From: Candidatus Pelearchaeum maunauluense
GTDB lineage: Archaea; Thermoproteota; Nitrososphaeria_A; Caldarchaeales; Caldarchaeaceae
Assembly (NCBI GenBank): GCA_030059675.1
Contig: JANVYQ010000008.1
Span: forward strand, 1 to 61,950
Length of the DNA stretch: 61,950 nucleotides
Direction: 5' to 3'
Part shown: in pieces, positions 1 to 61,950 of the stretch
How positions within the stretch are numbered: the stretch's first letter is position 1
How the letters are laid out: the number at the start of each line of letters is the position of its first letter
Translations under genes and position numbers: made by a program
The notes under the pieces: generated by a model
What the model was told of the DNA's origin: nothing
What the model saw: the letters and a program-made list of their open reading frames with translations, nothing else
Database searches by the model: none

Positions 1-120
1 CCTAGGGCTCCTCATGAGCTCATCGGAGCCCTCATAAGCTCTTGGAAGAGCCTTAGGCCTGGGGAAACCCCCTCCATCTGAAGTCTATCTATCTTGAAAC
101 TGCTGACTAAGGCGTTTGAG
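1..120 (-). repeat. Dispersed repeat copy 1 (cut by window edge); probable relic of an IS200/IS605-family tnpB 3' end
   Basis: Near-identical to 10163-10283. Minus strand reads ..FKIDRLQMEG.., resembling a degraded TnpB C-terminal CGFxxDR..LQM. Confidence 0.7.
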
Positions 121-208
121 GGAGGGTCTATGGATGATTGATGGAACCTCGCCTGAACTAACAAGAAGGATATATACATGTTACGCCGTATTGATGTTTG
201 GTTGCTGA

Positions 209-1981
209 ATGTCTGAAACGAAGGCTGGCGGTGTCTTTGAAGGTATTGTCAAGGAGCCTCTGCCTGAGGGGGCTGAGGTTCTTGAGAAGTATTGGCTTGA
301 GAAGCCCCATTCGCGGGTGGTTATAGCTATACCCCCAGGCGAGACTGGGCCGCGCTACTACTTGATTGAGCCTGAGCTCTCTCCCGAAGCTAAGAAGGCC
401 CTGGCCAAACTCTCCGAGGCTATAGAGTCCGAGGTGAATCCATCGGATTTTGAGAAGGCCGAGGACCTGCGCAGGGCTGTTGAGGAATACATTGACAAGC
501 TGGTGCGGAAGTATTCGGGCCTGCTTAGGAAGCTTTCCGACGAGGATGTGGAGGCCATAAAATACTATCTGAGGAGGAACTTCATAGGCTTGGGACATGT
601 GGAGCCTCTTCTACAAGACCCCAACCTTGAGGATATATCGTGTAATGGTCTGGGCATCCCCATCCATGTATGGCATAGGCGTTATGAGAGCATGCCCACG
701 AATATCATATTCACGTCCAAGACCGAGTTGGATAATTATGTTGTTGGGCTTGCTCATAGGGCTGGTAAGCATGTATCGGCTGCCTTCCCTATTGTTGACG
801 CTATGCTCGCTGGGCAGCACCGCCTCGCGGCGACGTATAGGGAGGAGGTAAGCCCTGAGGGGAGTAGCTTCACGATTAGGAAGTTTAGGACAGAGCCCTT
901 CTCCATCATAGACCAGATTAGGATGGGCACAATCTCGCTTGAGATGGCTGCTTATCTCTGGCTCTTGATAGACAATAAGTTCAACCTCATGGTCGTAGGG
1001 GGGACAGGGGCTGGAAAGACCAGCCTGCTCAATAGCCTATGCAACTTCATAAGACCAGCATACAAGGTGGTAACTGTTGAGGAGACGCCAGAGCTGAACC
1101 TACCCCTCCAGAACTGGGTGAAGCTCGTTACGCGCGAGGCTTATGGCGCTATAGGGACAATCTCGACACGCATAACGCTCTACGACTTGGTTAAGACGAG
1201 CTTGAGGTATAGGCCAGACTATATCATCGTGGGCGAGATCCGCGGTGAGGAGGCTTATGTCCTCTTCCAGGCTTTGGCGACTGGGCATGGCGGCTTATCT
1301 ACGATGCACGCCGAGTCTCTTGACTCTGCTGTTAAGAGGCTTCTCAGCCCGCCCATGAATATCTCGCCAGCCTACATACCCCTGATGAACGCGGTTCTCC
1401 TGATTGAGCGCATGCTCCTCCCCACGCGCGGCGGCTACATGGCTCCAGCCAGGAGGGTGAGAACGCTCTGGGAGGTTATAGAGCATGAGAACTACTACTC
1501 AATAGCCGAGTATGACACGCGCACTAATAGTTTCATAGCGGACTTCTTGGCCAGCTATCTGCTTCGTAAGATTGGGATAAAGTCAGGCAAGACTCTCCGC
1601 GAGATGGTTTCGGAGATGGAGGAGCGCCGTCTGGTGCTTGAGTGGATGCTGAAGAAGAATATTACACGACTATGGAATGTCAGCAAGATAATCACGGAAT
1701 ACTATATCTCGCCCAGCAGGGTTGTGGAGCGCGCCGTTGAGGAGATACGCGAGCTTAAGGAGGTGGAGACTATGCGAGCCGAGGTGATAACGGATGGAAC
1801 ATCAATCATCACGTCAATACTTGAGCGCTCCGCTGGGAAGACGACGCTGAGGCAGATTCTCACAGAGTCGCGGATGGATGAATCCCTATTCTGGGACTCG
1901 CTGAGCAAGCTGATTAACGAGGGGGTGGTAGTCCTTAAGGACGATGGGACTGTTGAGCTCGTGGCTAAGCGTGTAGAGTAG
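209..1981 (+). CDS. Type II/IV secretion (ArlI/AapE/TadA-like) pilus assembly ATPase with C-terminal winged-helix-like extension
   Basis: Walker A GGTGAGKT, ETPEL, LRYRPDYIIVGEIRGEE, TGHGGLSTMHA; followed by a TadC-like gene. Confidence 0.95.
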   Translation: MSETKAGGVFEGIVKEPLPEGAEVLEKYWLEKPHSRVVIAIPPGETGPRYYLIEPELSPEAKKALAKLSEAIESEVNPSDFEKAEDLRRAVEEYIDKLVRKYSGLLRKLSDEDVEAIKYYLRRNFIGLGHVEPLLQDPNLEDISCNGLGIPIHVWHRRYESMPTNIIFTSKTELDNYVVGLAHRAGKHVSAAFPIVDAMLAGQHRLAATYREEVSPEGSSFTIRKFRTEPFSIIDQIRMGTISLEMAAYLWLLIDNKFNLMVVGGTGAGKTSLLNSLCNFIRPAYKVVTVEETPELNLPLQNWVKLVTREAYGAIGTISTRITLYDLVKTSLRYRPDYIIVGEIRGEEAYVLFQALATGHGGLSTMHAESLDSAVKRLLSPPMNISPAYIPLMNAVLLIERMLLPTRGGYMAPARRVRTLWEVIEHENYYSIAEYDTRTNSFIADFLASYLLRKIGIKSGKTLREMVSEMEERRLVLEWMLKKNITRLWNVSKIITEYYISPSRVVERAVEEIRELKEVETMRAEVITDGTSIITSILERSAGKTTLRQILTESRMDESLFWDSLSKLINEGVVVLKDDGTVELVAKRVE

Positions 1982-2001
1982 TAGGAGACGGGCTGGTATC
2001 T

Positions 2002-3768
2002 ATGGGCTTCCTGAGCAGGGTGTCTGCAACAGCCTATAACTACTTCGGATGGCTTGGTCCTTTGATACTCAGGATATTCAGGAGTATGCCAGACCAGCTT
2101 AAGGCTTCTGGGAAGGGCGTTTTTCCCGAAGCCTACGCCGCCCTTGTGGGCATGCTCACGGTGATTTCAGCCGTAGTCTCCGCTGCGCTTTTCCTCTTCC
2201 TCTGGCTGGCGGTGGGCGTAATCTTACAGCTAAGCCTGATGGTCTTCACAATACCCGTGATAACGCTACTCCTCCTAGTAGTCTATCCATGGCTCTCCAC
2301 GAAGGCTCTGGAAACTGCTCTGGAGGCCGAGATACCATACGCCGCTGCCTACATGAGCGTGATGACCGCTGGCGGGATATCACCATACTCAAGCCTTCAG
2401 CGCATAAGGTCTGTGAAGCTAATGCCCAAGATGACCGCTGTAGCTGGCCTCCTTGACGTGCATGTCAAGGCTAGGGGAGTAGACCCTGTGAGCGCTCTTG
2501 AGAAGATAGCAGATGAACTCCCCTCGCGCGAGTTTAAGGAGCTTGTCCAAGGCTATTCCGCTACGCTCAGAATGGGCGGAGACACGACGCACTACCTGGT
2601 GAGGAGGACAGAGATGATATTCAGCCGTCAGGAGGCTAAGGTTCGCGCGATAGCTGAGAGGATGGCCATGCTCGCAGAGGCTTACCTCGCTGTCGGAATA
2701 CTACTCGCCCTAGGGCTCTTCATCATGTTCATAATCTCCCACGCCCTCCCGCTTGAGGTAGCGCTATTCGGCGTAGACACATTCCTAACAGTCAGCTACT
2801 TCATACTACCCTTCCTCAGCATACTCTTCATATACTTCGCAGACATGCTCCAGCCGAAGTACCCTACGGCCGACTATAGGTCGTATAGGTTTGTCCTCTT
2901 CACTCTACCTGTATTCCTATTCTCGGTCATGGCTTTCTTCGCCCCCACATTCATACCGCAGCTCACGCCGTTCCTCCGGCCCTTCGTGAGCGCTAGGGAT
3001 GAGCTGGTGAGGCTTCTCGGCCTAGAGCGCGGCTTTGACGCCGCCTTCGGAATAATAATCCCGCTACTCATACTCCTCGTCCCAGCAGCAATAGCTGAGA
3101 CGATTTACTCAAGCACAGAGAAGAACATCCTAACTGGTGTTACCAGATTCCTGCGCGAGATGGTGGAAGTCAGGAAAACAGGGCTAACGCCTGAGAGGAG
3201 CATAGAGAGCCTATCCAGACGCAAGTATGGGCGTTTCTCAAAGATACTCAGGACAGTCGCTGGCAAGATAGCGTGGGGCGCTCCATACCAGAAGATACAT
3301 GAATACGTCCAGCGAAATGTACGGCACTGGATATCCAAGGTCAACCTCTACATATTGTTTGACGCTATAGAGGTTGGTGGCGGTACCCCTGAGACGCTTG
3401 AAGCGCTTGCGCGCTTCAGCGAGCAGATGGAGACGATTGAGTATGCGAAGCGGGCTGGTCTTAGGCCGCTCCTCATAATCCCCTACATAGGAGCCTTCAT
3501 CCTGATATTCGCCGCCCTGGTGCTGCTCGGCTTCATGAAGACCTCACTCCTACTAGCTGGCCGCGTACTTGCGTTTGACGCGTTCCTACGCCTATTCCTA
3601 CCCCCGCTGGTCCTCAACATAGCAATGATGGGGCTGGTCGCTGGCAAGATAGCTGAGGAGCGCGTAGCTGCGGGATTCAAGCACGCGGTACTAATGATAC
3701 TGGTAGCCATCCTAGCGTTTGTCCTATCGCCATATATAGCCGCGTTCCTCACACCGCCGCCATCCTAG
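2002..3768 (+). CDS. TadC/ArlJ/AapF-like pilus platform membrane protein (two T2SS-F domains)
   Basis: Multiple TM segments, two cytoplasmic GspF-type domains, GLVAGKI..AAGFKH terminal motif; adjacent to ATPase. Confidence 0.92.
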   Translation: MGFLSRVSATAYNYFGWLGPLILRIFRSMPDQLKASGKGVFPEAYAALVGMLTVISAVVSAALFLFLWLAVGVILQLSLMVFTIPVITLLLLVVYPWLSTKALETALEAEIPYAAAYMSVMTAGGISPYSSLQRIRSVKLMPKMTAVAGLLDVHVKARGVDPVSALEKIADELPSREFKELVQGYSATLRMGGDTTHYLVRRTEMIFSRQEAKVRAIAERMAMLAEAYLAVGILLALGLFIMFIISHALPLEVALFGVDTFLTVSYFILPFLSILFIYFADMLQPKYPTADYRSYRFVLFTLPVFLFSVMAFFAPTFIPQLTPFLRPFVSARDELVRLLGLERGFDAAFGIIIPLLILLVPAAIAETIYSSTEKNILTGVTRFLREMVEVRKTGLTPERSIESLSRRKYGRFSKILRTVAGKIAWGAPYQKIHEYVQRNVRHWISKVNLYILFDAIEVGGGTPETLEALARFSEQMETIEYAKRAGLRPLLIIPYIGAFILIFAALVLLGFMKTSLLLAGRVLAFDAFLRLFLPPLVLNIAMMGLVAGKIAEERVAAGFKHAVLMILVAILAFVLSPYIAAFLTPPPS

Positions 3769-3812
3769 TCATGATTATTGCCATTCTTTCCATCTTTTCC
3801 ATCCTGCCTGTC

Positions 3813-4955
3813 CTATCTACCATCAGCACCTTTTGCACGCGGGATTATGGTTATCGGATTCTCGTCAGAGCCCGACACAGGCGAGCCATCATCAGCGCTC
3901 GTGCCTGAGAAGAGCACAGTTATCGCGCTATCCTCCTCACGCTCACCCTTCTCACCTGGCGTCTTGGACTTCAGCTTCCACACAACGGGCTTGCTTGACT
4001 CGCCAGGCCATATACACGCTGGAGAGACCTGCACCTCCCGCGGAGGAGAGCCGCTGTCAAACCCGAATAACCTGGTGTCAAACTCCACTCGGAGAGAGCC
4101 GTCGCATACTGGTACGTTGCCTACGTTGATGACGAAAGCCTCAACCAGGAAGGTTTGCATCCTATAGACCAGCCTTGGGGCGATGGCGAAGACAGCTATG
4201 GAAGCATCGCGCGCGGGCGAGCCTGGCAGGTAGATTATGACGTAGAGCGTCTCAGGGACAGATACCGTCGCCTCGATTGTTGAGCCATCCCACGCGAGGC
4301 GTATGGTGTAGCTTCCAGGGTTTACGCCGAAGATCTCGGTAACGTTATCGCCCAGCGTCGTTATGTGTATCTGCCTCGTAGCCGAGCCGCCCGCGATATT
4401 GCCGGATATGCTGAGCGTGTATATCTTCCTAGGCTCCATATTCACGACGGTAATGTGAAGCGTGTATGGGTAGCCAGCCTCATCGCCCAGCGATGGTATG
4501 AAGAGCGGCGAGTTATCTGGAACAAACACATTACCGCGCTCTGTTACGAGGTAGATGTAGTACAGCTTCCCAGCCTCCGCCAGTATCCCAGTGTCTATCG
4601 TCAGCGGCGGGTCTATCGGAGCTAGGAAGCCGTCGGCCAGGCTTACTATGCTTGGGTTATCAAGACTATCGTTGGCAACCACAAGAGCCCTGATTATCGT
4701 TAGTGGTATAGGCCCAGAGTTCTCCACCCATATCTTTATCCTGTTATTATCTAGGAAGTCTATGTAGGCAGCCGCGTCAACCTCTTCCGCCGCTTTCTGC
4801 GCCTCAAAGGTTCTCCTATTCTCTATTGCGCGTTCGTAGTTTAGGTTTGTGTCGCGGAAGTAGAAGGCTAGGGGTATTATGCTGGTGAAGATTATCGTTA
4901 TTACTATTACGCCTGCTATGATGTTGGATACTCCGCGCCGCCTACGCGAATTCAT
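3813..4955 (-). CDS. Large minor pilin/adhesin with class III signal peptide
   Basis: MNSRRRRG|VSNIIAGVIVITII, then VENSGPIPLTI pilin motif and Ig-like C-terminus. Start moved to ATG at 4955. Confidence 0.85.
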   Translation of the reverse strand: MNSRRRRGVSNIIAGVIVITIIFTSIIPLAFYFRDTNLNYERAIENRRTFEAQKAAEEVDAAAYIDFLDNNRIKIWVENSGPIPLTIIRALVVANDSLDNPSIVSLADGFLAPIDPPLTIDTGILAEAGKLYYIYLVTERGNVFVPDNSPLFIPSLGDEAGYPYTLHITVVNMEPRKIYTLSISGNIAGGSATRQIHITTLGDNVTEIFGVNPGSYTIRLAWDGSTIEATVSVPETLYVIIYLPGSPARDASIAVFAIAPRLVYRMQTFLVEAFVINVGNVPVCDGSLRVEFDTRLFGFDSGSPPREVQVSPACIWPGESSKPVVWKLKSKTPGEKGEREEDSAITVLFSGTSADDGSPVSGSDENPITIIPRAKGADGR

Positions 4956-5418
4956 ACTCAACCACCACCGAGAGGCCCAGCTTGTCAAACGGGTCGTCTG
5001 GGTTGAAGAACTGTTCGGGCATGGCGTATATGCGCACGGACTTGGCCTCGTTTGATGGGATTGTGAGGGTTAGCCTCCCAGCGTCTCCCTTGGGCTCTAG
5101 GGTGAGCAGGTTGCTGGGGCTTAGGCTATTGAGTGATTTCCCGCCAGCGTCTCTGAAGATGTAGCCCACGACGACGAGGCGGGTCTCGCCGTTGTTGTAG
5201 AGATAGAGTATGAGCTGGCTGTCTATCTTCACCCCATACTCCACGACGAATGAAGACCTTATGTTGGCCACCTTCTCCTGCGTGTCCTGCGAGTAGCTCA
5301 TCATAAATGTTCTGGCCATGCTGGCGGTGAATGCCCAGACACCGAAGCCCAGCATTACAGCTAGCGCTGTGAGCATTACGGCGCCTATGATGTTGCTCAC
5401 AGCGCGCCTACGCCTCAT
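4942..5418 (-). CDS. Archaeal type IV pilin
   Basis: MRRRRA|VSNIIGAVMLTALAV class III signal; YLYNNG motif. Confidence 0.88.
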   Translation of the reverse strand: MRRRRAVSNIIGAVMLTALAVMLGFGVWAFTASMARTFMMSYSQDTQEKVANIRSSFVVEYGVKIDSQLILYLYNNGETRLVVVGYIFRDAGGKSLNSLSPSNLLTLEPKGDAGRLTLTIPSNEAKSVRIYAMPEQFFNPDDPFDKLGLSVVVEYEFA

Positions 5419-5550
5419 GACGGCTAGGCCTCCACCACCTTTAACTACCGCGAAGGAGCTTATAAATTAAGCCCCCAACAACCACGTGGGGGAATCATAC
5501 GCAGATTTTATGAGGTTGTTACTGGTATTAAGCCCGTTAAACGATGAGAG

Positions 5551-7224
5551 CTATTCCGTCTCTCCCGTAACCTGCTTTATTATCTCAAGTATCTTGGGCA
5601 GCACGTTGATGTCGAACTCGGCCGCGGAGGGTGAGTGGAGTAGGGTTATTCTGAGGAAGTCAGCTAGGCGCGCGGCGTCCTCCGAGATTGGGGATGAGGA
5701 GATGGCTATTACCCTGTTTATGTTCGTGTCCATCATCATTACCGAGGCGCGCATAACCTCTGTTACCGAGAGCTGGCCTGTCGTTGTGAGGAATACTATG
5801 CCTATCGCCACGCCTTCGCGCGTTCTTATGAGGGCGTCAAACCTATGGACAACGCCTGAAGCACCCACGACGCGCTTGGGCGCCTCAACCTCATAGCCCT
5901 TCGTCCTCGTAATCTCTATCAACGTCTTAAGCGGCCTCTCAGCCTCCCTCAGCCTTGCCAGAGCCTCCTCATTAGGCACATACTCGTAGAATATCCGCGG
6001 CTCAAAGTCGCGGTATCCATACTCCTTGCCGCAGTTGGTGCATATGAAGGCTGTCTCTGGCTCTGGGTTTATGTCTCCACAGTTGAGGCAGCGGAAGAAG
6101 ACAGAGTATATCTTGCCGCTGTACTGCACGGTGAAGCGCGAGACATAGCCCCCGGTCTCCTGCGCCCCGATTGTTATCTCCTCCCTACAACGCGGACAGC
6201 GCATAACGCCTTCCTCGCTCACGAACATCTCCTCAGGCCCCATGTAGCCGCAGAGCTGGTGCTGTATTATGCGCTGCCTATAGATGTTGGGCGAGTGGCA
6301 TGTACGGCAGACGAAATCAACAGCGTTGAGCGATGTTTTGCATGATGGGCAGTTGACGGTCTTGAAAGCTATCCCCTTATGCTTTAGTATGTTCTTCCGC
6401 GCCAGCCCATCCAGCGCCGCCATCGCCTTACTCGTATCTATGTCCAGCAACTCCTCAACCTGTGGGTATCTACCTCCCTCAGGCTTGTCGCGTTTTCTCA
6501 CCGGTCTCATCTCGCGTAGCTCGCCTGAGATGAGCGCCTCAACAATTCTCTGCTCTGTCTGGTCCAGGTCGCGGAGGTCTCTGGTTGTGGTTTTGAGGTC
6601 TTTTGGTATCGTGCTCGCGGGCGCCACACTAGTCTTGACCGTCGCGGTTTCAGGTATCTCTATAACATTATCGCTGACATGCTTCTCTGCACGCGGCGGT
6701 GGTGCTGGCGGGGCGCTTGGCTGGGGAGGCGGCACCTCAACAACCTGCTCAACAGGGTTTGAAGAATGCTTAGGTCGCTGAACAGTCTCTTGAGACGCTT
6801 CCCTAACAACCTGCTTCTGCACCTCAGCCCTAGGCGCCCTCCTAGCCAAGACACCGACACGTAAGACTGATGGAGCGATGCTCACCACTATAGCCACAAG
6901 CGGGCCAAGAATGCTTTCCCCGAAAATCTCCGCTAACGTCATGCTGGGCTGTACGAATATGAGCGAGAAGATTATGAGCGTAACAACCCTGCTCAGCGCC
7001 GTTATAGCGGCAGTAAGCGAGATTGGCACATTTATTCCTATTAGATAGAATATGAAGGCAAGAACCAAGCCGACAAGCGCACCCTTTATGGCTGGAGTGA
7101 GAAACCATCCAAAAGAGCTTAAGAACGATAATAACATGACGAATATGAATAGGTCTGTAATGAACCATAGGAGTAAGCTAGTTAAGGATAGGTATGTGGA
7201 GGACTTCACGTAAGGATGGGCCAT
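5551..7224 (-). CDS. Membrane-anchored protein: TM bundle, Pro-rich linker, wHTH, TackOD1-type multi-Zn-ribbon, C-terminal restriction-endonuclease-like domain
   Basis: About 4 TM helices; PPPQPSAPPAPPP; CPSC, CRTC, HQLC, CPRC, CLNC, CTNC; VVGASGVVHRFD motif. Confidence 0.75.
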   Translation of the reverse strand: MAHPYVKSSTYLSLTSLLLWFITDLFIFVMLLSFLSSFGWFLTPAIKGALVGLVLAFIFYLIGINVPISLTAAITALSRVVTLIIFSLIFVQPSMTLAEIFGESILGPLVAIVVSIAPSVLRVGVLARRAPRAEVQKQVVREASQETVQRPKHSSNPVEQVVEVPPPQPSAPPAPPPRAEKHVSDNVIEIPETATVKTSVAPASTIPKDLKTTTRDLRDLDQTEQRIVEALISGELREMRPVRKRDKPEGGRYPQVEELLDIDTSKAMAALDGLARKNILKHKGIAFKTVNCPSCKTSLNAVDFVCRTCHSPNIYRQRIIQHQLCGYMGPEEMFVSEEGVMRCPRCREEITIGAQETGGYVSRFTVQYSGKIYSVFFRCLNCGDINPEPETAFICTNCGKEYGYRDFEPRIFYEYVPNEEALARLREAERPLKTLIEITRTKGYEVEAPKRVVGASGVVHRFDALIRTREGVAIGIVFLTTTGQLSVTEVMRASVMMMDTNINRVIAISSSPISEDAARLADFLRITLLHSPSAAEFDINVLPKILEIIKQVTGETE

Positions 7225-7338
7225 CTGTTTATTCCTCCCCTTTATATTACTGTATTGCTGTATATTTGTTTGCCTTTAAATTTATCGCCGTAAATAGACT
7301 CATCATACAGATTAATATCCAGTATTACGTAGTCATCT

Positions 7339-8976
7339 TCAGACCGTTGCATAGACATCAAGCAGGGCGTGTATCATGTTTCCGCTGGTTATATATTGTT
7401 GCTCGCCGGATTGCGGGGCTGGATATTCTGCTGATAAGAGCTGTGGCCTCACCGCGAGCCATAGGCTACGCTGCAACCCCATATCATCTAGGTAGGTTAT
7501 CTTGACAGTCTTCTCATGTTCGGGGCGCTTGAGCCTAATTGCCTGAACGTCAAGGGAGTTCATGAAGTCAGCCAGCTTGTATCTACCCGCATCGTCAAAG
7601 ATGAAGCGCTTACCATCCTCAGCCTGCCTTCTACTTGTATCTCCTCCGCTGGAGTGGCGCCGATATTAGCGACACGCAGCATTAGGGTATCGTCGTTGAG
7701 CCTATAGCAGTCAGCCACTAAGTAGCTGCGTAGGAAGCTGGGAGGCTCTATCAAGAAGTGCTGCGGGAGGACAGGCGGCCTAGGAGGCTCGTGAGACAGG
7801 ATAACATCCCACACGCTAAGGGCGCCAACGACGCTACCAACATCAAGAACAGCCTCACCATCAACATCCACGGGAAGCCTGCTCATAAGCTCCCTAAGAT
7901 ACCTGGAGGCCTCACTCCTAAGTAGGCTACCCACATAGCTATCCGAACTAGGGCTGGACTGGCTCAGAGTTATCGCATCCATCAACAAGCAGCACCAGGC
8001 GATGGCGTAGTCGTCTCCCAAGAGCTTATAGAGGAGATGAGCTTAGTAGAGGTGTTTGGAAGATTCAATAAGCTTTGCTGTCCCGTCTTTTTTCTCAAAC
8101 GCCTTGAGCAGCGCGCTATAAGCCCTGCGTACGTGGGCGTCTGCCGAGATGAAGTAGCGGTCGCGCACCCTATCCATACCGTTTGCAGCGTCTTCCAACA
8201 AGCTTGTGGCCAGCGTATAGTTGTCATACGACCTATAAGCCTCAGCAGCCGAAAGGAGAGAATAAGCCTTAGCCAGGAACTTATACGGCTTAAGAGCCTT
8301 GAGCGAGGTCCTCCACACACGCGAGGCAGCGTTAAAACTCAGGTAAGCCTCAAAGAGGTTTCCACCCCCTAACATGCATAAGCCCATCAAGCAGATGAAG
8401 ACAACCTACCATAGTGCTGTCAAGCAAAACCGCGTTAGCCCTAACCTGCCTCAAAAGCTTACCAACAAAAACATCAGAACCAGCATAGGAGGATGCGGAG
8501 TCCAGCTCAATCAAGAAAGAAGTCACGCGCGGGTGGATGCTGCTCAGCTCCCTATAGTATTGAACCAGGTCCAGCGTGTTGTTGGATAGCTGGAAGTAGT
8601 CGCGGTATAGGAAGAGGAGCTTGAGCGGCGCCTCCTCTGGCGTGAAGAACCCATCTTCACGCGGTATTGGATACTCGCGCTCAGGTATGCTACCCTGCTT
8701 AGTTGCCTGCTTGAGGGAGAGAAGCCTTACAAGACGGGATGACATCCTCAGAAGCTCGGTAATCCACGACCTACTTAGCATGGTTTCCATGTGTATATAG
8801 CTGAAGAGCTGATGCGCAGCCTCCATGTAGATGCTGGCGCGCGCATAGTCGCTGGTTGCGGCAGCCATGTTAGCAGCCTGCCACAGGCTCTCGCCAGCAA
8901 GCATACGGAGCTGCCGCTCATCATACTCAAGCGCAGACTCCACAAGCCTAGCAACACGCTCATCAGCACGAATCAA
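7339..8976 (-). pseudogene. Disrupted paralog of the N-terminal part of 15621-17681
   Basis: Fragments 8350-8976, 8043-8390, 7560-8021 and 7339-7563 align in order (SHEPPRPPVLPQHFLIEPP vs SHAPSPPQLPPLFMVEPP; ITYLDDMGLQR vs ITYRDRAGMQR). Two frameshifts and one in-frame TAA at 8043-8045. Confidence 0.8.
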
Positions 8977-9078
8977 GGTCGTCTGGCAATAAACGGTCTC
9001 GCCGTGCTTGCTTATTTATGTGAGAGGGAACCGCAGGAAACAATACGTCAAGAGTAATACATACGAGTGTTTAGATAA

Positions 9079-9515
9079 CTAAACAGGCTTATAGCCCAGT
9101 AAGTTCAATAGCCTCCTAGCCATATCGACAGCCTCTTTAGCCATGCCGAGGATATTTGCTGCTTTCTCCTCATTATATAGCTCCCCTGGAGTCTTCCTAA
9201 TCAGCGGCTCTCCATAACGTGTTCTGGCATGCTCAGGCGCTAGGGTTCGCGCTATCTCCGCTAACCTTCCAGCCTCATCACGATACTCTACGGAGATTTC
9301 AGATAATATTTCCATAATCTCACCAGAAGGGTCGTGAGTCCAGCTTGGTATGTGGAAATGCGCTATTACAGCCTTTGCCGCGTTTTCGGCCGCGAGCTGT
9401 GCCGCTTCCACAACCCCCGCCCAGTCTCTTGAATCCATCCTGATTATCGCTCTATCCAGATGCTCTAAGCTAGAGAGAATCTATAAAGGACTTCGTCATG
9501 AGGGTTTATAGTCAT
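9079..9515 (-). pseudogene. HEPN domain protein, frameshifted near the N-terminus
   Basis: AQLAAENAAKA..SWTHDP..RTRYG HEPN motifs. Likely start MTINPHDEVLYRF at 9515 is 1 nt out of frame with the body (break near 9465). Confidence 0.75.
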
Positions 9516-9960
9516 GCGCAACGTTGATTTCCACCTGACTGCCAGGCTTGGGCAGACGCCAGTAGTAGTATTTCCCACGCTTACACGGAGTGATGTTCAT
9601 ATTTTGGAGAGCTTTCCTAACACTAGTTAGAAGCTCCTCCAGCTTTCCATACCTATCATAGAGGACTACCCCATCCCATATTATGTTAAGAATGAGAGGC
9701 GTAGCCTCCTGGATGTTCATGAAATCCGCATACCGCATATCGAGTATGGTTAAGCTCACTTGTGGTGGGAAATGTTTTGCAACAGCTTTATACACGTAAA
9801 CATAAGCTTCATTACGTGCCATTTCAATATCATCCCATAAAACTAGGAGGTCTATATCGCTTCTATCACTCTGCTCCCCCCTGGCTGTGGAGCCGAACAG
9901 GATTATGCCAGCTATGAAGCTGTTCTCAACAACAGCCTTCGCCACCCATTCCCTCAGCAT
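9496..9960 (-). CDS. Minimal nucleotidyltransferase (MNT) antitoxin
   Basis: ILFGSTARG..SDIDLLV motif; directly upstream of HEPN. Confidence 0.9.
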   Translation of the reverse strand: MLREWVAKAVVENSFIAGIILFGSTARGEQSDRSDIDLLVLWDDIEMARNEAYVYVYKAVAKHFPPQVSLTILDMRYADFMNIQEATPLILNIIWDGVVLYDRYGKLEELLTSVRKALQNMNITPCKRGKYYYWRLPKPGSQVEINVAHDYKPS

Positions 9961-10107
9961 CAAACACAACAACACTATCTTGGATTTTAAATTTTAACTA
10001 CAGCCTCGTCGAGAAAATCTATTCATAAACAATCCTAACGCTTCTAATTTAGGCGAAAACACGTTGATGGATTTCCATCCTCTTAGGAGGAACCACAGGT
10101 AGTTTAA

Positions 10108-10283
10108 GGGTTCTGACCTGCGTAGTCTTTCATGGGCATACGTAGGTCTTGGGATTCATCAGCCTCGGGGCTCCTCATGGGTTCATCGGAGCCCTCATAA
10201 GCTCTTGGAAGAGCCTTAGGCCTGGGGAAACCCCCTCCATCTGAAGTCTATCTATCTCGAAACTGCTGACTACGGCATTCAAG
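10108..10283 (-). repeat. Dispersed repeat copy 2 (longest); probable tnpB 3' end/right-end relic
   Basis: 10163-10283 matches 1-120; 10108-10187 matches the reverse complement of 53310-53389 (79/80). Confidence 0.75.
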
Positions 10284-10336
10284 ATAGTGTTGCTGGTAGC
10301 CTTGGGGAGGATATGGCTAAGAGTGGGTTTGGAGTT

Positions 10337-11071
10337 TTATATGGTGAGCGCCTCGGTTATGGCTAAGAGTGTTATGGCTATTAGTGTTATGAGGGGAGCT
10401 AGTAGTAGGTAGCGCTGTATCCTTGCTTGGAGTATGCCCGCGAAGAGCGTTGCAGCTAGGGCTGTTATGATAACCATTGCTCTTATTGTAATCGTTACTA
10501 TCTCCGGCGCTGCTTGGAATTTGTTGAAGAAGTTTAGTGTCAGGCCTATGAGGGCTGGCATGAGGAGGCTTGATATTACTAGCGCGGTTATCGCCATGCC
10601 GCGTGAGCGTTGGCGTCTAGCCCTCACAAGGCGGCGTATAGTGTCCATATCGTCGGCCAGCATCTTGAGGACATCAGGCCTAACGCCACCTGCCTCGCCA
10701 GTAGTTAATACGCCAAGGGCTAGCCGTAGGTTGGTTGACTTTGTGTTCGCGCGCATGCCGTCAAGTAGCTCTCTGAATGAGATTCCTTCTCCGCTGGATT
10801 CGCGTGTCTTGTTGTAGAGTTTCCTGACTGGGGTTTTGCTCTCCTCAATAGCTTCAACGAAGGCTTGCTCTATCCCCTTGCCCTCCTCAAGCCTCGCCGC
10901 TATCACTTGTAGGAGCCGCGGAACAGCTGCGTCGGTCTTCTCCACCACACCCTCACCATAAGCCTTGACGATGTAGAATATCATCGCCAAGGCCGCTACT
11001 ATGGCCAATATCATCCAATAAGTGGTCCCAACAAGCCGCGACAACACCTCAAACAGAACATCAACAACCAT
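10337..11071 (-). CDS. TadB/TadC-like (single T2SS-F domain) membrane protein
   Basis: N-terminal TM, PRLLQVIAARLEEGKGIEQA..GEAGG..VLKMLADD, three C-terminal TMs. Confidence 0.75.
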   Translation of the reverse strand: MVVDVLFEVLSRLVGTTYWMILAIVAALAMIFYIVKAYGEGVVEKTDAAVPRLLQVIAARLEEGKGIEQAFVEAIEESKTPVRKLYNKTRESSGEGISFRELLDGMRANTKSTNLRLALGVLTTGEAGGVRPDVLKMLADDMDTIRRLVRARRQRSRGMAITALVISSLLMPALIGLTLNFFNKFQAAPEIVTITIRAMVIITALAATLFAGILQARIQRYLLLAPLITLIAITLLAITEALTI

Positions 11072-11274
11072 GCTACACCACTAAAGGCCAAAATGCGGAG
11101 AATGTAGAGGTTATCCCGGTACTTCCCATGCTAATCATACAATTGGAATATGAGGAAAATACAATAACCATGCTACAGTATTATGCAGATAACCACAAGC
11201 TTATAAGACTTTGATAACGAAAACTAAAAACGAATAGATTTATTAGCAAGAAGAGTATTTTAGCGATTTGAGGG

Positions 11275-11721
11275 ATGGAGTGGATGAGGGGAAAGCCCGT
11301 GCTCGGCCGTAAGAGGAGCGGCATAAGCCCAGTAGTCGCCACCGTCATCCTAGTAGCAATTACGATAGTGATTGCGCTGGCCTTCTCATTCTGGGTAAGC
11401 GGTTTGCTAACCGCGTTTCAGCAGACAGAGCGCCTAGAGGTAAGGGCAATAACGGCAAACAACACCAACATATTAATACGTATAAGAAACGTAGGCTCAA
11501 ACGCGGTAACGATAGACAGCATAACCGTAACACAGGCAGGCACGGTTGTTACAGGAATAACAAATATTCCAAGTCTACCTAGGACAATAGCCCCAGGTGG
11601 GATCGCTGACCAAAACATCAGACGCACCGCACCCGGATTCACGCCGGGCTCAAGCTACGATGTGACAGTAATCACTTCATCTGGAAACACATATCCGGTG
11701 ACGGTGTTCATACCAGGGTGA
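11275..11721 (+). CDS. Major type IV pilin
   Basis: RKRSG|ISPVVATVILVAITIVIA class III signal; IRNVGS; PGSSYDVTVITSSGNTY. Confidence 0.93.
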   Translation: MEWMRGKPVLGRKRSGISPVVATVILVAITIVIALAFSFWVSGLLTAFQQTERLEVRAITANNTNILIRIRNVGSNAVTIDSITVTQAGTVVTGITNIPSLPRTIAPGGIADQNIRRTAPGFTPGSSYDVTVITSSGNTYPVTVFIPG

Positions 11722-11890
11722 TAGCGCCCTCACACGCCCAAAACCGCGGCGTATTGTTTATTTCCTATTCTTTTCCTCTAGAATATTAGGGAGCATCATG
11801 CACGAGCCGGTGGAGGATGGACTTGTAAGCCTGCTCCATCGTTTGTAGCTCTCCGCCAATATATGATACGCAGCGCACCAATAAATATTC

Positions 11891-12526
11891 TTGGCCACGC
11901 TACGCGGCTTTTATCAAAGGGTTTTTAGGCTTAATACGGGCCTGCTGGCTATTCTCCAACCGAGCCTAGCCTTGGCCATTCAGGTGCTATACGGCCTCGC
12001 GGCGCTTAGGGGCATGTTGGGCAGGAACCTGGGTATGGAGACCTGTGTGAGGCTGCTGAGCCAGGAGGATTACGGAGAGCTTTCAAGGGGATTACGCAGC
12101 GCTATAGAGATGACGGAGCGGGAGGACATAAGCCTACGGGAAGCGATAGAGGGGGCGGCGGGTAAAGTGAGGTCGCGCTACGCCAAACAGGCCTTGGAGG
12201 CGATAAGCAGCGCGCTAACAGCACCAGACCCCAGGCCTATAATAGAGCTTGAGGCCACGCGCATACAGGATGATGTGGAGCAGCGCCTCAAGTCGTTTGT
12301 TGAAGGCCTATTCGGGATGGCCGAGGCTTTCTTCCTAGTTAGCTTCCTCCTACCCTTGATGATGCTCTCAATAGTCTTCCTCTCCGTAGTCCTCTCGGCT
12401 GCTGGCGCCTTCCTAGCGCTTCCCTCGCTAGACCCAGCGTTGATAGCCCAGCTAACCCTCGCCATACTAGTCGCCGCTCTCGCGGCGATACTGCTAATAA
12501 CATGGAAGAGTGGTAGAATAGTCTAG
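11891..12526 (+). CDS. TadC-like (T2SS-F domain) membrane protein
   Basis: DYGELSRGL..SLREAIE helical domain followed by TM segments; pilus context. Confidence 0.6.
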   Translation: MATLRGFYQRVFRLNTGLLAILQPSLALAIQVLYGLAALRGMLGRNLGMETCVRLLSQEDYGELSRGLRSAIEMTEREDISLREAIEGAAGKVRSRYAKQALEAISSALTAPDPRPIIELEATRIQDDVEQRLKSFVEGLFGMAEAFFLVSFLLPLMMLSIVFLSVVLSAAGAFLALPSLDPALIAQLTLAILVAALAAILLITWKSGRIV

Positions 12527-12530
12527 AACC

Positions 12531-14855
12531 ATGCAGAAAGCGAGGCTGGTTGCCGCTGCTCTCACGGTGATAGCAGCCATCGCCGCGTCGGCTGGTGCAA
12601 CAAACGCCCAAATACCCGGAAGCGGCTCCATATTTATCAAGGTCTCTCTATGGGGCGGAGACCTACACCCAGGCGGAGAAGGCTACGGAATAGTGGAGAT
12701 ACTCAACAACGATACAGTTCCTATACACGTTCTCTCCGTCGGAATAATCATAGAGGGTGAAGAGAGGTTCTCTGGCCTGCTGGAGCTTGAGAAGCCCCGC
12801 GAAATAATTAACGGGACGGTTGATTCTTTCAACGTATCGCTAAGCCCTCCGCCCACCGCACCCTCAGGCAGAGTGAAGGCGAGTGTTGTTCTCACGTATA
12901 TGCGCGAAACACCATTCGGCATGGCTGGCCCCTACAAAATCATACGCGACGTAGGGCTGCTAAAGCTGGCCAGCTACCGCACATTCAAATTCAACATAAT
13001 GGACTACTGGCGCCTCAACCCAGTACCCAACGTTACGGTAATCTTTGAGCGCTCCATAACCAAGACGGAGATTAGGGTAGCAAGCAGTAACGGCACCGTC
13101 TTCGTCAATAGGCTTGGGGATGGGGCTTACACGATAACGGTAATCTATGACTCGCCTTACAGTGGTGAGAGGATAACAATACACTATCCACGTACATACT
13201 CGCTGCTTGACCTCGCGCTCCTAGGCTCTATAAGGACATTCGTCTATGATGTTGTGGTTAATGTTTTTGACCTGAATGGGCGGCGGTTGAATGCGTCAGC
13301 TCTACTGGGCTGGGCGTATAAGGAAGCTGTTGATGGGCGCGTGGTCTTTCACAACGTCCCGCGCGGCGAGTATAATCTAACGCTCTTCTGGCGCGGGGTT
13401 GAGGTCTTTAGAACATCGGTAGAGGTTTCTGAGCCATTCCTATACCAGGCGCCTGGCGCTGAGTTTTCCGCAAAGGCTGATGTGGGCGACCTAGCTTTGC
13501 GAATCGTTAACGTAGACCAGAGGGAGCTTGAGAAGAAGGTGCGTCTAGAGCTTCTGGGAAGCGGAATAGCAGAACAGGAGAACGCAACTGGGAGGGCTGT
13601 CTTCACACTCCTCCCGCGTGGCGAGTATAGGATAAGCGCGTACATGATAAACGACTACCTTGGAGAAGAGGTCAAGGTTGGCGAGACTACTCTTAGGATA
13701 CCTGAAAACAACGGCGAGAATAATCTCACGGTTGCCGTGTTTGATGGGAGGCTAATCTTCGTTGATAAGGATGGTGAGCGGCTGAATGTCCATCAAGTAA
13801 TCTTTGCTGGTAGGAATTATACGCTTGACGGCGGCGTGCTACGTCTTGCTGCGATAACCTCTGGAGAATACATGGTTAAAGCCTCGTGGCTAGGTGTAAA
13901 GGTCTTCAACAAGAACATCACGCTATCGCCAGCAAACCGCGAGATAGAGATAACCCTTGAAGTCTATGATACAGTCTTCAAGGTATCAACACTGGACGGT
14001 AAGCCCCTAGAGGATGGAGTACTAATCCTAGCGCTCAGAAACGCCACAGTGTTTAGGGCTGGCATTGAGAATGGGACTGCGCAGCTGGAGAACATACCCG
14101 CCGCCCGTTATGTCATCAACATAACTCTACGGGGCGAGACGGTGTATTATGGGGAGAGCATAATAGCCGAGAGTGAGAAGAGCATAATAGCTAACGCGAG
14201 TCTCTTCTCAGTTGTCTTCGTTGACCAGGCTGGTAGGCCTGTATCTGGGGTTGTCGTTAGGTCAGCTGGCTTGGAGGGCGTCTCCTCTGCCGATGGTAGG
14301 GCTGTGCTTGGTGTTGTTCCAGTAGGCGATTATAGACTCGTAGCAGCCTACCGCAACATAACTGTGGCCTCGCTCAACGTAAGCGTAGGAACAGAGCCCC
14401 TGAAACTAGTGATGCCGCTATACCAGCTTGAGGTAGTGGTGGTCTCTGAGCTGGGCTTACCCCTTGACGCGGATATGGCTCTACTCAGGGAAGGAGTACA
14501 GATAGACCGCGCAGCTGGAAGCAGCGCTCTATTCCAATCACTGCCCGAAGGTGATTATGTTCTGCGCCTCACGCGCGGGGCTAGGCAGGTTGAGGTAGGG
14601 GTGCGCGTACCAGAGAATAGTATGACGCGAATCACATTCCCGCTGGCTTTGGAGATAGGTGGGATAGCCCTAAGCGCTCAGGAGCTCTTCATCATACTAC
14701 TACCCATAGTCCTGGCGGTCATAGGGTTTCTAGCATTCCTCGCTGTTAGGTACGCTGTTAGAGGCGCAACCAGGAGAAGACCACCGCCGAAAAAGCCGCG
14801 CAGGGGAAGGCCACCATCACAACCTAGAGCTATCCGCGAAGAGCTGAGGCTATGA
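12531..14855 (+). CDS. Large cell-surface glycoprotein with tandem Ig-like/carboxypeptidase-regulatory-like domains
   Basis: Signal peptide, repeated F..LP.GEY.. beta modules, many NxS/T sites, C-terminal TM and basic tail. Confidence 0.8.
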   Translation: MQKARLVAAALTVIAAIAASAGATNAQIPGSGSIFIKVSLWGGDLHPGGEGYGIVEILNNDTVPIHVLSVGIIIEGEERFSGLLELEKPREIINGTVDSFNVSLSPPPTAPSGRVKASVVLTYMRETPFGMAGPYKIIRDVGLLKLASYRTFKFNIMDYWRLNPVPNVTVIFERSITKTEIRVASSNGTVFVNRLGDGAYTITVIYDSPYSGERITIHYPRTYSLLDLALLGSIRTFVYDVVVNVFDLNGRRLNASALLGWAYKEAVDGRVVFHNVPRGEYNLTLFWRGVEVFRTSVEVSEPFLYQAPGAEFSAKADVGDLALRIVNVDQRELEKKVRLELLGSGIAEQENATGRAVFTLLPRGEYRISAYMINDYLGEEVKVGETTLRIPENNGENNLTVAVFDGRLIFVDKDGERLNVHQVIFAGRNYTLDGGVLRLAAITSGEYMVKASWLGVKVFNKNITLSPANREIEITLEVYDTVFKVSTLDGKPLEDGVLILALRNATVFRAGIENGTAQLENIPAARYVINITLRGETVYYGESIIAESEKSIIANASLFSVVFVDQAGRPVSGVVVRSAGLEGVSSADGRAVLGVVPVGDYRLVAAYRNITVASLNVSVGTEPLKLVMPLYQLEVVVVSELGLPLDADMALLREGVQIDRAAGSSALFQSLPEGDYVLRLTRGARQVEVGVRVPENSMTRITFPLALEIGGIALSAQELFIILLPIVLAVIGFLAFLAVRYAVRGATRRRPPPKKPRRGRPPSQPRAIREELRL

Positions 14856-14877
14856 GCTTATATACATCAGTTCCAGC

Positions 14878-15624
14878 GTGATAGCGGATGGTTATCAAGT
14901 CATGATGCGGGTTCCTACTGGTGTTCCAGGTCTTGACGCCATGCTCGGGGGCGGCATACCACGCGGCAACATCGTTCTGCTCTACGGCGGGCCAGGCTCA
15001 GGCAAGACTACGCTGGCTTTACAGTTCCTCTACCGCGCAGCCGTAGAGCAGGGTGAGAACACGCTATACGTGAGCGTTGAGGAGAAGAAGAACCGCATAT
15101 ACGAGAGATTCACGCCTCTGGGCTTTAAGCTGGAAGAAACAGAGAAGGCGGGGAGATTCCACTTCCTAGACGCCACGCCTATACGCTTACTCGGCGAAGA
15201 GCAGCTCCAGACAGCCTCCAAATTCCCAGTCTCAGGGATAATAACGCGGATAAGGGAGCTAGTAACACGTAATAAGATTACCAGGATAGCGATAGACCCG
15301 CTCACAATACTCTCGCTAATGTATCAGAAGCCCTACGAGAGGAGGCAGATGCTCTACGAGCTATTCACCAAGCTCTCGGACATGGGAGTTACGACGCTTA
15401 TGGTTGCGGAGATGCGTGAGAGCGGCGCGCGTAGGACTATTGAGGTTGAGGAATACTTGGCTGATGGCATAATCTCGCTCAGGACACTCATGTCCAGGAA
15501 CGCTTTGATAAGGGTTTTACAGGTGGAGAAGATGCGCGGCGCCGAGGTGGATATACAGCCGCGCCCCTACACAATATCCAAGAACGGCATAGTAGTGCAC
15601 TCAGACGAGACGATATTCGTCTAG
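14878..15624 (+). CDS. KaiC/RAD55-like RecA-superfamily ATPase (single domain)
   Basis: VPTGVPGLDAMLGGGIP..GGPGSGKT; SVEE; EYLADGII; VEKMRG. Confidence 0.93.
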   Translation: MIADGYQVMMRVPTGVPGLDAMLGGGIPRGNIVLLYGGPGSGKTTLALQFLYRAAVEQGENTLYVSVEEKKNRIYERFTPLGFKLEETEKAGRFHFLDATPIRLLGEEQLQTASKFPVSGIITRIRELVTRNKITRIAIDPLTILSLMYQKPYERRQMLYELFTKLSDMGVTTLMVAEMRESGARRTIEVEEYLADGIISLRTLMSRNALIRVLQVEKMRGAEVDIQPRPYTISKNGIVVHSDETIFV

Positions 15625-17681
15625 CCCATCTCAGCGCAGCGGCTGAAAAGCTCCTTAATGCCGTAGACTTCCTCCCTGCTATGTAGCATACTGTTCATCA
15701 AAACCAGTATTGCGTTGTCATCGCGGCCTCGCGCCATTATACGCTGAATAACATCCAACAACCAGCGCCTCGTGATGAGCAGCTTATGAACCAGGAGAAC
15801 ATCGGACAATACGTCCAACACTACTAGCTTATTCTTCCCATCGCCGTTGAAGCTTTCTAGGCTTTCAATTATCGCGCGGCTAAGTAGCGTGAGGTCATCA
15901 ACGTTCTTGACCACCATTACTCTCCCGCCCTGCTCATACTCTCCGCGCAGTGTGGCTATTACAAGCCTGACATTCTCCCCATACTCCTGGGGGTTGTTGA
16001 GGAGGGGCTTCGTCGTAGCTAGGATTACATTCACATCGCCCAGCATGGCTATGTTGTGAATTAGTCGCGATACCTCTGAGTTGTCGGAGAAGAGTATTAG
16101 GCATGGCTCGCCGTAAGGTATTCCCCCGCCCAGCTGCTCGTCTAACCTGCCCACACCAGTCTTGATGAGCATCACACCACCCCGCTTCTGCGTAGCACCA
16201 CACCCTATCAAGAGAACACGCTGCATCCCAGCCCTATCGCGGTATGTTATCACGGCGACACGCGCCTCGTAAGAGCCCTCAACACGCAGCACAGTAGACT
16301 CCAACGGCTTAAGGATGTCCTTCACAAGCTTACGCCCCCTAGGGCTTACACCCTCCAGGAATATCTCGGAAACGGTTGAGGCACCTATGTTGAGCAGACG
16401 TATAGCGTGTGTCCCGTCCCCGTTCTCGTATTTGGCTACCAGGTAGCCGTTAGCCATGTCTGGTGGCTCCACCATGAAGAGCGGCGGTAGCTGTGGTGGG
16501 GATGGAGCATGCGAGAACATAGCATCAACTATGCTCATTCCCTTTACCAGCTGTTTGAGGCTAACATCTCCCCCGTGACCGTTGCCAGGCAAGACGGCGG
16601 AAGTGGCCGCGTCAGCATACCTCCTCATGGTCTCGGCGATAACCCCATCATGCTGCACAGCATCTCTAAAAGCGCCCAGCATCTCAAGAGCTTCCAGCAC
16701 ACTCTTACATAGATGCGCAGCCTCCCTGTTGGAGAGAATAGTGTATAGATGATATGCCTGGCGTAGGTTTCTCTCAGCCAGCGCCAGCGAGGCCTTGTCC
16801 TTAGTCGCTATGGCCTTGTGCAGGTAGCCAGCAGCCCTGCTCAGCGCAGCATGGGCAGAGAGCATGTATCTCTCCCGACTCTCATCACAACTCTCGGCAG
16901 CACGCCTAAAGAGCTCAGCAGCATCAAGATATGGAAACTGGCTCTTCCCAGCTTCCGCCCTAATGAGCGTAGAATAGGCCAGTATCAACGCGTGGAGCGC
17001 CGATACCTGCCTAAACTCTGGCCTGCCCAAAACCTCTGAAGCACGCTCAAAGAGATAGGCTGCTTCGGAAAAGTTATGTGAGCGCGCGGCCTCCACACCG
17101 CGAGTCAGGAAAACATAACTCTGGACAATCTTGGACAATGCTCCTAGATTAGATTGAACAGTTCTCAGAAGCTCGCGCATATGTGTGTCTGACACGACGA
17201 GAGAGAGCAGAAGCTCAATATCGTCAATAATCTCGCGCGTCCTTGCGCTAAGACGCTCAAGGAAGCCAATATCAACGTTATCTTTGGCCTCCAGATAACT
17301 CGCGTATAGCTCCGCCAGCCTCACAACAACACTGCGGATGGGGTCTATATCCCCAGCCACATCCAAGACTTTAGCGTCGCGCCCATGACCGTTGCCGTTG
17401 ATTCTCCTGAGAAGCGACAGCGTGTTCTGTAGATAATCAATAAACCACGCACTTTCTATCCCGTGTTGTTTTAGTATGCGTTTGAGTAGCTGGAGGGCTG
17501 CGTCAACGTATGCCTCTGCGATTATGTTCTGGCCTTGCTGCGCTGCTTGGCGCGCTCCTCTCCATAGGTTCTCCGCAGCCACCATCGGGACGCCGCGTCT
17601 CTCAAGGCTAATACTCATGGCCAACATGCGCCGAGCCTTATCCACATCATAGATGTCTATGGACTGCCCCATCCCAGGCAC
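15621..17681 (-). CDS. Helical-repeat (TPR-like) protein fused to a degenerate KaiC-like ATPase domain
   Basis: Ala-rich helical repeats; C-terminal IKTGVGRLDEQLGGGIP with no Walker A GKT (ILFSDNSEVS). Confidence 0.7.
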   Translation of the reverse strand: MPGMGQSIDIYDVDKARRMLAMSISLERRGVPMVAAENLWRGARQAAQQGQNIIAEAYVDAALQLLKRILKQHGIESAWFIDYLQNTLSLLRRINGNGHGRDAKVLDVAGDIDPIRSVVVRLAELYASYLEAKDNVDIGFLERLSARTREIIDDIELLLSLVVSDTHMRELLRTVQSNLGALSKIVQSYVFLTRGVEAARSHNFSEAAYLFERASEVLGRPEFRQVSALHALILAYSTLIRAEAGKSQFPYLDAAELFRRAAESCDESRERYMLSAHAALSRAAGYLHKAIATKDKASLALAERNLRQAYHLYTILSNREAAHLCKSVLEALEMLGAFRDAVQHDGVIAETMRRYADAATSAVLPGNGHGGDVSLKQLVKGMSIVDAMFSHAPSPPQLPPLFMVEPPDMANGYLVAKYENGDGTHAIRLLNIGASTVSEIFLEGVSPRGRKLVKDILKPLESTVLRVEGSYEARVAVITYRDRAGMQRVLLIGCGATQKRGGVMLIKTGVGRLDEQLGGGIPYGEPCLILFSDNSEVSRLIHNIAMLGDVNVILATTKPLLNNPQEYGENVRLVIATLRGEYEQGGRVMVVKNVDDLTLLSRAIIESLESFNGDGKNKLVVLDVLSDVLLVHKLLITRRWLLDVIQRIMARGRDDNAILVLMNSMLHSREEVYGIKELFSRCAEMG

Positions 17682-18990
17682 CCAGCGCGGAAGCAGGCTT
17701 ATTATATCACTCGCCCAGCCCAGCTACACAAAATCCCAAGTAAATACCGTGAGCAAGCCCACACATGACAAGAAGATTACAGCAAACACTCTTAAATCAT
17801 CTTCAACACATCTAAAACAGGGATTGAGCGAGCTACCGGCTTCATATGGTAAGGTTAAGATACGTAGAGCCGAGGATGGCTCAGCCCCTATTTATGAGCT
17901 GGAACAACCCATGGATGCGCTAGCATCGCTGAAAACACTACTTGAGGATGATGAGCTGGAGGAGATAGTCTTCAACGGCCCCAGTCGGGGGCTTCAGCTA
18001 TACCATAGACGCTACGGACTATGTAGGACGAATATGAGGATTGAGGCTGGTGATGTTCCTCAGGTTTTGTCCTGGCTCTATGACATGATGGGCTACGCTG
18101 CTCCTGAGTTTCCCGTTGTTGAGGGCAGGCTGCCAGACGGTAGTAGGGTCTCGGTAGCTACAGCACCCGTCGCGGTTGATGGGCCATACTTCAGCATTAG
18201 GAAGTTTCCGAGAAACCCCTTCACCCTCCGCGACCTAGTTAAGTTTGGGATGATGTCGCCAGATGTCGCGGCGCTCCTCTCCCTCTATGTAGACGGCCTA
18301 GGCGTGAGGCCAGCCAACATACTCATAGCAGGCGGCACGGGAAGCGGGAAGACAACGCTCCTCTCATCACTGGCGCAGCTAATACCGAAGCAGAGCAGGA
18401 TAATCATAATAGAGGACACCCCAGAAATAAGCCTAGAGCACCCCAACATGATTAGACTAACCGTAACCCCCATTCATTTTGAGAGGCAGGTGGATATGGA
18501 GGTGCTGCTGCGAGCCTCGCTTAGGATGAGGCCTGATAGGCTTATTGTCGGCGAGGTTAGGGGGCGTGAGGCCGAGACCCTGCTCGCTGCGATGAACACT
18601 GGCCACCTAGGTAGCATGGGTACCATACACGCCAACACGTCGCAGGAAGCGGTTAAACGCCTCACAAACCCACCCATGAATGTTCCACCACAGATGCTCG
18701 CAGCCCTAGACCTAATCATAACAACAGCCAAGATAAACACGGGGAGCACAACCAAGCGCGTAATCCTAGAAATCTCGGAGACAGCAGGGTTTGACGAGAA
18801 GGGGCCAAGACTAAACCAGCTCTACAAATACAACATATCAGAAGATAGAATAATCCCAACGGGAATACCTAGCTCATTCCGCGAACGCTTTATAAAAGAA
18901 ACAGGAATAAATCGCGAAAAATACAACGAAATACTACACGAAAAAGCAAGTAAATTCGTAGATGAAGAAGAGATGAATGATGCTTCATAG
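17653..18990 (+). CDS. CpaF/TadA-family secretion ATPase (true start probably near 17824)
   Basis: EGRLPDGSR, SIRKF, GGTGSGKTT, IEDTPE, LRMRPDRLIVGEVRG, NTGH. Confidence 0.93.
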   Translation: MSMDCPIPGTQRGSRLIISLAQPSYTKSQVNTVSKPTHDKKITANTLKSSSTHLKQGLSELPASYGKVKIRRAEDGSAPIYELEQPMDALASLKTLLEDDELEEIVFNGPSRGLQLYHRRYGLCRTNMRIEAGDVPQVLSWLYDMMGYAAPEFPVVEGRLPDGSRVSVATAPVAVDGPYFSIRKFPRNPFTLRDLVKFGMMSPDVAALLSLYVDGLGVRPANILIAGGTGSGKTTLLSSLAQLIPKQSRIIIIEDTPEISLEHPNMIRLTVTPIHFERQVDMEVLLRASLRMRPDRLIVGEVRGREAETLLAAMNTGHLGSMGTIHANTSQEAVKRLTNPPMNVPPQMLAALDLIITTAKINTGSTTKRVILEISETAGFDEKGPRLNQLYKYNISEDRIIPTGIPSSFRERFIKETGINREKYNEILHEKASKFVDEEEMNDAS

Positions 18991-19061
18991 AGATTTTCAT
19001 CTTTAAATATGGATGACCGTTCATTCGGCGTTAATCATGCTAAAACACCTAGCTTAAAAGA

Positions 19062-19634
19062 TTGGGGACGCGCTGCGGTAATTTCCGTTTTTGGACTTGG
19101 TCATGTAGGTCTTGGGAGAAGAACTTTATACGGAATAGGTTTAGAAAACATGGTGATATTCTGAACTTTAGGGTTTATGGCGTCTCAAATCCCGTGGCAA
19201 TACTTATGAGCTTCTTTTACCGCGGAGTCCTCCTCTTCGGGTACTTTGGATACCTGATAATAATAGCGATGGCAAATCCACAAGTTCTAATCCCAATCCT
19301 CCTCTCCTACATCTTCTACACACTCCTCTCACTCTTCTCACTCACAATATCAGCGTCCCTCTCACCAGAGAAGGCTACAGACTTCAGGCACATAGTATTC
19401 GCTCCCCTAATGCCGTTCTACAGGACACTACCACGCATACCCAGAACAGTCGCGTATATTGAGGAGTTTCTAGGAATACGATATGAAGACCCGTTCTACC
19501 CGCCTGAGGTCTGGCGCGTGGCACCACGCTATAGATTTAACAAAACCGTGGGAGCCGTTGTCATATTATTCTTCGTAACGTCGTTCTTCACAGCCATAAT
19601 ACTAACCAGGGTAGTGGCGGCTCTACTAGCTTAG
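19062..19634 (+). pseudogene. Membrane-protein fragment resembling the C-terminus of a GT2 glycosyltransferase
   Basis: TM segments and LMPFY..EDPFYPPEVW; no catalytic N-terminal domain or clear start. Confidence 0.4.
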
Positions 19635-20868
19635 CCGCCAGTCTTTTCAGTGACATGCTTATACACCATGATGCTCCTGGTCTCGTCTAGGCTGAACTTA
19701 CTCTTACACTCGCGGCAGTAAGCGAGTATGGTCGGCGACTTGTTGCGGCAGCCGCATTCAAGGCATACATGATAGTCGTTCAGCGTGTTGTAGAGAAGCT
19801 TCTCCGACCCGTATTTGGCACATGTCTCTACTAGGTCTAGTCTCTGGGAGCTGCATTTGGGGCATACATGAACTCGCTCAGCCCTAACAACGCCCACCAC
19901 CGCCTTAATCCTGTTGAAGACAAGCTCAACAAGCCCCTCGGTAGTCGGAGACTCCATTACATGAATCTTGTAGAAGCTGGCTAGGCGTCTGGCCTGCTCG
20001 CTAAGGCCAGGAACCGCGACGAGGAAAAGCTCGTTTAGCCTTGTGTCCAGCTTGATGGCGGAGGGTGAGAGAACCCTAACCTCATCAATTGGGTTATCGT
20101 CTATCACGAAATCTAGAGCGGCGGTGAACGAGTAGTCTGGGGTTGAGATAATCATGGAGAATGTATGCTCTATCCCTGAAACACCCTTGAACGAGCTCAT
20201 CACATCAACAACCCAGCCTAGGGCTTGAAGCTTCTCCGCTATCTTCTGCAAGTCTATAAACTCGGCCTCAAGAGCGGCGCGCTTCTCAGGGTTAAACCGA
20301 TACGAGGCTATCGTGAAGATGGACTCCTCACCTTCAGAAATAGTCCTGCCACACTTATAGCAAAGAAGGCTCCTGGCTACTATAGAGTTGAAGTTGCCGC
20401 ATGAGAGGCATTTGTAGTAGTTTATCGGCTTTCTATAATCTATCCCGATTGCCCTAAGCTGCTTATTACACTTGGGACATACCAACGAGCCGCCGCGTAG
20501 GAATTTATGCTCAAAATCTATATGCCCGCAGCTCATATGCTCTATCACTATTCCCTTCTCCAAGCGCGGCGAGTTGCATATAGGGCAGCGCAGCTCTATC
20601 GCGAACGTTGATGACGGGCATGAGGGGCATGATACGAGTGTTCTATCAAGCTCGCGTATGAGTATCCCCTCATCCGCCAGGCTCTCTAAGATATTCCTAA
20701 CCTCAGACGGCGGGGATCCAGAATCTCCTCAACCTCTGGGTACGTTACCCCGCGTGCAGGGTCTACGAATGGCCTAATTTCAGATATGTTGCCGCTTATA
20801 AGCGCCTTAACCAGCTTCTGCACACGCTTCCTAGCTATTGCCTCGCTACCACCTGCGGCGGCAGTCAA
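19631..20868 (-). pseudogene. TackOD1-type Zn-ribbon/REase-like protein, frameshifted; paralog of the 5551-7224 C-terminal part
   Basis: ISGNISEIRP..YPEVEEIL (cf. ISGELREMRP..YPQVEELL), frameshift near 20718, then CPSC..CPIC..HMSCG..CPKC..GVSGIEHTF. Confidence 0.75.
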
Positions 20869-21008
20869 ATCTTAAAAGCACCACGCGGTCTTCCCCTTTC
20901 ACCAAACACGCGTGAAGTGATGCTATTTTAGTATAGTCTAGAAGCTACCTAGAATATTTATACGAAGACAAGGGAGGAGAGCTACTACTCCGCTGTCTCA
21001 TGCATGAA

Positions 21009-21428
21009 TCAAGACCTAATCTCCGAAAGATGTCTTATATTCTCTGACATTAGCTTGGCCACAACCTCCTTATCGGCTGTGTATGGTGTAGCGTTCTCCA
21101 TCTCCGCTAACGCCACATAGGCAGCGTCATACACCATGATTCCATACATGTAAGCCAATTCAATAGCTCTTGAGGCCAAACTTCCCTTAAACTCGTGTAC
21201 AATTATGGCCGGGTCCTCTAAGGCTCTAATAGCTGCACGTACATCCGCACTACCAAACCTAGGATTGTATCTGAGCGCATTAGCCACTTCATAATAGAGC
21301 AGGCTAGGTGCCTGCAGGTCTTCTCCCCTAACATACCTATCCCTTATAATCAACGCCTTATCACGTAATGGCTCTGCGGTAAACCATTTGACAGCTATGC
21401 TTGCGTCAAGTATGAGAGCCTTCTCCAT
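21009..21428 (-). CDS. vapC: VapC/PIN-domain toxin
   Basis: ILDASIAVKW, YEVANAL, YDAAYVALA, TAD. Confidence 0.93.
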   Translation of the reverse strand: MEKALILDASIAVKWFTAEPLRDKALIIRDRYVRGEDLQAPSLLYYEVANALRYNPRFGSADVRAAIRALEDPAIIVHEFKGSLASRAIELAYMYGIMVYDAAYVALAEMENATPYTADKEVVAKLMSENIRHLSEIRS

Positions 21429-21700
21429 TTAATTACCTCCTCCTCACCCAGCCAGTCCAGGGATTCTGAGATTCTTGGAAGCCTATCCATCTCCTCCACC
21501 GCTCTCCTCATTACAGCAGGGTCTCTAGATACCCTAACCCGTTTTTCCTCCTGCTCCACAACAGTCTCGACGTATCTCCTTAGAAGCTCGCTCCAGTTAA
21601 TGTGGCGGAGCCTATCCATCCGCGCCTTGAGCCTCCTGCTTACTCTAAAACTAACTATGCTGCTCACTGTATTGGAGTGTAATACTTTGATCATTAACAA
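21395..21700 (-). CDS. vapB: VapB-type ribbon-helix-helix antitoxin
   Basis: IVSFRVSRRLKARMDRLRHINWSELLR; overlaps vapC. Confidence 0.85.
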   Translation of the reverse strand: MLMIKVLHSNTVSSIVSFRVSRRLKARMDRLRHINWSELLRRYVETVVEQEEKRVRVSRDPAVMRRAVEEMDRLPRISESLDWLGEEEVIKWRRLSYLTQA

Positions 21701-21871
21701 GTATTACAATTGTCCCAGCAACCTTCTATCATGCAGTCCAAGTAGAATCGTTAGACGGTCATGAGGTTATTATATCATCAAGTTGGTTCTCTAGATGTAG
21801 CAGCTAGCCGCTGCTGAATTAACAGGTGTTGAGTTTCCTAGGAAGACCTTAAATAAGCATAATGTTATAGC

Positions 21872-23296
21872 GTGGGTTTAGGTGGGTTATTGTTGGACAG
21901 GCTTCTGACGACTTCTGAGCTCTTTAGGGAGAAGTTTAGAGAGCCTGAGTGGCTCAGCCGCTTTAGGAGGAGGAGCCTAGACCTCTTCGCCACGCTTCCA
22001 GTGGAGGTATCACAACTATATGTTCGGCATCACGAGGCGCCGCAGCTTGATGGTGAGAGTATTCTTAAGATGCTTAGGCTGGAGGATGGCCGCGAGGTGC
22101 CGCAGCGTTTTAAACCATTACAAGAATCCGAGAACGAGCCTGTAGTTATCCACGTGGGAAGCCATCCAGCGCATCTTCACCTGCCTAAGAAGCTGGAGAG
22201 GCAGGGCGTTAAGATGATTAGCATACCCGAAGCGATAACACGCTATCCTGAGCTTCTGGAGCAGCTATTCAGCAACAAGCTGGCCAGCTCGGAGAATGAC
22301 AAGTACGCGGCTCTCAATAACGGCCTCTTCTCCTCTGGCGTATTCATCAACATCCCTGAGAACGCCGAGATAGACGAGGCCTTCAGGCTTGTCTGGACTC
22401 TGGACAAACCAGAGGAGGCCGTCTTCAGCCAAGTCATAGTGCGCGCAGAACCAAGTTCGCGGGCGTCAATAATTGAAGAGTCATACGGTCCTCTTAATGA
22501 TGGTGGAAGAGCTATACTAAGTGTAGTCACAGAGCTTTATCTCGGCGAGGGCGCGCAGGTGAAGTATGCCTCTATGCAGAACCTTGGTGAGGATGTTGTA
22601 CATCTTGCCAACAGGGTTGTCTCGACTGGCAAGGATAGCTCCCTCACGTGGGTTGGCGCTCTCATAGGAGGCTCCAGCTCTAGGGTGAAGATTGACAGCA
22701 GGCTTGATGGCGATGGGTCGCGGGTGAATGACCTTGAGATAGTCTTCGGCGGCGATAGCCAGGCGTTTGACCTCACCTCAAACCTGATACACACGGGAAT
22801 CGGGACTCAGGGGAGGGTATTGGCTAAAGGCGTGGTGAAGGACGCTGCGCGGAGCATATTCAAGGGCATTATCGGGATAGAGTCAAAGGCCAAAAACACC
22901 AGCGCATACTTGGCTGAGCATGCCATGGTTCTCAGCTCAGAGGCGCGAGCCTATGCAATCCCTGGGCTTGAGATAAGCAGTAATGAGGTCAAGGCCACGC
23001 ACTCTGCTAGCGTAGCGCAGATAGGTGAGGAGCAGGTCTACTACCTCACAGCGCGCGGCATACCTGAAAGCGAAGCACGAAAGATGATTGCGATGAGCTT
23101 CTTCGAGCCAGTGGTCTCTGAAATAGATGTCTCGGAGGTTAGGTGGGGGATAAGATACCTGCTGGAGAAGAAGTGGCTACCACGCGAGGAGGCTGAGAGC
23201 CTTACGCCAGAACAGCTAGTGGAGCTATATGTGGAGCCTGAGGAAGCTGGAAAACCAATAGAAGACATATTCGGAAGGCATTATAAATATAGATAA
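21872..23296 (+). CDS. sufD: Fe-S cluster assembly protein SufD (SufBD family)
   Basis: IFKGII..A.AIPGLEI..VKATHSASVAQI..YYLTARGIPESEARKMI. Confidence 0.88.
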   Translation: MGLGGLLLDRLLTTSELFREKFREPEWLSRFRRRSLDLFATLPVEVSQLYVRHHEAPQLDGESILKMLRLEDGREVPQRFKPLQESENEPVVIHVGSHPAHLHLPKKLERQGVKMISIPEAITRYPELLEQLFSNKLASSENDKYAALNNGLFSSGVFINIPENAEIDEAFRLVWTLDKPEEAVFSQVIVRAEPSSRASIIEESYGPLNDGGRAILSVVTELYLGEGAQVKYASMQNLGEDVVHLANRVVSTGKDSSLTWVGALIGGSSSRVKIDSRLDGDGSRVNDLEIVFGGDSQAFDLTSNLIHTGIGTQGRVLAKGVVKDAARSIFKGIIGIESKAKNTSAYLAEHAMVLSSEARAYAIPGLEISSNEVKATHSASVAQIGEEQVYYLTARGIPESEARKMIAMSFFEPVVSEIDVSEVRWGIRYLLEKKWLPREEAESLTPEQLVELYVEPEEAGKPIEDIFGRHYKYR

Positions 23297-23432
23297 CTTT
23301 CCTAAAAATTTTATATTACCTAATTTTTTGGCCCAAAACGTGGCTACGCTCCTGTGGAGAGGAGATGAAGATGCTTAGGTTATTTTTTAGGCGTTTAGGA
23401 TGGATGTATGAAGCGCGTGGTGTTGCTGGGTT

Positions 23433-23987
23433 TTGGGCATACGTGAACGTCTCCGAGGCTTGTTGAGCGACGAGTATGCCGCAGCTGAGAGCGGCGAGAA
23501 CGCTGCTGTGGTTGTTGTGTTTGATGAGGGGCGAGACGGCCTGGCGGGCCTCTTTATACGGCGGCGCTCCAACGAAGGCGACCCCTGGTCTGGTCAGGTA
23601 GCATTTCCAGGAGGCAGAGCACATGAAGGCGATGCAACGCTACTTGATACAGCACGCCGCGAGCTATATGAAGAAGTTGGCCTAAAGCTGGACAAGGACG
23701 TTCATCTACTAGGAGCCATGCGGCCTGTAAATCCTGGAAACATACCAACCATGCGTGTCACTCCCTTTATAGGCATTCTAGCTGGGCGGGCAGAGCCGCG
23801 AAGGGGGGACGAGCCGCTGGATGTCTTCTGGATACCCCTCAGGGAGCTCCGCTATAGGGTGTGCAGCGTCCACTCAAAGACACGCGGCGTAATGCAGGTT
23901 AGGGCATTCGTTTATGATAACATGGTGATATGGGGGATGACTGCCAGAATACTTAGAGAGCTCCTAAATGCTCTAGAGCCGCTATAG
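23433..23987 (+). CDS. Nudix hydrolase, CoA pyrophosphatase-like
   Basis: DPWSGQVAFPGG..TARRELYEEVGL; IWGMTARIL. Confidence 0.9.
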   Translation: MGIRERLRGLLSDEYAAAESGENAAVVVVFDEGRDGLAGLFIRRRSNEGDPWSGQVAFPGGRAHEGDATLLDTARRELYEEVGLKLDKDVHLLGAMRPVNPGNIPTMRVTPFIGILAGRAEPRRGDEPLDVFWIPLRELRYRVCSVHSKTRGVMQVRAFVYDNMVIWGMTARILRELLNALEPL

Positions 23988-24027
23988 AGATAAATCCACC
24001 GCCACCGCATAATGGTTTGAAAGGCTT

Positions 24028-25374
24028 ATGGTGGAAACCATAGAACAGGTTTCGGAACAGGAAGCTAGGGCGGCATACTCTAGGGTTTTGGAACTGATGG
24101 AGAAGCATCATAGAATGTTCTCCAAGAGCATCCCACTCATAGCTAGTGAGAATATCCCAAGCCCAGCGGTGAGGGAGGCTCTCGCGAGCGATTTTGGTAA
24201 TCGCTACGCCGAGGGATGGCCTGGCGAGAGACTCTACGCAGGCTGTAAATACATAGACGAGGTGGAGCTCATGGCTATTGATTTGGGAAAGCGCGTCTTC
24301 CGCGCCGAGTTTGTAGATGTAAGGCCAATATCAGGCGTCGTAGCCAACCTAGTAGCTTATTCAACATTCGCGGAGCCTGGAGATTTGATGGTCGCCCTAG
24401 CAATACCTCACGGAGGCCATATTAGTCATGGGAAGCTGAAGTGGGGAGGCACGGCAGGCGTCGTACGCGGCTTGGATGTGGAGCGCTACGAGTTTGACGA
24501 AGATAACTTCCAGATAGATGTTGATGCAACAGCGAAGAGGTTGAAGAAGGTTGAGCGTGAAGAAAAGAAGAAGCCACGACTCTTCCTACTTGGCGCGAGC
24601 GTCTTCCTCTTCCCCCATCCAGTGAAGGAGATTCGCGAGCTTGCCAACGAGTATGGTGCGGCTGTTGTGTATGACGCCGCTCATGTGGCGGGGCTCATAG
24701 CTGGGGGAAAGTTCCAAGACCCACTACGCGAGGGCGCGGACTGCATGACACTTAGTACGCACAAGACGCTGGCAGGCCCCCAGCATGGCATGGTCGTATC
24801 ATGGGAGAAGTATGCTGAGCGGCTTAAGCAGGTAGCGTTTCCAGGGCTCTTATCAAATCACCACCTCCACGCGGTAGCTGGAGTAGCTATAGCGCTCGCA
24901 GAGGCTCTGGCATTCTACCGCGAGTATGCGGAGCAGATAGTCAGAAACTCCAAAGCCCTAGCGCAGGCTCTCCACGAAAACGGGATAGACGTGCTCTACG
25001 AGCACCGCGGCTTCACAGAGTCGCACACAGTAGTAGCGGATGTTACAAAATACATGGATGGCCGCGAGGCTGAGGAAAGGCTTGAGAAGGCAGGAATAAT
25101 ACTCAACAGAAACCTCATACCAAAAGACTACCGCCTCAAAACAGATTATAGAAGACCAAGCGGGATAAGGATGGGGACGCAGGAGGTGACCAGGCTGGGA
25201 ATGCGCGAGAGCGAGATGAAGCACATAGCAGACCTAATAGCTGACGTGATAGTAAAGGGGAAGAAACCAGAAGAGATAGCTGGCGCTGTGGAGGAGTTTA
25301 GGAAAGACTACCGACGCGTCCAATATTGCTTTGAATCCATGACAGGGGCTTATGACTATGTTAGGATTAGGTAA
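24028..25374 (+). CDS. glyA: Serine hydroxymethyltransferase
   Basis: LIASEN, RYAEGWPG, GGHISH, YDAAH, STHKTLAGPQ, SGIRMGT. Confidence 0.97.
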   Translation: MVETIEQVSEQEARAAYSRVLELMEKHHRMFSKSIPLIASENIPSPAVREALASDFGNRYAEGWPGERLYAGCKYIDEVELMAIDLGKRVFRAEFVDVRPISGVVANLVAYSTFAEPGDLMVALAIPHGGHISHGKLKWGGTAGVVRGLDVERYEFDEDNFQIDVDATAKRLKKVEREEKKKPRLFLLGASVFLFPHPVKEIRELANEYGAAVVYDAAHVAGLIAGGKFQDPLREGADCMTLSTHKTLAGPQHGMVVSWEKYAERLKQVAFPGLLSNHHLHAVAGVAIALAEALAFYREYAEQIVRNSKALAQALHENGIDVLYEHRGFTESHTVVADVTKYMDGREAEERLEKAGIILNRNLIPKDYRLKTDYRRPSGIRMGTQEVTRLGMRESEMKHIADLIADVIVKGKKPEEIAGAVEEFRKDYRRVQYCFESMTGAYDYVRIR

Positions 25375-26920
25375 CAGTCCTGGCCACAGACGGTAGTTTT
25401 CCTAGCTTTTTTCTAAGCTGCTCTGGCCAGCTATTGAAGTCGAATCCGTGTTGTGCTAGTATTGCGGCTGCCCATCGCGTTAGTCCATGGCCTACGCAGC
25501 CCGTCCATATAGGCCTGCCCTTCGCCTCCTTAATCTTGAAGGCATCTACGTAGAATGTTCTATGCACGGTTGCGGCTGTTACCTCTAGCCACTCCGCAGA
25601 ATCGCGCGGGCCTCGGTATGGTAGGTAGCACTCCACGTCTAGCGTTGGTATCTTGGCTGTTGATGATACGTCTATCATTCTCTTCTGGGCTTCTTCTGGC
25701 GAGAGGTAGAAGGGCGCTCCAGCGACTAGACGCCACTCAAGCTCCAGCACCTTATCGGCCAGCTCTATAGAAGCGTCTATAACCGCGTCCCTTATCCTGA
25801 GCGCGTCATCGGGCGATGCTAGGAAGACCATCTCCATCCTGAGAAACTCGTTGGTCCTAACTATGCCCTCAACGCCTCCAGCCTCGTTGCGCCACGTCCA
25901 GCCTCCCATCACGTCATACGCCTTTACGGGCAGGTCCTCAAGCCTAACAATCTCGCCGCTGAAATACTGGTAGAACGGCGGGCACTGAACAGCGTCAAGC
26001 ACGTATGAGGGTTCTTCCAGCAGGTTTTTGAGCAAATCAGTCCTTAGCTCGCGCTTTAGCGCGTATTCGCGTTTGAACTCGTCGAAGAGCGCTGGCTCGC
26101 GGGGTGGTGCGCATACGTAGAACAGCCCCTCTGGCAGGTGCTCCACGTATGTTGAGAGTTTTTTGAAGACGTCCATCGGCAGGAGGCGTGGGAACATCCA
26201 CTCCTCAAAGCCTAATGGCCTGCATACGTGCTCTATGATAAGCTCCGTAATCCCCCTGAGGAGCGCCGCCATAGGTGGGCCGAATATCCACTGCCCCCTG
26301 CCTGGGAACTTCTTTATCCACCCCAGCTCCTCCGCTGTTGATGCTACCTCGCGGTTGAACTTCATAACCTTCGGCGGGCTTGACTTAAGCACAGTCCCGA
26401 AGGGCGCTAGCTTCACAGCCTCCTCAACAGCTGGCCGTGTTGTTTTAACGAGCTTTACAGCGCGGTCAACCATCCTGCTCTGTAGGTCTTGCTCGGTCAA
26501 GTTCTGAAAGACTAGACGAACCCTCCCCTGCTCCTCAATCACCTCGGCCACGCCTTCAAGGAGCTTACGCGCCTCATCAACGTCCAGCTCGTCGGAGGAC
26601 GCTGTCAGCTCCATCCTGCTCACAAATATCCTGCGAACACCTATGCGGCGTTTTGGTCCTAGTCTCTCTGCTAGGAGGTTCTTAAGTCTGAGGAGCGCGT
26701 CGCCAGCTCTCACCAGCGAGCCTGACTCAATCTTGACGTTGACCCTCCTCCCCTCTATGCTAAGCTCCTTGATGACAGCGCCTTCTTCAGCCCTCTCTTG
26801 TGGCACGCCGCGCATTAGAAGTGCGGCCGCATCGCCGCGAAGCTCCTCAACATCCTCGCGGTACTTCTCAACCTCGCCACTGAACTCTAGATACCCATCA
26901 AGCCACATACGGAGCGGCAA
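25367..26920 (-). CDS. serS: Seryl-tRNA synthetase, methanogen (Zn-dependent) type
   Basis: WIKKFPGRGQW, AVQCPPFY, TWRNEAGG..EFLRMEMV, WTGCVGHGLTRW. Confidence 0.9.
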   Translation of the reverse strand: MPLRMWLDGYLEFSGEVEKYREDVEELRGDAAALLMRGVPQERAEEGAVIKELSIEGRRVNVKIESGSLVRAGDALLRLKNLLAERLGPKRRIGVRRIFVSRMELTASSDELDVDEARKLLEGVAEVIEEQGRVRLVFQNLTEQDLQSRMVDRAVKLVKTTRPAVEEAVKLAPFGTVLKSSPPKVMKFNREVASTAEELGWIKKFPGRGQWIFGPPMAALLRGITELIIEHVCRPLGFEEWMFPRLLPMDVFKKLSTYVEHLPEGLFYVCAPPREPALFDEFKREYALKRELRTDLLKNLLEEPSYVLDAVQCPPFYQYFSGEIVRLEDLPVKAYDVMGGWTWRNEAGGVEGIVRTNEFLRMEMVFLASPDDALRIRDAVIDASIELADKVLELEWRLVAGAPFYLSPEEAQKRMIDVSSTAKIPTLDVECYLPYRGPRDSAEWLEVTAATVHRTFYVDAFKIKEAKGRPIWTGCVGHGLTRWAAAILAQHGFDFNSWPEQLRKKLGKLPSVARTVT

Positions 26921-26991
26921 CCGCGCTTAAACACCCCACCTCAAGCATGACGTTCTGTAAAACTCCGCCACAACACTCAATATTAATCTGT

Positions 26992-28317
26992 TTAGCTCAT
27001 GCCCAGCTTCTCCCTAACAGCCACAGCGAGAGCGCTGGGATCGCCCAACGTCTCTTTAGCTATGCTCCGCATTATGTAGCTTGTTGCCGCGAGCGCCAAG
27101 AGGGGTTCGCCTGATAGTGCTATGAGCCCCGCCGCGACAGCGCTGACGTATGTGAAGCTCTCCTGCTCTATACTACCGCCCAGCCAGTTGAGGTATGTCT
27201 TCTCGCCGTTGGATATGGCGTCCACCTCACCCACCACATAGACGGGCGAGCCGAGTCTCTGGGCTAGCTGCTCAACCTGGCTTTTGAGCCTAGTAGCATG
27301 ATCTTTGTCAATACTCTGAAGGTGCGCACCACGCCATAGGACGTAGCAGGCCCGCGCCTCAACAGGTGAAGGCTGAGTAACTATAAGCGGCCTGCTCTTT
27401 GGCGCGAATGGAGCCACGCTGGTTATCTCCACATCACCAGCGACGAGTACAGCGTTGGAGCGGAGCAGCGTCTGCCGCGTGCGCTGGTCTATTATGAGGT
27501 CTTCAAAATGGCATGAATGTAAGCTGCATGGTAGCCTGCCGAGAAGCTCCCTAACAGCGCTCCCCCTATCTTCCTCGCCATAGACGTATGTCAATACGCC
27601 CCTAGGCCCGTTGTCTGCCTCCATCTTGCGGCGAAGCATGTTAAGCTGGCCAGGCCCCGCGAGCATCTCAGCCTCAGGCGGAATCCCAATACTTGACAGC
27701 ACTACCTTCTCGCTCATGTTATGCAGGGCTGGCTTGTAAGCATGGAACGTTACTATGACATGCGGCTCAAATATGATGTCTCCCGCCCCCGTGTCGGGGT
27801 CTAGGCCTGTTGGTACATCAACAGCTACGCGGAGAGCATTCGTCTCGTTGGATAGCTTTATGGCCCGCGCAAACACATCGCTCAGCTTACCCCTAACCCC
27901 CGTGCCGAGCATAGCATCAATAACCACATCAGCCTCTTGGAAGAGATTAGAATGCTCCTCCAGTTCCTCAGCTGATTTTACAGTGATTAGCCTTATGGAT
28001 AGCGGCATGTTTGCTACCGCTTTATAGTTCGTCCTCGCTTCCTCGGTTTTTATCTTGTCTGGTGTTGAGAGGAGTATTATGGTGATTTGTGCCCCCAGTG
28101 ATGCGAGATGGCGTGCAGCCGCCATGCCGTCGCCACCGTTGTTTCCAGAGCCGCATAAGACGAGTATCCTCTTCCCCTCAACACCGTGAGCCCGCTCCAC
28201 CACAGTTCTACACACCGCTGCACCAGCGTTCTCCATCAGCAAAGCCCGACTAACACCCAGATACTCAGAGTTCAAATCAATAACAGCCATCTCCTCAGCG
28301 GTTACAGTCTTCAACAC
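26992..28317 (-). CDS. nnrE: NAD(P)H-hydrate epimerase with divergent C-terminal (dehydratase-like) domain
   Basis: LMENAG, CGSGNNGGDG, IDAMLGTG, AVDVPTG, IGIPPEAE. Confidence 0.88.
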   Translation of the reverse strand: MLKTVTAEEMAVIDLNSEYLGVSRALLMENAGAAVCRTVVERAHGVEGKRILVLCGSGNNGGDGMAAARHLASLGAQITIILLSTPDKIKTEEARTNYKAVANMPLSIRLITVKSAEELEEHSNLFQEADVVIDAMLGTGVRGKLSDVFARAIKLSNETNALRVAVDVPTGLDPDTGAGDIIFEPHVIVTFHAYKPALHNMSEKVVLSSIGIPPEAEMLAGPGQLNMLRRKMEADNGPRGVLTYVYGEEDRGSAVRELLGRLPCSLHSCHFEDLIIDQRTRQTLLRSNAVLVAGDVEITSVAPFAPKSRPLIVTQPSPVEARACYVLWRGAHLQSIDKDHATRLKSQVEQLAQRLGSPVYVVGEVDAISNGEKTYLNWLGGSIEQESFTYVSAVAAGLIALSGEPLLALAATSYIMRSIAKETLGDPSALAVAVREKLGMS

Positions 28318-28399
28318 ACACCACCAAATCTAACCGCATACCAGACTGGAATGATTACCAACTACTGACCTGTTCGGCGCTCCTTAAATCTTCTCCCCT

Positions 28400-29074
28400 C
28401 TAGCTTTGGTGTTTGTCTCTGCTCTTTCCTCGGTTTAGTGAGAGTATGTCGCCGAGGTTTGCTATGACTCCTCGCCAGCCGCCTGTGCGCATAGTTTTTA
28501 GAGCTAGCTCCCAGTCAACACGCAGGAGTATCACGGTTATTATTATCATCACTATAACAGCCGCTATCGTGGCTGTTAGCTGGTTTTCTCCCCCCAGCAC
28601 TTGCTGCGCTCTGCTGAAGTAGAACTTCCCCAAGTATGCTACTGATATTGAGAATATTGTTTTACCTACGGTGTAAGCCAGCAAGAAGCGCCAGAATGAG
28701 AAGCGCATCATCCCTATTGGGATTAGATAAACATCATCAGGAAGCGGTGTGAGGGCAAAGATCAAGACACCTATGTCGACGTATTTTCCTATGAGCTGTC
28801 TGAGAGCATCCATTCTGCGTTTTGTCTCTGGCTTGAAGAACCTATATCCACCCCTGCCCAGGGCGTATGAGGTTACCTTGCCTAGTGAGCCGCCAACCCC
28901 AGCGGCTAGGCCGAGGAGGAGAGGGTCTAAAACCTCGCTCAGCAGGACTACGATGAAGAGATAGGGGACTGGGACGAATGGGACTATGCTTCCAAGGAGG
29001 GAGACTATGAAAACTCCCAGATACCCGTATTGTATTGCCACGCTCTCAAGAAAGGTGTATAGGTCGTTTGTCAA
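28400..29074 (-). CDS. DedA/VTT (SNARE-associated) membrane protein
   Basis: FVPVPY, GGSLGKVTSYALGR, FALTPLPDD, VGK. Confidence 0.88.
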   Translation of the reverse strand: MTNDLYTFLESVAIQYGYLGVFIVSLLGSIVPFVPVPYLFIVVLLSEVLDPLLLGLAAGVGGSLGKVTSYALGRGGYRFFKPETKRRMDALRQLIGKYVDIGVLIFALTPLPDDVYLIPIGMMRFSFWRFLLAYTVGKTIFSISVAYLGKFYFSRAQQVLGGENQLTATIAAVIVMIIITVILLRVDWELALKTMRTGGWRGVIANLGDILSLNRGKSRDKHQS

Positions 29075-29111
29075 GCGTTAATGCATCTCCTCAACTAGAC
29101 GACTGCGCCAG

Positions 29112-30479
29112 CTATTGGGCTTCTTTAGATGTTATTTCCCTGATAAGATTTTCGCCCAGCCGTTTGAGCTCTTTTAATCTCTCGGTTGTTTTGGCCTCCA
29201 CCGACATCTTAAGCTGTGGCATGGTGTTGGAAGCTCTGATGAGGAGCCATCCATCATCCGCGTATGCCTTAACTCCATCAAGCCGCGATATCCTGAAGCC
29301 CCGTTGCTGTAAGGCTTCCGCTATCCTGTCCACCGCCTTAAACTTGATGCTGTCTGGACAGTCATACGTCAGTATGGGCGTGGTCGGGTAGTGCGGTATC
29401 TCGTCCACGATCTCCGAGAGGCGTCTGCCAGCATCGTAGACGACTCGCGACATTGTTAGCGCCGCATATATGGCGTCGTCTGTTCCCTCTATATCCCCGA
29501 AGTATAGGTGGTTGCTCTTCTCTCCCCCCAGCACGGCTCCCTCCTCGCGGACTTTCTGAAGTATGAACGCCCTACCAACCTTCCACTCTATTGGCGTAAA
29601 GCCGTTTGCCTCGGCGACTTCACGCAGGGCTGTTGTGCTATTCACGTCATAGATAATCTTGCCCTTCGTAGGCCAGAATTTGACCAGGACAGCTAGAGCC
29701 ATATCACCCGTGAGGAGCCTACCCTTATCGTCTATGAATGCCGCCCTATCCGCGTCGCCATCAAACCCCACACCCAAGTCACAGCCATTCTCAACGACGA
29801 TACGCTGAAGAGGCTTGAGAGTCTCCTCATTAGGCTCTGGAACATGACCGCGGAAGAAGCCATCAGGATTATCATTAATCCCTATCACCCTCATACCAAG
29901 CTCCGCGAAGAGGCGTGGAACGATATAGACAGCCGACCCATCGCTGTAGTCTACCGCAACCTTGAGCCCGTCCATCCTCCTGAACCTAGACCTCATAAAC
30001 TCAATATAATCGTCAACCAGCTTAACCTCGCGGAGGCTGCCGCGTTTATCTGAGCGTATGAACGAGGCATTCTTGATTATTTCGCGGAGCTTCTCCATTC
30101 CAGCTCCCTGTGAGATTGTCGTGCCGTCTTTGAGAACCATCTTAAACCCGTTCCACTCTGGCGGGTTGTGGCTTGCGGTAACTGCTACTGCGGCGTCTGC
30201 GTTGTAGCGTTTCAGGCCGAAATACGCTGCTGGTGTAGTAGTTATTCCGCCGAAGATTACGTCAATACCAGACTCGCGCAGTCCGTCTATAAGAGCTCGG
30301 CACAGAGCCTCGCCGCTGCGCCTAACATCGCGGGTAACAAGTATGGAGCCTCTACCACCTATAAACGTGCCTAAAGCTCTCCCAACTCTATACGCTATGT
30401 CATCGTTCAAATCCTCTCCATATACGCCGCGTATGTCGTAAGCTCTGAAGATATGGTCGGCTATGCTCATAGCGCTCAC
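29112..30479 (-). CDS. Phosphomannomutase/phosphoglucomutase
   Basis: IFRAYDIRG, TASHNPPEWNG, FDGDADR, GGEKSNH, RASNT. Confidence 0.95.
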   Translation of the reverse strand: MSAMSIADHIFRAYDIRGVYGEDLNDDIAYRVGRALGTFIGGRGSILVTRDVRRSGEALCRALIDGLRESGIDVIFGGITTTPAAYFGLKRYNADAAVAVTASHNPPEWNGFKMVLKDGTTISQGAGMEKLREIIKNASFIRSDKRGSLREVKLVDDYIEFMRSRFRRMDGLKVAVDYSDGSAVYIVPRLFAELGMRVIGINDNPDGFFRGHVPEPNEETLKPLQRIVVENGCDLGVGFDGDADRAAFIDDKGRLLTGDMALAVLVKFWPTKGKIIYDVNSTTALREVAEANGFTPIEWKVGRAFILQKVREEGAVLGGEKSNHLYFGDIEGTDDAIYAALTMSRVVYDAGRRLSEIVDEIPHYPTTPILTYDCPDSIKFKAVDRIAEALQQRGFRISRLDGVKAYADDGWLLIRASNTMPQLKMSVEAKTTERLKELKRLGENLIREITSKEAQ

Positions 30480-30929
30480 CCTATCTAAAACTAGCTTTGT
30501 GAGAGCCTATTATTATAATGGTTATTGCCTTCTCACGGTATTACTCTATTAAGTAAAATATTGTATGGAGGCGGGTTAGAAACATCGTCTCCATCACCCC
30601 CATCGTCATAATCTCCGCCTATGCTATCAGCAGCCTCCGATGCCGCAGTCAAGCCCCACGATGTCCCAAAGAGCTCAAACATCCTATCACGCTCAGCGGG
30701 CTTAGGCTTACGCAGCATATTCCGAAGCCGTTTAACCTTACTATTCCTAGACAAATCCATCAAAACTATTTGAAGCGCGGGGCCAGCGGAGCGGAGTGCC
30801 ACAACTAGGACAAGAAGACATAACTTATCACAAAGGAAAATACATTTTTCATTTTGGTATATTTTCTTAATTACTTAATTGCGAGTATAGAAAGATATAC
30901 ACCCAAAAATATTTGGTATTTTTACAACA

Positions 30930-31628
30930 TCACCGCCATGCTTCAAACACCCTTGCATCATCCACTCCCACTATCTTTATCGCGGCATCGTGTATCCTGT
31001 ATCTCCTGTTTATACCGATTAGTAGCTGTGTTATCTGCTCAACTATCCGCGTGTTTTTGAGCGCTCCCCCATCTACCGGTCTCAGCCCGTCTATCTTATA
31101 GGCTAGCTCGGCGACGCGCTTCTTTGCCTCCCTGTCATCGCCTAGTATTATCGTATCACAGCCTACTGGCTCGCTAAGCTTCGTGAGCTTCTCCGCGCTT
31201 ACCGTATGGAACCCCGCAACGACTGGCGTTTGGCCTGGTATCTTGTCTCTCACCAGCTCTGCCGCCGAGCCGTAGCCGCGTAGGTCTGCCTTCAGCGGCA
31301 CTATACATGACACAACTATCGTGTTGCTATTTAGGTTTGGCAGTATTGATTCGATTATTGTATCAATACCCTCAAAAGGCACGGTTAGCATGGCGATATC
31401 ACAGCCGCGGACTGCCTCGCTGTTCTCCAAGCCCCTTATAGCTGCTTTTCCACTCACGAGTCGGGAAATCTCGCTGGCAGCGTTTTCCGCGCGCTCACGC
31501 GCCCTAGAGCCCACGACAACCTCAACACCAGCAAGAGCAAGCCTAGCAGCTAGCCCAAACCCAAGTCCTCCAGTACCGCCTAGCACCGCAACCCTCAAGC
31601 GAAGCACCTCAACCGCCGCAACAGCCAA
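30930..31628 (-). CDS. npdG: NADPH-dependent F420 reductase (F420:NADP oxidoreductase family)
   Basis: GGTGGLGFGLA, GSR, TVPF, GFHTVSA, DGGAL, INRRY. Confidence 0.88.
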   Translation of the reverse strand: MAVAAVEVLRLRVAVLGGTGGLGFGLAARLALAGVEVVVGSRARERAENAASEISRLVSGKAAIRGLENSEAVRGCDIAMLTVPFEGIDTIIESILPNLNSNTIVVSCIVPLKADLRGYGSAAELVRDKIPGQTPVVAGFHTVSAEKLTKLSEPVGCDTIILGDDREAKKRVAELAYKIDGLRPVDGGALKNTRIVEQITQLLIGINRRYRIHDAAIKIVGVDDARVFEAWR

Positions 31629-31700
31629 ATAGGGATATAGTTAAACACTTTGTCGGGCAAGATTAAAATTTTGGAAGAACCAAAATGCACATGAAGACCG

Positions 31701-32336
31701 ATGGACGAGTCCCTCCTAGTCGTGGGAGTCATCTTCGTAATCCTGGGGCTCGCTGGAATTTACATAGCTTATTCAGGCGTCTCGGACACGCTTGATAACG
31801 GTCTCCAACAGTTCTCAGGACTGCTCCTCGCTCTTGGTATAGCTATGATTCCAGGCGGCCTCCTACGCGGTGGCCTACCCCAGCTCAGCGGCCCAAAGAT
31901 AGTAGCAATACTAGCAATAATGGTTATACTCGTCTCGCTAGTTGCAACCACTGCAGCCCTCCAGATAGGACCATTCAAGAAGGTAGAAGAAGTCGGCGAA
32001 GTGAAGGAGACGCCATTCAAAGTTATAGTGAGAATAGTCCCAGGCTCTTTCAACCCACAGCAGGAAGAGAACTATGTTCCTAAGCAGATTAGAGTAATTA
32101 TAGGATACAACAGCACGGTAATCTGGATCAATGATGATGTGCCGCATACAGTTACTTCTGAAGAAGACCTGTTTAACTCTGGCCTCTTCGGCAGCGGCCA
32201 GAACTGGACATACACATTCTCGCGTGAGGGGGTGTATAGATACCATTGCATACCCCACCCATGGATGCGCGGCGTGGTGATAGCTGAGGAGAACCCCGAA
32301 CTCGTAGCTAGTCTTAGACAGCAGGAAGCTGGTTAA
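31701..32336 (+). CDS. Membrane-anchored blue copper (plastocyanin/azurin-like) protein
   Basis: Three TMs; type 1 Cu ligands WIN..PHTVT and YHCIPHPWM. Confidence 0.9.
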   Translation: MDESLLVVGVIFVILGLAGIYIAYSGVSDTLDNGLQQFSGLLLALGIAMIPGGLLRGGLPQLSGPKIVAILAIMVILVSLVATTAALQIGPFKKVEEVGEVKETPFKVIVRIVPGSFNPQQEENYVPKQIRVIIGYNSTVIWINDDVPHTVTSEEDLFNSGLFGSGQNWTYTFSREGVYRYHCIPHPWMRGVVIAEENPELVASLRQQEAG

Positions 32337-32396
32337 CTTCCACATCAATGCGTTTTTGGTAAAGGCTTAAATCAACTGGTATAGCGCCGCCGACGA

Positions 32397-33185
32397 ATGC
32401 GTGCCAAGCTCCATCAAGAAGAACATTTTCCCAGTATAACTTTCTCTAGGCAGGCCTCATTGCATCCTGCCCATGAAATACACGGGGTAGTGCGAGGTCT
32501 CGGTGTGCGCGTTTCTGGGCTAGGTATTGAAGGAGAGGGAATGGGAATAGGTGGCGTCGTAGCGCTATGCGGCAACCGCGCAGTATTTCCCCTCACTGCC
32601 GAGGAGTTCATGCTGGGAAGAACCCTCATCAGAAGATACCATATGAACGGTGTTTCAATAAAATTCATCGGAAGGGGGTTTGTAGATAAGCCCTACAAGA
32701 AAATACACTCAGCCCTAGCCCCGCTCTACGTTAAAAGCAGGGTATTCAGGCCGTTTTACTACTTCCTCATGGCTGCCAGGACTGTTGCGAATGTTAGGAG
32801 TAGGTTTGTGGAGGTGCGGGAGCTGGGCTATGTGGATGTAGCATATAGGGTTGACGGTAGTATGGTTAGGGTTGAGGTAGATGCCAGCTCCCTGCGGTGT
32901 AGCAGATACTTCGTGGCAAACGAGCTTTCGGGCAGACTCTTCACCAAGCTCCTGGTTGATGGCAGGGATATTGGGCGAATCCCTCCATGGATAGATTTAG
33001 ACTGCGACGAGCTTGAGCTGTTTTCACCTACGCTTAAGCTTGGCATGAAGCTACGCCGCGTGGCTGGATGTAAGCTACTTGCAGGCCGCGAGGTCTTGGG
33101 AGAAAGGCTTGACTGGGCGGGCGCAAGCTACCAGCCCAATACGCGGCGCTTCTCATACGAAGTGGTGTTCAAACAGCATGACTGA
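32397..33185 (+). CDS. Hypothetical protein overlapping the radical SAM gene
   Basis: 262-aa ORF with host-like codon usage overlapping the downstream start. Confidence 0.65.
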   Translation: MRAKLHQEEHFPSITFSRQASLHPAHEIHGVVRGLGVRVSGLGIEGEGMGIGGVVALCGNRAVFPLTAEEFMLGRTLIRRYHMNGVSIKFIGRGFVDKPYKKIHSALAPLYVKSRVFRPFYYFLMAARTVANVRSRFVEVRELGYVDVAYRVDGSMVRVEVDASSLRCSRYFVANELSGRLFTKLLVDGRDIGRIPPWIDLDCDELELFSPTLKLGMKLRRVAGCKLLAGREVLGERLDWAGASYQPNTRRFSYEVVFKQHD

Positions 33186-35883
33186 CGCTGTTCTAATCTT
33201 CCCCTACTTTGACGATAAGCGCTCAAGGATGTTCAAGTTCCCACCACTAGGCATAGGATACATAGCATCATACCTACGGGCACACGGCTACAGCGTCAAG
33301 ATAGTTGACTGCACATTCCTAACATGGGAGAAGGCCCTTGCAGAGGCCAGGCAAGCTAAGCCACGTATCATCGGGATATACAGCATGCTCTCTATGGTTA
33401 AGCCTGCGCTGAAGCTGGCTGAGGAGCTGCGCGACGACTGTGAGCTCTTGGTTGCTGGAGGTCCCATGCCATCCGCATACCCACAGAAGTTTCTCGAAAC
33501 ATTTGACCTTGTAGCGCAGGGCGAGGCCGAGGAGACGATGCTGGAGCTACTACAAGCGCTAGATGGTGAGCGCAGAATAGAGGAGATACGCGGCCTCCAC
33601 ATATCAAAACGGGCACTACGCATAGCCGGCGTAGCCCACACAACGAACGGCGGCGGACACATCTTCACAGGACAACGACCACTCATAAAAGACCTAGACA
33701 GACTCCCATTCCCAGCCCGCGACCTATACGACAACACGGCATACCAACAATACTACCAACAAAACTACGGCTACACCATGACCTCCATGATAGCATCACG
33801 CGGATGCCCATTCTGCTGCGACTTCTGCGTAACCGAAGACTCGATCGTGGTGGGAAACCCGGGAACAGCCACAATACCACAGATAAAGACGGGGATGAAG
33901 GTTCTCACTCATACGGCATCCTTCAAAGAGGTAACCCATACCTTCAGGAGGAAATATAGGGGGAAGCTGCTAAGAATAAAGCCTTGGCTGGTTGGTCTTG
34001 AGATAAAGATAACCCCAGAGCATGAAGTATTCGCACTACCTAGGGAGGGTGTATTGAGAAATGGTAGAAAGACTAAGATAGTTTTCAACCCAGAATTCAT
34101 ACCTGCGCATTTACTTGAGAGCGGTGATTATCTATGCATACCGATAATAAGAAAGAATAAGCGTATAACGAGGCTGAATATAGCGGATAAGCTAGCCAGT
34201 ATAAAGGACAATTATCGTATGCGAAACCTACTACCAGATGAACCCGTGGAAAGAATATATGAGCTTCATGGACAGGGAACCTCTAAAAGCGCTATTTCAA
34301 GGCTATTGGGAGTTGAGCAAGACACTGTGAAAAGGCGCTCGCAAAAGATGTACAAGGCTAGATTAGAGTATAGTAAATTGGATACGAGGTACAGCCTGAA
34401 CCGACAGCGGGCTCCCGCGGAGCTTAGTGTTACTCCAGAGCTCTGCCGATTGATAGGCTATTATCTCGCCGAGGGTAATGTATCATCCCATCCTAGGCAT
34501 TCTAACTCTCTCACACTTCAATTGACGTTTGACGCTCATGAAAGAAAGCTAGTTAGAGACGCTATAAGGCTGGTTAGGCGTTGTCTTAAGGTCAGGCCGA
34601 TAGTAGCCAGCAACCAGAAGAATAAGACGGCGCGGGTTCAGATAAACTCGGTGGTTCTAGGCCTTTTCTTCAGCCTAATGTTCGGCGGAGGTTCTGCTGA
34701 AAAGCGGCTACCTGATGAGATGCTGTTTCTTCCCAGAAAGCTTCAGTCGGAGATTATACGCGGCCTATTCCTAGGGGATGGATACCTGCGGAGAGATGGC
34801 TCAGAATTTACATTCAAAACAGCTTCAAGAACCCTCGCCCACCAGCTCTATCTAATCCTCCTCCGCCTCCGAATATCAGCTAGCATACACATAAGACATT
34901 ACAGCGGAAAAGCTAAGGCTCCATACTATGTATTCAGTATAAAGGGTAAATCGTTAAACAAACTTCTCAAAATATTAGGTATTGATGCGCGTGTTAAAAT
35001 GCCTTCTGATAGTCCTGCAATATTCTATAGAAATTATCTTTTAGTGCCGATAAGAGAGGTTGAAGAAGTTGATTTTGATGGTGATGTCTATAATCTGGAA
35101 GTTAGGGATGATGAATCCTATACCGTCAATTTCTTCGCCGTTCATAATTGTTGGCGTCCTGATTACGGCCGTGTTTACCGCGTGCGGAGTCCTGAGAACG
35201 TTGTCGATGAAATGGAGGAGATTAGGTACCGTTATGGTTATGAGCGTATATGGTTTGCTGACGAGCTCTTCATAGCGAATAAGAAGCATGTTTTGAGGCT
35301 TTGCGAGGAGATTAGACGGCGGGGACTTGATGTTCTTTGGGAGTGTTTGGCGCGTGTGGATTTGGTTGACTCGGAGATAGCTCATGCCATGAGACGGGCT
35401 GGGTGCCATAAGGTTATCTTCGGACTGGAGTCAGGCGACGATAGGACGTTAAAGACGATGAACAAGCACATAACGGTTGAGCAGTCAAGACGCGCTGTGG
35501 AGACGATGGTTAAAGCAGGCATCAAGGTTGGCGCTTTCTTCATACTCGGATACCCAGGAGAGACTAATGAGACGATGCTCAACACAATAAGGTTCGCCTC
35601 CAGCCTTCCTTTGGACTACTTCTCTATCACTATACCCTACCCCCTACCTGGGACTGGGCTCTACGAGAGGGTTAAAGACAGGCTGGTGGCTGAGGAGTGG
35701 GAGAAGCCCGCCCATGGCTGGGACCATAAGCTCCTCTTCAAGCACGACTTCTCAACCGAGAAGCTACGTTATGGTATATGGATGGCCATAACGCGGGCGA
35801 AGCTCAGGAACAAGCTAGGGCCTCTCTACGCTGTGCTGAAGCCCTGGGAGATTTATACAGAGTACAAGTTTAGGAGACTCTAG
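33178..35883 (+). CDS. B12-binding-domain radical SAM protein, intein-containing
   Basis: PPLGIGYIAS, GGP, GEAEET, ASRGCPFCCDF[intein]CW, FADELF, GLESG, FILGYPGET, PLPGT. Start at MTDAVLI. Confidence 0.92.
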   Translation: MTDAVLIFPYFDDKRSRMFKFPPLGIGYIASYLRAHGYSVKIVDCTFLTWEKALAEARQAKPRIIGIYSMLSMVKPALKLAEELRDDCELLVAGGPMPSAYPQKFLETFDLVAQGEAEETMLELLQALDGERRIEEIRGLHISKRALRIAGVAHTTNGGGHIFTGQRPLIKDLDRLPFPARDLYDNTAYQQYYQQNYGYTMTSMIASRGCPFCCDFCVTEDSIVVGNPGTATIPQIKTGMKVLTHTASFKEVTHTFRRKYRGKLLRIKPWLVGLEIKITPEHEVFALPREGVLRNGRKTKIVFNPEFIPAHLLESGDYLCIPIIRKNKRITRLNIADKLASIKDNYRMRNLLPDEPVERIYELHGQGTSKSAISRLLGVEQDTVKRRSQKMYKARLEYSKLDTRYSLNRQRAPAELSVTPELCRLIGYYLAEGNVSSHPRHSNSLTLQLTFDAHERKLVRDAIRLVRRCLKVRPIVASNQKNKTARVQINSVVLGLFFSLMFGGGSAEKRLPDEMLFLPRKLQSEIIRGLFLGDGYLRRDGSEFTFKTASRTLAHQLYLILLRLRISASIHIRHYSGKAKAPYYVFSIKGKSLNKLLKILGIDARVKMPSDSPAIFYRNYLLVPIREVEEVDFDGDVYNLEVRDDESYTVNFFAVHNCWRPDYGRVYRVRSPENVVDEMEEIRYRYGYERIWFADELFIANKKHVLRLCEEIRRRGLDVLWECLARVDLVDSEIAHAMRRAGCHKVIFGLESGDDRTLKTMNKHITVEQSRRAVETMVKAGIKVGAFFILGYPGETNETMLNTIRFASSLPLDYFSITIPYPLPGTGLYERVKDRLVAEEWEKPAHGWDHKLLFKHDFSTEKLRYGIWMAITRAKLRNKLGPLYAVLKPWEIYTEYKFRRL
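33826..35148 (+). mobile_element. Intein (441 aa) with LAGLIDADG homing endonuclease and an HTH insert
   Basis: Begins CVTEDS, block B ITPEHEV, LIGYYLAEG and IIRGLFLGDG, ends VYNLEV..FAVHN before Cys+1. Confidence 0.93.
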
Positions 35884-35941
35884 ATATTCCAGTCTAGACC
35901 TAACCTATCCCGAAAGAATAATAGACAGCAGAGTATAAATT

Positions 35942-37364
35942 TTGACAGGAGCAGAAGATATGAGCATATTTAGAAATGCAAGGTTAAAGAAGGAAATGGA
36001 CTGTGAAGCTGCAGAGTATATTTCATCGCTTTCTTTTGATCATGAAATACTTAATGCAGTAATATGGGTTAATGCAGTGCACTTAAAGATATCATATGAA
36101 AAAGGTCTCCTAAAGCTTGAATATCTCCAAAAAGCTTTCAAAGCATTGAGAGATGTATATGAGAACCCTCCTAGAGAATTAGATCCACGAATTGAGGATA
36201 TCCATGTATTCATTGAGCAAGTTGTGTCTAGTGCGTCTGAACATGCTGGTGGAATGCTCTCTTATGGTAAAAGTAGAAATGATGCCGTAGCCACAGCTAT
36301 CAGGATTAGAGCGAGAGAATATTTTCTACAAACAGCTTTAACTGAACTATCACTAGTGGATGTATTACTAGATCCGGTATATACTCATCTCCAGAGAGCT
36401 GTGCCAGCTACTTTCGGATTCATACTCCACTCATATGCTAGCAAAATCCTAAGAAACATATCAAGTGTTATAAATATTTATGCAAGAGTAAATCTTTCAC
36501 CGTTAGGGTCAGCTGCAGCAGGTTCCTCAACACCTATAGACAGGCTTAGACAAGCCCAGCTACTAGGATTCGAGGACGTAGTCGAGAATTCTTTAGACGC
36601 TACTACTTCAAGAGATTACATCTATAACAATCTTATCATATCTCATTAACTCTGCAATCACTTATTCATGTTTAGCAGAAGAGATAATACTTTACTCTAC
36701 GAGAGAGTTTAACTTAATAGAGCTTCCAGATGAATATTCCTCAACTAGTAGTATTATGCCTCAGAAGAAGAACCCAGTAGTTGCAGAGATAGCTAGAACC
36801 AAGATTGGGGAAATCCTTGGCGATATGGTTAAGCTGATAATGACAGTCTCTAGACAGCCTAGCGGATACAGTCTCGACTATCAGCAGATAACACCCAAGC
36901 TATGGAATTCATTTAAAGAAGTAATGGAAACAGCTCGAATACTATCAAAGATGATTAAAGACATTAATGTTAATGAAGAAAAAGCTTTCAAAGCTTGTCT
37001 AGGCCCGATTCTACTAACCGAGATAGCCAATAGACTTGTACAAGAACACAAGCTAAGTTTTAGAATAGCTCATCAAACCCGTGCGGAACTCTCTGAAGCA
37101 CTCGATAATGATGCTTTAAACAAAGAAATCTTCGAACAAGTTATCAGTAGATACATTGTGCAGACTATTGATTATAAAGAATTCCGTAGAAAGTTAGACC
37201 CGTACAAGGTTATATCTTCTTACAGAACTATAGGATCAGCAAATCCACAAGAAGTAAAAAAGATGATTGAAGTAGATCGTAGAAGAGTTGAAGGATTAAG
37301 GCAGTGGTTTAGAGACACGCTAGACAAACTCCAGAAACTATTCATTTTATCCACAACTATCTAG
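35942..37364 (+). pseudogene. argH: Argininosuccinate lyase, disrupted
   Basis: EDIH, GKSRND, YTHLQRA, SPLGS, SSIMPQKKNP; frame break near 36630-36700 and an apparent deletion before PVYTH. Confidence 0.85.
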
Positions 37365-37469
37365 AAAACATATAGAACCTATCTTCCAGCACTGTTTTTG
37401 AAAAATCTAATATAATCTTTTCAGCATTGAAATCGCATGAATTTAATGTCGTCTCTAATCATTCTTGGA

Positions 37470-37845
37470 GCATGGTTTCTATTCATGACTCTAGTTATAA
37501 TTAATGGTTAATAAGGAATGCACTGTATAAGCCAATCATTGGAGAACTCGTAGCTCTCTCGTAGCTCACCAGATCAGTTCAATAACATTCATAGCAGTTA
37601 TTCTTATCCATAACATATCTTATCTTTAAACTGAATGATCTAAAACCAAATGATTCAGAAGCATTGCATACTGGCACTATCTCGCTCATGATGACTATTG
37701 TACTCGAATTCATTGCCGGACATTATGTTTTTGGAAATTCATGGGAAAACATCTTCGCAGATTATGATCTCTTAAAAGGGGAGACCCTGGAGCCTCGCTC
37801 TATTATTCATCTTTCTATCACCATACATAATAAGTAAGATTAAAT
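37470..37845 (+). pseudogene. Fragmented small membrane protein
   Basis: Broken frames with YKPIIGEL..HQISS..LEFIAGHYVFGNSWENIFADYDL; boundaries approximate. Confidence 0.35.
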
Positions 37846-37979
37846 AGCTTCGCCCACTACATACTGGCTCCTGCTACTATTCTCTGAGGGAAAAATACCG
37901 ATATATAATTCTAAAAACGTGCTTTCTCTATTCAATAAAAATGATGTAGAAATTTGGAGATTAAGTATTCATTTGTGTT

Positions 37980-39728
37980 TTATTTCTTCTTTTTCTTAAG
38001 TTGTTCTCTAAGTTTCTTTGTTTCTTCCCAGTTGATGTTTAATGTCTTGGGGTCTAATACTACTCCATATATTTCTCTAGCAGTTTCCAGTGTTATGTAC
38101 TCGTTCTTGACATCCATTCTGACTAGTTCAGGGTCTCTCTCGAGCGGGTCTCCCCAGCCTCCTCCACCTCCGGATCTAAGGCTCACCATATCTCCTTTCT
38201 TCAGTTTCACAGCGGCGACTTTTCTAACTATCTTGGGTTCTTCGCCTTGCTTGTAGATTACACAATAGTTTGGTGTTCCATTCATTCCGCCAGCTACACC
38301 CCATGGAGGGAACTTGTTTCTTCCAATAGATACTGTGAAAGAAGCTTCACTACATAGAACTCTATAGTCTTTAATGACTCCGAATCCTCCTCTGAATTTG
38401 CCGTGTCCTGTCCCATTTTCAATGTTTAAGCAGTATCTTTCCACGAGTATAGGCATGTGTTTTTCATAAACTTCGTTTGATGCAATATAGGTCTCTCCGT
38501 CTCCGCAAGCTACTAACCCACTTTCTCCATCCATATCGTATCCTGCACCCCAACCTCCTGCTTGAGGCTCAACTATTGCGAAGGGTTCGCCAGTTCTATC
38601 ATCTATGCCCCCGAGAATCGTTGCTAGAATTGATAGGAAATGCCCAGCGGTTAACTTGTCTGGTACATGAGGGGCTAATGCTTTCCATACAAGGTCTGTT
38701 GCATAGGACATTGCTTCCCAGTAGGTTGAAGTGGGAGCTGGTTTCACAGGGTTAAATGCAGAGCCAGGTGGAGCAATAACTTTTAATGGTTTAAAGTATC
38801 CACCGCTCAAATCTGCACGCGGGTCTGTTACAGCCATGTATGTCTCTCTAACACCTGAGACCGTTGCAGGGTATGGTGATGCAATAGACCCTTTTACACT
38901 TCCACTACCAGTGAAGTCCGCTATGAATTCTTCATCTGTTATGGTTACCTTAACTCTAACGTATACAGGTTTATCTGTTAATCCATCATCGTCTAGATAG
39001 TCTTCTGCTTCAAACACTCCCTTCGGCAGTTTCTTCAAATTCAATAACGCCAGCTTATATCCATCATTAATGATCTTCTCCATAGCGTACTTGACATTTT
39101 CTATACCGTACTTCTCAATCAATTTCTCAATCCTTCTAGCCGCTACTTTCATTGATGCAGCTTGAGCTTCCATGTCACCTAATGTATGTAGTGGTAGACG
39201 TGAGTTCTCCAATATTATGTCTATTACGTCTCTATTCGGCTTACCTTCTCGGTATAATCTAACGCATGGAAACTGGGCTCCTTCTTGATATATTTCAGTA
39301 GAGTCGGATGTCCAGCTCCCGAAATGCATTCCGCCTACCTCGCTCCAGTGACCCTTATTCAATATCAATGATATTAGCTCATCCTTATAGAAGACGGGCA
39401 TCGCTAATGTAACATCATTTAGATGTGTACCTGATTTGTAGGGTACATTCAAGATGTAAACATCTCCAGACTGCATTTCTCCATTCCATTTCTCAAGTAC
39501 TTCTTTAGCTACGAAGTCAAGGACTCCTGAGAATCCTGGAACTCCTGGAGCTTGAGCAACTAATTCTCCTTTAGCATCTGTGATTCCTACAGCATAGTCT
39601 AACACTTCATAGATTACTGGGCTTTTAGCAGTTCTTCCGAAAGCATAAAACATTTCCTCATTAGCAGTTATTAAGCCGTTCTTAATTATTTCTAAAGTGA
39701 ATATATCTTTCTTACTCATTTTACTCAC
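37980..39728 (-). CDS. hyuB: Hydantoinase B/oxoprolinase family subunit
   Basis: SPVIYEVLD, GTHLND, KGHWSEVGG, EIYQEG, GHGKFRGG, GGGGWGDPLERDPELV. Confidence 0.93.
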   Translation of the reverse strand: MSKMSKKDIFTLEIIKNGLITANEEMFYAFGRTAKSPVIYEVLDYAVGITDAKGELVAQAPGVPGFSGVLDFVAKEVLEKWNGEMQSGDVYILNVPYKSGTHLNDVTLAMPVFYKDELISLILNKGHWSEVGGMHFGSWTSDSTEIYQEGAQFPCVRLYREGKPNRDVIDIILENSRLPLHTLGDMEAQAASMKVAARRIEKLIEKYGIENVKYAMEKIINDGYKLALLNLKKLPKGVFEAEDYLDDDGLTDKPVYVRVKVTITDEEFIADFTGSGSVKGSIASPYPATVSGVRETYMAVTDPRADLSGGYFKPLKVIAPPGSAFNPVKPAPTSTYWEAMSYATDLVWKALAPHVPDKLTAGHFLSILATILGGIDDRTGEPFAIVEPQAGGWGAGYDMDGESGLVACGDGETYIASNEVYEKHMPILVERYCLNIENGTGHGKFRGGFGVIKDYRVLCSEASFTVSIGRNKFPPWGVAGGMNGTPNYCVIYKQGEEPKIVRKVAAVKLKKGDMVSLRSGGGGGWGDPLERDPELVRMDVKNEYITLETAREIYGVVLDPKTLNINWEETKKLREQLKKKKK

Positions 39729-41787
39729 CTCTTAACACGTTTACGTTTCCGTACTTATCCACTACGGCTCTCTGAGAAGCTAAGACCAGGATCGTGGATG
39801 TTGGATCCTCTATTATTGCTGGACCCTCAATTCTAAACCGTGGAGACATTTTCTGCTTATTATATACTAGGACATTTAGTTCATCACCGTTGATGTAGAT
39901 TTTTCTTTCCTGCATTATTGCTTCATCTATTGAGTCGACCATGTTATTTAACTCTTTCAGTTCAAATTTCTTTACTCTGTACTCGCCTACTAAGTGGAAG
40001 TTGACTATCTCCACGGGGCTATCTAGTCTGAAAGCGTATTCTCTTTCATGATATTCATTGAATCTCTCTATTATCTTCTTGACCTCGCTATCGTTTATGT
40101 TGCTTGACGGGATAGGTACTTTAACTGTATGTTCTTGCCCGTAGTACCTCATATCAGCATATCTTTGGAGTACGATCTCCGCTACACCCAATTCTTCTTT
40201 GAAGATACTAAGCATCTTCGCTTCAAGTTCTCGGTATATTTCATTAACTCTCTTTGAAGCATTTTCTCTGTCTAGTCTAATTATCTCTGTAACTACTAGG
40301 TCATGCCTGATATCTGTTGTGAGCATTCCCCAAGCACTGAATACACCAGGCGGTATAACGGGTACAATTATCTTCTTTATCTCTAGTTCTTCAGAAATGA
40401 AGGGTGCGAACATCGGTCCAGAACCTCCATGAGCTATCAATGTAAAGTCTCTCGGGTCGTAACCTCTCTGCACAGAGACTACTCTTATAGCGTAGGCTGC
40501 ATTTTCATTTGCAAGCTTGATTATACCTTCTGAAGCTTCTTCAACAGATATATTGTAATGGTCGGCAATCTTTTCTTTAATAGTTTTTGCTGATAGTTCC
40601 CTGTAGATCTTCATTGCTCCTCCGAGAAGATATTCTGGATTGATTAATCCGTTGACCACGTATGCATCGGTAACAGTGGGTTCTTTTCCACCCTTCCCAT
40701 AACATGCTGGACCTGGATATGCTCCAGCAGCTTTAGGTCCTACTCTCAAGTTCCCTATTTCATCAATCCATGCAATACTTGTTCCACCATTACCAATCTC
40801 AAAAGTGTCAACTACTGGAACTCTTACTGGATAACCTGCAGTGAACCTGGTTCTTTCTACATAGTATTCTGTGTGGACTCTGGACGTCAAGTCTTCCACT
40901 AAGCTTGCCTTGGTTGTTGTGCTTCCTCCGTCAAGTATAATCACATTCTTCTCGCCGATTAGTTTAGCAACATGAATTCCACCTATAACTCCTGCTACTG
41001 GACCTGACTCAATAGTGTAGATGGGATACTTCTTTGCGAAGTCAAATGATGCTACACCTCCACTTGAAAGCATAACGAATGGTTTTCTACTGAAGCCATG
41101 TTTAATGAATTCACTTTCAAGTTTCCCTAAGTATTTTTCAAGTTTAGGCTTAACGTAAGCATTTAAGACTGCTGTAGCTGTTCTTTCATATTCTCTCCAT
41201 TCACGGGTTATCTCATGACCTAGAGTTATCGGTAGATCAGTACTCTTACGAACTATCTCTCCAGCTTTTATTTCATGGATAGGATTTGCATAAGAGTTTA
41301 TGAAGCTGATACAGATGCTTTCAACACCTTCCCGGAGAAGTTTTTCCATAGCTTTCTTAACGTCTTCCTCGTTTAAAGGTTTAAGGATTGTTCCATCAGA
41401 CATAATTCGTTCATCAACTTCGAGTCTAAGATATCTTGGAATGAGAGATTGAGGCTTCTTATATCTAAAGTTGTACATGTCTCTTCTATTAGATCTCTGA
41501 AGCTCGAGTACGTCTCTATATCCTTTTGTTGTAATTAATCCTACTTTTGCACCTTTACGTTCAATAATTGTATTTATGACTAATGTCTGCCCATGAATTA
41601 TTGAGTACACTTTCGAGAAGTCTACCTTACTCTTCACTACAGTGTTTAATACTCCTATAGATGGGTCGTGAGGAGTTGTCTCATCTTTCACCCATACGAA
41701 TTCACCTGTTTCATCATCGTATGCAACGAGGTCTGTAAAAGCACCTCCAATATCTATACCTACACGATACACCATAATTGAAATCAC
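39721..41787 (-). CDS. hyuA: Hydantoinase A/oxoprolinase family ATPase subunit
   Basis: GIDIGGAFTD, REYERT, SGPVAG, GAYPGPACYG, GYDPRDF, DMRYYGQ. Confidence 0.94.
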   Translation of the reverse strand: MISIMVYRVGIDIGGAFTDLVAYDDETGEFVWVKDETTPHDPSIGVLNTVVKSKVDFSKVYSIIHGQTLVINTIIERKGAKVGLITTKGYRDVLELQRSNRRDMYNFRYKKPQSLIPRYLRLEVDERIMSDGTILKPLNEEDVKKAMEKLLREGVESICISFINSYANPIHEIKAGEIVRKSTDLPITLGHEITREWREYERTATAVLNAYVKPKLEKYLGKLESEFIKHGFSRKPFVMLSSGGVASFDFAKKYPIYTIESGPVAGVIGGIHVAKLIGEKNVIILDGGSTTTKASLVEDLTSRVHTEYYVERTRFTAGYPVRVPVVDTFEIGNGGTSIAWIDEIGNLRVGPKAAGAYPGPACYGKGGKEPTVTDAYVVNGLINPEYLLGGAMKIYRELSAKTIKEKIADHYNISVEEASEGIIKLANENAAYAIRVVSVQRGYDPRDFTLIAHGGSGPMFAPFISEELEIKKIIVPVIPPGVFSAWGMLTTDIRHDLVVTEIIRLDRENASKRVNEIYRELEAKMLSIFKEELGVAEIVLQRYADMRYYGQEHTVKVPIPSSNINDSEVKKIIERFNEYHEREYAFRLDSPVEIVNFHLVGEYRVKKFELKELNNMVDSIDEAIMQERKIYINGDELNVLVYNKQKMSPRFRIEGPAIIEDPTSTILVLASQRAVVDKYGNVNVLRGE

Positions 41788-41872
41788 TTGCTAATAATTA
41801 ATCACAATTTATTAAGGATTATGTTAAGGATTATGATTGTTTCCATATTAAACTTTATATATACATATATTA

Positions 41873-43678
41873 TTGGTAAATCCTCTTGAGAAGATTATGA
41901 GAAGAGGGAAAACTAGTTTAAGGTTTGGATCTTTTTCGGCTAATACAAAAGGTGTCAGTAAAGCCGCTATCGCCGTCGTGGTAATCATCATAATAATCGC
42001 AGCAGCAGGTGTAGCCTACTTCTTAACACTGCCTCCAGCCACAACACCTACAACAACTCCGACAACACCTGCACCCACCCCAACAATACCTACTACTGTA
42101 GCAACTACTCCGACGCCAACCGTTACACCAGTTAAAGAAAGGCTTCTAAGAATTTCATTCGCTAATGTTCCCTACATGGATCCAGCTGTTGGATCTGATG
42201 AAGCCAGCTCAGTATACTTCATAAATGTATATGATACTCTGGTTTATCCAACTAAAGAGGGGATGGTCAAGCCCCATGTTGCTGAGAGATGGGAAGTTTC
42301 CGAGGATGGTTTAACATGGACATTCTATTTGAGGAAAGATGTAAAATTCCATAGTGGTAGAGAATTAACAGCTGAAGATGTAGTGTTCTCACTGAAGAGG
42401 ATGATTATCATAGGAGAAGGATACGGTTACCTCTTCAAGCCATATGTAGACCTTGATAAAACACAAGCCTTGGATAAATACACAGTACAAATTGTTTTAA
42501 AGAAACCGTTCGGCCCATTCTTGATAACGTTAGTGAGACTGTATATAGTTGATAGTGAATTAGTCAAGCAACATATTGCTGAGGGACCATATGGGGACAT
42601 GGGTGACTATGGTAAGAATTGGCTAATGGCTGGGGAAAAAGATGCAGGTTCCGGACCCTATAAACTGTATGAATATAAGAGGGGAGAATCAGTAACATTA
42701 GCCAAATTTGATGACTACTGGGGTGAGACAGCACCGAATGCTCCAACGAAGGTGATAATGTATGGTTTCACTGAGCCGACAACTATACGTACAATGATAG
42801 AGAAGAGAGAACTAGAGATTACAGACCAATGGCAGCCCTTGGAGAATTATGAGGCCATGAGTAAGATACCTGGCGTAGAGATTGTAAAAGTTCCACAAGC
42901 AATGACTTTCTACATAATGCTTCACACAAAGAAGCCTCCAACAGATGATATTCATGTTAGAAAAGCAATAGCATTAGCATTCGATTACGAAACAGCTATC
43001 TCAGACATACTGCCGTATGATAAGAGACCAGCTGGTCCAGTACCAAGCATACTTCCAGGTGCCGACCCAACCCTTAAGCCAATAGAGAGAAACATAGAGG
43101 CAGCAAAAGAAGAACTTAAGAAGTCCAAGTATTGGGGTGAGCTTGACAAGTACCCGATTGAGTATTGGTGGATCGCTGAAGTCCCATGGGAGGAGAGAGT
43201 AGCATTACTCTTCAAAGCGAATATGGAGGAGATAGGATTAAAAGTGAATGTGGTTAAAGTGCCATGGTTATCGGTTGTAGAAGGTATGACGAAGATGGAG
43301 ACTACTCCGAATGCTGTATCAATATTCGTTATCGCACACTATGCTGAGGCAGGTTCCATACTCTCTTCAAGATATCATTCACAATCGACTGGAACATGGG
43401 AGCAGGGTGAATGGCTAATGGATCCCGAGATAGACACTATGATAGAAGATGCACTCGGCACAATAGATTTCAACCAGAGAATGCAGAAATATTATGAGAT
43501 ACAGAGAAAACTAGTAGAATTATATCCCTCCGTGTACGTGTATGAACATGTCGTATTGAGAGCCTACCAAGCAGCATACGTAGATTACCCTGCCGCTAGA
43601 GGAGAAATCATCCCAGTAGGAGAATATGAGTTAGACTTCCGATGGTTCCAAGTCTTCCCAGAGAAGATGCCTAAGTAA
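41873..43678 (+). CDS. dppA: ABC transporter peptide-type substrate-binding protein (family 5) with pilin-like signal and Thr/Pro linker
   Basis: KG|VSKAAIAVVVIIII; TTPTTTPT; YDTLV, WEVSEDG, VKFHSG, GSGPY, VRKAI. Confidence 0.92.
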   Translation: MVNPLEKIMRRGKTSLRFGSFSANTKGVSKAAIAVVVIIIIIAAAGVAYFLTLPPATTPTTTPTTPAPTPTIPTTVATTPTPTVTPVKERLLRISFANVPYMDPAVGSDEASSVYFINVYDTLVYPTKEGMVKPHVAERWEVSEDGLTWTFYLRKDVKFHSGRELTAEDVVFSLKRMIIIGEGYGYLFKPYVDLDKTQALDKYTVQIVLKKPFGPFLITLVRLYIVDSELVKQHIAEGPYGDMGDYGKNWLMAGEKDAGSGPYKLYEYKRGESVTLAKFDDYWGETAPNAPTKVIMYGFTEPTTIRTMIEKRELEITDQWQPLENYEAMSKIPGVEIVKVPQAMTFYIMLHTKKPPTDDIHVRKAIALAFDYETAISDILPYDKRPAGPVPSILPGADPTLKPIERNIEAAKEELKKSKYWGELDKYPIEYWWIAEVPWEERVALLFKANMEEIGLKVNVVKVPWLSVVEGMTKMETTPNAVSIFVIAHYAEAGSILSSRYHSQSTGTWEQGEWLMDPEIDTMIEDALGTIDFNQRMQKYYEIQRKLVELYPSVYVYEHVVLRAYQAAYVDYPAARGEIIPVGEYELDFRWFQVFPEKMPK

Positions 43679-43730
43679 GCGCTTAAACGAAATCCTTATC
43701 TTCCATTTTATTTTTTATGATGTTTATGGG

Positions 43731-44483
43731 GTGATTATGTTGAGTAAGATTTTATACATTAATCCTGTAGGTACAGATATCTTCGATAAACCTATGAAAG
43801 AATACCTAGACCAGTATAAGAATCCTGACACCGTATTAGATGTGACATCATTTAAAGTCGGACCACACCACCTAGAATACTATTCATATGATGCAATCGT
43901 TATACCATACATCTTGGAAGAAGTAAGGAAGGCAGAGAAAAACGGGTATGATGGATGCGTTATAGGCTGCTTTTATGATCCAGGCTTAAAAGAAGCTAGA
44001 GAAGTGAGTAACATTATTGTAACAGCACCATTAGAGTCTTCGACATGTCTTGCATTATCTCTAGGAGAGAAATTCTCTATAATAGTCGGTAGAAAGAAGT
44101 GGATACCATTGATGATGAATAGAGTGAAAGAATATGGATTAGAGGATAGATTGACTTCTTTCAAGGATGTGGGCTTAGGAGTGCATGACATACATAGAGA
44201 TGAGAAAGAGACTGAGAGAAGATTATACAATGCAATAGAGGAGAGCCTCAGAGAGGGAGCTGAAGTTATAATTCTTGGATGTACAGCTTTCTTCGGATTC
44301 TTTAAGATAGTCCAGGAAAAATACAGAGTCCCAGTAATAGATCCAATAATCGCTTCGGTGAAAAATGCTGAGCAACTGATAAAATTAAAGAAATTATGTG
44401 GATGGACTCATAGTAAGATATGCACATATGAACCTCCACCGACTTCCGAACTAATCTCTTGGAATCTTAAAAGCCTAATATAA
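43731..44483 (+). CDS. Hydantoin/Asp-Glu racemase family protein
   Basis: INP, IGCFYDPG and ILGCT catalytic Cys pair, PVIDP. Confidence 0.9.
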   Translation: MIMLSKILYINPVGTDIFDKPMKEYLDQYKNPDTVLDVTSFKVGPHHLEYYSYDAIVIPYILEEVRKAEKNGYDGCVIGCFYDPGLKEAREVSNIIVTAPLESSTCLALSLGEKFSIIVGRKKWIPLMMNRVKEYGLEDRLTSFKDVGLGVHDIHRDEKETERRLYNAIEESLREGAEVIILGCTAFFGFFKIVQEKYRVPVIDPIIASVKNAEQLIKLKKLCGWTHSKICTYEPPPTSELISWNLKSLI

Positions 44484-44548
44484 TTCAGAATACCGGAAAG
44501 ATAGAGAAGAATTAATAAGGTAACCATGAAAATAGGCGAAGTTAGAGC

Positions 44549-45601
44549 ATGACTGTAGAAAACGTGACAACTTCAACAAGGTTACAAAAAATACTCGACA
44601 ACTACTATGTTAGAAAAATACTTTTAAGTATCGTAACACTTTTCGGCATCTCTATACTGATATTTACTATAGCAAGAGTTCTTCCAGGCGACCCGGCAAG
44701 GCTTGCTCTAGGCCCTAGAGCTCCTGAAGATGTAGTAGAACAGTATAGGAAGCTTCTCCGCTTAGACCAGCCAATCTATGTCCAATATTTTTATTGGCTT
44801 CTAGATGTCTTTAACGGTAGATTCGGATTATCATTAGTGACTTTTAGAGATGTCCTCACAGATATTATAGAATTCATCCCAGCTACTGTCGAGTTAATAA
44901 TATTCACACTGATTATCGATGTAATAGGTGCACTCAGTTTAGGAGTGATTAGTGGTAGAAAGCCTAACTCTATAATTGATAACGCTGTGAGGATCTTTGC
45001 TTATGCTGGTATAGCTATACCATCATTTGTCTGGGCAATTATACTGCAGCTTGTCCTTGCTAACTGGCTGGATCTACTTCCAGCGTATGGTAGGCTGAGT
45101 TTAGGGATTGAAGTAAACCGTATAACTGGACTCATAACAGTAGACGCATTACTAAATGGGAATTTAGTAGCATTTGCTGATGCTATAACCCATTTAATAA
45201 TTCCTTCTCTATCCCTTGCAATAGGCTCTATAGCACAGGAAGCACGAATATTAAGAGCGAACTTGATTGAAAACATAAACAAGGATTACATCTTAAATAT
45301 GTATGCTCACGGTATTCCAAACTCTATAATCTTCTTTAAGTATGCTCTTAAACCTTCAATGATACCAACCGTTACCATTATGACTCTTGACATGGCCTCT
45401 ACGCTTGGGAACGCATTCCTAGTTGAATTGATATTCAATTGGCCTGGACTTTCAAGGTATGGTATCACAGCTATGTTGAGAAAAGACTTGAATGCTATAG
45501 TTGGAGTCGTATTAGTGATAGGGCTGGCTTACACGATCGCATCAATAATCATAGATCTACTAGTCTCCTATCTAGACCCACGGGTTAGGTATAAGAGGTG
45601 A
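44549..45601 (+). CDS. dppB: Peptide ABC transporter permease
   Basis: PGDPA, LDQPIYVQY, PATVEL, VELIFNWPG, LDPRV. Confidence 0.93.
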   Translation: MTVENVTTSTRLQKILDNYYVRKILLSIVTLFGISILIFTIARVLPGDPARLALGPRAPEDVVEQYRKLLRLDQPIYVQYFYWLLDVFNGRFGLSLVTFRDVLTDIIEFIPATVELIIFTLIIDVIGALSLGVISGRKPNSIIDNAVRIFAYAGIAIPSFVWAIILQLVLANWLDLLPAYGRLSLGIEVNRITGLITVDALLNGNLVAFADAITHLIIPSLSLAIGSIAQEARILRANLIENINKDYILNMYAHGIPNSIIFFKYALKPSMIPTVTIMTLDMASTLGNAFLVELIFNWPGLSRYGITAMLRKDLNAIVGVVLVIGLAYTIASIIIDLLVSYLDPRVRYKR

Positions 45602-46506
45602 AAACCTTGAGCGGGACTACCACCTCTGAAGTAAAATTTTCTGAATTGGAGAAGAAGATTAAGAGAGAGAATTGGAGAAGAATATGGTTTAGATTTAAGA
45701 AGAGTAAATTGTCCGTCATAGGCTTATCAATGATTTTGATACTCTTGTTTATGGCGGTTTTCGCAGAATATATTGCACCTTATCCTTCCCATGCAGGTCT
45801 CTACATAGCATTCAAGAACGCTTACAAACCTCCATCACTGGAACATATTCTGGGAACAGACATGTATGGTAGAGACGTATTCAGTAGGATAATCTTCGGA
45901 TTCCGATATGCTTTCATGATGATCGGGTTAGTCTTGTCAATTGTCGTCCCTACAGGTGTTATACTAGGATTAATAGCTGGATACTATAGGGGCACATTCA
46001 TCGAGACAGTAATAGTGAGGCTATCCGACATATTCATATCTTTACCACCTCTTGTCTTAGCTTTATCGATAGCTTCGATACTTGAACCCAATATATTCAA
46101 TTCCATGTTAGCTGTCTCATTAATGTGGTGGCCATGGTACGTTAAATTAACATACTCTATGACAGTATCACTTCGAAACGAGCCATTCATACTTGCTGCC
46201 GAGTCTCAAGGAGCATCCACTCTACATATACTCTTTAGAGAACTACTCCCAAACGAGCTAGGAACAATCCTCACTAAAGTCACTCTAGATGCTGGATGGG
46301 TTATACTCATAGGAGCGGCCATTAGCTTCGTTGGACTGGGAGCACAGCCGCCAACGCCCGATCTTGGTACAATGGTTTCCGAATATAGTAAGTATCTTCC
46401 AGAATACTGGTGGATGAGCTTAGGACCTGCTGCAGGCATAGTATTAATCATACTCGCTTTCAACTTACTTGGAGACGGTATTAGAGATGTATTCGCAGGT
46501 GAATGA
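45598..46506 (+). CDS. dppC: Peptide ABC transporter permease
   Basis: HILGTDMYGRDVFSR, LGAQPPTPDLG, FNLLGDGIRD. Confidence 0.93.
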   Translation: MKTLSGTTTSEVKFSELEKKIKRENWRRIWFRFKKSKLSVIGLSMILILLFMAVFAEYIAPYPSHAGLYIAFKNAYKPPSLEHILGTDMYGRDVFSRIIFGFRYAFMMIGLVLSIVVPTGVILGLIAGYYRGTFIETVIVRLSDIFISLPPLVLALSIASILEPNIFNSMLAVSLMWWPWYVKLTYSMTVSLRNEPFILAAESQGASTLHILFRELLPNELGTILTKVTLDAGWVILIGAAISFVGLGAQPPTPDLGTMVSEYSKYLPEYWWMSLGPAAGIVLIILAFNLLGDGIRDVFAGE

Positions 46507-47477
46507 GAATGCTACTCGAAATCAATGATTTGCATGTTTATTACAAGAGTTACTGGTACATTCTTAAAGTATTGAATGGCGTATGGTTAAGAGTAGACAA
46601 AGGTGAGCGTGTAGGGATAATAGGCGAGTCTGGAAGCGGGAAAACAACTCTCCTAAAATCAATTCTTAAGATACTTCCTCAGAATGGCATTATACCAAGA
46701 GGTGAAATAAGATATGACGGTAAGAATATTTTGAAGCTTGGTGATAATGAACTTACAAAGATTAGGAGGAAGGAAATAGGTATCATATTTCAAGATCCCA
46801 TGGCAGCTCTCAACCCAGTCTTCACAATTAGGGAACAATTATATGACATTATAAAGCATAAAATGATGATTGAGGGACATAATCCATCAAGCAGAGAACT
46901 ACATGAACAAGCTGTAAAAATATTAAATGATGTTAGACTACCTGACCCTGAAAGAGTACTAGAATCCTATCCATTCCAATTAAGTGGAGGAATGAGACAG
47001 AGGGTCATGATAGCGATGGCATTAATATCTGCGGAGAAGCTACTGCTAGCAGATGAACCGACAACAAACCTCGACGTAACTATTCAAGACCAGATCCTCA
47101 AACTCATCCACAAACTTGTAATAGAGAAAAATCTAAGTACCATACTTGTCTCACATGCTCTCGGAATGGTTTATCAGATGACTGATAGAGTATTCGTATT
47201 ATATGCGGGAGATATTATGGAAGAAGCTGGAACGAATGAATTATTCAATCATCCTAAACACCCGTATACACAGCTGCTAATATCAAGTACCCCTAGACTT
47301 AGCTCTGTCGGAGTAGGAGAAGGAATAAAAGGAAAGATCCCTGACTATCGTAACCCCCCGCCTGGATGTAGATTTGCACCTAGATGTCCCTATGTAATGG
47401 ATAAATGCATCAACATGAAGCCGGGGAAGATACAAGTAAACAAGGATCATGTAGTCTCATGCCACTTGTATGATTAA
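46503..47477 (+). CDS. dppD: Peptide ABC transporter ATPase
   Basis: GESGSGKT, QLSGGMRQR, DEPTT, HPYT, GCRFAPRC. Confidence 0.95.
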   Translation: MRMLLEINDLHVYYKSYWYILKVLNGVWLRVDKGERVGIIGESGSGKTTLLKSILKILPQNGIIPRGEIRYDGKNILKLGDNELTKIRRKEIGIIFQDPMAALNPVFTIREQLYDIIKHKMMIEGHNPSSRELHEQAVKILNDVRLPDPERVLESYPFQLSGGMRQRVMIAMALISAEKLLLADEPTTNLDVTIQDQILKLIHKLVIEKNLSTILVSHALGMVYQMTDRVFVLYAGDIMEEAGTNELFNHPKHPYTQLLISSTPRLSSVGVGEGIKGKIPDYRNPPPGCRFAPRCPYVMDKCINMKPGKIQVNKDHVVSCHLYD

Positions 47478-47488
47478 GAGGTGATTAT

Positions 47489-48451
47489 ATGAATAATGAT
47501 ACAATTTTAAGTGTTTCAGATCTAAGAAAATACTTCACAACTGCGGAAGGTGTTGTTAGAGCAGTTGATGGAGTAAGCTTTAACGTAAAACATGGTGAAA
47601 CACTAGCACTAGTCGGTGAGTCAGGATCAGGAAAGACAACTACAGGTCACGTTATAATGGGTTTTTATCCACCTGATGGTGGAAAAATAATCTACAAGGG
47701 AGCATACGAGTTATCAATTCCAATGAAGAAGAGACCTCTAGAGTTAAAGAGAGATATACAGATAGTCTTCCAAGATCCTGGCACCTCACTAAACCCGAAA
47801 AGATTGGTTAAAGACATTATTAGCCTACCTCTCCTAGTTCATCGAATCGTCGATAAAAGTAGGGTATATGAGAAAGTGGCGGAGCTACTTGAATATGTTG
47901 GACTAAGTGAGGAATACATGTTCAGGTATCCCCACGAACTTGGTGGAGGAGAGAAACAGCTCGTAGCTATAGCTAGAGCTCTCGCTCCCAACCCATCTTT
48001 CATCATTCTCGATGAATCAACATCAGCTTTAGACGTATCTTCACAAGCAAGAGTACTCAACACACTTGTTAAGATCCAGAATGAACTTAAGCTCACATAC
48101 CTATTGATAACACATGACCTAGGAGTTGTTAGGAATATCTCTCAACGTGTTATGATAATGTACCTGGGGAAAATATATGAAGAGGCACCTACGGAGGACT
48201 TCTTCAAGTCACCTATGCATCCATATACTCAGATGCTCTTGTCATCTATTCCTACATTATCCGAAGAAGATGAAAAGATTAAACCAAGAGGTATAGAATC
48301 AGTAGGTGAGATACCGAGTGCAGTTAAGCCTCCGAGCGGATGTAGATTCCATACGAGATGTCCCTTCACTAAGCAGATATGCATGGAAAAAGATCCTCCA
48401 GACATAGTAGTAAACAACAATCATATAGTTAGATGTTGGCTCTACGCGTGA
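47489..48451 (+). CDS. dppF: Peptide ABC transporter ATPase
   Basis: GESGSGKTT, ELGGGEKQL, DESTSALD, HPYT, GCRFHTRC. Confidence 0.93.
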   Translation: MNNDTILSVSDLRKYFTTAEGVVRAVDGVSFNVKHGETLALVGESGSGKTTTGHVIMGFYPPDGGKIIYKGAYELSIPMKKRPLELKRDIQIVFQDPGTSLNPKRLVKDIISLPLLVHRIVDKSRVYEKVAELLEYVGLSEEYMFRYPHELGGGEKQLVAIARALAPNPSFIILDESTSALDVSSQARVLNTLVKIQNELKLTYLLITHDLGVVRNISQRVMIMYLGKIYEEAPTEDFFKSPMHPYTQMLLSSIPTLSEEDEKIKPRGIESVGEIPSAVKPPSGCRFHTRCPFTKQICMEKDPPDIVVNNNHIVRCWLYA

Positions 48452-48484
48452 TCGTTACACCAACATCATGACTCACTTCTAGTA

Positions 48485-49588
48485 TCAAGTATAATCTTCG
48501 ATGTATAATGATTTAGGCAGTGTTGCGAGGTTGATATATCCCATTTTTGATACTACAATATTGTCTTCTAGTCTAACGCCGAAGAGGTTTGGGAGATAGA
48601 TTCCTGGTTCAACTGTAAAGACCATTCCGTTTTTTAGTAGCTCGGTATTTCCTGTTTTGATGAAGGGTGGTTCGTGAACCTCTAACCCTAGACCGTGTCC
48701 AGTTCTATGTATAAAGTATTCCCCGTAACCTTGTGCCTCGATTGTTCTTCGCGCAGCTATATCAACCTCCTCTGCTTTAATATTTTCTCTAATAATATCC
48801 AATGCGGCCTGCTGAGCTCTCAACACTATATTGAATATTTCTAGCTGCTTGCTTGATGGAGTACCACATACAATGGTTCTAGTCAGATCTGAATAGTATC
48901 CTTGATATCTAACGCCGATATCCAGAACAACTATATCGCCTTTATCGATTATCTTATTTGTGGGTTCCTGATGGGGTAACGCAGAATTACTGCCACTCTG
49001 TACTAATGCGAAGGGTACTTCTTCGGCTCCAAGCTCGAGGGCATAATTCTTTATATGCATCATTAATTCTTTCTCCCGGATACCTGCCCTGACATTCTTA
49101 ATCGCATCCAACAAGACTTGATTGTTTTTCTCAGCAGCTTTCTTTAGAATATCAACCTCCTCCAATTCTTTGATCTTCCTCATAGAATATATTAAATCAT
49201 CAATTAGAGAATACTCTATGTTTGTAAGCTTGCTGATGAGGGGGTACACATACTTGAATTGTATTGTTTCTTCAATACCTATCTTCAATTTTCTACTTCT
49301 AGAAAAAATATTTTCGAGTATATTGATTGGGGACTCTGTATCGCTGTAGCTTACTAATTCGAAATCCCTTAATCTACATTTCTCCTCCACTCTCTTCTCC
49401 TCTAACTTGGGTACTATAAGCAGTACTCTATCCTCATCTTTACGTATTATTAAAGTAATCAATCTTTCGAGAGAGATCGCACTATATCCTGAAAAGTAGA
49501 GCATGTTAGGCTCAGAAGTAACCATTATGATATCTATAGCTTTGTCCTCCATTAATCTTCTAATCTTTCTAACTCTATCTTCATACAT
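48485..49588 (-). CDS. Xaa-Pro peptidase (M24 family)
   Basis: GYYSDLTRT, HRTGHGLGLEVHE, TVEPGIY, GVRLED. Confidence 0.95.
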   Translation of the reverse strand: MYEDRVRKIRRLMEDKAIDIIMVTSEPNMLYFSGYSAISLERLITLIIRKDEDRVLLIVPKLEEKRVEEKCRLRDFELVSYSDTESPINILENIFSRSRKLKIGIEETIQFKYVYPLISKLTNIEYSLIDDLIYSMRKIKELEEVDILKKAAEKNNQVLLDAIKNVRAGIREKELMMHIKNYALELGAEEVPFALVQSGSNSALPHQEPTNKIIDKGDIVVLDIGVRYQGYYSDLTRTIVCGTPSSKQLEIFNIVLRAQQAALDIIRENIKAEEVDIAARRTIEAQGYGEYFIHRTGHGLGLEVHEPPFIKTGNTELLKNGMVFTVEPGIYLPNLFGVRLEDNIVVSKMGYINLATLPKSLYIEDYT

Positions 49589-49598
49589 TCTAAACCGC

Positions 49599-49934
49599 CT
49601 ACCTTGGAGGAGAGAGTATCCATAAAATTCTAGCTGGTTTACTGCTGAGGTTTACAGTATAGTGGGGGGTTCCTCTCTTATTGTACATTACCATTCCTTC
49701 TTCTAGTTTAATAGATTCCTTATCTGTCCCGAAGGTTACTTCTCCAGATAATATGTATGCGAATTCATCGTTTTCGCTATGAATACTGTAGCCTTCCTTC
49801 GGAAGCCTCACACCTGGAGAAATCTCAAGAATACCTATCTCTAATTTATCAGTCTTCAAGATTGATACAGCATTGTCTTTAGCGTTGTCCCATAGTTTTC
49901 CATCTATCGTTTGATAAACTATTTTAGCATTCAT
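49599..49934 (-). CDS. Cupin domain protein
   Basis: HSENDEFAYILSG..GTPHYTVN. Confidence 0.88.
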   Translation of the reverse strand: MNAKIVYQTIDGKLWDNAKDNAVSILKTDKLEIGILEISPGVRLPKEGYSIHSENDEFAYILSGEVTFGTDKESIKLEEGMVMYNKRGTPHYTVNLSSKPARILWILSPPR

Positions 49935-50066
49935 ACATACATCAAGAAGTTAAACATGATTTAAACATTCGCCTTTAGTAAGACCTCTCATGATGGGGGA
50001 AGATTAGGATGGGAAGCCTTATACATTTGTACATGCATTGTAGAGATACGTGGAGAGTGATTCACT

Positions 50067-51005
50067 GTGAGTAGAATAAGAAGAGGTGGATACTGGAACA
50101 AGATCGCCATAGTAGATCTCTCTAAGAAGCTGGTAAAGTATCTCGAGTTAAATGACTCTATATGTGGTAAGTTTATTGGCGGAATCGGATTAGGGGCAAA
50201 ACTCCTCATAGACAATACTCCTCCGGGAATCGGCCCATTCTCTCTAGAAAATTTAATCATTTATACTGTTGAACCTGTTGAGGGGCTGGTTCTACCTAGC
50301 GCTGCTAGAATGGCTGCTGTCTTCAAGTCTCCACTGACAGGATTCTTCGGTGAATCATTGTGTGGAGGATACATTGGTACGGAGCTTGCTAAAGCAAGTC
50401 TCGACGCAATAATAGTATCAGGCCAGTCGCCTGACCCTGTCTACTTGTTAATACAAGACGGGACTGTAGAAAATTAAGAATGCTTCATATCTATGTGGTC
50501 TAGACACATATGCGACTGAGAAAGAGTTATGGAGTGAACTCGGAGAAGTAATGACAGCATGTATAGGACCTGCTGGAGAAAATTTGGTGAGATTTGCATG
50601 TATAGTTCATGGTCTTTACATGCATGAGAGAAAGAAGCTTAGAGGGGGATTCTTCGGTAGAACGGGCGGAGTACCCACAAGATACTATGAAGGTGGAAGC
50701 TTCGAAGCCTATGAAAAGATTGGTCCAGAAACTTTTAACAAGTTATATGTAAAAAGAGGATTACATGTTTCGCTTGCCCAGTAGCTTGCGGTAGACACTC
50801 TGAAACCTCGGATGGATTGCAGACTGAGGGCCCTGAATATGAAACATTGTTCGCTCTAGGTCCACTCCCATACATAGATAACTTACAGACAATAGTGGAA
50901 GCAAATGATCTTGCAAACAGGCTTGGAATGGATACTATAAGCACGGGGAACGTCATAGCTTTCGCAATGTACTTCCTCGTCATCACTATGTGCATCCTAA
51001 GTTGA
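50067..51005 (+). pseudogene. aor: Tungsten-type aldehyde:ferredoxin oxidoreductase, fragmented with internal deletions
   Basis: KFIGGIGLG, KSPLTG..ESLCGG, IGPAGEN, GPEYET, GMDTIS across three frames. Confidence 0.88.
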
Positions 51006-51095
51006 CGTCAGGTTATGTTTGTCAGAGAATCGTCAAAAAATTAAATCATCAAAATTAGATCAAAAGTAGGATTGTTGGGGTAGTGATCTGCTGGG

Positions 51096-51381
51096 ATGTC
51101 CGTAGCCATGCGCATAATATACGGCTACATATCAGACTACGTTGAATCGTTAAACCCTAACGAAACATAGGTTAAGTTAAGCCCTGCTAAGAAGCTAGTT
51201 CTTAAGCTGCTAGGTGCTGTGAGGTTAGAGACTGTCTACGTTAAGACACCTATCGGTACTGAGGGTGCGGTTAGTATTTACCTAGTTAGTGCCCGAGCTG
51301 CAGCCAGCTCTACACAGACTACCCCACGGCTACACGCAGTTCCTGCAATGCCCTAAGTGCAGCACGAGAACATACCCCTAG
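51096..51381 (+). pseudogene. Small Zn-ribbon protein remnant
   Basis: ..YLV/CPSCSQLYTDYPHGYTQFLQCPKC; in-frame TAG near 51168 and a frameshift near 51288. Confidence 0.5.
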
Positions 51382-51391
51382 GTGATGCGTA

Positions 51392-51601
51392 GTGGTTAGG
51401 GATAGGCAACTATACGTAGCCGCGTTTAAGGAGCTCATAGACGAAGTCATCAGAGAGAACAGGAACGATCCTCAGAAAGCAAAAGAGCTAATAATCAACG
51501 AAGTACTTAGAGAAGCAAAGAAAGCGTTCAAGCCAGAGGAATATGAGGTTATTAAGCAGTACACATTAAGTAGGTTAAGGGAGTTAGGTTATGGATATTA
51601 A
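51392..51601 (+). CDS. Small helical hypothetical protein
   Basis: 69-aa charged ORF preceded by GGTGA, overlapping the next gene. Confidence 0.55.
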   Translation: MVRDRQLYVAAFKELIDEVIRENRNDPQKAKELIINEVLREAKKAFKPEEYEVIKQYTLSRLRELGYGY

Positions 51602-52561
51602 CGTTTTGTTGGTTAATAGTACTTTCGGTAGGCTTGTAAGTGGTAGTGGGCAACATGTATACATGCTCTGGAAGCACCTTAAAGATAAAGTGAATTTCGA
51701 GGTATGGAATGTTGAGAATATCGGTTACATAAACATCCCCAAGCTTAAGAGCATAACCTTCTACCTAAGAGCTAAGAGTAAGGAAATCCCTAAAGACATT
51801 GACATAATCCACATCCATAACCCAAAGTTTGCAGGGCTCTTCAGGAAGGGTAAAAAGAACATTCTTACAATTCATGGAGAGTATGGGGGGAACTAGAGTT
51901 ACAGTATGGTTTCCTAGCAAAACCAATTATCAAGTATATCGACAGAAACGTGAAGAGAGCTGATGTAATAACGACAGTCTCTCCTCACTGGTCTAGACTT
52001 TATGGTTGGAAGTGGATCCCCAACATGGTAGAGCTATCGGAAATCCGCGGCGTTAAGCCAGCCGATGAGAGTTACCTGCTGTTTGTTGGGAGGGATGACC
52101 TAGTAAAGGATTACCCGTTGTTTAGAAGAATAGCGAGAGAAGCTTATGAAAAACTCGGGATTAAGTCACTAGCTTTAGGCGTGGTAAGGGGTGACACGGA
52201 GTTTCTGAAGCACGCGAAGGTGGCTTGGGAACATGTAATAAGCTTCATGAAGTCAGCCCACGTATTGGTCATAACTTCAAGGTATGAAGGGTTCCCAACC
52301 ACCTTGCTAGAGGCGTGGGCTTCTGGATGACCTGTTGTGGCAAGGGAGATCCCGCCACTAGCTGAGCTCCAGAAGCTCTACCCAGGCTCAATGCTCCTAT
52401 TCGACGGCACCGTAGAGTCTGCATTGTCGAGGATACGCTCTCTACCCCACGAGGATGTTAGGAGGCGTGTTGTAGAGAGCGGACTACAGGTAGTAAAGAA
52501 CTTTGATGCTCCTATAGTGGCAGAGAAGTATTATAGACTCTACAAAGAGGTGATAAGCTAA
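51591..52561 (+). pseudogene. GT4 glycosyltransferase, disrupted
   Basis: DIIHIH, LTIHG, IPNMV, LFVGR..K, SRYEGFPTTLLEAWASG; frameshift at G-run near 51885 and in-frame TGA at 52328-52330. Confidence 0.85.
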
Positions 52562-52893
52562 TGATACTTGATGTGGGTAGTGGGCACAACCCTAGGGGAG
52601 ACGTAAACGTAGACCTATACAGAGATTGGACACCACATACATTTGGCAAGAAAGTAGTGAGGAAGAATCTGGTGCAAGCCGACGCTCACATGCTTCCTTT
52701 TAGGGATTCGTGTTTTGATGTGGTTCTATCTTTCCACCTGTTGGAGCACTTAGATAATCCCATACAAGAGTTGCGAGAGTTCGAGAGGGTAAGCAGACAT
52801 AGAGTAATAGTAGCTGTTCCACACCCCATTCACGAAATAATTGTAAGACTATTTGGCAAGCCAAATCCTAAACATAAATGTTTTTTCTCCTAG
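52561..52893 (+). CDS. Class I SAM-dependent methyltransferase (type 11), possibly C-terminally truncated
   Basis: ILDVGSG, ADAHMLPFRDSCFD, HLLEHL..P. Confidence 0.8.
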   Translation: MILDVGSGHNPRGDVNVDLYRDWTPHTFGKKVVRKNLVQADAHMLPFRDSCFDVVLSFHLLEHLDNPIQELREFERVSRHRVIVAVPHPIHEIIVRLFGKPNPKHKCFFS

Positions 52894-53007
52894 CTTTTTT
52901 AAGAAGAGGGGTTATAGTGTGCGGTTTAGAAAATATAGGATTTCCCTTTTTAGGGGTAGACTGAAGATTCCCTACCCTATCTGGATAATAGCTGATAAGG
53001 TGATAGC

Positions 53008-53295
53008 ATGAGGCTGTTAATTTTGGGTCTTGACGGGTTAGAATATAAGCTGGTTGAAAGATGGAACCTCGAAGTTTTCAAGCAAAAAGTCTACGGCAAG
53101 CATGACGTGTCGTTTTTCAGGAACATATTTACTTCGATAGTTTGGGCTAGCTTCTTACTGGGAGAGAATGCGGAAAAACTTGGATTCACGGTTGAAAGTC
53201 TTAGGGATAGACATGTACCACAGAAAGTCAGACCCTTGTGGAAACTACGGAGAAGGCTCATAAAAAGGAGTCTAGGCAGTTTCAAGCCCTTATAG
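53008..53295 (+). pseudogene. N-terminal fragment of an alkaline phosphatase/phosphodiesterase-superfamily protein
   Basis: LILGLDGL..TSIVWASFLLG; ends just before repeat copy 3. Confidence 0.6.
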
Positions 53296-53309
53296 GTAAT
53301 TCTATAATG

Positions 53310-53389
53310 GATGAACCCATGAGGAGCCCCGAGGCTGATGAATCCCAAGACCTACGCATGCCCATGAAAGACTACGCAGGTCAGAACCC
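53310..53389 (+). repeat. Dispersed repeat copy 3 (inverted relative to copies 1 and 2)
   Basis: Reverse complement of 10108-10187 with one mismatch. Confidence 0.85.
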
Positions 53390-53554
53390 GCACTTCTCAG
53401 GGTCGACCATCCTCTCCATCGTTCTCCTCTTCTTGTTTCTTGCTGCTCTCCTTAGCGGTGTCCCGCACTGCGGGCATCTTAGGGATTCTGTCTTCAGGTA
53501 CTCACAGCAGTGTGAGCAGTACCTGTATCCCTGGCTGTATGAGCTTCCTCCCAA
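53381..53554 (-). CDS. Small Zn-finger protein, 57 aa (not in ORF track)
   Basis: TTG start; GGSSYSQGYRYCSHCCEYLKTESLRCPQCGTPLRRAARNKKRR..; CxxC/CPxCG. Confidence 0.65.
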   Translation of the reverse strand: MGGSSYSQGYRYCSHCCEYLKTESLRCPQCGTPLRRAARNKKRRTMERMVDPEKCGF

Positions 53555-53612
53555 GCCCGCCTATCTCCACGCCTTTAACGCAGGTATATGAGCGTAGCGC
53601 CCGCCGCGCGTG

Positions 53613-54074
53613 CTAGCCAATCCTCGCGTATATATTCTTGGCGCGCTCCATTATCTGCTGCCTCTTCTCCTCGCGCGTGTCCATTATCCTGACCAGCCTG
53701 ATCGCGGCTGGGCATCTCCTCACCGTGTCAACCTGCTCTATGCCAGCCGCCATGAACGCGGCCTCCGCCCTGCTCGGCGAGACAGGTATCTCCAGCCTAC
53801 CGACAGTCTCGCCATCCCTATACCATATCTCCAGTCTGCACCTCCCCGCGCTTCCACGCTCCTGCATCTCCCCCAGCGAGTAGCCTGGGATAGCCGGCGC
53901 GTTGAACACGGCACCGTAGATATCCTCACGCCTAACATCCCTGCCCCTAACCCTCACCTCGAACACCAGCACCGTGTGATGCCCGTTCTTCCTAGCTATC
54001 CGCGGCATCGCCGCGTTAGCATGTGCGGAGCCTAGTATAAGCTCTAGGGGCCTCCCAAGCGTATATCCACGCAC
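53613..54074 (-). CDS. Hypothetical protein at the trailer end of CRISPR array 1
   Basis: 153-aa GC-rich ORF with no recognisable motif. Confidence 0.4.
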   Translation of the reverse strand: MRGYTLGRPLELILGSAHANAAMPRIARKNGHHTVLVFEVRVRGRDVRREDIYGAVFNAPAIPGYSLGEMQERGSAGRCRLEIWYRDGETVGRLEIPVSPSRAEAAFMAAGIEQVDTVRRCPAAIRLVRIMDTREEKRQQIMERAKNIYARIG

Positions 54075-54386
54075 CCCAATAATCTTTCAATTCCTTTTTG
54101 GATTTCTGATGCTCTGATATTATATGCTGGATGACCTCGTCTATTAGCGTCTTTCAATTCCTTTTTGGATTTCTGTTATTTTTATATTTTATACACGAGG
54201 TCCCAGTATCAGCTAAGACAACTCCACTAACAGCTAAAGTCCCGCCAATTCCACTATTCGCCAAGTGCAATGGAGCCATTTCTAAGCACATTTTATATCC
54301 CTCCTTGTTGAGCGGGTGTCAAATCTTCACTCCTTTTTGCTTTAAAAAATAAGGAGGGTTGAGCCATGTAGTAATGTGTCAAATCT

Positions 54387-54485
54387 TCACCCCTTTTCGC
54401 TGATGGATGTCACGCAGCATCCACAGCCGCACCAGCACGCATCCTCTTTCTTCTCTTTCTCAGCCCTTACTTTCTCTATCGGCAT
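54387..54485 (-). CDS. 32-aa Cys-rich, metallothionein-like peptide inside a giant spacer
   Basis: MPIEKVRAEKEKKEDACWCGCGCCVTSISEKG; GGTGA SD 5 nt upstream; divergent from hxlR. Confidence 0.65.
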   Translation of the reverse strand: MPIEKVRAEKEKKEDACWCGCGCCVTSISEKG

Positions 54486-54513
54486 GGCTGTCACCTGCGT
54501 AAATTATTTACAT

Positions 54514-54545
54514 TTGAAAGTATTTATACTTTCAAGAGGAAAGTA
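54514..54545. promoter_or_regulatory. Overlapping inverted repeats in the divergent promoter; candidate HxlR operator
   Basis: TTGAAAGTAT-TT-ATACTTTCAA and TACTTTC-AAGAG-GAAAGTA. Confidence 0.55.
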
Positions 54546-54575
54546 AAGAAAGTCACTTTACGGGGGGATAGTGAG

Positions 54576-54956
54576 ATGGAAAATAACATGCCATTCAAAT
54601 GCTCAATGGTGAAGAAACCCGGTGACCTTTGCCCATGCAGTCTGGAAGGCGTGATGAGCATTATTGGAAAGAAGTGGTCGATTCTCATAATTGGTACGTT
54701 AGGCAATCACAGGAGGCTAAGATACAACGAATTGCAGGAGAAATTGGGAAAGATCAGTCCTAAAACACTTACCGCAAGACTGAAGGAATTGGAGAGTATA
54801 GGGTTAGTAGGCAGACAAAGCTTTAACGAAATTCCTCCAAGGGTTGAGTATTTCTTGACTGAAGAGGGAGAAAAGTTGTTTAATTCGTTGCTCCCTCTTA
54901 TAAGATGGGCGATCGAAAGAGATCATAGATCTTTCAATTTCTTTTTGGATTTCTGA
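54576..54956 (+). CDS. HxlR/DUF24 (MarR-type) transcriptional regulator; C-terminus encoded by a CRISPR repeat
   Basis: CPC..IGKKWSILII..LRYNELQ..ISPKTLTARLKELE..PPRVEYFLTEEG; terminal SFNFFLDF comes from repeat 54931-54955. Confidence 0.92.
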   Translation: MENNMPFKCSMVKKPGDLCPCSLEGVMSIIGKKWSILIIGTLGNHRRLRYNELQEKLGKISPKTLTARLKELESIGLVGRQSFNEIPPRVEYFLTEEGEKLFNSLLPLIRWAIERDHRSFNFFLDF

Positions 54957-55073
54957 GACCCCATGTTTAGTTAAGAATGAAATGTTGTGTGAAATCTTTC
55001 AATTCCTTTTTGGATTTCTGGTACCATTAGGGGTATTGGCTTCATTTCACCACCTCCTTCTTAAAGAAAAAAA

Positions 55074-55211
55074 TTAGGGGGCTGGGACTGTTGCCTCGGC
55101 TCCCCATCCCCCCTCATACCAGCTGCCCCCGCATTCGGGGCAGATTTTCTCGCCGTATGGGCCTTCACGGGGTTTCACCCTCTGGCCGCAGTAGGGGCAT
55201 GGTTCCTTCAT
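55074..55211 (-). CDS. 45-aa Zn-ribbon protein inside the 204-bp giant spacer
   Basis: MKEPCPYCGQRVKPREGPYGEKICPECGGSWYEGGWGAEATVPAP; GGAGGGTG SD; T-tract after the stop. Confidence 0.7.
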   Translation of the reverse strand: MKEPCPYCGQRVKPREGPYGEKICPECGGSWYEGGWGAEATVPAP

Positions 55212-55524
55212 ATCTGCACCCTCCCTTTCAATTCCTTTTTGGATTTCTGCTAAACAAATAATTAACTTTCAACAACAACACGTTCACTTTCAATTCCTTT
55301 TTGGATTTCTGCTCAACCTCGTACACCACGCCCTCAAAAACAGTAATATTCTTTCAATTCCTTTTTGGATTTCTGTCACGTAGAATCTGTATATGCTGGC
55401 GAATGTGTTGATGTTCTTTCAATTCCTTTTTGGATTTCTGGAAGAGCATAGGCCGCGGGTAATACTAAGCGAGCCAGAAGTAAGCTTTCAATTCCTTTTT
55501 GGATTTCTGAGACGTCAGGTGGAG

Positions 55525-55599
55525 GGGGGCCTGAACACCAAGACATTTATTAGCTTATGGCTGGAGCTCCCATGCGCTATATCTTACGGCGCCTGCAAG
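55525..55599. repeat. Copy of the distal leader segment of array 2
   Basis: Matches 61661-61734 with one indel and one substitution. Confidence 0.9.
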
Positions 55600-55686
55600 T
55601 TAGCGACTTGAGCGCGTACGTGTATTTCCCAATAGTTGCCTGGCCGTTCTTCTCTAGACGCTCCACCAGCTGGGCTGGCGCCTGAT

Positions 55687-55839
55687 CTAGGAAGCACCAC
55701 TCGCCTGATCCTGATGGATAGGGCCTCCAGCTAACTCTGTCAAGCATAGCCTCGAGAGCATCCGCAGGTTCCTAAGCTCGCGTTCCAGCTCAGCTATCCT
55801 ATCGTCGACATACCTCAGGACATCCTCGTTTTCAGCCAT
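55687..55839 (-). CDS. Short coiled-coil ORF (50 aa), possibly truncated
   Basis: MAENEDVLRYVDDRIAELERELRNLRML.. Confidence 0.4.
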   Translation of the reverse strand: MAENEDVLRYVDDRIAELERELRNLRMLSRLCLTELAGGPIHQDQASGAS

Positions 55840-55880
55840 GCCGCATTACCCTGCACCTGCTACGGGCTCATATTAATGGG

Positions 55881-56177
55881 CTATGGCCTAAACGCCTCTC
55901 CTGTCCTGATGTTCCTCATCTCTATCCTTCCCCGCTTTTCGGCCAGAGCCACTACCGGCTCTGCGCCGGCCTTCTCCGCCAGCTCGAGAAGAGGCTCCAC
56001 CTCGCTGTACCTCACGTAGGCCCTGCTGTACTTGCACTCCACTAGGACGCTTCTACCCGCCTTCATGCATACGAGGTCTACTGGCTTGCTCCTCGCGCTT
56101 CTCACGACGACCCATCCCCTCTTCAGGAAAAGGTCTCTTACAATATACTCTAGGCGCCTGCCCTTCCTGTAGCTCAT
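55881..56177 (-). CDS. Holliday-junction-resolvase (Hjc)-like PD-(D/E)xK nuclease
   Basis: YRKGRRLE..GWVVVRSARSKPVDLV..LVECK. Confidence 0.85.
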   Translation of the reverse strand: MSYRKGRRLEYIVRDLFLKRGWVVVRSARSKPVDLVCMKAGRSVLVECKYSRAYVRYSEVEPLLELAEKAGAEPVVALAEKRGRIEMRNIRTGEAFRP

Positions 56178-56222
56178 CCATAGCTATTCACGCCGGGCTT
56201 GGATATAAGCAGGTGCGGCCTG

Positions 56223-58556
56223 CTAGCCGATGACTCCAACAACGTCGTGGACGAGCATGTTTGTCGAGCCTGACTCGTCGCGGAATATGCTGGCTCTCAC
56301 CCTGAGGACCCTGCCCTTCTTGATATAGTCGCGCGGGCCTGAGTACATTCCCGAGTCAAGCCTTGCTCTGAACCTGTCGTTTACTATCACTATCGCGTAG
56401 CCCGGTAGTATCTTCTCGACCTCTATGGTGTATATGTCTCCCTGCGCCTTCTTCGAGCTGCTTCTGACCGCTGCCTTGCTCATTATCCTGTTGCCGCTCC
56501 TTGTTATCGCCTCCTTCTTCTCTAGGTACTTCACCGCCTCCGCCACAACGTCGGGCTGGTACTCCTCGAGCTGCTCCAGCAGCTCGGCCTCGCTCACGCC
56601 CCTCGTGGAGCTCTTGAGGATGATCGTGTAAGCATCCTTGGCGCAGTGGTAAACATCCCTGAAGCTCGGGCCTGGCTTCCTGGCTTTCTGCCGGGGGCTC
56701 TCCACGGCGCGCGGCTCCTCAATCTCAATCACCTCCTCGCGCTGCGGCTCCTCCACCCGTATCGTCTCCCCAGCCGGGACGGCCTGTACCTCTATCTCAT
56801 GCTCCTCCGCGCGCCAGGGCCATGGCTCGCCTGCCGCGGGCTTTGGGCCGCGCCTCTCTAGCTTGATGCCCTCAAGCCTCTTGGCTACCTGCGTAAGGAC
56901 GCGCGTCATCTTCCTAGCCCGCTTGTAGCCCTCGCTGAAGTAGTACTCGTCCACCGTGCCCTGGGTGAGCAGTATCGTCACCTTTCCGGGTAGCCGCCTG
57001 CCCGTTCTCCCCCTTCTCTGTATGTATCTTATCCCCGATACCGCTGGCTCGTAGAATATGACGTATCCGCACTCCGGTATGTCCAGCCCCTCCTCGCCGA
57101 TGGCTGTTGCTGCGAGGATGTTGAACTCGCCCCTCCTAAACCTGTTCAGCGTGTTTATCTGCTCCTGCTGGCTCATCCTGGGGCCTGTCTTGCCCTCCGC
57201 CTTTCCGATGAACAGCTCAGCTCTGAGGCCCTTCTCGCGCAGCCTCTCGACGAGTATCTCCGCGGTGTGCCTGATGTTGGCGAACACCATTATCCTGTCT
57301 TCTGGCTTCTCCCTGAGGTGCTGGTCTATCAACGCGGCGATCACCTCCATCTTTGGGTGGTCTACCGCGCACCTCTCAGCCATCTCCACTAGCCTCGTGA
57401 AGTCAGGCGACCTGGCCAGCATCCTGTGGCTCTTGAGCTCGGACTTCTCCACCTCCCTAAGGTATTGGCGGAGGGAGTACACGTGCTGGCTCTCTACCAG
57501 CTCGAGCGCGTGGTATATGCTTAGTATTGTTGAGCATAGCGCCATGTAGTGCAGGTTCTCTCCCCTGACGCCCGAGTCTATCTCCGCTCTAAGCCTGGCC
57601 ATGAGCTGGACTATCACCTTCCTGTTGATGTTCTCTAGGGGCATCCTCAGCAAGCCGAGGCGCTGTAGCTCCTTCGCGCGCTCCTCTATCATCGCCTTGA
57701 CGTGCCTGCGTATGGACTCGTATTCTTCTGGGAGGCTTACCCTAACCCACTTCACCTGCACGCCCGGTATGTGCTCCGCAACCTCCTCGTCCTCCTCGGT
57801 CTTCCACGCTATCTCCTCTATCAGGAGGTTGCGGCATACCTCCATTACCTTGTCCTCCTCGCTTCCGGGGGATGCTGTGAGGGCGAGGATAAGCGGCCAC
57901 GGGCATCTCCTCGAATACTCTCCCGCGAGCCTGGTGTAGGCGTGTCTGTTCCTGCTTCTGTGGCACTCGTCGAAGACGAGCAGGGCAAACTCCTCAAGCG
58001 GCACGTATCCCCTGGCTAGGTCGTTCCAAACAGCCTGGGGCGTTGCGAAGAAAACCCTAACCCTGCTGTCCCTCCACTGCGATGGCCTCCTAGACGAGTC
58101 GCCTGTGATGACTGCTGTCTCCTCGCGCTCCAGCCTGAGGTGCTTGACGAAGCTCTCCCTATGCTGCGCCACGAGCGGCTTGGTCGGAGCCATCATCAAT
58201 ATCCTGCAGCCCGGGTAGCGGTGCAGCAGCTCGGCCGCGACCAGCTCTGCTATGACGGTCTTCCCAAGCGCGGTGGGCAGGACGACGAGGGTGTTCCTCT
58301 CGAGGCAGCGCTCGACAATATCCCGCTGGTAGCGCCTCTCCTCTATCGTCTCCGGCCTCACGAACGGGTGCTCAACAAAGCGTGCCCAGGCCTCCAGCCC
58401 CTGCTCCACCTTCACCTTCCTTATGTGCTTGCATTCTCCAGACCTGAACGTGAATGCGGGGCAGGTGCACCACCAGAGCCCCGCGTGGTCCAGCGTAACC
58501 GTGTATGTCTTGTGGGGCTCCGACTCGCTCTCGACCGGCCACTGCCTAACGCTCAT
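56223..58556 (-). CDS. Hef/FANCM(Mph1)-like SF2 helicase with N-terminal SWIM Zn finger and wHTH/OB-like C-terminus; no ERCC4 nuclease domain
   Basis: WWCTCPAF..CKH; LPTALGKT; APTKPL; FDECH; LTASPG; IGEEGLDIP; IQRRGRTGR. Confidence 0.9.
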   Translation of the reverse strand: MSVRQWPVESESEPHKTYTVTLDHAGLWWCTCPAFTFRSGECKHIRKVKVEQGLEAWARFVEHPFVRPETIEERRYQRDIVERCLERNTLVVLPTALGKTVIAELVAAELLHRYPGCRILMMAPTKPLVAQHRESFVKHLRLEREETAVITGDSSRRPSQWRDSRVRVFFATPQAVWNDLARGYVPLEEFALLVFDECHRSRNRHAYTRLAGEYSRRCPWPLILALTASPGSEEDKVMEVCRNLLIEEIAWKTEEDEEVAEHIPGVQVKWVRVSLPEEYESIRRHVKAMIEERAKELQRLGLLRMPLENINRKVIVQLMARLRAEIDSGVRGENLHYMALCSTILSIYHALELVESQHVYSLRQYLREVEKSELKSHRMLARSPDFTRLVEMAERCAVDHPKMEVIAALIDQHLREKPEDRIMVFANIRHTAEILVERLREKGLRAELFIGKAEGKTGPRMSQQEQINTLNRFRRGEFNILAATAIGEEGLDIPECGYVIFYEPAVSGIRYIQRRGRTGRRLPGKVTILLTQGTVDEYYFSEGYKRARKMTRVLTQVAKRLEGIKLERRGPKPAAGEPWPWRAEEHEIEVQAVPAGETIRVEEPQREEVIEIEEPRAVESPRQKARKPGPSFRDVYHCAKDAYTIILKSSTRGVSEAELLEQLEEYQPDVVAEAVKYLEKKEAITRSGNRIMSKAAVRSSSKKAQGDIYTIEVEKILPGYAIVIVNDRFRARLDSGMYSGPRDYIKKGRVLRVRASIFRDESGSTNMLVHDVVGVIG

Positions 58557-58885
58557 ATCTCCAGCGGCTCCTCTCCCTCCCCGCGCTCTCCCCTCGGATT
58601 AACCTGCTCAATAGTTTTCATGAGCTGCTCCAGCTTTGCGTCGTTGATGATAGCCCTGTAGTCGTTGAGATCATCCAGAGAGCGTAGTATTAGGCCGCGC
58701 CTCTTCTTCGTTTGGCCAGAGGAGTCCACCGGGTTGAGCTCCACAGCTATCTCCGCCGGGCGCGAGCCCTTCCTAGGGATTTTCAGGAGGAATACGCCGC
58801 TGAGAGAGGTCTTTCTACGCTCCCAATCCTTTCCAGACTCGAGGAAGCTCCTCAGCTTCTCGGCCAGGCTCAACCTCTTCAGCAC
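58553..58885 (-). CDS. Archaeal hypothetical protein, translationally coupled to the helicase
   Basis: KDWERRKTSLSGVFLLKIP..ELNPVD..KRRGL; stop overlaps the helicase start (ATGA). Confidence 0.8.
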   Translation of the reverse strand: MLKRLSLAEKLRSFLESGKDWERRKTSLSGVFLLKIPRKGSRPAEIAVELNPVDSSGQTKKRRGLILRSLDDLNDYRAIINDAKLEQLMKTIEQVNPRGERGEGEEPLEI

Positions 58886-58930
58886 CTACCACAGTAAAAG
58901 CGGCCCCAAGGATATATCCGTTCACGGCCT

Positions 58931-59308
58931 TTAGGCGATTAGCCTGCGCCTGCGCGCAGCATCCTCTCCAACGGCCATCCGAAGCATTCGGCGGAAAAGC
59001 TCTAGGACTCCCTCAACATCCACCTCGCTTGGCTTCTTCCTCATCTCCGCCAGCGCCAGCGCATCCTCTATCAAGCCAAGCGAATCCCTGAAGTATGCGA
59101 CGATTATCTTCGCCCGTGCCGTGGCGTGCCAGGGGTCTGAGACGCCGCGCCTAGCCTCCTCCAGAAGCCTCCTAAGCTCTTCCGCCAAAACAAGCCTACT
59201 AGAGCTGCCGACATATTCTCTAGCAGCTATCCTCGGGAGGAGGAAGAGCGCGGCTGAGGCAACTCCCTTTAGCTCGGCCAGCCCGCGCGCCTTCTCCGAC
59301 TCCAGCAA
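58931..59308 (-). CDS. Hypothetical helical protein
   Basis: 125-aa ORF; TATA-like TTATAT about 30 nt upstream. Confidence 0.5.
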   Translation of the reverse strand: MLESEKARGLAELKGVASAALFLLPRIAAREYVGSSSRLVLAEELRRLLEEARRGVSDPWHATARAKIIVAYFRDSLGLIEDALALAEMRKKPSEVDVEGVLELFRRMLRMAVGEDAARRRRLIA

Positions 59309-59470
59309 ACCCTCAACAGGAGATAGCGGCCCATATACGATATAAGCGTTCTAGGCTCTGTGTTAGCTTGTGGTTTGCTCTGCGGGCCGGCGCCCTCAAG
59401 GCTTATATATGCTCCGCATTTTTTGGAGGGGATGGGGTGTTTTGTCGTCTTCTCCTGTTCTGAGGCTTGG

Positions 59471-61519
59471 CTTTCAATTCCTTTTTGGATTTCTGAATGG
59501 AGTATGGAATCGCGGGGTAGTGAAGTGGTACTGGTTGCCAGAATCAAGAAAAACACGACCCACTAACTTCAAGTGGTTTTTGTTTGTCTTATGCGTTTAT
59601 ATAATTCCTGTTGAATTAGAGGTAGTCTAAAACTAGTTAGGCGGACATCATGTTGCATTCCGTCCTCATCCGTAAATGAGATAACTAGAACCTGCTTTCT
59701 ATTCTTCCTAGAGTAACCGATCAGTGCCCCTACCAGTAGGCCGGCTAAGACACCCAATGCGCCTATAAACAACACAAACAAAATCCCCAATAGAATAGCG
59801 CCGACTAACGCGTAGCCTACAATCTTCCAACCAGATGTCTCCTCCTCAACAACGTTCTGCATCATTATTATCTTATTGTATGGAATTCTAAACCTCCCAC
59901 CCCCCTCTATTTCCACATCCACATAATCATTTTGAAAGAAAAGCGATACTTGGTTAGGAAGCGGATAACCAACATGTCCCCCCAAATACTGGATATTAGA
60001 GTACCTAATGGGCTCCAATACCATAAACGTAAGAGAAACCTTCTTGTTTATATTTTTTACTAAGTCATTTTTACTATCGTTATTTCCTAGTTAGCGTTTG
60101 CCACACTTTCAATTCCTTTTTAGATTTCTGAGACACATTACTAAGGTCTTTGCTAGGCGTGTTAAATGAAACTTTCAATTCCTTTTTGGATTTCTGAGAT
60201 TCAGGGTGGGAGGGTCGTCATACTTGAGACCGAGAGCTCTTTCAATTCCTTTTTGGATTTCTGAACCCCGGCGTTGAGCGCTTCGCGGTCTTCACGAACC
60301 AGTATGGTACTTTCAATTCCTTTTTGGATTTCTGTGGTTGATAAGACCGCTCCCGTTCTCTACAGCCCGATACCTTTCAATTCCTTTTTGGATTTCTGGA
60401 CTTGGAAAACACCATGCTATGGCTTGAGGACATGGTGAGCTTTCAATTCCTTTTTGGATTTCTGTAGGATATTGGGCTGGGCTGGCAGTAGATGATTGTC
60501 TCCTTTCAATTCCTTTTTGGATTTCTGAAAGGAAAAGAGGGTTTAATCCGAATAATACTCTCTAACCAACTTTCAATTCCTTTTTGGATTTCTGAGATAT
60601 GGCAGACGCCGAAACAGGGCGTCTGCCCAGCCGACTTTCAATTCCTTTTTGGATTTCTGGAGGCACGACAAAACCTCAAGCGGTTCCTAACAAAACTGAC
60701 AAACTTTCAATTCCTTTTTGGATTTCTGAGACGTCAAAGAGCTGAGCGTAGAAGAACACGGAGAACAATCTTTCAATTCCTTTTTGGATTTCTGTTCGAA
60801 CGGTTGTCAGGTGTGAGCTCGTGAACAAAGAGCTTGCTTTCAATTCCTTTTTGGATTTCTGGGAATCCATATATAACACGATGGAAAAACTAGCAAACGT
60901 GCTTTCAATTCCTTTTTGGATTTCTGGTGGCTTAACAAAAGGCGGCCGGCCTACGCAGCCGCCATACAATACCTTTCAATTCCTTTTTGGATTTCTGCCG
61001 GTGTGATTGGGATAACTGGACTATCGTCGGCACGATCTTTCAATTCCTTTTTGGATTTCTGACACGGCTGTACGACGACGAGCCAACAAGATGTCTTATA
61101 TCTTTCAATTCCTTTTTGGATTTCTGTCTCTTTTTCATTTTTTCTTTTTCTAGGCTTTCTAGGCTCCTTTCAATTCCTTTTTGGATTTCTGAGGGTGAGA
61201 GTAGAAGCAGGGTTGGACATCCAGCACCTTTCCCCTTTCAATTCCTTTTTGGATTTCTGAACTCCTTGAAATCCCATTCAGCGGCGGCGGCACTGACATC
61301 TTTCAATTCCTTTTTGGATTTCTGCTATGTTTTGAGGGAGTTCGTTGAGGACGGAGAAGAGAGCTTTCAATTCCTTTTTGGATTTCTGGGCGCTTCCTGA
61401 GGAGAGGTATTTTGAGAACAGCTTATTCGCCTTTCAATTCCTTTTTGGATTTCTGCCAAATTTCTTGGGAGGTCGATGGGGTCGCTATGAGAATCTTTCA
61501 ATTCCTTTTTGGATTTCTG
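59471..61519 (-). CRISPR. CRISPR array 2: 23 repeats, 21 normal spacers (38-46 bp) and one 610-bp gene-carrying spacer at the trailer end
   Basis: Same 25-bp repeat at 59471, 60106 (1 mismatch), 60172 ... 61495; AT-rich leader follows 61519. Confidence 0.97.
59569..60024 (-). CDS. 151-aa membrane protein (YLGGH motif, PH-like beta domain with Gly-rich TM hairpin) inside a giant spacer
   Basis: Intact AT-rich ORF; A-rich BRE plus TATAAA at about 60047-60058, 23-28 nt upstream of the ATG. Confidence 0.8.
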   Translation of the reverse strand: MVLEPIRYSNIQYLGGHVGYPLPNQVSLFFQNDYVDVEIEGGGRFRIPYNKIIMMQNVVEEETSGWKIVGYALVGAILLGILFVLFIGALGVLAGLLVGALIGYSRKNRKQVLVISFTDEDGMQHDVRLTSFRLPLIQQELYKRIRQTKTT

Positions 61520-61734
61520 TGAAGCTATTTATTTTGGTTTGTTGGTTGTATTTTAGTTTTTCTTTTTGTTGGTTCGTCAATTGGCGAATGTTGTTGTTTT
61601 CTTGGGATTTTTTCGGGAGTCGCTGTTCAGCACCCCTGCTGCGGCCCAGTTCTTTATATAGGGGGCCTGAACACCAAGACATTTTTAGCTTATGGCTGGA
61701 GCTCCCATGCGCTATATCTTACAGCGCCTGCAAG
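61520..61734 (-). promoter_or_regulatory. CRISPR leader of array 2
   Basis: Non-coding, AT-rich, TATATAAA on the minus strand near 61652-61660; distal part conserved beside array 1. Confidence 0.8.
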
Positions 61735-61823
61735 GCGTCCTATATATTGGCTAAAGGCCACCGTAGTTTTCTCAAGTACCTTACTAGCCCTCGGGTCTGC
61801 GTCCTATATATTGGCTAAAGGCC
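61735..61823. repeat. Perfect 25-bp direct repeat flanking a 39-bp unique insert
   Basis: GCGTCCTATATATTGGCTAAAGGCC at 61735-61759 and 61799-61823. Confidence 0.9.
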
Positions 61824-61950
61824 CATCGCATACACGTATGCCTCAACGCTCTTCCATGAGGTCTTGGTTAAGTCACGCATATTTACCTCAAGTTCATTTT
61901 GGCGTGAATATCTGAGACCACATCTCGTATGGTATTGTATATTCTATTTG

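What the first reader, a model, noticed from the sequence alone, without database searches (positions are those of the whole stretch)
54084..60130. CRISPR arrays containing gene-carrying giant spacers (integron-like cassette capture)
Seen: among 30 inter-repeat segments, three are 755 bp (54176-54930), 204 bp (55021-55224) and 610 bp (59496-60105) instead of 37-46 bp. Each is bounded directly by full repeats with no visible IS ends or extra target duplications. Each holds at least one gene with its own SD or TATA, and neighbouring genes are cut at the repeat edge. Inference: contiguous foreign DNA was integrated as a spacer (relaxed Cas1-Cas2 ruler or untrimmed prespacers), or came in by recombination between spacers and an invader. 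The array would then act as a gene-capture platform. Three independent events in one locus argue for a recurrent mechanism.
Basis: partly seen in the sequence, partly recalled or inferred. Interest (0 to 1): 0.92.

Follow-up and report, generated by a model that had tools for sequence, protein, structure and literature searches.

The report
Gene-sized inserts sitting in CRISPR spacer positions
Two CRISPR arrays of an uncultured thermophile-like archaeon carry three stretches of foreign DNA of 204 to 755 bases exactly where 40-base spacers should be, which suggests that DNA far longer than a spacer can enter an array at the repeat borders.

Summary
The window has 32 copies of a 25-nt repeat in two arrays. 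crRNA is read from the minus strand and the leaders lie to the right. Of 30 inter-repeat segments, 27 are 37-46 nt and three are 755, 204 and 610 nt, each flush against full repeats. A fourth case (435 nt) lies on contig C2 of the same genome.

The inserts have no terminal inverted repeats, no extra duplications and no transposase. They have no copy elsewhere in the genome and no donor in any collection searched. They carry an intact HxlR regulator unit, a 45-aa zinc-ribbon gene followed by the first 8 codons of the next gene, and a membrane protein gene.

All three in the window are leader-distal. The only two variant repeats flank inserts. Arrays of relatives listed are regular (0 of 91 intervals are long).

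The integron-like reading is not supported: no integrase lies nearby, there are no defined cassettes, and nothing recurs.

My best reading (0.37) is that long untrimmed fragments were integrated spacer-style with repeat duplication. Close behind (0.30) is repeat-by-repeat recombination with repeat-bearing foreign DNA. Reads could not be checked, and cas1, cas2 and cas4 are not in the assembly.

The parts
54084..55509 (-). CRISPR array 1: 9 repeats of 25 nt, 6 normal spacers (37-44 nt) and two giant segments
   Evidence: The reverse complement of the repeat ends in ATTGAAAG, so crRNA is read from the minus strand (sequence plus recalled knowledge of crenarchaeal type I-A repeats).
55510..55599 (-). 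Leader core of array 1. It is also found next to array 2 and at two places on contig C2.
   Evidence: 97-99% identical copies at 61661-61734, C2:68455-68544 and C2:371273-371327.
54176..54930 (.). Giant segment 1, 755 nt, GC 0.42
   Evidence: unique in the genome; no terminal inverted repeats; class genomes: 2 of 76 match, self plus a 172-nt stretch at 68% identity inside HxlR.
54576..54956 (+). HxlR-family regulator. The conserved part ends ...RDHR exactly at the insert edge. The last 8 codons and the stop are supplied by the repeat and the first base of the next spacer.
   Evidence: PF01638, E 8.9e-24. Alignment A1 with 11 homologues. Best non-self relative is 71% identical. The genome's own paralogues are 34% identical.
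54507..54542 (.). Imperfect palindrome between HxlR and the divergent small ORF; likely operator (inference)
   Evidence: 17-nt arms, 82% complementary.
54387..54494 (-). Small Cys-rich ORF (…CWCGCGCC…) divergent from HxlR
   Evidence: One clear analogue lies upstream of a 60%-identical HxlR in L012. In 11 more of 73 loci a Cys cluster appears only in an alternative frame.
54154..54291 (-). Third ORF of insert 1 (SD AAGGAGGG, then ATG) that runs out of the insert into the repeat after 38 codons
54931..54955 (-). Variant repeat (C to T at plus-strand position 10) on the leader-proximal flank of insert 1
55021..55224 (.). Giant segment 2, 204 nt, GC 0.56
55074..55211 (-). 45-aa zinc-ribbon ORF; its SD starts directly after the repeat
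   Evidence: Weak Pfam zinc-ribbon matches below cut-off.
55021..55045 (-). Start of a second gene (SD AAGGAGGTGGTGAA, ATG at 55045-55043) cut by the repeat after 8 codons
   Evidence: read directly.
59471..61519 (-). CRISPR array 2: 23 repeats, 21 normal spacers (38-46 nt), and one giant segment in the most leader-distal position
59496..60105 (.). Giant segment 3, 610 nt, GC 0.41
59569..60024 (-). 151-aa protein with a glycine-rich membrane helix. It has its own A/T-rich upstream region, and a hairpin plus T5 downstream.
   Evidence: Only itself found among 167 candidates. Weak phrog_17658 match, E 0.0037. Atlas structural lead to PF27000 PH_gly_zipper.
60106..60130 (-). Variant repeat (G to A at plus-strand position 17) on the leader-proximal flank of insert 3
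61520..61734 (-). Leader of array 2: 141 A/T-rich nt, then the shared core
   Evidence: 73% identical to the leader of a same-genus array.

Best explanation
The three long segments, and the fourth on contig C2, are arbitrary pieces of foreign DNA occupying true spacer positions. I think each most likely entered by the same chemistry that adds a spacer. In that chemistry the adaptation integrase makes staggered attacks at the two borders of one repeat, the fragment is joined in, and gap filling duplicates the repeat. Here the fragment would not have been cut down to about 40 nt, so length control (ruler and Cas4-type trimming) failed. The result is repeat, fragment, repeat, with no other scar. 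The events sit at the old, leader-distal end of the arrays, so they would be early acquisitions followed by 4 and 21 normal ones. Shown: the anatomy, the foreignness, and the absence of transposon features. Inferred: the enzyme, the timing, and the claim that the inserts stop array transcription. The captured genes are passengers, not selected cassettes.
For: (1) Both borders of all four segments are flush with complete 25-nt repeats, and 6 of the 8 flanking repeats are exact. This is what repeat duplication by a spacer-type integration predicts (established knowledge of Cas1-Cas2). (2) There are no terminal inverted repeats and no transposase or integrase among the Pfam-scanned ORFs of the inserts and their neighbours. 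No spacer or other duplication sits at the ends. (3) The fragment ends ignore gene boundaries, as spacer ends do. Insert 2 holds one whole small gene plus 8 codons of the next. An ORF of insert 1 runs into the repeat. The C2 insert is open in one frame over all 435 nt, with GC3 of 0.78. (4) The sources were independent: GC is 0.42, 0.56, 0.41 and 0.575, nothing is shared between inserts, and none has a second copy in the genome. (5) The DNA is foreign or unknown. The insert 3 protein and the C2 ORF have no relative (1 of 167 candidates; 1 hit, itself, among 1.84 billion representatives). HxlR is 71% identical to its best relative but 34% to the host's own paralogues. (6) All three window cases are leader-distal: positions 2 and 4 of 8, and position 1 of 22. 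The chance of this is about 0.01 (post hoc). That fits an early time window, or tolerance of inserts only at the far end. (7) The junctions are probably real. Seven pairs of contig ends overlap by exactly 77 nt, the mark of a k=77 graph assembly (my inference). A 77-mer spans the repeat plus 52 flanking bases.
Against: No in vivo precedent for spacer-type integration of hundreds of bases turned up in five of my six literature searches. The known integrase has a length ruler. Cas1, Cas2 and Cas4 are not found in this 94%-complete assembly, so the enzyme cannot be inspected and may be absent. The only two variant repeats of 35 lie on the leader-proximal flank of inserts 1 and 3 (P 0.01-0.05), while the most distal repeats are exact. 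In 4 of 5 related arrays whose far end is visible, the variant repeat is the last one. Simple duplication of one repeat does not predict one exact and one variant copy. The C2 pair has no leader in the right orientation, whereas type I-A integration in vitro needs a long leader (PMC5815122, passages read). No donor was found, so a PAM could not be checked.
Confidence: 0.37

Rival explanations
1. Repeat-by-repeat homologous recombination. Foreign or sister-strain DNA that already carried this repeat (a stand-alone repeat or mini-array on a virus or plasmid, or a circle excised from another array) crossed over with a repeat of the resident array. That left the incoming DNA between two hybrid repeats.
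For: Stand-alone repeats and mini-arrays identical to host repeats are documented in archaeal viruses and conjugative plasmids (PMC6858448, passages read). Integration of a viral genome into an array through such repeats has been proposed (PMC8616872, passage citing Faure 2019). A crossover inside a variant resident repeat yields one exact and one variant copy, as seen at inserts 1 and 3. The variant repeats would then be the former terminal repeats, as in 4 of 5 related arrays. The genome shows other reshuffling of CRISPR parts: four leader copies, a leader with a single repeat at C2:68455-68569, and an orphan repeat pair beside an inverted leader piece at the C2 end. The mechanism is independent of position and of leaders, which suits the C2 pair.
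Against: It needs donors in which a 0.2-0.8 kb piece is bounded by the repeat, or whole elements that later shrank to under 1 kb four times while keeping both junctions. The exact 25-mer was found in no other record: 0 stretches in genome contigs, viral contigs and metagenome contigs, and 0 of 17 family relatives at up to 2 mismatches. A repeat sitting 8 codons inside a gene (insert 2) is not where a stand-alone repeat of a mobile element would be expected. It does not explain how the first repeat-fragment-repeat arose.
Confidence: 0.3
2. Older, unrelated history. The long segments are what is left of DNA that once separated several small arrays, or lone repeats and mini-arrays were seeded into pre-existing DNA. 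Alternatively an unknown element inserted into spacers and later deletions trimmed it back to the repeat edges.
For: Read as segments, the locus is [R S R] 755 [R* S R] 204 [5 repeats + leader], and [R] 610 [R* ... leader]. The variant repeats are then the far ends of segments. The 3961-nt stretch between the two arrays is likewise bounded by repeats. The DNA left of array 1 (about 50.0-53.6 kb) is a run of gene fragments (AFOR_N, two glycosyltransferase pieces, a methyltransferase piece), so the neighbourhood has been decaying. The low GC of inserts 1 and 3 (0.41-0.42) is close to that of the type I-A cas cassette (0.377). They could therefore be native DNA of the transferred CRISPR-cas island.
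Against: Direct-oriented, leaderless, exact repeats on both sides of four unrelated segments are not produced by simple array fission, inversion or deletion. No degenerate repeats lie in the decayed region. For the C2 case, the flank is coding-like (GC3 0.78) in the frame that runs through the repeat, not in the frame that would join if the repeat were removed (GC3 0.51). So the repeat was not simply dropped into one older gene. The orphan distal repeats are perfect, which argues against great age.
Confidence: 0.13
3. Assembly or binning artefact: the assembler threaded pieces of other molecules into the arrays.
For: The genome is a 21-contig, 94%-complete assembly. Contigs break at the repeated leader. 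No reads could be obtained. The phenomenon is confined to this one genome among those examined.
Against: The exact 77-nt overlaps between 7 pairs of contig ends indicate k=77 (inference). The repeat is 25 nt, so every junction k-mer also contains up to 52 nt of unique flank and must have come from reads. Even a mis-threaded path requires real molecules in which each insert abuts the full repeat at both ends, so the oddity would remain. All eight junctions (six in the window, two on C2) are clean.
Confidence: 0.1
4. A working integron-like platform. On this view the array captures, stores and expresses gene cassettes, with the repeat acting as the recombination site.
For: The sizes (204-755 nt, about one gene each) resemble integron cassettes. 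In insert 2 the SD of the small gene follows the repeat directly, so Cas6 cutting could release a translatable RNA (speculation). Insert 1 would close into a tidy circle in which two convergent ORFs end in the repeat (my reading). There were four events in one genome.
Against: No site-specific recombinase lies near either locus. One cassette carries a truncated second gene. Gene orientation is mixed, with HxlR and the C2 ORF antisense to the crRNA strand. Two of four insert genes are orphans, and no cassette occurs twice or elsewhere. Related arrays hold none.
Confidence: 0.05

Closest known systems
Canonical spacer acquisition by Cas1-Cas2(-Cas4) in type I-A systems
   Same: The insert lies exactly between two copies of the repeat, with no other duplication or terminal structure. 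The fragments are arbitrary pieces of foreign DNA. A type I-A interference cassette is present in the genome (Cas3'', Cas3', Cas5a, Csa2, Cas6). The repeat is of the ...ATTGAAAG kind.
   Different: The length is 204-755 nt against 37-46 nt for the other 27 spacers, roughly 5 to 18 times the normal size. Whole genes are included. Cas1, Cas2 and Cas4 are not in the assembly. Type I-A integration in vitro needs a long leader and is PAM- and ruler-guided (PMC5815122, passages).
Stand-alone repeats and mini-CRISPR arrays on archaeal viruses and plasmids, and the proposed integration of such elements into host arrays by repeat recombination
   Same: Foreign DNA is associated with host-type repeats, and the predicted product is repeat, element, repeat (PMC6858448; PMC8616872 citing Faure 2019).
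   Different: Here the pieces are under 1 kb, not whole elements. No donor carrying the repeat is known. One repeat border lies 8 codons inside a gene.
Integron gene cassettes
   Same: A series of short, about one-gene units separated by a repeated site. Their size range is similar.
   Different: There is no IntI-type recombinase and no attI/attC structure. The units are not complete promoterless ORFs, their orientation is mixed, and 27 of 30 units are ordinary spacers.
Casposons (Cas1-solo transposons; recalled from memory, not tested beyond the features below)
   Same: A Cas1-family integrase inserting kilobase-scale DNA with a target duplication is the nearest enzymatic precedent for long inserts.
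   Different: Casposons carry their own Cas1, a polymerase and terminal inverted repeats. None of these is present.
IS elements or transposases interrupting CRISPR loci
   Same: Non-spacer DNA inside a CRISPR locus (for example PMC8473940, passages).
   Different: Such insertions carry a transposase and land inside spacers, repeats or between genes, with their own ends. Here there is no transposase and no terminal repeat, and both borders coincide with repeat borders.

Membership tests
CRISPR array (type I-A-associated) | Many direct copies of one short repeat at regular spacing, with unique spacers | tested here: met
   32 copies in the window, 30 of them exact. 27 of 30 spacers are 37-46 nt and all are unique. 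No spacer matches the genome beyond 13-18 nt chance hits.
CRISPR array (type I-A-associated) | A conserved leader on one side, with orientation consistent with the repeat | tested here: met
   A shared 75-90 nt core lies to the right of both arrays and beside a lone repeat on C2. A similar leader occurs in a same-genus array.
CRISPR array (type I-A-associated) | Cognate cas genes in the genome | tested here: inconclusive
   A type I-A interference cassette lies at C13:42479-49176, with Csa5 and Cas6 below the curated cut-off. RAMP genes lie on C2. Cas1, Cas2 and Cas4 were not found. The contigs end at the leader and just after cas6.
Spacer acquired by Cas1-Cas2 | Insert flush between two copies of the repeat | tested here: met
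Spacer acquired by Cas1-Cas2 | Length set by the ruler (here 37-46 nt) | tested here: not met
   204, 435, 610 and 755 nt.
Spacer acquired by Cas1-Cas2 | PAM next to the protospacer in the donor | not testable with these tools
   No donor was found.
Integron | IntI-type tyrosine recombinase next to the cassette array | tested here: not met
   There is one PF00589 match in the genome, at C2:279454-279948, and none on this contig. ORFs around the arrays have no such domain.
Integron | Cassettes are complete, mostly promoterless ORFs in one orientation, each with its own attC | tested here: not met
   A truncated second gene in insert 2. A divergent promoter unit in insert 1. Mixed orientation.
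IS / MITE insertion | Terminal inverted repeats, a target-site duplication other than the repeat, and a transposase or multiple copies | tested here: not met
   No terminal inverted repeats. Single copy in the genome. No transposase domain.
Integrated virus or plasmid via a stand-alone repeat | A donor element that carries the host repeat | tested here: inconclusive
   The 25-mer is absent from viral contigs, metagenome contigs and genome contigs. These collections evidently do not hold this community.
Integrated virus or plasmid via a stand-alone repeat | A whole element (replication, integration or structural genes) between the repeats | tested here: not met
   The inserts are 204-755 nt and hold a regulator, small ORFs and a membrane protein only.

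The most novel reading that the evidence does not exclude
An archaeal CRISPR adaptation machinery has, at least four times in one lineage, integrated DNA fragments of 0.2-0.8 kb, including whole genes, into spacer position with normal repeat duplication. Spacer length control would then not be absolute in vivo. Long acquisitions would have been overlooked because adaptation assays and array finders select for spacer-sized units (that last point is my own reasoning, not a cited result). Arrays could then occasionally import intact foreign genes.
Probability: 0.33. Interest if true: 0.85.

Novelty: new variant of a known kind. Interest (0 to 1): 0.62.

Why it matters
CRISPR arrays are thought to admit only ruler-measured fragments of about 30-45 nt. 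Gene-length DNA flush between intact repeats, seen four times in one genome, means one of two things. Either the integrase can bypass its ruler in vivo, or arrays are entry points for repeat-bearing mobile DNA, a route that has been proposed (PMC8616872 citing Faure 2019) and for which my literature searches found no described example at this scale. Either would make arrays a minor route of gene gain and a site of array inactivation. Either would also link spacer acquisition more closely to its transposon-like (casposon) ancestry. It also has a practical side: array finders that cap spacer length will split or drop such loci. The case rests on one short-read assembly without accessible reads, so it is a lead to verify, not a result.

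Tried and rejected
Donor search: nothing was found.
- Inserts 1 and 3 against phage records: no match.
- Insert 1 DNA against 76 genomes of the class: 2 of 76 match, self plus 172 nt at 68% identity inside HxlR.
- Insert 3 DNA against 401 genomes of the phylum: 15 of 401 at E up to 0.01. All non-self matches are 23-47 nt chance-level pieces, and the two I inspected are not in arrays.
- C2 insert protein against the class: 2 of 76, self plus one hit at E 0.003 with stops.
- C2 insert protein against 1.84 billion representatives: itself only.
- Insert 3 protein: itself only among 167 candidates, and none in viral contigs.
- HxlR alignment in viral contigs: none. In metagenome contigs the best was 60% identity.
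- The 26-nt internal direct repeat of insert 1 in viral contigs: none.

Repeat elsewhere:
- The exact 25-mer is absent from three collections and from 17 family relatives.
- The 21-nt core finds a sister repeat (...GGATTCAAG) in 9 archaeal records of 17 stretches. The 8 bacterial single hits I take as chance.

Considered and rejected:
- Self-targeting spacers, or a duplicated spacer at the insert ends: none.
- Degenerate old repeats in the decayed region to the left: none within 8 mismatches except one chance-level hit.
- Lone repeats dropped into one older gene on C2: rejected on codon-position GC.
- Inserts 1 and 2 as one split piece: rejected, because GC differs and no frame continues (my reading).
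- Rfam: no family in the window at gathering thresholds.

Could not be done:
- Sequencing runs: none was listed.
- Supplements of papers were not opened. The supplementary tables of PMC6858448 on stand-alone repeats may bear on the recombination rival.

Literature:
- Six full-text searches (and the first listing in 36). No paper in the listings, or in the passages I read, describes gene-length DNA flush between CRISPR repeats.
- The Faure 2019 proposal was seen only as quoted in PMC8616872.
- Statements about casposons, integrons, oligo-T termination in archaea and the ATTGAAAG handle are recalled knowledge.

Full report
**What is there**

The window is the whole of contig C8 of a 21-contig, 1.79-Mb genome that is 94% complete.

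A 25-nt repeat, CTTTCAATTCCTTTTTGGATTTCTG, occurs 32 times in the window. Thirty copies are exact and two have one mismatch. Its reverse complement ends in ATTGAAAG. I recall this as the 5' handle of crenarchaeal type I-A and type III crRNAs, so the arrays are read on the minus strand.

A conserved leader core, 97-99% identical, lies to the right of both arrays at 55510-55599 and 61661-61734. It recurs at two places on contig C2.

- Array 1 has 9 repeats (54084-55509).
- Array 2 has 23 repeats (59471-61519).
- Between the arrays lie 3961 nt of GC-rich host genes. These include an Hjc-like nuclease (PF01870) and a 777-aa SWIM plus DEAD-box helicase. A family relative also holds this gene pair side by side.

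**The observation**

Of the 30 inter-repeat segments inside the two arrays, 27 are 37-46 nt. Three are 755 nt (54176-54930), 204 nt (55021-55224) and 610 nt (59496-60105). Each is flush with a complete repeat on both sides.

Two exact repeats at C2:370509 and C2:370969 enclose 435 nt, 334 nt from the end of that contig. An inverted piece of the leader core sits at the very end of the contig.

A leader copy followed by a single repeat lies at C2:68455-68569.

**What the inserts are not**

- None has terminal inverted repeats.
- None has a second copy or partial copy in the genome.
- No spacer is duplicated at an insert end, and no spacer matches the genome beyond 13-18 nt chance hits.
- None of the Pfam or PHROG scans shows a transposase or integrase.
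- The genome has a single tyrosine recombinase, at C2:279454-279948.
- No decayed copies of the repeat lie in the flanks.

**What the inserts hold**

*Insert 1* (GC 0.42) is a small regulatory unit.
- It carries an HxlR-family regulator (PF01638, E 8.9e-24).
- In an alignment with 11 homologues, the conserved sequence ends ...RDHR exactly at the insert edge. The repeat supplies eight extra codons and, with the first base of the next spacer, the stop.
- Upstream is an imperfect palindrome.
- Beyond it, on the other strand, is a Cys-rich ORF of about 32-35 aa, then a pair of 26-nt direct repeats, then a third ORF with a good Shine-Dalgarno sequence that runs into the flanking repeat after 38 codons.
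- One distant HxlR locus (L012) has a comparable divergent Cys-rich peptide. In 11 more of 73 loci a Cys cluster appears only in an alternative frame.
- The best non-self HxlR relative is 71% identical (246 hits among 252 candidates). The host's own two paralogues are 34% identical.

*Insert 2* (GC 0.56), read on the minus strand, runs as follows: repeat, GGAGGGTGCAGAT, ATG, a 45-aa zinc-ribbon ORF, TAA, seven T, AAGGAGGTGGTGAA, ATG, eight codons, repeat. It is a piece of an operon cut without regard to gene borders.

*Insert 3* (GC 0.41) holds one complete gene for a 151-aa protein with a glycine-rich membrane helix. The gene has an A/T-rich upstream region and a hairpin plus T5 downstream.
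- The protein has no sequence relative.
- It has a weak PHROG match (E 0.0037).
- It has a structural lead to the PH_gly_zipper family in a virus-rich Atlas cluster.

*The C2 insert* (GC 0.575) is open in one frame over all 435 nt, with GC3 of 0.78. It has no relative among 1.84 billion representative proteins.

**Is it real?**

No sequencing run was listed for this stretch, so I could not lay reads on the junctions.

Indirect evidence favours reality. Seven pairs of contig ends overlap by exactly 77 nt. I read this as a de Bruijn graph assembly with k = 77. A 77-mer covers the 25-nt repeat plus 52 nt of unique flank, so each spacer-repeat-insert junction must have been present in reads.

Even a mis-threaded path would need real molecules in which the inserts abut the full repeat at both ends. 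I put an artefact at about 0.1.

**Comparison with relatives**

- The exact 25-mer is found nowhere else: 0 of 17 family relatives at up to two mismatches, and 0 stretches in genome contigs, viral contigs and metagenome contigs.
- A sister repeat ending ...GGATTCAAG occurs in the same-genus genome and in several archaeal MAG records.
- In the arrays of relatives listed, all 91 intervals I could count are 61-73 nt start to start. A further 128 matches were not listed.
- In one search, 15 intervals are 61-67 nt. Some of these records are the same genomes as.
- Four long segments of 31 in this genome against 0 of 91 gives a Fisher P of 0.004.
- So the feature belongs to this genome, not to the lineage.

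**Two patterns that bear on mechanism**

*Position.* The three window inserts are leader-distal. They sit at positions 2 and 4 of 8 counted from the far end of array 1, and at position 1 of 22 in array 2. This would happen by chance about 1 time in 100 (a post hoc figure).

*Variant repeats.* The only two variant repeats among the 35 in the genome sit on the leader-proximal flank of inserts 1 and 3 (P 0.01-0.05). The outermost repeats are exact. In 4 of 5 related arrays whose far end is on the contig, the variant repeat is the outermost one.

**Mechanism: my best reading**

A segment that lies exactly between two copies of the repeat, with no other scar and with ends that ignore gene borders, is what the spacer integration reaction produces. 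In that reaction staggered attacks hit the two repeat borders and gap filling duplicates the repeat.

My best reading (0.37) is that long fragments escaped trimming and the ruler and were integrated in the ordinary way. This would have happened early in the history of these arrays, followed by 4 and 21 normal acquisitions.

Arguments against:
- I found no precedent in the papers searched.
- Type I-A integration in vitro depends on a long leader (PMC5815122).
- The C2 pair lacks a leader in the right orientation.
- Duplication of one repeat does not give one exact and one variant copy.
- Cas1, Cas2 and Cas4 are not in the assembly. Cas1 is present in 12 of 17 family relatives but in neither genome of this genus.
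- The type I-A interference cassette sits at the end of contig C13, with GC 0.377. In relative G014, cas1 lies about 1.2 kb beyond the leader. The module may therefore simply lie beyond the contig ends.

**Mechanism: the main rival**

The main rival (0.30) is recombination between a resident repeat and a repeat carried by incoming DNA.
- Stand-alone repeats and mini-arrays occur on archaeal viruses and plasmids (PMC6858448).
- Integration through them has been proposed (PMC8616872 quoting Faure 2019).
- A crossover inside a variant terminal repeat would give exactly the exact-plus-variant pair seen.
- The genome shows other reshuffling of leaders and repeats.

Its weakness is the donor. It needs pieces under 1 kb already bounded by the repeat, or whole elements that shrank four times. 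It also puts a repeat eight codons inside a gene.

**Lesser alternatives**

*An older, non-insertional history (0.13).* The decayed gene fragments left of array 1 and the cas-like low GC of inserts 1 and 3 speak for it. Codon-position GC on C2 speaks against repeats having been dropped into one older gene.

*An integron-like platform (0.05).* No recombinase is nearby. One unit carries a truncated gene, orientation is mixed, and nothing recurs.

**Consequences, by inference**

Oligo-T runs on the crRNA strand inside each insert probably end the pre-crRNA. If so, the spacers beyond them (54109-54150 and 54956-54995) are likely silent. Such inserts would then be tolerated only at the far end of an array, which could by itself explain the distal bias.

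**Verdict**

The integron analogy does not.

This is a new variant of a known kind of locus. It is interesting if the junctions are verified, and at present it rests on one short-read assembly.

Noticed in passing
window 53310-53389 and window 1-116; also C8:10102-10279 and sites on C2, C13, C14, C15, C18, C20: A dispersed repeat of about 80-110 nt, 91-99% identical, has at least 9 copies in the genome. Several copies sit at contig ends, so it breaks the assembly. One copy lies about 700 nt from the far end of array 1. It could be a MITE or a small RNA gene. Rfam gave no match at gathering thresholds.
   Followed up: partly
window 50067-53600: A run of gene fragments lies just beyond array 1: an AFOR N-terminal piece (136 aa), two glycosyltransferase pieces, a methyltransferase piece, and a low-GC stretch at 52700-53300. 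The ABC transporter genes just upstream are intact.
   Followed up: partly
G000 contig C2:68455-68569: A copy of the array 1 leader core (98.9% over 90 nt) is followed by a single exact repeat and no spacer. This is an 'empty' array. An HxlR paralogue (34% identical to the one in insert 1) lies about 1.5 kb away.
   Followed up: partly
window 54316-54341 and 54376-54401: Two copies of a 26-nt direct repeat (92% identical), 60 nt apart, lie inside insert 1, downstream of the Cys-rich ORF. The spacing is CRISPR-like, but each copy also contains an SD-like AAGGAGTGA / AAGGGGTGA. No match in viral contigs.
   Followed up: partly
window 61735-61759 and 61799-61823: Two identical 25-nt direct repeats (GCGTCCTATATATTGGCTAAAGGCC), 64 nt apart, lie just beyond the leader of array 2 at the contig end. 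Each contains a TATA-like box. They may be regulatory sites of the missing neighbouring genes.
   Followed up: no
window 55881-58556: A Hjc-like nuclease (PF01870 and Mrr_cat) and a 777-aa SWIM plus DEAD/Helicase_C protein sit between the two arrays. The pair is also adjacent in family relative G015. Two unannotated ORFs (110 and 125 aa) complete the block.
   Followed up: partly
G000 contig C13:42479-49476 (L114): A type I-A interference cassette (Cas3'', Cas3', an unassigned 392-aa protein in the Cas8a position, Cas5a, Csa2, Csa5, Cas6) has GC 0.377 against a genome median of 0.51. It ends 300 nt before the contig end, inside an unassigned ORF. It looks like a transferred island.
   Followed up: partly
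G000 contig C2:12760-12930 and C2:3187-10970: A second, three-repeat array with a different repeat (CTTTCAATTCCTTCTAGGATTCAAG) lies next to five RAMP-family genes, presumably a type III module.
   Followed up: no
L089 (G016:C73) bases 1-17: The contig of the same-genus relative starts with ATGTGTATAAGAGACAG. I recall this as the end of a Nextera transposase adapter, which would mean untrimmed adapter in that public assembly.
   Followed up: no
window 54387-54494 with 54576-54956; L012: An HxlR regulator is paired with a divergent tiny Cys-rich peptide (CWCGCGCC here, GCGCGCC...CDGCCGCC in L012). This may be a conserved two-gene unit of unknown role.
   Followed up: partly

Follow-up and report, generated by a model that had tools for sequence, protein, structure and literature searches.

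A gene-sized segment carrying an HxlR-family regulator gene between two repeats of an archaeal CRISPR array

Gene-sized stretches of DNA between CRISPR repeats have been described before. In CRISPR locus F of Sulfolobus solfataricus, an 899-bp fragment of a pNOB8-like plasmid lies between two repeats (Garrett et al. 2015, PMC4390879, section 4.5, citing Lillestol et al. 2009), and the paper suggests that Cas1-mediated cleavage and repair goes along with changes in arrays. In bacterial arrays, long spacers (at least 100 nt) are mostly transposons, and 0–6 of them are counted per data set of 140–1,315 unique spacers (Kupczok et al. 2015, PMC4524480). A literature search for giant, oversized or abnormally long spacers under such names found no paper. 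An array irregularity of this kind is rare, yet already on record, and the case found in the window (the whole 61,950-nt stretch of DNA that was analysed) is not unique.

The genome contains 31 inter-repeat intervals, 27 of which measure 37–46 bp, while the other four measure 755, 610, 435 and 204 bp and thus fall outside the spacer length range. The longest, in array 1 of the window, resembles the S. solfataricus case as presented in section 4.5 of PMC4390879, namely a sub-kilobase foreign fragment between two repeats of a crenarchaeal-type array, called there a rare structural irregularity. It differs from that case (same section) in that four oversize segments are found in one genome, the donor is not demonstrably a plasmid, and a near-complete regulator gene, promoter included, continues in frame into the repeat. 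The unit-size periodicity given there for the 899-bp fragment does not extend to the present segments, whose sizes correspond to 11.8, 3.5, 9.6 and 7.0 units of 66 bp and are not whole multiples. The long spacers of Kupczok et al. (PMC4524480, as far as its counts go) are likewise rare oversize intervals, but those described here lack a transposase, terminal inverted repeats and residual half-spacers, and at 4 of 31 are far commoner.

Repeat junctions and the oversize segments

The repeats of array 1 start at 54084, 54151, 54931 (one change, C10T), 54996, 55225, 55287, 55351, 55416 and 55485 (Table 1). Full 25-nt repeats bound the 755-bp segment on both sides and in register, the copy at 54151–54175 being exact and that at 54931–54955 carrying the single change. 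A leader-like conserved element is found to the right of both arrays of the window; that of array 1 recurs at 61661–61734 and twice on contig C2. From this position, and from the end of the reverse complement of the repeat, ATTGAAAG, we infer that the crRNA sense is the minus strand.

Table 1. Coordinates of the features of the window discussed in the text
Feature	Position	Strand	Remarks
CRISPR repeat, 25 nt			CTTTCAATTCCTTTTTGGATTTCTG; array 1
Genes flanking array 1	53613-54074; 55881-58556		ORF; helicase/nuclease genes
Trailer-side end of array 1	54084..54175	-	repeat 54084-54108, 42-nt spacer, repeat 54151-54175; exact repeat copies
Oversize inter-repeat segment, putative foreign DNA	54176..54930	.	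GC 0.42; bounded by repeats
Third gene, 5' stub	54178..54291	-	38 native codons (MCLEMAPLHLANSG...), after AAGGAGGG + 7 nt; cut by repeat 54151-54175
Two 26-nt direct repeats	54316..54401	.	54316-54341 and 54376-54401; 92% alike, 60 nt apart
32-aa Cys-rich peptide gene	54387..54485	-	MPIEKVRAEKEKKEDACWCGCGCCVTSISEKG + stop; ATG 54485, stop 54389-54387; GGTGA 5 nt before ATG
Predicted divergent promoter/operator region, 90 bp	54486..54575	.	
hxlR-family regulator gene, 126 codons	54576..54956	+	residues 1-118 native, 119-126 repeat-derived
Variant CRISPR repeat	54931..54955	-	C10T on plus strand; leader side of insert
Second oversize segment of array 1, 204 bp	55021..55224	.	GC 0.56
45-aa CPxC...CPxC zinc-ribbon-like ORF in 204-bp segment	55074-55211	-	Zn_ribbon models below cut-off only
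Leader-proximal repeat of array 1 and conserved leader-like element	55485..55599	-	
Trailer end of array 2	59471..60130	.	repeat, 610-bp oversize segment (GC 0.41), variant repeat 60106-60130 (G17A)
Complete 151-aa membrane-protein ORF in 610-bp segment	59569-60024	-	

No degenerate repeat is hidden inside the long segments, the best match within the 755-bp segment being 14 of 25 positions, which is the level of shuffled sequence. Insertion of an IS element or MITE was ruled out, as the 755-bp segment contains no transposase ORF, its ends show no terminal inverted repeats (matches of 6–10 of 30, the random level) and no split spacer is present; the coding sequence of hxlR, moreover, extends right up to the edge of the repeat. 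Comparison of the normal spacers with the oversize segments and the whole genome, made to detect self-targeting, gave only chance matches of 12–20 nt, and no Rfam family reached its gathering score between 53000 and 61950.

For the membrane-protein ORF of the 610-bp segment of array 2 no Pfam family was found, and the homolog search returned only the query; a structural lead to PH_gly_zipper was seen for it in the Atlas. The 435-bp segment, on contig C2, is spanned from repeat to repeat by one 145-aa frame with neither start nor stop of its own, again with no Pfam match and only itself in the homolog search, and looks like a piece of a gene. A weak match to phrog_17658 is also among the leads for this frame and the 151-aa ORF.

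Candidate interference genes lie at the end of contig C13, where DevR/Csa2 (2.6e-78), a Cas3-like helicase, an HD protein and Cas6 are found. The HD protein scores just below the cut-offs of both HD (2.8e-4, 21.6 bits, cut-off 22) and Cas3_HD (5.4e-3, 17.2 bits, cut-off 23.1). The combination of split Cas3, Cas7/Csa2 and Cas6 that defines type I-A interference is thus present, and Cas5, Cas8 and Csa5 are presumed there by position only. Neither Cas1 (PF01867) nor Cas4 (PF01930) was found in the 94%-complete assembly, so that the adaptation machinery invoked below for the insertion lacks documentation there.

The regulator, the divergent peptide and the region between them

The product of hxlR matches Pfam HxlR (PF01638) at 8.9e-24 and 83.6 bits (cut-off 20.8), with residues 29–113 aligned to positions 1–84 of the 91 of the profile. 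Its AF2 model (mean pLDDT 85), disordered only in the repeat-coded tail, contains helices at residues 20–30, 33–45, 50–57 and 62–74, a wing at 78–94 and a long C-terminal helix at 96–118, so the predicted winged-helix fold is complete to residue 118. Foldseek gave TM scores of 0.65–0.89 to QsrR, HxlR, YodB and HypR, with QsrR, HxlR and YodB at E values of 3e-9 to 2e-8. Three N-terminal cysteines, Cys9, Cys19 and Cys21 (C..CPC), are present; Cys19 is invariant across the 29 sequences of the homolog alignment, and Cys21 is aligned with the N-terminal Cys of the solved members 7kd3 and 7bze, at the position that we take to be the sensing Cys in YodB and QsrR. The assignment to HxlR/DUF24 regulators with N-terminal Cys made in the preliminary description is borne out by the profile score, the aligned Cys and the structural matches. 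With YodB, QsrR, HypR and HxlR (PDB 5hs7, 4hqe, 4a5m/4a5n, 7bze) the protein shares Pfam family and fold at 31–39% identity, an N-terminal Cys that falls at the corresponding alignment position, and a palindrome in the promoter region of its own gene. Unlike them, it carries the extra cysteines C9 and C19 (CPC), it belongs to an archaeal subfamily linked to genes for CopD, MerA-like and YHS proteins and Cys-rich peptides and not to quinone or aldehyde detoxification, and its C-terminus is replaced by repeat-coded residues.

This replacement can be read codon by codon. The last native codon is AGA (54927–54929), the next eight (SFNFFLDF) are encoded by T54930 and the repeat, and the stop TGA (54954–54956) takes its TG from the repeat and its A from the start of the spacer that follows, as the preliminary description had it; the gene runs antisense to the predicted crRNA direction. 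In the homologs the tail beyond the conserved His measures 0–26 aa (median 7.5). No ending like SFNFFLDF is seen in any of the 28 homologs aligned, and comparison of C-termini therefore does not refute the loss of the native tail. From the alignment, hxlR apparently lacks only a short, non-conserved native tail, for which the repeat supplies eight filler residues.

The 90-bp region between hxlR and the peptide gene contains palindromes at 54499–54511 (6+1+6), 54514–54535 (10+2+10, with a TTTATA centre), 54527–54545 (7+5+7) and 54543–54561 (6+7+6). That palindromes lie between the two genes, as had been claimed, goes beyond chance, the perfect 10+2+10 inverted repeat being matched by none of 5000 dinucleotide shuffles of the region. 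Aligned to its counterparts in four relatives, the region shows 31 invariant columns and a common AGTATTTAWAC core, and the position of the 10+2+10 palindrome is occupied in the relatives by a different palindrome, both arms of which are changed. The operator half-site ACTTTCAA has 7 nt in common with the first bases of the repeat, where 0.08–0.26 such matches are expected per 755 bp, and the match may be due to chance.

The divergent, unannotated 32-aa peptide with CWCGCGCC exists as an ORF, with an alternative start at GTG 54494 that would give 35 aa. Among the 44,463 short stop-to-stop frames of the 1.79-Mb genome, the strict form of its motif, C.CGCGC, occurs in this peptide only. A phmmer search with the 35-aa form against 1.84 billion representatives gave no significant relative and one match, probably spurious, to a 1588-aa protein. 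Divergent Cys-rich peptides (CGCGC/CCC) are found beside relatives of hxlR at 8 of 56 loci (5 of 31 metagenome loci, 3 of 25 from the phylum), and no Pfam family reached its cut-off for the peptide of the window or for five similarly placed ones. The Cys cluster is C-terminal in the former and N-terminal in six of the eight similarly placed peptides; at locus L065 it extends from residue 14 to the end, and at L073 Cys residues are found at both ends. The likeness of these peptides may be a matter of analogy and not of homology. The 26-nt direct repeats read AAAGG(A/G)GTGAAGATTTGACAC on the minus strand, their upstream copy overlapping the stop codon of the peptide gene; they were not found in the other loci compared. 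For the stub of the third gene, neither these loci nor the Atlas yielded a relative.

The neighbours of the hxlR relatives point to a metal or redox role, in line with the earlier proposal. CopD is encoded near 13 of the 31 metagenome loci and YHS together with a DsbD-like gene near 2, while a MerA-like reductase is found at 7 of 29 phylum loci (matched by TIGR02053 at 448 bits, on a protein truncated by the end of the locus). Because relatives adjoin CopD, MerA-like, YHS and DsbD-type genes and Cys-rich peptides, the regulator is likely a thiol-based metal or redox sensor, and its ligand in the original host was most likely either an oxidant or a metal that reacts with thiols, such as Cu or Hg. 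Literature searches for HxlR with merA or copper found no paper linking the HxlR family to archaeal metal resistance, a weak negative. The archaeal subfamily with CPC and with links to CopD, MerA-like and YHS genes and to CGCGC/CCC peptides would be an undescribed one, and a candidate metal sensor.

Origin of the segment

Several observations support the view that the 755-bp segment is captured foreign DNA, as the preliminary description had proposed. Among 7,094 windows of the genome (mean GC 0.504), the segment ranks at the 5.3rd percentile in GC content, and it occurs once in the genome. The best relative of hxlR, at 71% identity, is metagenomic (P0002), compared with 50–53% for the best among 401 sampled genomes of the host phylum. 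A donor scan with a single protein over genome contigs gave relatives of at most 46% identity, apart from a 20-residue chance match, and the metagenome scan did not recover the contig of P0002. Both ends of the segment are blind to genes, hxlR being cut right after residue 118 and the third gene after 38 codons. Of the captured module proposed earlier, the peptide gene and hxlR are present; the truncated third gene aboard, however, makes the segment an arbitrary piece of DNA and not a tidy module.

We consider it rather probable that a random foreign piece, from an organism or a mobile element, and not a designed module, was put between the repeats by an error of insertion or recombination. 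About 0.75 kb of DNA from such a source would have entered a type I-A-like array precisely at the border of two repeats, close to its old (trailer) end. As the mechanism we infer a mistake in the dynamics of the array itself: a long fragment would have been integrated untrimmed by the machinery of spacer insertion, or breakage and recombination would have taken place at the repeats. The piece happens to hold the start of one gene, the peptide gene, the native divergent promoter/operator and the HxlR/DUF24 regulator. In the original host, the regulator would have sensed a thiol-reactive metal or oxidant through the Cys9/Cys19/Cys21 cluster and bound the palindromes, controlling both itself and the peptide, which may have served as a metallothionein-like buffer of metal or thiols.

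The cargo may instead be functional, the repeats of this lineage serving as an integron-like capture site for gene-sized DNA whose module and small genes are expressed and selected, in keeping with the view of the preliminary description that the module is still intact enough to work. Oversize segments make up 4 of 31 intervals, which is many for accidents, and three of the four contain a complete ORF, two of these following the predicted crRNA direction, so that the leader promoter could drive them. Furthermore, hxlR, the promoter region and the peptide gene are intact, with Shine-Dalgarno-like sites. The fragment ends nevertheless disregard gene borders (the 38-codon stub, the 435-bp segment), neither relatives nor families could be detected for the remaining three cargo ORFs, and the repeat was not found in 40 relatives, so that its conservation cannot be shown. 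On balance, this explanation is unlikely. For the regulator/peptide module taken by itself, retained function in this host is possible if doubtful; the intact 126-codon frame, the promoter and the Shine-Dalgarno-like sites could equally reflect selection for function rather than accident.

An artefact of assembly would place the error in the data, the order of units or the position of the 755-bp segment resulting from a chimera formed at the 25-nt repeats, with repeat-755-repeat carried by another replicon of a sample that would be a population or metagenome. The assembly is a draft of 21 contigs (1.79 Mb, 94% complete), several of which end in CRISPR or leader sequence, and the composition of the insert is unlike that of the host. 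A full repeat nevertheless adjoins the insert at both junctions, so the sample must contain real joints of repeat with hxlR and of stub with repeat. Within the 62-kb contig, neither array is terminal, and both are flanked and separated by unique host genes, and each of the four separate oversize units would require the same artefact, which leaves this explanation with a slim chance.

It is very unlikely that hxlR is a native gene, always present at the site, around which two independent arrays (the repeats at 54084/54151 and those from 54931 onwards) grew or were seeded. Variant repeats are typical of array ends, and a one-base variant is found on the leader side of the insert and likewise beside the 610-bp segment; solitary repeats also occur elsewhere (C2:68545). 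Against this, the edges of the repeats coincide on either side with the points where genes are cut, and no leader-like sequence lies to the right of the mini-array at 54084–54175. The segment is foreign in composition, and its closest relatives come from outside the kin of the host. In a genome of the same genus (G001), the homolog is only 52–53% identical and lies in another context, beside a DsbD_TM gene.

Finally, acr-aca pairs consist of a small ORF and an HTH regulator, and HxlR-like proteins occur in phage families (phrog_11195 matches the hxlR product at 1.2e-26), but an anti-defence cassette of a mobile element, with an Aca-like regulator and an anti-CRISPR-like peptide lodged in the array that it once opposed, is extremely unlikely, given that hxlR and the peptide gene are divergent and do not form one operon, that the relatives lie in cellular metal-homeostasis contexts, and that 2.9 million viral contigs gave no match to the regulator subfamily or to the repeat.

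Implications for arrays and for the HxlR family

Spacer length is normally kept within a few bases, and exceptions reveal the capacity of the insertion machinery, or of repair at repeats, once the ruler fails. It is decidedly improbable, in our estimate, that in this archaeal lineage the adaptation machinery or repeat-directed repair installs DNA of 0.2–0.8 kb between repeats at an appreciable rate and that arrays double as a landing pad for working foreign genes. If true, CRISPR would have a side function resembling that of an integron, the entrant here being a metal-sensing HxlR regulator with a Cys-rich peptide. With 4 gene-sized intervals out of 31, repeat junctions that are exact and a regulator that is nearly intact, this genome offers a natural test case well suited to the question, which could help to decide whether Cas1-type integration of long DNA into arrays takes place and whether any cargo is expressed. 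For the HxlR family, the CPC subfamily offers a candidate metal sensor with a putative operator ready to be tested.

Structure of the insert and its regulator gene

The 755-bp segment studied here (the insert) is enclosed in the assembled sequence by the CRISPR repeats 54151–54175 and 54931–54955. The preliminary description had read in it an HxlR/DUF24 regulator gene with N-terminal cysteines, a divergent 32-residue peptide ORF and palindromes between the two, all of which are present. The hxlR ORF matches its Pfam family at 8.9e-24 (83.6 bits, cut-off 20.8) and contains Cys9, Cys19 and Cys21. Its frame continues through the repeat, as had also been noticed: native codons run to 54929, T54930 and the repeat then encode eight further residues (SFNFFLDF), and the TGA stop combines the repeat's TG with the A that opens the following spacer. 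A third ORF, on the minus strand, starts at 54291 after AAGGAGGG and keeps 38 native codons before the repeat cuts it off. One end of the insert thus falls within a gene and the other lies a few codons short of a second gene's stop, so that neither end respects gene borders. The insert occurs once in the genome, its GC content (0.42) ranks at percentile 5.3 among 7,094 genome windows, and it contains no terminal inverted repeats, no transposase and no degenerate CRISPR repeat, the best match (14/25) being at shuffle level. Two 26-nt direct repeats are found inside it, each showing on the minus strand an SD-like GG(A/G)GTGA followed by AGATTTGACAC, and a 29-aa ORF with a TTG start begins within the first copy.

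Alignment with 28 homologs defines a gap-free conserved core from residue 9 to His 117, beyond which the homolog tails are unconserved and comprise 0–26 residues (median 7.5). None of these 28 tails resembles SFNFFLDF, in agreement with the proposed loss of the native tail, and the best relative ends in RDHRSPSAR. The short, unconserved tails of the homologs argue that hxlR lost no more than a few dispensable residues. The AlphaFold model (13-row alignment, mean pLDDT 85) has the full winged-helix fold, with the final helix extending to residue 118 and disorder confined to the repeat-coded tail; its best Foldseek matches are QsrR, HxlR, YodB and HypR (TM 0.65–0.89). Cys21 is aligned with the N-terminal cysteine of the solved members, and Cys9 and Cys19 are additional, the latter being invariant in 29/29 aligned sequences.

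The peptide ORF (MPIEKVRAEKEKKEDACWCGCGCCVTSISEKG) lies on the minus strand, with its ATG at 54485 preceded by GGTGA and a T6 tract downstream, and has neither a Pfam family nor a significant sequence relative. Its start codon is separated from that of hxlR by 90 bp, which contain a perfect 10+2+10 palindrome with a TTTATA center and three shorter palindromes; a 10-bp arm was reached in 0/5000 dinucleotide shuffles. The promoter region aligns with those of four metagenome loci of hxlR relatives (L073, L082, L088 and L095), revealing 31 invariant columns and a common core, AGTATTTAWAC, which precedes the ATG by about 54 nt. All five promoters have a palindrome at the same place, and its half-sites differ (TACTTTC/GAAAGTA in the insert, TTTAAACT/AGTTTAAA in L082 and L095), which looks like co-evolving regulator–operator pairs. 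The half-site of the putative operator (ACTTTCAA/TTGAAAGT) and the start of the CRISPR repeat, CTTTCAA, have 7 nt in common, a likeness that may be due to chance (expectation 0.08–0.26 per 755 bp).

CRISPR arrays and oversize segments

The genome (1.79 Mb, 21 contigs, 94% complete, GC 0.504) contains 35 copies of the 25-nt repeat CTTTCAATTCCTTTTTGGATTTCTG, all of them mapped, which forms two arrays on the 61,950-bp contig C8, the one that makes up the whole window and carries the insert. A conserved element (GGGGGCCTGAACACCAAGACATTT...) is located to the right of both arrays and, on contig C2, also adjoins a solitary repeat. Read as its reverse complement, the repeat has at its end ATTGAAAG, which we take to be the 8-nt crRNA tag found in type I-A and III-B systems, and one-base variant repeats are located near the left array ends. 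Together, these features suggest that the leaders lie on the right, that the crRNAs are minus-strand and that the left ends are the old trailer ends. The conserved leader element is found only 16 nt past the last repeat in array 1 (55510–55525), versus 141 T-rich nt in array 2 (61520–61660), so that the leader of array 1, like that of the solitary C2 repeat, may be truncated. The distance from that solitary repeat to an HxlR paralog is 1.5 kb. On the plus strand, AGA starts 5 of the 27 normal spacers (54956, 60131, 60197, 60595 and 60729; about 0.4 expected) as well as the array-1 leader, with which spacer 60729 has AGACGTCA in common; slippage where leader and repeat meet, or an effective repeat that is longer, may account for this excess.

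Contig C13 carries at its end a type I-A-like interference cassette that comprises Csa2/Cas7 (2.6e-78), a Cas3-like helicase, an HD protein (HD and Cas3_HD matches slightly below their cut-offs) and Cas6; neither Cas1 nor Cas4 was found in the 94% complete assembly.

Arrays, oversize segments and neighboring features (contig C8 unless C2 is indicated)
Feature	Location	Size	Content
Array 1	repeat starts 54084, 54151, 54931, 54996, 55225, 55287, 55351, 55416, 55485		nine repeats
Array 2	59471 to 61519		
Oversize segment, array 1 (insert)	54176–54930	755 bp	
hxlR ORF	54576–54956, plus strand		
Main palindrome	54514–54535		
29-aa ORF	54382..54293		
26-nt direct repeats	54316–54401		
Oversize segment, array 1	55021–55224	204 bp, GC 0.56	45-aa ORF (55211..55074, minus strand)
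Oversize segment, array 2 end	59496–60105	610 bp, GC 0.41	complete 151-aa membrane-protein ORF
Oversize segment, contig C2	C2:370509–370993 including two perfect repeats (locus L099, 2510–2994)	435 bp, GC 0.575	single frame open from repeat to repeat
Copy of array-1 leader junction	C2:68430–68569		single repeat (empty array)
Further leader-like copy	C2:371265–371327		runs off contig end
Region left of array 1	51591–53295		low GC; short glycosyltransferase (GT4, GT1) and methyltransferase gene fragments; resembles a stretch of decayed foreign genes
Region between arrays	55881–58556, minus strand		98-aa Hjc/Mrr-like nuclease ORF and 777-aa SWIM plus DEAD/ResIII helicase; not cas genes by Pfam; may be a defense or repair pair

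In the whole genome, 27 of the 31 intervals between neighboring repeats measure 37–46 bp and four are oversize, each present once and matched by none of the normal spacers. The ORF of the 204-bp segment, which runs in the inferred crRNA direction, is zinc-ribbon-like (CPYCG...CPECG), Pfam zinc-ribbon models matching it below cut-off only. The 610-bp segment is flanked by one perfect and one one-base variant repeat (59471–60130), and for its ORF an Atlas structural lead points to the mostly viral family PF27000, glycine-zipper PH-domain proteins. The 435-bp segment resembles a piece from within a gene, and no canonical leader adjoins it. No relatives of these three segments were detected, the 435-bp one matching only itself. 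The two largest segments, of 755 and 610 bp, have a one-base variant repeat on the leader side.

Such array irregularities are very few according to the Sulfolobales review of Garrett et al., which describes an 899-bp pNOB8-like plasmid fragment enclosed by a pair of repeats in locus F of S. solfataricus, with a size equal to a whole number of units, and suggests that array structure changes along with Cas1-mediated cleavage and repair at spacer insertion (PMC4390879). Unlike that fragment, the segments found here correspond to 11.8, 3.5, 9.6 and 7.0 units of 65.96 bp, and the whole-unit rule is rejected for them. Bacterial arrays seldom hold spacers of at least 100 nt, and most of these are transposons (PMC4524480), an origin at odds with the present case. 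Either of two routes is suggested by the exactness of the junctions and the gene-blind ends: the adaptation machinery would integrate an untrimmed long fragment between repeats, or break repair or recombination at the repeats would place it there.

Origin and inferred role of the regulator

The three other HxlR-family genes of the host are only 34–36% identical to the captured one. Among 41 relatives, the best non-self identity is 49–53%, and the subfamily occurs in 52 of 401 sampled genomes of the phylum, with best identities of 50–53%. In a collection of 5.8 billion proteins, the best relative, from a JGI metagenome, is 71% identical and the next ones at most 64%, one of them labeled as a Euryarchaeota MAG; viral contigs yielded no hit to either the repeat or the subfamily. 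The contrast between at most 53% in kin and 71% in a metagenome places the source outside the host's sampled kin. The capture proposed in the preliminary description is upheld by these identities together with the uniqueness and the GC content of the insert.

The metagenome search returned 33 loci, of which 31 (L065–L095) were kept after dropping two weak 45-residue matches (L096 and L097). A CopD gene is nearby in 13 of them (PF05425, 3.8e-13 for the example tested), and two combine a YHS-domain gene with a DsbD-like membrane gene. Directly upstream of hxlR, four loci (L065, L088 and the near-identical L082 and L095) have a divergent small ORF with a CxCGCGC/CGCGCC run, only one ORF of this type being found elsewhere in the metagenome loci, and L073 has a similarly placed peptide, MCGEC...CC. 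In the phylum set, a class-I pyridine-nucleotide disulfide oxidoreductase adjoins hxlR in 7 of 29 loci; its best NCBIfam match is MerA (TIGR02053, 3.4e-134, 448 bits for a cut-off of 454, the protein being cut by the locus edge). Small ORFs were inspected in 25 of these loci, four partial or contig-edge matches being omitted. Three (L103, L109 and L110) encode divergent 52–55-aa peptides whose head, at the N-terminus, is CCC(G)/His-rich and whose tail is a coiled coil, resembling that of L088, and one (L111) a CxCCC peptide between hxlR and merA. A same-genus genome has a divergent DsbD_TM gene at its hxlR homolog. The cysteine run is C-terminal in the insert's peptide, whereas it is N-terminal in six of eight similarly placed peptides; it begins at residue 14 in L065, and cysteines occur at both ends in L073.

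These neighbors bear out the thiol- or metal-type regulator proposed earlier. From context and family, hxlR is a candidate sensor that would use thiolates to detect an oxidant or a soft metal (Cu or Hg) and would repress the divergent promoter driving its own gene and that of a small Cys-rich peptide, a putative buffer for metal or thiol. In five loci from the host's family (L060, L061, L062, L111 and L115), a 28–34-aa MC.CCC/CC peptide ORF and a MerA-like reductase come after an approximately 50%-identical HxlR homolog; the arrangement is a candidate mercury operon of archaea, with a regulator of the HxlR type.

The module had been considered still intact enough to work; activity in the present host seems less likely than not. 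The capture of such a segment in an array is a further example of a rare, already recorded irregularity of CRISPR arrays, made notable by the several oversize segments in one genome and by a near-intact regulator fused to a repeat.

Follow-up and report, generated by a model that had tools for sequence, protein, structure and literature searches.

Canonical CRISPR adaptation depends on Cas1-Cas2, with trimming by Cas4 in type I-A systems, and is generally regarded as a process that measures spacer length tightly. The locus described here resembles the expected product of that pathway in that a 204-bp unit lies between intact repeats of a regular, leader-bearing array in a genome with type I-A genes. 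However, the unit comprises 204 bp and a whole gene, whereas its neighbors measure 37-46 bp; moreover, no protospacer or PAM was found for it, and no cas1 was found in the assembly.

Two further systems invite comparison. Medvedeva et al. reportedly described, in 2019, virus-borne mini-CRISPR arrays, in which the array is located in the virus. As in those arrays, repeats at our locus adjoin mobile-element genes, but here it is mobile-element-like DNA that lies inside a chromosomal array. We rejected the idea that the window array is itself a virus-borne mini-array, given that it lies on a 62-kb contig that also bears transporter-like ORFs and, adjacent to the array, helicase and Hjc resolvase genes conserved in seven relatives. 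The second system is CreTA, the CRISPR-repressed toxin-antitoxin module, in which a pseudo-spacer between degenerate repeats is expected to match in part the control region of the adjacent gene. It too places a small gene beside repeat-like elements in a CRISPR locus, and degenerate repeats do precede the small Zn-ribbon gene (ZnR) at the homologous loci L086-L091; by contrast, the repeats around the 204-bp unit are perfect. A CreTA-like module was also rejected by a seed test that took in six window spacers and the conserved spacer of L088: the longest word shared between the spacers and the insert or its surroundings was 6-7 nt, which stays below the 95th percentile of shuffled sequences (8-9 nt).

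Our literature searches turned up no account of long, gene-bearing units in the arrays of archaea; there is no mention of long spacers in the sections consulted of PMC10547907 and PMC3383453. Here we describe such a unit, the small-protein family to which its gene belongs, and similar units in the same genome and in related arrays.

Results

Two CRISPR arrays, A and B, lie in the final 8 kb of the window, by which we mean the whole stretch of DNA that was analyzed (61,950 nt). Their 25-nt repeat reads CTTTCAATTCCTTTTTGGATTTCTG on the plus strand. Allowing up to two mismatches, the genome contains 35 copies, 32 in the window and 3 on another contig, C2. Among 76 genomes of the class, only the host genome carries the exact 25-nt repeat. 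Named relatives identify this class as the Caldarchaeales lineage. The host assembly, a draft of 21 contigs, is 94% complete and contains type I-A interference genes and a Cas6 gene; cas1 (PF01867) was not found in it.

The features of array A needed for what follows are these:

54084..55509, minus strand: array A, with nine repeats and, from leader to trailer, units of 44, 40, 39, 37, 204, 40, 755 and 42 bp
55510..55600, minus strand: leader of array A; contains a 75-nt block that has four copies in the genome
55225..55249, minus strand: leader-side repeat of the 204-bp unit, a perfect 25/25 copy
55021..55224, minus strand: over-length spacer of 204 bp, GC 56%, single copy in the genome
55217..55224, minus strand: Shine-Dalgarno-like (SD-like) site GGAGGGTG, 5 nt before the ATG at 55211
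55074..55211, minus strand: 45-aa Zn-ribbon gene, ZnR, of an unannotated small-protein family; protein MKEPCPYCGQRVKPREGPYGEKICPECGGSWYEGGWGAEATVPAP, with CPYC and CPEC knuckles and a TAA stop
55063..55073, minus strand: T7CT3 tract TTTTTTTCTTT, immediately 3' of the ZnR stop codon
55047..55057, minus strand: second SD-like site GGAGGTGGTGA, upstream of the ATG at 55045
55021..55045, minus strand: first 8 codons (MKPIPLMV) of a second ORF, which the repeat truncates
54996..55020, minus strand: trailer-side repeat of the 204-bp unit, a perfect 25/25 copy

We take the minus strand to be the transcribed one because a conserved 75-nt leader block flanks each array on its right, because the two mismatched repeats sit on the array side away from that block, and because the repeat ends in ATTGAAAG, which is presumably the archaeal crRNA tag. 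The other two copies of the block are both on C2, one next to a lone repeat (C2:68545) and one where the contig ends. Around the former, C2:68455-68569 (locus L002 in the host genome, G000) comprises a leader copy and a single repeat without a spacer, and a second HxlR paralogue is found about 1.5 kb away (C2:66705-66992). The leader of array B (window 61520-61734) has about 140 nt of A-rich sequence between the 75-nt block and the first repeat, where array A has 15 nt, and the variant junction seen in the array B leader also terminates contig C2.

Both arrays are of archaeal type I-A style, and their 27 regular spacers fall within the narrow range of 37-46 bp, outside which the 204-bp unit clearly lies. 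In array B, a final unit of 610 bp comes after 21 units of 38-46 bp, so that long inserts make up 3 of the 30 array units in the window. The initial annotation had placed a 204-bp spacer at 55021-55224, bounded on one side by the repeat at 54996-55020, and had read along its transcribed strand an SD, a 45-aa CPYC..CPEC ORF, a T-tract, another SD and a truncated MKPIPLMV start; coordinates, content and order all agree with our own reading, which, like every statement here on the structure of the unit, is drawn from the draft assembly. Both SD-like sites can pair with the 3' end of the host 16S rRNA (GGATCACCTCCT), whose complement they match, and the T7CT3 tract looks like a putative archaeal terminator. 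Rfam gave no match over window positions 52000-61950, and folding of the predicted 229-nt processed RNA revealed nothing out of the ordinary (z = -0.75). An IS element or MITE was considered for the 204-bp unit and rejected because the unit has no terminal inverted repeats, no transposase-like ORF and no second copy in the genome.

The 45-aa ORF has relatives. Pattern scans confirmed by tblastn identified homologues at about 70 loci, in Caldarchaeales genomes and hot-spring-type metagenome contigs, with GC contents from 31 to 63% and with 40-61% identity to the window protein. The species genomes contributed 17 loci, five of which were accepted as true members (L025-L028 and L032), and the metagenome contigs contributed 63. 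L029 was rejected as a member, being a multi-ribbon protein instead. At 80% core identity, 73 loci grouped into 23 clusters, one of them (L029) spurious. A complete HMMER scan of 1.84 billion representative proteins returned 11 others matching the ORF at E<=1e-3, of which 7 are proteins of 41-60 aa with an identical layout; the named relatives come from Caldarchaeum and Calditenuaceae MAGs. A word-indexed search of 5.8 billion proteins matched the window protein only to itself.

The family consensus, MTEPCPFCGARIxPIxxGxFKKCPxCGGxWYESGGGG, leads into a tail rich in Gly and Ala. The window copy retains all ten residues that are invariant in an alignment of 24 sequences (E3, P4, C5, P6, C8, R11, K22, C24, C27 and W31), lacks the Gly-rich tail, and matches the family HMM with an E value of 1.7e-16. 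Searched against the 76 class genomes, the family profile gave strong matches (E<=5e-17) in 10 genomes other than the host, and its sole match in the host genome is the copy in the array. Judged by this conservation, the window ORF is a real gene of an unannotated family of small Zn-ribbon proteins. Absence of coding conservation had been named in the initial annotation as one finding that would speak against its reading; with about 70 homologous loci, that conservation is present, and the view of the unit as a contiguous, gene-dense slice, with a small Zn-ribbon gene in full and the opening codons of another gene, is supported.

The window protein is confidently predicted to adopt a Zn-ribbon fold: an AlphaFold2 model has pLDDT values of 81, 86 and 88 in successive blocks over residues 1-30, with short paired strands around both knuckles. 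Comparison of this model with the PDB by Foldseek retrieved only generic Zn ribbons (best E value 0.4), the ESM Atlas likewise placed the protein with generic Zn-ribbon clusters, and PADLOC gave no match. All Pfam matches of the window protein were below threshold, the best being to PF13248, which scored 18.7 bits where the cut-off is 27. The family shares with PF13453 (Zn_ribbon_TFIIB) and PF14354 (Lar restriction alleviation) an arrangement of two CxxC knuckles followed by G-x-W, and sub-threshold matches to these two entries were seen in 10 and 13 of 24 members, respectively; however, no member reaches the gathering score of either. The family tree leaves 19 of its 22 forks open. Within it, the window protein has the longest branch (1.42) and is the most divergent member.

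Most homologues occupy either mobile-element-like or ordinary chromosomal settings. At least seven loci (L046, L047, L050, L056, L060, L069 and L092) share one operon, in which genes for an RHH protein, a 170-aa protein, ZnR, an AAA_24 ATPase, a wHTH protein and a PD-(D/E)XK nuclease follow one another. At least five others (L042, L045, L049, L055 and L063) share a packed block that combines ZnR with a D12 adenine methyltransferase (Dam methylase). In both arrangements all genes are co-directional and overlapping, a packing like that of archaeal mobile elements. At another locus (L067:832-3903), ZnR lies 15 nt upstream of a gene for a 963-aa Eco57I-like type IIG restriction-modification protein; the downstream start at L051 is similar to that in L067. 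Chromosomal-looking sites include one beside rpS28e/L7Ae (L112) and one beside reverse gyrase (L113), and the chromosomal site in G012 has no synteny with the host genome. No gene is conserved downstream of ZnR among 46 distinct loci. The suggestion that the unit derives from a virus- or plasmid-type operon therefore fits one part of the family, that of the two operons, and does not extend to the homologues at chromosomal sites.

Some homologues lie within or near CRISPR arrays of their own. At L086, L088, L089 and L091, arrays built on a repeat (GAATCTCAAAAAGAGAATTGAAAG) unlike that of the window have ZnR as their last unit, on the crRNA strand, between a degenerate repeat and the terminal repeat; the first bases of the terminal repeat provide the ZnR stop codon, and Csa5, Cas7 and a Cas5-like gene come after it. 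L086 and L088 have an identical ZnR unit and no other spacer in common, which implies that this unit is older than the rest of these arrays. Over the first 50 codons of the array-embedded copies, pN/pS is 0.18-0.35, with one-sided Fisher P values of 0.10, 0.015 and 0.004 for three pairs, each based on 4-7 changes per class. The tail varies freely and is frameshifted in L091. From these substitution patterns, the array-terminal ZnR of L086-L091 is apparently under purifying selection.

Elsewhere the association is looser and again on the same strand. An array lies 175 nt upstream of ZnR in L054 and L059 and 1.26 kb upstream in L073, L074 and L076; array repeat remnants lie about 0.35-0.4 kb upstream in G063, where ZnR carries a stop codon; and in G044 an array lies about 190 nt downstream. 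Counting the window as its own cluster, array-linked ZnR occurs in 6 of the 23 clusters and is co-oriented with the crRNA in all six. By a rough reckoning, well below one cluster would be expected next to an array by chance. Among the nine species-representative loci in which ZnR was re-found, an array is present within the fetched flanks only in G044, in addition to the repeat remnants of G063. The two array-embedded cases, that of the window and that of L086-L091, are not sister lineages in the tree, open as most of its forks are.

The 204-bp unit is one of four long inserts in the host genome, of 204, 435, 610 and 755 bp; three more occur in related arrays, of 840 bp (L059) and of 521 and 246 bp (both L089). 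The larger host inserts and the 840-bp unit are as follows:

54176..54930 of the window, no single strand assigned: 755-bp insert in array A, with an HxlR gene on the plus strand, a Cys-rich ORF of 35 aa and a different direct repeat of 26 nt, present twice
59496..60105 of the window, minus strand: 610-bp insert, last unit of array B, with a complete 151-aa ORFan on the crRNA strand and an AT-rich upstream region
C2:370509-370993 of the host genome (locus L003): two perfect repeats and the 435-bp insert between them, an internal fragment of an ORFan antisense to the crRNA
L059:1493-2332: 840-bp unit in a 29-repeat array of a related metagenome contig, with a TATA-like start and a 164-aa triple Zn-ribbon ORF

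In the 755-bp insert, the gene for the HxlR-family regulator (Pfam E value 8.9e-24) runs opposite to the crRNA strand with its 3' end extending into the repeat; the 26-nt direct repeats are 60 nt apart and absent from the rest of the genome. The ORFan of the 610-bp insert has a weak PHROG match (E value 0.0037), and a protein search returned only the ORFan itself. The reading frame of the 435-bp insert is open through both of its repeats, no homologue of the fragment was found among longer proteins or in 75 relatives, and the leader block recurs in inverted orientation where the contig ends. The 840-bp unit also holds the beginning of a membrane ORF that the repeat truncates, and it matches the 204-bp unit in architecture. 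In the seven long inserts together, the main gene is sense in four and antisense in three, and all seven lie in the trailer half of their array. For the 755- and 610-bp inserts, the adjoining repeat toward the leader has a mismatch. Over-length, gene-bearing units are thus a recurrent feature, and Caldarchaeales arrays sometimes store whole genes, not short tags. The initial annotation mentioned neither these further long inserts nor the recurrence of ZnR within and close to other arrays.

No source of the 204 bp emerged from any search. Phage and plasmid records, queried by blastn and tblastn, gave no donor, with either nothing or chance matches of 30 nt. In IMG/VR, a motif scan gave eight loci, all generic Zn ribbons; a scan with one family alignment (A1) confirmed none of 169 candidate stretches; and a scan with another (A3) gave seven loci, of which three (L134, L139 and L140) are unrelated proteins and the other four match over 14-17 residues only. 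The 204-bp DNA gave only chance matches, of at most 27 nt, in the 76 class genomes, and a metagenome scan found no donor for the unit. The virus or plasmid donor proposed at the outset was thus not recovered from the phage and plasmid records, IMG/VR, the class genomes or the metagenome scan. Nor was a donor in which the second frame goes on: starts resembling MKPIPLMV (at most two mismatches) were absent from the genome and from all fetched loci, and no homologue, among 46 distinct loci, is followed by such an ORF. Finally, 186 spacers from the window and related arrays had no match in the mobile-element-like contigs or elsewhere; the sole non-self matches were trailer spacers common to sister contigs.

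Discussion

The account that we favor, with a probability of about 0.5, is that a slice of foreign DNA, longer than a normal spacer, entered the array at a CRISPR repeat, with duplication of the repeat on both sides, likely by the adaptation integrase. The source would most likely have been a mobile element of Caldarchaeales, and the likeliest agent would be the integrase acting on a fragment that had never been trimmed to ~40 bp. By chance, this slice would have spanned the whole ZnR gene and 8 codons of the next gene. Once in place, the unit would be transcribed from the leader, and Cas6 would excise an RNA of ~229 nt that begins with the 8-nt tag AUUGAAAG, or of ~170 nt if the T7 tract terminates transcription. 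The first ~40 nt of the released RNA could act as a guide, the T7 tract would probably reduce transcription of the four older repeats behind it, and the ZnR ORF may or may not be translated. In the window itself, we see no sign that ZnR has been kept for function.

Several observations favor integration. Perfect 25/25 repeats on both sides of the 204 bp are what duplication on integration should leave. The boundaries of the unit ignore genes, since it begins 13 nt before the first ORF and stops inside the second, and it bears no hallmarks of a transposon. The internal ORFan fragment on C2 provides a sister case, and long inserts recur both in the host and in related arrays. Their mixed gene orientation is to be expected if capture occurs regardless of expression, and the ORFans without relatives in three of the inserts are to be expected of mobile-element "dark matter". 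The occurrence of ZnR homologues in mobile-element-like operons, the long branch of the window copy, and the presence in the genome of type I-A genes including Cas6 point the same way. With no donor or protospacer found, the case for a foreign origin of the 204 bp draws on its composition and on the settings of its homologues.

The lack of a donor or protospacer also counts against integration, as does the failure to find cas1 in a 94%-complete assembly. In addition, the position of all seven long inserts in the trailer half fits slow accumulation at least as well as it fits one-off integrase errors, and a ZnR that is embedded and constrained in an unrelated array hints at selection rather than accident. 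Other explanations stay alive on three counts: the trailer bias, the mismatches in repeats adjoining the 755- and 610-bp units, and the constraint on ZnR in L086-L091.

The best surviving of these, although we consider it unlikely, holds that ZnR is an array-linked gene kept by selection, expressed through transcription of the array and useful to the host, whatever its route into the array, with the window copy as one instance; it might bind nucleic acids to regulate or assist CRISPR, or it might interfere with mobile elements that carry homologues. The loci L086, L088, L089 and L091, where ZnR comes last in the array and before cas genes, speak for it, in view of the unit that L086 and L088 share despite otherwise unshared spacers and of the low pN/pS of the embedded copies. 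The same-strand arrays near ZnR in L054/L059, G063, L073/L074/L076 and G044, the co-orientation with crRNA in all 6 array-linked clusters of 23, and the intact invariant residues and good SD of the window copy also agree with it. However, just one of the nine species-representative loci has an array within the fetched flanks, besides the remnants in G063, most homologues lie in mobile-element-like or chromosomal settings, and the two embedded cases are not sister lineages. PADLOC found no match, the selection test involves 4-7 changes per class, and the window copy, which lacks the Gly-rich tail, is the most divergent of all.

Recombination without the integrase, which we judge rather improbable, could also have built the unit, either by crossover at a repeat with an element or another array or by illegitimate insertion into an older spacer whose traces were later lost. 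Scattered copies of repeat and leader exist (C2:68455-68569 and the 435-bp site near the end of C2), the older ends of arrays are where long inserts concentrate, and the mismatch in the repeat that borders the 755- and 610-bp inserts toward the leader is of a kind common in terminal repeats. Because of that mismatch, these two "spacers" may instead be gaps between mini-arrays. The 204-bp unit fits such a history less well: both of its repeats are perfect, and its SD begins at the first base past the repeat, which leaves no room for the remnant of an old spacer. Furthermore, a non-exhaustive look for repeats showed no array on the mobile-element-like contigs listed, and 25 nt is a short stretch of homology.

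A bolder reading combines integration with use of the gene. Caldarchaeales arrays would then be, in part, sites of gene capture and expression, taking in slices of mobile-element DNA of 0.2-0.8 kb, retaining at least ZnR under selection, and yielding, by leader-driven transcription and Cas6 cleavage of the flanking repeats, an SD-led mRNA that is translated into a small nucleic-acid-binding protein; that protein would act on CRISPR function or against elements carrying homologues. We hold this reading, the last part included, to be a doubtful proposition. An array-expressed captured gene is the most interesting reading and a minority bet, while the finding from which it starts is real, recurrent and testable.

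An error of assembly, in which the 204 bp were wrongly joined into array A, is a much poorer candidate. The assembly is metagenome-derived and a draft of 21 contigs, and CRISPR arrays are hard to assemble. Joining on two sides, however, requires a segment already bounded by the 25-nt repeat, and the occurrence of that repeat in the host alone among 76 genomes makes such an error unlikely; like structures are also present in independent assemblies (L059, and L086, L088, L089 and L091). Finally, the idea that the spacer is non-coding and the ORF open by chance, to which its 45 codons, GC-rich sequence and below-threshold Pfam matches might point, is scarcely credible in the face of family membership at E values of 1e-6 to 6e-4 against 1.84 billion proteins, homologues at about 70 loci across GC contents of 31-63%, ten retained invariant residues, and a confident Zn-ribbon model (pLDDT 81-88 over residues 1-30).

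The observations bear on how arrays are built. Recurrent gene-bearing units of 0.2-0.8 kb would mean that length measurement fails or is bypassed across an archaeal order, and such arrays would show the import of intact genes into CRISPR arrays. The occurrence of ZnR between repeats in two unrelated arrays, seemingly under constraint in one of them, raises the testable possibility that crRNA processing may also release a translatable message. More broadly, our analysis defines a previously unnamed family of small proteins common to Caldarchaeales chromosomes and presumed mobile elements, which often neighbors defense loci, including CRISPR arrays and a type IIG restriction-modification gene.

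Outside the arrays, the window contains an element of ~80 bp (53310-53390) that occurs with 91-99% identity at no fewer than eight further sites in the genome, namely, C8:10108, C20:101733, C15:12326, 40005 and 42449, C18:517, C14:11774 and C2:230091. It may be a MITE-like repeat.
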